From: Aplysia californica
Taxonomy: Eukaryota
Assembly (NCBI RefSeq): GCF_000002075.1
Contig: NW_004797613.1
Coordinates: 66,763-130,762 of the forward strand
Direction of reading: 5' to 3'
DNA: 64,000 nucleotides
Each line of letters starts with the position of its first letter. Position 1 is the stretch's first letter. The notes below the pieces were generated by a model. It saw only the letters and a list, made by a program, of their open reading frames with translations, was not told where the DNA came from and ran no database searches. This document shows positions 1 to 64,000 of this stretch, in pieces. The position numbers and the translations under genes are program-made.

Positions 1-13600: not shown

Positions 13601-16600
13601 CCGATCATGTAAAGAATCCTTTGAGAAAGAACTTAAAAATGATAGGAACGGAGATTGTGTCCAATATAAATATGAGTCCAAAGACTCCGAAAATGATTCA
13701 TGTTCAAATGGTGATAACCACAATTACTCAAACTGTGACAGGAAAAGCAAAAATAAATATACGGACAAAACAAAAAGCCCTCACAGTTGTGCTACGCCTG
13801 TGTGGTGCGATGAAAAACATGAAAAAGAAACAAAAGAGCATAGAACTCATTTTGATTCTAATATGGGCAGCATTGAAAGAAAAAGAGTTGATGTTGGTGA
13901 GAGCGTAAATATGCCTTATATTCATGGTTACAAAGAAAATATTGAGGAGTTTAATCAACAAGGTGATCACACTATAAGTTCCCCCCACCAATCAAGCTGC
14001 TGTTTGAAGAAAGAGCTAATTGAAAACAGTGGGTCTCCCGCACAAGAGCGCCAGCTGTTCAGCGACCAAAGCCTTTTGAGACCAAACTCGGATGAGCAAT
14101 TTTTGCCACTGGACACGCCCCTGTGTACTAACCAGACCGTTCCTGATAACACACCAAATGCTTCCAAATGTGGATCTGCTTGTAGTCTATCAGAGAGTCC
14201 AGACCAGAGACAACAAGGTACCAGTGATATCGCAGGAGTATCGCCAAGAGAAAGTCAATCGAAATCATCTGAAGAGGGAGTTGCCATTGGACATTTGTTG
14301 GAGTTGCCAAGTAAACAAAACCAAGGGAAAGAGGAGGACAGCGATCATTGGGATCGTATACGAGCAAAATTTGAATTGTTTCAAGAAAGAAAAAATCTCC
14401 AATCTTACACAAACGGTGGAAGTTTCAAAACAGCAAGCAGATCCTTGAGACAGAGTATTAACTCCCGAATAGAGACGCTCAATAAGATGCTTGTGTCCAC
14501 AACACGTAGTGAAAGAGCTGGCGTTGTTGGGAACCCACGACGTACCAAACAGAGCACCAATATGACGAAAAACTTATCCTCCCAGTCTTCCTCTACGTCA
14601 AAGATACCTTACAATAGTCGTCAGGGATCCCATCATAAAGGAAAGGATGGCTTTGTATTGTCAAGTGATGCCCAAGGAGCACAAATCACTGAGCATGTCA
14701 CTGAAAAAGACTTTACTCCAAACGTGCCGTTCGACAGTTGTATCACAGTCACCAAAATTCCGGTGCGTGCAAAGGGGAGGCCATCTCTTCAGGAAGCGGT
14801 GCAAGCGAATGCTTACAGTAATAAACAGCAAAAGGACACAAGCAAAAAGAAATATTTCAGTAAAGGTGAAAGGCAACCCTTGACCTGCCCCGAATTCCAG
14901 CCCAGAAAACGATACTCTGCTGAAGAAAACACACGGACAAAATTTAGTAGTGAAGAGTCAATGAATAAATCAAACAATGCCAGTGGCGACTCTTGCACAA
15001 ACAATGTAAGAGATACAAACCTCGTCCCCAATGACAGTTTCACACAAGATATTTTCCTCGGAAGTCCTCGGGACCTACAACTGGCCGTGACGTCCCCTAA
15101 AGAAGATACTGGAGATACAGAAGGAGGAGCGTCGGCCAATAACATAAACCAAAACTCCCACAAAGGAGATGACGTTTGTGTGGGACTAGTCAAACATGGA
15201 AGCAGCATTTGTTCCGAGAACGATTCTCCATCCATCGGTACGTTACAGACTGATTTGAAATTCGAATGTGCTGATATCTGTGCACGGTGCCTCGAAACAG
15301 AACTTCATGTTAGCGCAATGGGAGTATCTCCTGTGTTACACTGCTTGTTTGAACAAAATGCAAATCTTAAAAAGTCAAACCTGCTAGTACTGAATAAGAC
15401 TGAGGGGTATCCAGACGGTTCTTGTGCACCGTCACATCTGTTCGACGTTGCATCAACAAAAATGTATAACATTCAGGCGTCTACTACCTCCTTAACCCCG
15501 GAGCAAATTTTAGAGGTACCGGTATCTGTAATAAAGTCTGAGCCCCCTGGTGGAAACTATGAGCATCAAAGGAAAGAAATCACGTCGGTTCTTCCTCGAA
15601 AATTGGCTAGGTTTATGGACGCAAAACAACCTAAACAAGCTGGTCTGTGCATCATGGCAAAGCAGACAAAGAATCAAGACAAAATGACCATTGAAAACAC
15701 AAAGACAGGTGCACGTAACCTATATGAAAACATCTCTGGTGAGTTTGGATTTAAAAAGACAAGCAGGAAAAACTACAAAACATTGGTAGCTGAAGCAAGA
15801 GCCGGAATTGAACAAATCCTCAGTCGGAACGATTCTCGTTCTGAAACGAGTCGTGCCATTAAATCAGATAAGACCTTACCCAGCCAATATTCCAATATTT
15901 CAGAAACAACGCCCCGTTATGGCTCAGATAGGTCAACACAATGTGTCCAGACTGATTATGTAAAAAACAAAAGTGCTAAGTACACCACTACCGCAGGTCA
16001 AGCTACCACGCCTACTTCCCGAACATCACCACAGCAACTGCAGCAGGACTCTACTAGTGATTCAAACAAAACCCCCGATGAAACACAATATTTTAAAAAC
16101 CTGCTCACAGAGAAGCAAGTTCTGCAGGATGAAAACGGGAACAACTCTAAGGGCTCAGGAACAAGTTTGGCTCATTCCAAATGTACCGGTCTTCGCTCAC
16201 ATGGCAACAAATCAGACTTGCTTAGTAAAGCCGCAACTCCTTCTCCTATCGGCAACGGTGGTCAGGCAGAAGAGAAGAAAATAAAGCCTAATAAAATCAG
16301 GTCTCTAAAAGAAACGCTTAAAACGGCAAAGAATTGTCGAATACCAATTCGAAAATTTCAGTCACAGTCTTCCACGAACCCGTCCACTCAGTGTGAGTAC
16401 ATACAACTGAACAACATTCAGAGCATTGTTATCGCTTCTACCGTCGATAGACAAAACCGCAGGACCAGGGAACTTGCACAGATTTCCTTTAAAAGTTGCA
16501 AGATGAAAAATGAAAGGCTTAACAATTGCTTAATGACAGCTTCCAATAACATCAACATTGTTAATACTGATGGCGTACTCACGTTAGAGATTTCTGCTCA

Positions 16601-19600
16601 GTCAGACTCAGTTGCTGCCGAGGGGGAAGGAGAGTGTGCAAGCAACAGACATAAGTATAAAAAGACTGCAGTGTCGGGGCACCACTCTCCTCAAACAGAA
16701 AGCAAAAGTAAACAACATTCAAAACTACCCTGTGTATCCTTCGGTAAAGGTTCGAAAGTTCTGTCACAAGGAGTTGCTTCAAACACAAAGATTCCAAGAT
16801 GTCAGACAGCGAAGAAGAGCAGAGAAACAATGAAAAAGGACATCAAAGAATGCAAAAAGTGCGAAAGTGAAGCTGAGTCTGGTGGTAGAGAACACTATGG
16901 AGCCAAAGAAATACTGCACAAAACAACAGTTTCTTCAAATAAAGAAAATACAGTTTCTTCTGATAAAATTGCTGATCAAACAAAGGACAATGTAAAAAAA
17001 ATAGCATATGCCAGACAGTCTGTTCCGATAACTGCCTCAGCGAAGCTACCCTGCAAACAAGGGCTTGGCCGAAGTCCTGCGAAAGAGAAAGATGCTCTGG
17101 TGGGTCTTGTGACAAGTACAGCTGTCAAACTTCCTGCGAGTGAGAAGGGCTCCAGACTTGAAACGGACTGCTCCACCAAGACAGAGTCTTTGCTGGCCAG
17201 ATGTGAACTGTTTAGCGCGTCCACACCATCAGAAGGACATCGGTTCTCGGAGGCTGAGTCTCTTCAGGAGTATGTGGAACTCGAAGACTGTCTTGTGAAG
17301 TACCAGAGAGATCCATGCGAATCCTGCTTCTCCCAAAAAGAAGTGTACCAAAGTTGTGAAAGTCGGATCAGTCACAGCCCCGTCAGGGTGGACGATCAAA
17401 CACAGCAAGTCGAAGATAATGTAAATCAAAAGAAAATAATAATACCGGTGCATGCAAGTGCTGGCTCTGAGTTTCCAACTTGTCAAAATCAAGCTGACAA
17501 TTGTGAGGTAAGAGTGAGGGAAGAGTCTCGAAAGGAAGATAGCCAAACTGAAAGAAAGCCAGCAGTGATATCAGTAGTCTCTGACAACGATATCTCACAA
17601 GATCTTGCGAATCGACATTCTGTCCAGAGTTCACAAGCAACGCAAGATGAGGCATTTGAACCAGGCACTTCTACTTCAACATTTTCGCCAGGTGAAGAAC
17701 TCTCAAGAACTGACCATCTTAAATTTCCCATCGACCAGGTGGTGTCGGTTCATACGACAGCAAACGTCTGCTTTGAGAGTCAAACATACAACACCAGCAA
17801 AATCTCTACTGACGAATTTTCTGGTGGTTCTGGTTTGGATGAAACTCAAGAAGACATTCCGTCCAGCCTGCCTAACGTTACCCAAGTGGGCAGCTGTGGA
17901 AGTGTCGGGAGCAGTTCTTCAAGTTTACCGGACCAGCAGTTCCTTGACCTGATTCACAAACGGGCAATTAGTAAATCCAACGGGGAACTCACTGATCCAG
18001 AGAGCATTCACGAAGACGATGACCATCGGAGAATATTGAGTAACTGTCGGTTCGGGTTCGTACCAAGTGATGCTCACAAGAATCATGAAAGCAAAATACC
18101 TTTAAAACGTGAAAAGAAAACATGTTTGAAGTCATGTTTGAAGTCTACATATAGTTTGGAGGAATTTCCTAAACACTCTCAGGAATTAGATGATGATAAC
18201 GTGTGTCTTTTGAACTCCACCGACAAGCAACCTGAAAGGCACTACATGGGCGAATGTGCCAAGAGTACAGAGGAAGGTACTGATTACAAAAAGAACGAAA
18301 CCTGTTTAAGAAATACACTCAGTGGAAAAGCCTTCAAGAACTTTGAAAAGGACGGATATTCAGAAATTGAATCGATGCACGACTTTGGAGAACACTCAAA
18401 TGCGTTGGAAAATATGGAAAACGCTGAGTCCCGTGTAGATGACGTTATGGTAGCTGCCCCAGAAACTAACGAAGAGAACATCATGGCATTGAAAACAAAT
18501 ATCACTGTTAATAGTTTAGGCATTAAACTATGTCACAGAGCTTGCGATCAGGACAATAACATGACTTTACCACCCACTACTGGCGTTGTCGCGGAGTGCC
18601 ACAGTCACTTTTGCCCCAAAATGTCGGCGGTGTCTCCCAATATCCCCGAAACGCTACCGGACAAAAGGAAGCCGCCGACAAAACTCGCCGAGAAGTTCAC
18701 CCTGACATCAGATGAGTCATCAGATAGTTTTGCTGTTCTAGAAGTCCACGAAGATGTCAAGAAAACGGTCAACAATGATCACGTGACGACACCGGTAACA
18801 CAAATCAACGACCACTCTGTCATCGATCAGCAACCTTCCGCCTCAGCAGTGTCTGAACGTGCAGCTACTGGGGTTGAACATCAGAAAGGGAACTCTCCAG
18901 CACTCTCCACTCAGCACAACACAAACAAGAGAGAATGCATTCCAAGCCAGAGTTCGAATCACAGCTCGATGGAAACGCCTAGCTCATCCAACGGTTTGAG
19001 AGACGAAAAAAACCCGGGAGCGACGTCACCATCAACTCCAAAGGCCGTAATTTACTCGTCTGCAGAGATCCCAGAGTTGGGCGAGAAGGTGAGGTCTAAC
19101 GACATGCAGGACGATCAGAAATGCAGCGGGGGGAGGGGGGGGGTTCCCGACAGACACAATTGAGATCATTTATTGGGCGGGATACCGACTCTGCCTGTCA
19201 GAATCAGCCCTGGCTGAGAGGGATACAAGGATACAACATCTTAGCAGAAAGACCGAGATATTCGATAATAATGTACTCCCAACTCGGGAATCGAACTCGT
19301 GTTCTACGTGCGAGAGAGAAGCGCTTAACCGCTACACCACAGACGTCGGTAACGTAACGTTACATACTACGTTTGACATACATGTATATACTTACGCATG
19401 TACCAACTTAACCATGTCTTACCGTTCGGTCTGTCTTCAGGAATAGTGGATCCCATTCAGGCCAAGTTGGCCCTGACAGGCAGATTCTGAGTTTTAAAAA
19501 TCTGAATACCCCCCGCCTTTCCCATAGTTTAGCTTTAGTAAGAGTCAAGAGTATAACGGGCAGAGCTTGTAACATAATTAGGTCATACAAGTGTTGACGA

Positions 19601-20920
19601 TTAGGGGCGGTACGAGAGAGGAAAAAGAAGTTGTTTATTATAGTATAAATTATAGTAGAGGTTTTTCTTTTACGGCGCTCGCAACTGCATAAGGTCATAT
19701 GAGAGCCAAGGGGTGGATGTTCATACGAGAGCCAAGGGGTGGATGTCAACAGAGAAGTCCTTACAGGGAATCAGACTTACCTTGTTCACCTCTCTAGCTT
19801 TAAATGGCTGATTCAGCAATGTCATGCTCATAACTGTGCCTGAACTGCAACAGAGAACTGCTTTTTCTTTCCTAATCCTTACTACATTGTATCGTCATTT
19901 TCCTCTATTTCTTTTGTATGTTTGTCACACTCTTGTGACCCGCTATTTCCGGGGTGCATTGATAGTCGAAGCAGACTTTTGCGCTGGGAAAAAGGATTTG
20001 AGATAAGCACGGTAGATAGATGTTAGGAAAGAAGGAGTAAATTACACCAGAGTATCCACCAATCACCCACCCCGCGTCTTTGATTATCTAAATTGTACAA
20101 ATGGATGCGTATAACATTACAATACAATTAAAACTGAACGATCTTTCTCGAGCAGCTGTTCCGCCGGACGCCTGGACCAAGAAGATTGACCAACAATCCG
20201 CAGAAAGGGAGACTCACCATGACCTTGATCAACAGGGGAGCGTCTGCACGTCACCAAACACCAACGAATTCACAGAAGCAGGGAACACTGGCAGGCACTA
20301 AAGGTAGAATGATCACTGCATTGCCTGCCACTGAATCTGCTGAACAGCAACATAGTGACTGTTACGCTCCAGAAAGTCTAAAAGAAGAGTCAGCGTGTAT
20401 GGAAAACGGGAATATTTCTACTGAAGTCAGGGACAGATGTTACGTTGAGCACAATTTTAAGAGCATCAGCTACTCCACGTCTGACGATGAAGGAACTAAT
20501 CAAATTCTTTCGTCCAGGAGCCAAAACAAAGTTGATACTTACACTAATTCTAGTGATGAAAATAAGAAAATTAGTCGCGACGTGGCCTCTTCAGAATCAA
20601 ATCATACCAGAAATTCTAACATTGGGAGTTCTCCAAAGACTATATATGATGAAACCCCTACGCGAAAACCGCCAAATGAACACGACTGCATTAACAACAG
20701 CACCCACAAAGTAGCTACAACCCCAGCATTCGCACAGGACAAGACACAGAACAACAGACACAAAATCGGTTCAAAGTCCAGAATTCCGCTGGTAAAAGTA
20801 AAAGACGCCCGTTTATCAACTACAAAGGCAGAAAACGTGAACAAGACAGAGAGTTTACCTCCCCTGTCAAAAAGACAAAACGGACTTCCTCACAAGCCAA
20901 AGATGAAACGTCATTACTAA
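10680..20920 (+). CDS. Uncharacterised giant S/E/K/T/N-rich, probably disordered protein (~3057 aa); exon 1 10680-19088, exon 2 20156-20920
   Basis: 2827-codon open frame from ATG 10680 (CAAAATGA, in-frame TGA 9 nt upstream). Donor AAG|GTGAGG at 19088/19089 (phase 0) joins acceptor GAGCAG|CTG at 20155/20156, in frame with the 20186-20920 ORF of the same composition. The last ORF codons past the donor run into a SINE. AATAAA at 21293 and 21538. Confidence 0.8.
19140..19349 (-). mobile_element. SINE family D (tRNA-derived) in the intron of the giant gene
   Basis: Reverse complement GTGGTGTAGCGGTTAAGCGC...GAGTTCGATTCCC, homologous to 63685-63920; diverged or partial copies at 7550-7740, 725-830, 63485-63580 and ~24100-24290 (-). 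Confidence 0.82.
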
Positions 20921-22655
20921 CCCATCCGCTCTTCTGAGATGACATGCTCGGTGTAGTGGGATCGCAGAGCAGCTAAGCTAAGGCAATGCAGAGGTTATGC
21001 TGAATCAGTCTGTTCTTAGGTATCGAGTATCTGTATAGTGCAGAAGTTATGCTGGGAACTCTGTACAAGTTATTTTATATTTTTATTGGGGTTTTTTGGG
21101 TCTAAATTGATGATTGTGGGTGGTGAGGTAGGTAACAAACTTACTAATAATAATAATAAAGAAAAGGTGAGGTCGTTCTGTTTGGGAGGGGGGCGGGTTG
21201 CATTATCATTTTTATTATTGTGAAACGGGATCTGGGCGGCCTTACTCCCCTGACTTGAAGAACCCATTTTGTGTAGAAACCGAAGTGTGCCAAATAAAAG
21301 ATGCAAATCTACATATTATTGTGTAGAGCTTTTTCCCAAACTAGTCCTACAAACAGCAAGAAAAATGAATCACTTTTCTGTCTCAAAGTGATTTTTTGTT
21401 TACATGCAAGTATCTTGTTTTTAAATGTCGTGCATTGTTATATCATTTTATGCCTGCATAAATTGTAAGTGCGTAACAAAATAACAAATGTAATTAAAGT
21501 CTCTTTATCCTCTACAAATGTTCTCTGACAATTGACAAATAAATTTAATTTTACAGGTTTTGAAATTTTTATTCAGTATGGCATGCAGCATTTACAATTG
21601 TTTTACAATATCAATCTTACACACATGTAGAAAGATCTGTCCGACAGTTTGCCCAGTGGCCACAAATGAAGGTCTATCTGACTCATGAATGAATGGATGT
21701 CTTCTAGCATAGTCACAATATGTGTTAAAAATAAATCTACAATGTTCATTACTAAATATCATCTGCTTTGATTTTTATTTGTTTATTTGTTTAATGTTTT
21801 AGTAAGCATTTTAGGGCATTTGCAACACAATAAGGTCGTATAAGTACCAAAGATTAGACTATTAGAGGTGTTACAAGTAAGTAACAGACAAAAAGAAGGA
21901 GGGGAGATAAGGACGATGGATATTTGAAAGGAAAAAAAGGAGCAAGCCACACCAGACCATTTGCCAACCACCCTTTTTATTTGTGTGAGTAAAGAGAAGT
22001 ACATTCACACGCAAACAGTCATTTACTGCTCCGAAAGAGTATGGCAGACAAAAACAGTCAAAACTATAGGGAAAGAAAAGAAGTAGGCCCTACAGGACCC
22101 ACCACTGAAATTCTCCGTCCATCCGCAAACAGCTGCCCAAGGGTAATCATTAATTGCCCACAGCAGATAAAAGCATTAAACATAAATCATACATATTATT
22201 TCCGCACCAAGTGAATTGTTTGTCCATAAATTATCATTGCTGCACCGATTCAAGTCTTCTTTATCAGGATGGACCTTGTCTGTAGTTATACATGACACCC
22301 AGTCAGCCTCTTTTGAACTGCACACCGAAATCACTTCTTATTGTCAAAAGGTCTTAAGAGATCAGATGCAAGCTATTGTTGGTTCAACAAACCAGTGCTG
22401 AAAGGTTTTTAAACCAAAACCATTCCCTTCTAAAAACAAATGTTGACTTTAAATATATATATGTATCCTTTAAATAACCTGAACTTTGTTAATTAAAACA
22501 CATGAAAACAAGGACAAATTCAAACAACACTAATTTCATATTCTTCTTTTATTTCACTGCAATGGCTCAATTGAAGCACATGATACATTTTCAAAGTATA
22601 AAAAATATATGTACATTATATACATGCATATGAACATGTGCAAGGCATGATTGGG

Positions 22656-33576
<10,921 letters not shown>

Positions 33577-35135
33577 CAAGAATTTGATCTCAACTGAAAA
33601 AGAAGAAAGGAAGTGCCTATTTGCGACGCCGTGTTGTGATTAGTGCCAGTGCTAAATAAAACACTGTGCGTTAAATATCAAGCTTAATCTACCTTTCAAT
33701 GTTGAAGTCAAACCATTACTTTATGAGTGTGGGAACGAATTCTGGTCCTGGAAGGTTTTGGTTTTTTCCCTTCTCTTCTTCCCGACTGAAAAACAATTTT
33801 CCCCCTATAATTATAACTAGTGGCTTTGTAGTTTTTTAAGTAGTGATGAAGCCTGCACATTCTGGTCTTGTCCTAAGAGGAGCTTTTACCTACAAAGTAG
33901 GCCTATACTTTTCCTTTTACCAATTTATGCCTGGCTTTCCTTGGCCTGTGAGTCTAATTACTATATTTTTTGTGGTTGTAATTTTACGCTCACGGGAAGG
34001 AAAAAAAGACCCTCCTGGACCGGGATTCCATGCCACGCTTGGAAGCACTGAACATTAGAGAATGTAGACAGTAGAGAATGTAGACAGCTAGTATTCGTTC
34101 TCTAGGCCTAATGTTAGAGAACGTAGACACTACCCCCTGCTAGTTAAAACGCTGAAGCCTAGATCAGGCGGTGTCATATGTGATGGCAAACTATAAAAAG
34201 CACGCATTACTTGCTCAAACTCAAACTCAAATGATTATGATTGTGAGAGTGGAACAAGACTACTTTTGTGCAAACAATGTCAGAAACAATTGTTAGATCT
34301 AGATCTACCAAATTTTGAGCGGAATAAGACAACGTCATCAGAAAAGGAGACAAATCCTAGGAGGTTTATCAAGAAACTGAGAAAGCTTCCACAATTCAGG
34401 CAGACCTACATTATTATTTATGTAGAAACGATGGCTACTAGTACCGGCTTTTCAATTAGCATGGGACCTAATCAGACTGCAGCGGTTCAAACAGCACAGG
34501 AGCTATTCAAAATGCGGCGTTTCAAATAGCACCTGCCAAGAAGAAATACCATGTACAAAAGTGCATGCTAATTGTTTTTTTGGGGGGATTTTTGTTTGTT
34601 TGTTTGTTTTTAAAAGAAATACAAACAGCTTTTTAAGTTCAGAACTGCATTTCAATAAAAAGAGATACATTATAAAACACATACACTGTGATTTAAAATT
34701 TCATTTTACCAAATTCCAAGGCAGTCACCAGAGCAAAGTAACCCCTTCACTATCAGCATGCCATTTAAGGTACATTTTCAGAGTTACTAGAAAGTCAGTT
34801 TGTTGTACTGCATTCCTCACTGAAATAGCTGATTTCTCACTAACAACACCACATATCTATACAGCATATTTTCCAAATCCATGCTTTATTGAATATTTCT
34901 TTCGCAAGGCTGGAATAAACATACATGAACAAGGGAAACCGGTAATTTCAACATGTACTATTTGACATTGAAGAAGAGAGCAAGGGCAGGCCGAGGCGTG
35001 AGCCACGGACTGTGGAAGAGTGTGAGCGTGAGTTGCAGTCGAGGCGCAAGAGAATTGTCAACCATAACGACAGAGCAAGTCGGATCGCCACAAGAGGTAG
35101 GTGTGTATAGTTAAACCACAAGCTATTTCGGAGAG

Positions 35136-35783
35136 AAAGGCACTAGAAAACGTTGAATCCTTCTGCTATCTTGGAAATATAATTGACAGAGAGGGAAGAA
35201 CAGGTGCTGAAATAAAGTCCCGCATTGGAAAAGCACAGGCTGCTTTCATATCTTTGGATAGGATTTGGAAGACCAGAGATATCTCACTTCGAACAAAGCT
35301 GAGGATTTTTAATTCAAATGTGAAGTTGGCCCTGCTGTATGGATGTGAGACATGGAACGCATCACTGACTTGCATAAAGAGGATCCAGGTTTTCTTGAAC
35401 AGGTGTCTAAGAAAGTTACTGAGGATCAGAAGGACAGACAGGGTCACCAATATGGAAGTGTTAAGGAAAACAAGACAGATCCCAGTCAGAGATGAGGTAG
35501 GAAGAAGGAGGTGGCGATGGAATGGACATACTCTCAGGAAGTCAGGAAGTCAGGAAGTCAGGCAGCTGCATAAGAAAGAAAGTCTTGGATAGGAACCCAC
35601 AGGGTAAGAGATCAAGGGGAAGACTGCGTGGAACCTGGAGAAGAATCACAGAAATCGAAGTACAAAAAAGTGGGAAGACATGGAATAATATCAAGAGGCT
35701 AGCCCAGGATAGAGAAAGGTGGAAGGTGTTTGTCCGCAGCGTATACCCTGGTGCAGGGTGAGAAAGGCAATGATGATGATGAT
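35136..35783 (+). mobile_element. RTE-clade LINE 3' fragment with (TGA)n tail
   Basis: VESFCYLG, RIGKAQAAF, TKLRIFNSNVK..LLYGCETW, RRWRW.GH.LR, GKRSRGR..GTWRR, AQDRERW. Confidence 0.9.
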
Positions 35784-36472
35784 TTTGGCGAGGTGCTCTT
35801 TCTAGAGCCATTTAAGTGCTAGTGATGGCATCGAAAATAACAACGGACATGATCAAGCCATTCAGTGGCAATAGTGATGTTGTGGCTTGGTTGGCAAAGG
35901 TTAAACTCGTCGCGGGTTTGAAGAACATTCTGGATCTTGCGAAATTTGTACTGCTGTTCCTGGAAGGTAATGGACTGGCATTGTACTTACAGTTTAGTGA
36001 GCTCGAAAGATCACAATCAGACAATTGAAAAGCGTCTTCTAGAGCATTCACAGACAGCTCATTTATTGGGTTCAGTAAGTTGACACAGAGGAGGTGGGAC
36101 AGTGAGAATGTTGATGTGAACGAAATAAGGAGGTTGGGAGGGTTGGCTGGATTTTCAGGCAGCGAACTGGATAGGCTGGTTGGGTTATAAATCCTTTGTA
36201 AAAGGATTCCCTGACCCGATATCGCGTGAGCTCCAACAGATGAGCCGGGTCTTCGAAGTTGAACTGTCAGAGGTAATAAGAGCTAGAATCCTTACAGCAA
36301 GCAAGACTGGAACGGTCAGCGTTGCGGCGGCAGGCGGAGCCATGGCAAATATAATGGGAAGCCACAGTCAACGCGTGAGGGCATTGAAAGGCTCTTGATA
36401 TCGATGTGGTGGACCACAGTTTTGTAGTCATCGTGCTGACATTGTTTGCTACCACTGCAATGAAGTTGGCCA
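35784..36472 (+). mobile_element. Degenerate retroelement gag-like region (probably LTR element) with two CCHC knuckle relics
   Basis: MASKITTDMIKPFSG..DVVAWLAKVKLVA...LFLEGNGLALY; FVKGFPD; YRCGGP and VCYHCNEVG near 36395-36470; stops and frameshifts. Confidence 0.65.
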
Positions 36473-36911
36473 AACCTAGATCTAAGTACGGCTAGACTGG
36501 CAGTCTAGCCACTTCGGACGTAGATACTGAGTCTAGATCTAGATCTAGGTGCCCGGTTACCGTGTACGTGGACACTCCGGTTATGGTATAGAAAATCTGG
36601 CACTACTTGGATATGGTGGTCCCGACTTTTGTGACAGGGAAATTCTAGAATCTAGTTTTGACCCCAATGACGATTACTTCTGGTTTTAAGTCTAAACGAT
36701 TACTTTTTGATTTGCGTGCCGATATGGAGAGATAGCCTTTCAAACCTTATTGCAAAACATCAAATCGTGGTCAAATTCAGGGGGGGCATGCCCCCCTGAA
36801 ACACCCCTTGGTTTTTTTTTTTAAGTCAGGGAGGCAACCCCCCCCCCCGCCTTCTGTAAAACAAAAGTGAAATTTTACAGCTCATTTTGTAGGCTAGATT
36901 TTGATCTAGGG

Positions 36912-37403
36912 CAAAGAGTCTACATAACAAGAGGGGCCACTTCTCTTTGAGCCAATTAAAAAAGTGTCCTCAAAATTCGGTGGCGCCCTCTTTGCAAAAG
37001 CGCACCTTTAGCGAACAGAGTTATCCTACTTGAGTTTAAAAAATCAAAGTGAAACTATCAAGTTTTTGAATTAATTTCGGAAGAACGCTTTTTTAAAATG
37101 GTTACGCTGACAAAAAACCTCTTCCGGAGGAAAGGTTGATTGTTTTCTTCGTTTAATTTGACTTAAGAATGAAAGGTGAGAGGTCATTAAAATTTTTAAA
37201 AACTAAAACTCCGTACTGAACGAACCCGAACTGCTGATGAACAGCAGTCGATCTGCGCACGCAAGGAGGTGCTATTCCTATTCTTCTTCTGGAAAAACGA
37301 AAGAGAGCTTCAAAACAGACTGCAGCGCCATCTGAAGCAAAGAGCATACTTCCTGCGGACACTTTTTTGGCTGAGTGGCCCATCTTGTTATTTACTATCT
37401 TTG
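36912..37403. mobile_element. Second copy (opposite orientation) of the P-like MITE
   Basis: Near-identical reverse complement of 52654-53148; flanks TCTAGGG / TCTAGGC. Confidence 0.85.
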
Positions 37404-37539
37404 TCTAGGCTACTGATAAAACATACAACATTGATACTGACTATTTAAATCAGTATCGATATTTCAGTAGATCTAGATCTATTTCTAGGCCTACACAAAT
37501 CGGGACCACCATATATCCAACCAAGTAGTGCCGAAAATC

Positions 37540-37740
37540 TAGATCTAAATCTAGATCTAGATCTAGATCTAGATCTAGACATCTAGATTCTAGATCTAGA
37601 AATCAAGACTCTAGATCTAGATCTAGATCTAGGCCTAGACTACTAAAAATCTAGATTCTAGATTAGATCTAGATCTAGACTAGAATCTAGATCTAGATCT
37701 AGATATATCTAGATGTAGATCTAGATATAGAATCTAGTTG
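37540..37740. repeat. (TCTAGA)n palindromic low-complexity tract
   Basis: Directly visible tandem AGATCT/TCTAGA units. Confidence 0.92.
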
Positions 37741-38176
37741 ATCAAGAGGTCAATACCGTCTCGGCGCTTTTTCGGTAGTTCCCACCCCGCAATTGTTATT
37801 CACGGGTTTTGGCCCCAGCCCCAAGAGTAGGGGGGTTTCAGGGGGGCTTGCCAGAGAAGATAACTTACCTATCTAGATGTAGATCTATGAGTCAAGGGGA
37901 AAAGTTAATTGAGCTGATAACCAAGTGCCAAGCGAAAGAAACACCCCTAGATCTAGAAATCTAGACCTGGAATCTCGAGAAATGTAGTCTACTTTCGGTC
38001 TCAGTCTCAGCAGCTGCTCTCTCTACTCTCTATAATACTCTATACTCTATATTATTCTACTACTAGGCTAGCCTAGATCAAGATCTAGACCAGTTGTTTT
38101 GCAGATTTTTTTTTGTCGCGACCAGAAAAATAAATGGCATTTCATTTTTAAAAACCCGCAAAAAATTACATACACG

Positions 38177-38600
38177 ACTTACTAAAACAGTTGCTTATTG
38201 AAAATGTACCTAAGTCCCCTTATCTTCCCTGATTTGATGAAAATGCCCTTCTATGTTGAAACACGAATTCATCTAGATTAACTGGCTTGAGTAAATTTGA
38301 GTATTTTGTAATTTAGCAAGCTTAAAGATAACAATTTATTTGTCTATACAAAATGACCGCCATCACTGTCAAAATGTTAGTGAATCTGGAAAGATAAAAA
38401 TATATTTTGAGCCGCTTGGACTGCAATCAAACAAAATATAAACAAATACCGGTTCGATTGCCAAAGGGAAGTAACTAGAATAAATAGGCCTAGATTTCTT
38501 TCTAGATCAAGTTCCTCAGTTCCTCAGAAGGAAACGACGAACTTGATGGAAAAACTACCAAACGACAAAAATTATGTTGACAAGGTGCAGCTTTGGGTAA
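38177..38600. promoter_or_regulatory. Probable bidirectional promoter with non-coding first exons of C5orf22 (-) and PIGM (+)
   Basis: Both first coding exons are preceded by splice acceptors (33594-33595 on -, 48190-48191 on +), so upstream UTR exons must exist. Unique sequence here has a minus-strand donor GTAAGT (38182-38177) and plus-strand candidate donors at 38585 and 38597; it is flanked by TCTAGA-rich tracts. Confidence 0.5.
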
Positions 38601-38656
38601 AATTTTCCGTGCTTTTTCGCTTCTAGATCTAGATTCTATGTACACGGTAACCGGGC

Positions 38657-38976
38657 GGTGATCTTATACTTTAGCACGTTAAATTCCCAAAGTCTACTAG
38701 ATTCTAGATCTAGATCTATATATCTAGATTAGATATCTAATCCCCGACTCAGACTCAGACCTTCAAAACTTTGAACTGGGTCTAAAAATGTGCAAACTAC
38801 CATAATTTTGTCATGAACAGATCGTACAACAGTGGTTTTCAGTCTTCCATCGTGATTTTGGAAGCCATTGAGTATTTAATCTTGATGACATAGAATTTTG
38901 ATCCAGATCTGATAGTGGTCGCTCGTTTCTGAAGTCTTCAGTTGAAGAATTTAACGTGCTAAAGTATAAGATCACC
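38657..38976. mobile_element. MITE with Merlin-like ends (320 bp)
   Basis: Perfect 30-bp TIR GGTGATCTTATACTTTAGCACGTTAAATTC; perfect 8-bp TSD AACCGGGC. Confidence 0.85.
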
Positions 38977-39136
38977 AACCGGGCACCTAGCCTTTGTGTC
39001 TATGTGCACGGTAACCGGCAACCGGGCACGTAGTCTCAGTGTCATGTACACAGTAACCGGGCATGTAGCCTCAGATATCTACGTAACCGGCAACCAGGCA
39101 TGTAGTCTCAGTGCCACCCAAGGAGTTTACTGGTGC

Positions 39137-40140
39137 CACCAGAGACTATATAATTAAATAGGCCGTCGTTATTCGGACTCGAGTCAGAATAACATTTTTT
39201 CATATTCGGACTCGAGTCCGAATAAAAAAAATTCTTATTCGGACTCGAGTCCGAATATGAAAAAATTTTATTCGGACTCGGGTCCGGAAAAAAAGGAAGT
39301 GTCTTCGTTCTATAGTTCTAACGTTCAGTGCTTCCAATTTTCCGCCATTTTTTAGTCCCCCCCCCTTCCCCCCACACACACACACTTTTTCTGCCGATNN
39401 NNNNNNNNNNNNNNNNNNNNNNNNNNNNNNNNNNNNNNNNNNNNNNNNNNNNNNNNNNNNNNNNNNNNNNNNNNNNNNNNNNNNNNNNNNNNNNNNNNNN
39501 NNNNNNNNNNNNNNNNNNNNNNNNNNNNNNNNNNNNNNNNNNNNNNNNNNNNNNNNNNNNNNNNNNNNNNNNNNNNNNNNNNNNNNNNNNNNNNNNNNNN
39601 NNNNNNNNNNNNNNNNNNNNNNNNNNNNNNNNNNNNNNNNNNNNNNNNNNNNNNNNNNNNNNNNNNNNNNNNNNNNNNNNNNNNNNNNNNNNNNNNNNNN
39701 NNNNNNNNNNNNNNNNNNNNNNNNNNNNNNNNNNNNNNNNNNNNNNNNNNNNNNNNNNNNNNNNNNNNNNNNNNNNNNNNNNNNNNNNNNNNNNNNNNNN
39801 NNNNNNNNNNNNNNNNNNNNNNNNNNNNNNNNNNNNNNNNNNNNNNNNNNNNNNNNNNNNNNNNNNNNNNNNNNNNNNNNNNNNNNNNNNNNNNNNNNNN
39901 NNNNNNNNNNNNNNNNNNNNNNNNNNNNNNNNNNNNNNNNNNNNNNNNNNNNNNNNNNNNNNNNNNNNNNNNNNNNNNNNNNNNNNNNNNNNNNNNNNNN
40001 NNNNNNNNNNNNNNNNNNNNNNNNNNNAGGAAGTTGGAAGTGATGTCATGCTGAACAAGAATCAGAGTCCGAATAACATTTTTTCATATTCGGACTCGAG
40101 TCCGAATAATCACTTCGAATTAAATAAATACTCTGTGGTG
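39137..40140. repeat. Element with arrays of the palindrome ATTCGGACTCGAGTCCGAAT at both ends, spanning an assembly gap
   Basis: Four copies at 39168-39290 and two at 40060-40110; loosely inverted termini CACCAGAGA / ACTCTGTGGTG. Confidence 0.65.
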
Positions 40141-40254
40141 TCACGCACACGGTAACCGGGCTGTTCAGAACTCCAAGTTCAGTTTTTGTCATCCGGTTTT
40201 GCCTTCACCCCCACTCCTCCCCCGACTGTACTTTTAAAAAGAAAACTTTTGCGT

Positions 40255-40490
40255 ATTTCTCAGAATTTGGTCTTCCACTCCTCTTCCCTTCCTGAAAGCA
40301 GCCTGCATTTCTGAGAACCAGCTGTTCTGCTTGGCCATGTCGTACAGTCGGTCTGATACCATTCTCTCCATTTAACTTTGATAACACAGGATGTGAGGCT
40401 TATCGGTCGAAACGACGTTAGTTCTGATGCTGGTTTGGCGGTCTTGAGGAGGGGGGCAATGATGGCGTCTATCTAGACTTGTGGGACATC
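40255..40490 (-). mobile_element. Internal reverse-transcriptase fragment of an I-group LINE
   Basis: Minus-strand translation AIIAPLLK.AKPASELTSFRPISLTSCVIK/MERMVSDRL...QAAFRKGRGVEDQI. Confidence 0.8.
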
Positions 40491-42297
40491 TGCTGAGGGA
40501 GAAATGATAAAGTTAAAAATTAACAACAAAAATGTTAGAAGAGGAAAACCTTGCCAACTGCTATGGTACATATAGGTCACCACTTGGCGAATGAGGGACA
40601 CAGTGAGTTCGCATTGTCATCCATTATGGACTGGGCTACAGACAGAACTTAAATAGTTTATAATTTTAATTACAGTGATGGCTCATCTCACACGATTTGT
40701 GTGTGAGTGGTGGGGGAGCTTATAAGTTATGAGGGATCACATGCTTGGAACCTCACCAGCAGCTGAAAAATTATCGTTACCAATAGGTCAAAATGGATAA
40801 ATGAATGATTCATTCACTGGTGGGACTAACAATAACAACAGGACTATGACGGCTCATCCACTGCGTCAAGAACCAATACATAATTTATGACAAAGCGTCG
40901 GGCCTTGAGAGGTTTACGTGGCCATCTTAGACAGAAATCTTTTGTTTTTGGTTGACAAAATGGTGTCCACAGCTGCATTGGACAGGTGACTGTTTTACGC
41001 AGTGAATTTATAAAATAGCATAAAATGCAAGGCAGGGACCTAGAAAGTGGCCGTCGTGGCATGTTTGACTTTTGTATTTTAAATTAGCATCAAATTTTGT
41101 GTTCCCCCGTACTCTATACTTTCAGCTTTAAGTGCCAAGACTTCATACTCCCTTTCATGTCAACCGACTGTAACAACCATATTGACAAGAAAGCCATGCC
41201 ATTTTACATTATTTTAAAATTATAACTACACTACGATAGCTTTGAATGCTTTGAATTTGTAGTAAATTTGACTGTAAGACTGATGAAAGATTTTAAATCT
41301 GGGATTATAGAAAAATGTATGAATCGCTGTTAAATATTTAATTTTGAAATGACTGAAATTGCTTTGTTGGGTGCTGTAATTTTTAAAAAATAAACATCTC
41401 AAATGGGGTATGAATTGTTGATTTAACCCTTTCACTGCAGTATAATCGTACCGATATTTCACCACTGTATATCTCATACACCGGTACAACCGGGGAGGAG
41501 GGGGGGGGNNNNNNNNNNNNNNNNNNNNNNNNNNNNNNNNNNNNNNNNNNNNNNNNNNNNNNNNNNNNNNNNNNNNNNNNNNNNNNNNNNNNNNNNNNNN
41601 NNNNNNNNAATGGCTGAAATGGCAGGGGTATATAAGGGAATTAAGGGAGCATGAGGTGCCAAATTCGATGATCGTCGAAAAACCAAGTTGCATTTCGTTT
41701 AACAATTCGCCGTCTGACTTTTAAAATGTTCAGCTCCCATAACTCATTATTATATATATATAACTCATTATTATTATATATATATATATTTATATATATA
41801 TATAAATTTATAGCTGTAGACCGATATTTTAACCCTTTCAGTGCGATTTCCAACAGTCGTCCATATACGGGTGCAAGGCCAAATTCGACGATCGTGGAAA
41901 ATCAAATTGCGTTACGTAGCTCGTGTGGCTTTTAAAACTAGATCTATCAGCTGAAGGACTACATTAATTTTTCAGTCATTATTCGAAATCGGGGGAAAAA
42001 AATCTGTTCTGTCATGTCTTTTTGTACAGTAGCGAAAAATTGTGGGGGTTTTCTGATTTAGTGCATGGTACTCCTGGGGTTTGCTAAGAATGTTAGGGTT
42101 GGCACTAAAGGTTAAAGATCATCGTCACCTCCATCTTTCTCTTTCTTCATTTGTCACCCTTCTTGGGTTGTTTTGTTGGTTATTCTTCTTGTTTTTTTGT
42201 TGTTGTAGTTGTTTTTTGTGTTGTTGTTTGTTTGTTGTTGTTTTTTGGGGGGGCTGGTTTTTTTTGTTGATATTTCAGCTTTTACTAAGTTTTGAAT

Positions 42298-42382
42298 CCC
42301 CCCCAAATGAACCCACCTTTTCGTGGTGGGGGGGTTTAGTACTCTTCGAATAGGAAAAGAAAAAGAGGAAGCTAACGGGTCA
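42298..42382 (+). ncRNA. HDV-like self-cleaving ribozyme fold (L1Tc/ingi Pr77-type hallmark) at the 5' end of an Ingi-like LINE
   Basis: P1 C7 (42298-42304) / G7 (42328-42334); P3 ACC/GGT closing the 7-nt loop TTTTCGT; P4 CTCTT/AAGAG with an AGTA/GAA internal motif; J4/2 GCTAA (C42372); P2 TGA(A)CCC/GGGTCA. Confidence 0.72.
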
Positions 42383-44775
42383 AGGGATGACCCCGAAAAG
42401 AGACATATTACTTTACTATCATGTATCTTTCTCTTGCTATTTATTGTTTTTATTGTTTTACTTTATTACATTTATTAACTTTTCTTTTCTCCTCTCTCCA
42501 TCGACAACCTTTTTTTCACCTGGAGTTGGGACGGGTATTGGTGGGGTGGAAAGCAGAGGCTCATTGTCAGCACTGTACTGGAGGTGACTTTACGTAGGGA
42601 ATACCCAGCTACATACATGTATTAATCATGCACTTATCGGAGAGCCCTATGACTGCGGAGAAGGTGCAGAGACCATTTACGTCTTGCTTCTTGACAACAT
42701 TAACCCTCTGGGATCTGCCATGCCTTCCACTGCCCCCATCTCTCCGATGAGAGGACTCAAGATTGCTCTGGGAGGGGGGTAAATCTAGCTTCCAATTGGT
42801 ATTATTATTACTATTAGTATTATTATTATTATATTACAATTTCTGTACTTCAGCAACACACAGCAACTATTCTCCTAATAGCGTCTTTCTCTTCTTTATC
42901 TCCTCAAACAACTTCTCAATATAATACAACAGACACCAACATACCCATTCATTTTTCTTACAATCTCTCTGTGATGGAGTTGGGTTTTTGTTTGTGGTAT
43001 TGCACTGCCACTGCTTTATCTCCTACCCCGGGATGGAAGGAAAATCACAGAACCACCAGTTTTTTATGCTATTCACGAATGATAGAATCCCATACGAGCT
43101 GAGACGCCGCCTCAGTAATCAAGGTCTCCCCCTGGTCTTACTGGGCAACCAAGCTGGCCTGGTGGATGGTTATTGGAAGAAAAAGAAAATCAGAAAGCAG
43201 AGAAAATGGAAAAACAAGAAGAAAACACCCCCTGCAACTGGCAACGGAAAAGAGAAGCTTATAGACTTCAATATTCTTCTGGCAAATGTCTGTGGCTTGG
43301 ACAAGAAGAAAACACAATTGGGGAAAGTTTTGTATGAAAAGAAAGTCCACATTGCTCTATTACAGGAAACTCTCCATTTATACTGTGACATAAACATCAC
43401 TGGGTATACCCCTTATCCATGTAAATGTGAAGGTTGCCAAGGGATTATGACCTATATCAGAAATGACATCCAGGGTGAAGTAGAGCTCCTTAATTGGCAC
43501 CCCACAGACACTTATGAAGTCACCCTGTGGTATGGCAACAGCAAGCTCATACTTTATAACATCTATTGTCCCCCAAGTAACACTCTGAACTTCATGGAAC
43601 AGAGCACTATCTTTAAGAAGACGGTCATAGCTGGTGACCTTAACGGACACTCCCCCCTTTGGGGCTATGCTGACCAAAACAACACAGGTAAGAGGATTGA
43701 AAAACTATGTCAGTCCTCTAACCTCATCCTTCTTCAAGATGAAGATTCAATCAAAACACTTCTTCATAAGAGACATGGGACCCTCCACAGACCAGATCTC
43801 ACCCTGGTCTCTGCTGATTTACACAACTGCTGCAGTGAAGAGGTGCTAGATTGTATATCTAGTGACCTTCGTCCCGTTCTCACCAAAATCAGTATACTGA
43901 AACACAGACAAAGGAAAAGAAGAATCGGTTGGAACTTCAAAAAGGCAAACTGGGATCTCTTCAGAAAAACAGCTGAGGACACCGTTAAACTGGATGATCT
44001 AGACAATAAATGTATAGACGCCCTTAATAGTGAACTCACCTCCACCATTTTAGATGCTGCAAAGAAGAGTATCCCACAGGGGTTCAGAACCAACAATAAA
44101 CCCTTTTGGAATGAGTGCTCCAAATGCCAGACATGAATATGAGAAAGATCTAAAAAATATGGACAAGAAAATTAGATACAAAAAGGCCGTAGCACAGGCT
44201 AAACTTGTCACCAAGGAATCTAAGAAGGAAGCCTGGACTCAGAAGTGTGAGGGACTCAATTTACGTCAAGGTGGACGTGAAGCTTGGTCACTTCTAAATA
44301 ACCTCACTGGCGAAAAAAGGAAAGAAAACCCCAAACCACTACACACAGAAACCGAAGTTCTCACCAGCGAGTTCAAAAAAGCCGAACACTTCAATAAACA
44401 TTTTGCCTCCGTTAGCAAAAGCAGCAAAAGGAATGATCTGGACAGAGGTCTACTGAGTGTTCTGAAAGGAAAAAAGAGAGATTTGATGACACCGAGTATA
44501 TTCCAGGACTTCTTAACTAAGCGAGAGTTGGACTGTGCAATCAAGAAACTGAAGAAGCGAAAAAGTCCAGGTCCTGATAAAGTACACAATGAGATGCTAC
44601 AAAACCTTGGTGAAAAAGCCAAATTGCTACTTCTTAAGCTCTACAACAGAACATGGACTGAGGGAAATCTGCCTAAAGCATGGAAACTAGCCACTATAAA
44701 CCCAATCTTAAAGAAAGGAAAGAAGGCAAATGACCCTAAAAACTACCGCCCAATATCACTCACGTCCTGTATTGG

Positions 44776-45105
44776 TTAGGCTCTCGGACTCGCAACCGTA
44801 AGGTCATGGGTTCGAATCCCGTCAGGGGCCCGACGTTGTGTCCTTGGGAAAGGCACTTTGCACAAATTTTCCTCACTTCACCCAGGTGGAAATGGGAACC
44901 CAGCTATAGACAGAGAAAGATCTTGTCAGTTTGATAGTGTTTGAGCGCGTGAAATCCGCAGCTTGCACTGTATGCTTCCGCGGAAGCTGAGAATGTTTCG
45001 GAGTGTTCTATGGTCTGCTGGGGTAATAATATAGTGTAAAGCGCATAGAGCCTGCTGTTGAGCGGGAATATGCACTATACAAATGCTGTTTATTATTATT
45101 ATTAT
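44776..45105 (+). mobile_element. SINE family C inserted into the Ingi-like RT
   Basis: TSD TATTGG at 44770-44775 and 45106-45111; the LINE reading frame continues on the far side. Confidence 0.88.
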
Positions 45106-45140
45106 TATTGGCAAGTTCTGCGAAAGAATCCTCAATTCTC

Positions 45141-46236
45141 TTTTACAAAGGTTTAAAAACCTAATGATTTCATTCTGAAATTCCTAGAAGCAGTGCTCCA
45201 CATTCCCTCCTTTGGACTCGACACCTTTTTAACGCGTCGTTCGAAATGTTCTGTGGTGCCCTTACACATGGACCTGTTAAACCACGAGTCTTTAAAGCCA
45301 CATACACTGTACATGTTCACTAAGAAGTGGCTTCTAGAGACAATAGAGTGGGGTGCCCAATAGACAGCATTTTTGGAGTTACCATATCCCCCAGGGTGAA
45401 AATGGGCTTTGCACTAAACCAAATGTCATCAAGGAAATGATCCCTCTTTACAAGACAATCGAGGAATCATGAACTCATTGTCATGCTCTAATCCATATCA
45501 TCTCGGCCTAGCGAAGACGAACATGGTATAGCCGTAGGTTAAGATCTACCATGAGAATGCAGACTGTTGATGTGTAGGAAAGTCCTAGCTGCAGATCGTC
45601 TTCGAAATGTCTCATGGGACTCAGCACTCTGGTGACGTTTTTTTTTAAAAAGGGCTGTGCATGGTGCGTGTTCGACCTGAAGTGGTCATTTTTTTAAAAA
45701 GATTTTTAGTTCTGATTCGTTATAGATCCAAACTGACGGAACCACTCTACTCATGATGCCAAAGGTCTTGAGGGCTCCTAAGCATTCTCTCCATGCCGTG
45801 CGTAGAACTTACGAAATGTCAGGGATTGTGAGTTTGTGGAGAGGTAATGATCAATACAAAAAGCTATCGGCTCTTTACTAAATGTAGCCATGATCTCAGT
45901 TGGCAAACAAAATTTTGGAAAAATAATATCTGCTGACTTCTGTTGACTTGTTAGACTGCTGTAGCTTGCAATTTGGCGCGATTGTTGTTTAAGTTTTAGT
46001 GATAGGCCTAATATGAACTGGTGCGTCATGCTATGAAAATGGCGACAAGGTTGAAAATGGGTTGTTTTTTTTAATATGGGATATAGAGCAAAACCATTCA
46101 AAGGACTTATCTAAAATACATATCAGAAAAATTCCTTTTGGCTTTCAAACGTTATGTTCAAATCTGAAAAGCAAAACTTCAGTATGGAGGGAGATATTTA
46201 CAAAACAAGTTGTGAAGTTTTTTTTTGATCACCCTG
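45141..46236 (-). mobile_element. Degenerate Tc1/mariner DNA transposon, 5' half
   Basis: TA|CAGGGTGATC terminus at 46236; MATFSKEPIAFCIDHYLST.S...RKF N-terminus and frameshifted IWFS..HF.LGGYGNSKN..YW segment resembling the first catalytic Asp region. Confidence 0.65.
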
Positions 46237-46663
46237 TATATAGACAATTGGATGGAAAGAGCGAATTCTACAACACAAAAACAAAGCGAGATGTGTTGTT
46301 TTTCTTACACACTTCGTACGAGACCTGATGCGTCGATTCGGAACGCTTGTGTCAGTTCTATACACGTTGTTAACATTGTTTATAGCTTCTTCTACCCGAG
46401 TCTTGTCTATGGACAATTCCATTTCTTCATTTGTCTTTCTATTGATATATTATATAGTTTGATGAGAAGCGCAAGCTTTGTTACCGATGTGCGAGACAAA
46501 GCCAACTTGTAGAATCTGAGCATTTGTTCAGCCTTAGTTCTTTCTAGTTATTTACATCATTACGTCTTGTTCTCATGAAGGTTTTGTTAGTAGATGAATT
46601 TATCTCACCGTTTCTCTTTCTACCAGTCTCTTACAATAAGCGAACAATTATCAAAAGATTGTG

Positions 46664-47185
46664 GGGGGGCTCTGGTGGCATAGAGGTTAAGGTGTTCGCC
46701 TCTCATTCAAAGGTTCTGGGTTCGAATCCGGGTTGCGACCGAAAAATGTTCTTCTCTAACATTGTCTTCTTTCACCTCCTTTCCTGCTCTCTAGCAATAC
46801 TCTGCCGTCTGCTTTCATCTCCACTTTCTGCCCCCACCCCCTCGCCTCCTTTGCGCCCTCCTCTAGGCTCCTTACTCTTTCTGAGGTCTTTCTACTGCTA
46901 CTCCTTGTCTCCTTCTTATTTCTCTTTTTCAGCCACACCCTTGATTTTCTGGTAGGAAAGATCTACACCAAGTCTTCTCAGACAAGGGCGAGAAATCTTG
47001 GAGGTCCCGTGTGCAAGTTGCGCACGTTAAAGATCCCTTGGTGGATCGATAAGAGTAGGCTTCGGCCACCACCCGCGCAAAATTCAAAATTTCCTACCAA
47101 CTGAAAATGTTTAACGTGTCCCGCGCACTCATATGACCTTATGCAGTTGCGAGCGCCATAAAACACTTACACAAAAAATGTTTTG
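46664..47185 (+). mobile_element. SINE family A, full length
   Basis: A box TGGCATAGAGGTTAAGG, B box GGTTCGAATCC; TSD AAAAGATTGTG at 46653-46663 and 47186-47196. Confidence 0.92.
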
Positions 47186-48207
47186 AAAAGATTGTGACCT
47201 GTGATGTCCTGCACAGGATAGACCAATTTTCTTCAGTGTATGTGGTACATACAGTTAGCAGTCAAGGGGTTAAAAAACATGGTTCAAAACTCCACATTCT
47301 TATAGAATAAGTTAAATAAAATGAGACAAAACCAAACCATAATAGTAAAACTCCAGGAGTAGACTAGTCTCTATAACTACAAAAAAAAGACACGAAAGAA
47401 ATTTCTTTTTATGTCTCTGTGAACGCTTCTTTCGAAATGAACAATGTATTACTGTTGATTTTTTATCTATGCACATTGTATGTCATACTAATATTTATCT
47501 TTTTATAACTTTAAATATGTCAGCTTTAATTTTCTCTTCATATTAAAACTTTAAAGTTCATTTCTAGTGTTTTTACCTTTCCTGCTCAAAGACAAGAAAG
47601 TATTTTGTTATCCTATCTTCATTTCACTCTCACATAGAGCAAAGCAGCTGTGTGGGCAGTGGCCTGGTGCAAGCTTCCATGTCTGCTGTCTCTTGAGAGA
47701 AAGATTAGCAACTTGGGTGTGCCACCTCTTGGCTGTCAGCCTCAGATAGGCCTACTTCTCTTATCACACCATATATATGCAGCTTTTTGCCTTGAACGCT
47801 GCCGATGTGAAGCCCTAACACAGCCAACCGCTATATGATATGAAGAATCCAAAAAGATGAGGCAAAGGAAATGATGGAATTTAGAGAACAATAAGAAGAT
47901 TCTTGAACTGAGCTTTCAATATGTGCCTAACCAGTACACTGCAAATGCCGATCCTGTTTTTAACTTAGATAAACCTATTTTAACATTTATTTTGTAGTCC
48001 ACCTCTTGCCTAGTTTTTCAAGTTAGAAGAAAGTCTTTAGGGTCCTTATTTCAACTTTACTGTTCGCAAGATTGTGTCAATTTTGTCTAATGGCGCAATG
48101 AACAGAAAATTTGACATCCTTTAATCTCTTGTTTGAAGAACAATTAATGTAGCCTACAAGGTTTAGATCTAATGATTCTATGTTTCCACAGGTTGCAAAG
48201 AAGAAAG

Positions 48208-61739: not shown

Positions 61740-62960
61740 AGGTGGTTGGCAGGTGCTCTAGTGTGGTTGGCTCCTTCCCTAATAAACATATATCGTCCTG
61801 ATCTCTCCTCCTTTTTGTGTCTTTGCTACTCTCTTGTAACACCTCTAATGTTCGGCATTTATGATATGTGTTGCAAGTTCAGTAAAACTCTGACTAAAAC
61901 TTAACGGAACCGTGAATTGAGCAAATAATTGTCGCTGTTCAGCTGTCAAGCTCAACAATGACCAAGTCTTCAAACAGGTACAACAAAATTGTATCAGGGT
62001 ATACGTGTCTGGGAATCGCTTGAGAGGCCAACCCGGGTCTTGATCAAGCACCCGTTTTAGACAAGATTGTATTGTACAGGTACTGAGTCAGCAGAAGATG
62101 CTCGTGGGTGTTTGGCGGGTGCTCTGGTGTGGTTTGCTTCTTTCTTCCTATCAAACATCCATCGTCTTTATCTCCCTTCCTTCTTTTTTGAGTTTGTTAC
62201 TCTCTTGTAACATTTCTAATCTTTGGCACTTATATGACCTTATTGTGTTGCAAGTGCCGTAAAACTCTAACTAAAACTACAACTAAGAAGATGTTCGTGC
62301 CTCATGAACAACCTTTTCTTCTGTTTTGCTTGCAATGAAAATGTTGTTGGCCTTGGCTGTATGGGCGCCAGGTAAGATTTTGCTGCGCATGGCGTGGTGG
62401 TTGAAATTGGGTGTTGCTTAATTAAGTAAAGAGAAGCACATCGACACAATAATGGTCATTTAGTACTGGGGAAAAGTAAGACAGGCAGACCGAAACAACA
62501 GAGGGAAAGTAAAGAAGTAGTAGGACCTACCAGTAGGGCCCTCCAACCACCCTCGTGTTGTCATCTGTGCTGATAGTTGTCTGGAAGATGGCCTGAGAGC
62601 GTCCTTGAAGTGTTCTTCTGTCATCAAGCTTTACACTTGCCTTCACATAACTCATGGATGGTTGGCAGGGGCTCAGGTATAGTTTGGTCCTTTTATCCTA
62701 CCAAATATACACCATACTTTTTCCTTCCTTCTTTTCTCTCTAGTAAAAACTCTAAAGTTCGGCACTTATTGTGTTGCAAGTGCCGTAAAACTTTTCCTGA
62801 AACTTTTTAATGACATATAAAATATCATTTCAAATATATATATCATCATTATCTCTCCTCTTTTATGTATGTTACTCGCTAGTACCACATCTAATCTTCG
62901 GCACTATTATGACCTAATTGCTTTGCAAGTGCCATTCAAATCTTACTCAAACTCAAACTC
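61740..62960 (+). repeat. Cluster of four copies of a short non-LTR 3'-end repeat (family B); other copies at 58108-58287 (+), 21795-21965 (-), 25003-25170 (-)
   Basis: Shared TTACTCTCTTGTAACA..TCTAA..TTCGGCACTTATATGACCT.ATTGTGTTGCAAGTGCCGTAAAAC(TAAAAC)n. Confidence 0.75.
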
Positions 62961-63272
62961 TCCTAACTCTCCGTACACACGCTGTTTTTTTGGTCATCAA
63001 TTGTCTGGCGTCCTGACCACTTGTTTTGGTTGTCTGCTGTCCTGACTTAACTACGCGCCCAGCTCATCTGACACTGACATGCCATTTCAAAAGTAGATTA
63101 TAGAGACACGTAACCGTCTCAGTGTTTAGGTGTTTCAATTTGTGTCTGTAATACTATAATATATATAAATATAATGGATCATTCCGGAGAGGTACTACCT
63201 GATTGTGGCGTTTGGTTCTCTGCATAGCTTTCTTTGAGCTGGTTGGAACAAGATTTTGGTCTTTCGGTGCTT

Positions 63273-63274
<2 letters not shown>

Positions 63275-63327
<53 letters not shown>
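63275..63327. repeat. (TG)n microsatellite
   Basis: Direct observation. Confidence 0.95.
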
Positions 63328-63328
<1 letters not shown>

Positions 63329-63684
63329 GTGAAAACGAACGTTAGTGCATGCATTTATTGTGGATATTGTGGATTATTCTCACTGATACATTCAGAACAG
63401 ATGAGCTTGATTCCTGAGTGTGGATGTTAATATGTCGAGTTTCTCCACCTGGCTACAACTTCAACTGAGATGCTGCATCTCACACATCAGCCTAGGTTAG
63501 CCCTGGCAGACAGGGTCGAAGCACAGCCCGCCTCCAAAATGATCTAAATTGTGTTGATGGGGACGGAAAAGATAACCCAATAAGAGCGAGGATGATATTG
63601 AACGTGTGAGGTGTGCGTGCCAGACTGTATTAATAATAATATTGTTACTTCTAATTTCATCAAGTTAGTTTCACACTAAATGAA

Positions 63685-63920
63685 CCGGTGTCTGTGGTGT
63701 AGCGGTAAGGCGCTCCGCTGTTGCACGTAGGAGACCTGAGTTCCGATTCCCGAGCTGACAAAACATTTTTATCGAGTATTTCGGTCTTTCTGCTGGGATG
63801 TTTTATTCCTCCAAGCCTTGGTTCGCTCTGACAGACAGGGTCTGAAGCCCGTCTCCTAAAAGATCTAGATGTGTCGATTGAGGTGTAGGGAGGGGGGGGG
63901 GGGGCGAAAACACCTACGGT
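63685..63920 (+). mobile_element. SINE family D
   Basis: A/B box tRNA head and body shared with 19140-19349. Confidence 0.82.
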
Positions 63921-64000
63921 ACCTTTATATCAACGATTACCAAATGATCCTCAGTAGACTTAAGTTTGAAAGTTGCAGAATATGTGAACACTTGAGGTTC

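Follow-up and report, generated by a model that had tools for sequence, protein, structure and literature searches.

The window, by which we mean the whole 64-kb stretch of DNA analyzed here, carries on its forward strand a partial LINE copy headed by a candidate HDV-like ribozyme. Elsewhere, an unbroken frame of 2829 codons occupies 10674-19160 (+ strand), and the RT fragment on the minus strand at 26782-27327 differs very little, by eye, from the Nimb element I-3_AC (PMC3708506). Exons of a PIG-M-like GPI mannosyltransferase (PF05007, GT..AG joints) lie at 48190-51590 on the same strand as the LINE copy. One contig extends a further 91 letters 5' of 48190, and this extension has no place within 42270-52500; the LINE copy may therefore occupy a 5' intron of the PIG-M-like gene, in sense orientation. 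The features of the LINE copy are as follows.

42279..42296, + strand: likely left target-site duplication, decayed; 15 of 18 letters match 45140-45157
42298..42382, + strand: HDV-like ribozyme fold of the L1Tc/Pr77 subtype, as judged from pairs, 5' boundary and covariation; its first base is element +1
42298-42304/42328-42334, + strand: P1, 7 C-G pairs
42308-42314/42377-42382, + strand: P2, requiring a bulged A in the window copy
42315-42317/42325-42327, + strand: P3 (A-U, C-G, C-G)
42318-42324, + strand: L3, seven bases
42320:42335 (+23/+38), + strand: P1.1 position, U·U in the window copy
42322..42325 (+25 to +28), + strand: CGTG, matching in position the downstream promoter element of L1Tc and overlapping L3/P3; promoter role putative
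about 42337-42346/42363-42371, + strand: P4
42372 (+75), + strand: catalytic-position C
42377..42393, + strand: 6-bp hairpin competing for the P2 3' strand in minimum-energy folds; predicted off-switch once transcribed
42383..43065, + strand: remaining 5' UTR, aligning colinearly to full-length copies at 93-94%; no long ORF in the five copies scanned
43066..44775, + strand: 5' part of the ORF, with start codon at 43066, APE at about 43270-43875, a frame break near 44100-44130 and the start of the RT domain
43095..43128, + strand: candidate H-type pseudoknot, with S1 at 43095-43098/43111-43114 (one pair broken in the window copy) and S2 at 43101-43105/43124-43128
44776..45111, + strand: SINE-like repeat in the RT frame, with a (TTA)n tail and a 6-nt duplication; very high contig depth
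45112..45140, + strand: last LINE bases, ending at about element nucleotide 2525 of 4720 (compared with full-length copy L034)
45140..45157, + strand: likely right target-site duplication, decayed

A preliminary description of this DNA had claimed helices in the order P1-P2-P3-L3-P3'-P1'-P4-J4/2-P2', with a catalytic-position C at 42372. All of these helices were found at 42298-42382 in the nested double-pseudoknot order (7-bp P1, 3-bp P3, P2 and P4), and the C was confirmed as +75, the C of GAAGCUAA, followed by N-A in J4/2. This word is intact in 37 of 40 copies of the window element's family, which is designated family B (sister families are A, C, D and E). P2 forms five contiguous pairs in the family majority sequence, compared with the bulged helix of the window copy. 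The weak P1.1 suspected earlier is real in the window copy, where +23/+38 is U·U; most family copies have U-A (35/40 with U at +23 within the majority L3, 35/40 with A at +38), and L1Tc has A-U. An APE/RT frame does lie downstream, as claimed: its ATG is at 43066, 768 nt away, and its APE domain matches PF14529 (E 4e-15).

The core pattern gave 20 exact matches in the genome and 0 when reversed, so its occurrence exceeds chance. A covariance-model search had been suggested earlier as a check. The best Rfam match, RF02682 HDV-F-prausnitzii, starts at the first base (24.7 bits, E 0.041), but the score is below the cut-off of 44, and for 42298-42382 Rfam returned no family above its cut-off and no Pr77 model. 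The P1/P3/L3 core aligns to RF02682 and the 3' half does not. The nested minimum-energy fold of the stretch is unremarkable (z −1.12), as expected for a pseudoknot. With a sub-threshold Rfam score and this z value, the window ribozyme sequence taken singly is suggestive, short of proof. The P2-competing hairpin, scored present in 33 of 41 family rows, could block folding into the active form.

Copies were collected by a DNA search of the element's own 927 Mb genome, and the best 40 of 100 candidates were scored. The 39 copies other than that in the window are 91-96% alike, and 34 of these begin aligning within 3 nt of C42298. At 22 of 38 loci examined, an exact target duplication of at least 10 nt ends within 2 nt of the C-run. 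These observations support the assignment of C42298, the element end proposed in the preliminary description, as the 5' end of a 4.7-kb single-ORF APE-RT-RNase H LINE family. Full-length elements of ∼4.72 kb, identified in extended sequence of 20 copies, run from the C-run to a (CAA)n tail; they have a 770-nt 5' UTR, one ORF encoding APE, RT, RNase H and a C-terminal zinc finger, and 11-16 nt target duplications. The single ORF with APE, RT and RNase H (E 9e-13) and without ORF1 was found in full-length copies L031 and L034, in keeping with the Ingi-like architecture claimed previously. Automatic classification of 38 loci placed 11 as extending to the 3' end. Ordinary 5' truncation is common too, yet 5' ends outnumber the element middle: a first look returned 795 candidates for the 3' end, 52 for the RT start and 100 for the 5' end. 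Contigs of four runs cover the family 5' UTR in the letters of other copies; ends and levels are unreadable from contigs.

The commonest C-run length is 7, equal to that of P1 (15/40 copies), and in 16/40 copies the run is 8-25 nt long. A clean cut at +1 does not by itself explain these longer runs. At eight 5' junctions (L006, L013, L015, L016, L020, L023, L025 and L030), extra C, in runs up to 25, stands between the target duplication and the element; such residues could be due to addition during reverse transcription or to homopolymer slippage.

The window copy is likely an old, 3'-truncated insertion because its frame is broken, a SINE has inserted into it, and the LINE stops at 45140 with an 18-mer matching the upstream flank. 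This 18-mer (45140-45157) agrees at 15 of 18 letters, and none of 61009 other window 18-mers matches as well. The copy is without the RT core, RNase H, zinc finger and (CAA)n tail, and it cannot move. Its 5' UTR is 3.7% diverged, compared with a family median near 2.3%, and four differences from the family majority, including +38, fall in the first 42 bases. Judging from its U·U at P1.1 and its bulged P2, its predicted ribozyme is likely slow or dead. Just before the ORF (42974-43065), the upstream frame of the family stops directly before the ATG; the window copy is without that stop, and 4 nt are missing upstream.

L1Tc has CCACC at +16-20 and CGTG at +25-28 (PMC4748587), and its P4-flanking and J4/2 words can be taken from primers and a mutant list (PMC3185411). 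The L1Tc motifs that the preliminary description named (CCACC, CGTG, and the P4 and J4/2 words) are present here in the same register when checked against these two papers, and by eye the first 77 nt follow Pr77 in sequence and register. L1Tc and family B share C at +1, a 7-bp P1, the P3/L3 register, CGTG at +25-28, a one-pair P1.1, the P4 flanks and J4/2. From +16 to +49, 27 of 34 letters are alike, by eye, between L1Tc and the family majority. The L1Tc ribozyme cuts at +1 with a one-pair P1.1, and sequence downstream reduces its activity through a refolding in which P2 is lost (PMC3185411, PMC3383444). A downstream refolding that drops P2 is also predicted in family B, and both elements have target duplications near 12 nt. 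Three of the seven P1 pairs differ on both sides between the two, where the 5' letters of L1Tc pairs 6-7 are deduced from their partners. The earlier statement that P1 is fully co-varied was thus too strong, as only pairs 4-6 are double-sided changes and pairs 1-3 and 7 are identical C-G.

Unlike L1Tc, family B resides in an animal host and has a homopolymer P1 (C7/G7), U-A instead of A-U at P1.1, a longer P4 loop (85 nt total), a 770-nt 5' UTR, a (CAA)n tail in place of poly(A), and no 2A peptide, and its self-cleavage is predicted only. The Pr77 hallmark of the L1Tc/ingi clade is also described in PMC4035085, and Ingi is listed among clades with HDV-like ribozymes on the basis of trypanosome work (PMC5786205). 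HDV-like ribozymes on LINE 5' ends are already known, and a Pr77-type head on an animal Ingi is new. The literature covered describes neither such a head nor copies ended at the start codon; Ruminski 2011, Kojima 2011 (Vingi) and Repbase are outside this scope and could already describe such. The hallmark is not specific to trypanosomatids, and a known kind of ribozyme gains a new kingdom.

Genomic copies are uninformative for covariation because they are 91-96% alike and P1 is a homopolymer, so in this respect the check suggested earlier failed; across families it gave a signal. Metagenome contigs were scanned with only the unpaired core specified, leaving P1, P2 and P1.1 as N. The 23 hits form 11 groups, of which 10 could be scored; L137, cut off upstream, was excluded from group tests. 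P1.1, formed by the third L3 base and the first base after P1, is Watson-Crick in 23/23 (U-A, G-C and C-G; permutation p 0.0003, 10 groups). P2 averages 6.6 bp compared with 4.1 bp when partners are swapped (0 of 20000 permutations), and P1 averages 6.1 versus 5.6 bp (p 0.019), which is only marginal. These p values are generous because the groups are not independent lineages. Judged from these alignments, the HDV-like helices P1.1 and P2 covary across families.

Only one of the 23 hits has an APE/RT frame behind the ribozyme. This is L152 (699-3095, minus strand), a distant LINE in which a Pr77-type ribozyme directly precedes a 2A-like peptide, APE and RT, the L1Tc layout. Because 22 of 23 hits are without a recognizable LINE frame, the Pr77-type subtype is not LINE-specific, and since the subtype occurs outside LINEs, likeness to L1Tc need not imply shared descent. 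No tRNA genes were found beside the 23 hits, and the pattern had 0 matches in viral contigs. Ten near-identical Pr77-type folds (L141-L143, L145, L147-L151 and L153) lie on AT-rich metagenome contigs with no LINE frame or tRNA nearby.

No named L1Tc, ingi or Ingi proteins were returned by protein searches, and a protein atlas gave only generic RT/RNase H clusters. Among the RTclass1 entries displayed in PMC3708506, the closest RT by eye is that of I2_AC, a mollusc Ingi element, with 31 of the first 58 residues identical. I2_AC is not family B, but like the animal Ingi LINEs of RTclass1 generally it shares the single ORF with APE, RT and RNase H; no ribozyme is described for these LINEs in the excerpted literature. 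Vingi is defined by lack of RNase H (PMC13708176), and because RNase H is present here (E 9e-13), the predicted architecture excludes Vingi and supports Ingi. A 2A-like peptide precedes APE in L1Tc, ingi and Ingi-1_AC and is not universal as far as the sources show. The NPGP 2A motif is absent from family B and 46 long homologues, and a 2A-like peptide is present in L152.

An APE query of the same genome gave the further LINE families A, C, D and E. The frame of family A is unbroken over 1342 codons. In families A and C, the element begins exactly with a P1 that opens with G·U, J1/2 is 80 nt long and P1.1 is C-G. By reading of its sequence, family D starts on a similar canonical fold, which the descriptor did not call due to one P3 mismatch; in family E, the descriptor search gave no convincing HDV-like fold. 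In a quick RT tree, which contained no named Ingi reference and no RT match for family C, A and B group together with support (SH-aLRT 96), D is separate from them, and L152 is far outside. From this placement, close relatives differ in ribozyme subtype while the distant L152 shares that of family B; two histories would fit, an exchange of ribozyme heads or several replacements of the Pr77 type. In two loci of families A and C (L154 and L176), a short inverted repeat follows directly after the P2 3' strand, like the hairpin at 42377-42393.

The +1 end could in principle be set by an internal RNA polymerase II promoter, with the ribozyme fold secondary or used in read-through only. Pr77 is such a promoter in T. 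cruzi, where CGTG is needed for transcription (PMC4748587), and the same letters stand here at the same position. A promoter starting at +1 would give the same genomic boundary, so the boundary data fit either cause. However, CGTG is also conserved L3/P3 of the ribozyme, and families A and C have these letters some 100 nt from +1, beyond the 80-nt J1/2, with +1 still on P1. In this layout +1 tracks the fold, not the promoter spacing, and we regard a promoter-set end as quite improbable. Still less credence is given to a fold that no longer cuts and is kept for protein binding, RNA protection or translation initiation. HDV-like folds are reported to aid translation and to protect 5' ends (PMC6765202), and nested folds favor the competing hairpin, but the catalytic-position C and the one-pair P1.1 are both conserved and a purely structural role needs neither. 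Self-cleavage in the active family is preferred over both alternatives.

LINE copies normally lose their 5' end. We assembled 128 loci carrying 5' ends from four families (38 from B and 30 each from A, C and D), taking the best-scoring candidates per search and not a census. Short copies with an exact target duplication of at least 10 nt account for 42 of the 128, and 37 of the 42 end between −6 and +21 nt relative to the ORF start codon, a window picked after the data were seen. Two of the five outliers, L227 and L229, represent one duplicated insertion. The other loci run past the fetched locus (46), reach the 3' end (12), end at N (6), or are short without a clear duplication (22); 9 of the last 22 also end inside −6 to +21. 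Short copies overlap the target by 1-6 nt in 17/42 cases, and 13/42 have added C or CAA letters by a pattern-based count. In L215, the 5' UTR is joined to the last 16 nt of the true 3' end. The family apparently inserts its 5' UTR alone over and over, and this is the larger point: a third of the sampled 5' ends are those of copies without anything after the start codon, yet with target duplications.

A nucleotide motif some 25-60 nt after the ATG is kept in all four families, and family A reads it in another frame. Its pattern had 104 exact matches in the genome compared with 0 for the control. S2, a 5-bp stem left unspecified in the pattern, pairs at every position in 40 of 48 distinct genome contexts and shows three double-sided variants between families; in chance matches to prokaryote DNA, used as the control, it is fully paired in 0 of 120. 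S1 is a near-invariant 4-bp stem crossing S2, giving a candidate H-type pseudoknot; it is weakly tested since three of its four pairs are fixed by the search pattern. The short copies end just 5' of this candidate. Two other signals were considered. The idea that a conserved N-terminal peptide stalls the ribosome is weakened, since 10 of 12 family A copies read these letters in a different frame. An 8-mer shared in family B, considered as an internal mimic of the 3' end at which short copies stop, was rejected: the hot spot also occurs in family A, where the 8-mer is absent.

For the short copies only, the RNA may instead have been cut or ended near the start codon, for example through ribosome-linked decay at a junction of upstream-ORF stop and start, with the 5' fragments inserted afterwards. 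Ends cluster at the ATG in all four families, the family B upstream frame stops immediately before the ATG, and a two-codon upstream frame in family A overlaps its ATG. However, no such stop/start overlap was seen in families C and D, and the added C/CAA letters in 13 copies, like the true 3' end letters of L215, point to a jump from a real tail; this origin is possible but on the unlikely side. We consider it improbable that the short copies descend from a few non-autonomous masters like NARTc or RIME. Internally deleted non-autonomous families are known from both Ingi and Vingi (PMC5786205), and certain short copies stop at an identical position (three at +12 in family B), but overall the ends spread across about 25 nt, with a microhomology overlap to the target in 17 of 42. 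Moreover, a comparison of 30 family-B copies, made after six loci with N runs or rearrangements were set aside, gave no variant diagnostic of the 15 short copies; these do not form one clade, and in each branch they have subfamily variants in common with full-length copies. Repeated origin by way of a hold on the RNA at the pseudoknot remains the preferred account of the short copies.

We assign a probability of roughly 85% to the joint reading that the family has an exact 5' end on a Pr77-subtype fold, that this fold is a predicted self-cutter in the active family, and that UTR-only inserts arise through a hold at the pseudoknot. In the active family, the predicted cut just 5' of C+1 would likely free the element RNA from read-through transcripts. 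By analogy with HDV, C+75 would act as general acid/base, and the cut would presumably be co-transcriptional. Afterwards the hairpin at 42377-42393 may take the P2 strand, leaving P1 as a G-C stem over the uncapped 5' end, both as proposed for L1Tc. The element protein would hold the RNA at the pseudoknot just inside the ORF and near the tail, and reverse transcription would then start on RNA just 5' of the pseudoknot or jump to it from the (CAA)n tail. The L1Tc RT is reported to switch templates (PMC5814959).

A broader proposal, to which we give somewhat less than even odds, is that animal Ingi-type proteins in general grip their RNA beside its 3' tail at a conserved pseudoknot in the first 20 codons, such that reverse transcription often starts at, or jumps to, the start codon and only the ribozyme-headed 5' UTR is inserted. 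Elements of the NARTc/RIME kind would then arise again and again by an inherent route, and template choice would have a 5' cis signal, with ribozyme heads swappable between lineages. Short derivatives with both element ends have been reported for the clades Ingi, Vingi, RTE and R2 (PMC5786205, PMC3414825). NARTc, RIME, Vingi derivatives and R2 SIDEs are likewise short, keep a ribozyme-bearing 5' end and are moved by the parent protein (same sources). Unlike NARTc, RIME and SIDEs, the short copies described here have a 3' part of only 0-16 nt or CAA repeats, break at the start codon in four families, and were apparently made repeatedly, not amplified from one master. A 5' RNA pseudoknot has been proposed as a site for the R2 protein (PMC6765202), resembling the candidate here; R2 differs in clade and enzyme class, and binding in the present case is deduced only from short-copy ends. 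Should the pseudoknot prove responsible, it would account for the two-ended mini-elements of the Ingi group and would supply a 5' cue for template choice in a group now under development as gene-insertion tools, as is Vingi-1 (PMC13708176).

Individual loci show two further arrangements. In family C, nine loci (L285-L290, L295, L296 and L299) have the same upstream flank many times on two contigs and were apparently amplified in a larger tandem unit. The ends of two family-B short copies, L042 and L125, differ by a single base and fall some 120 nt inside the ORF, where an A-rich stretch codes for lysine.
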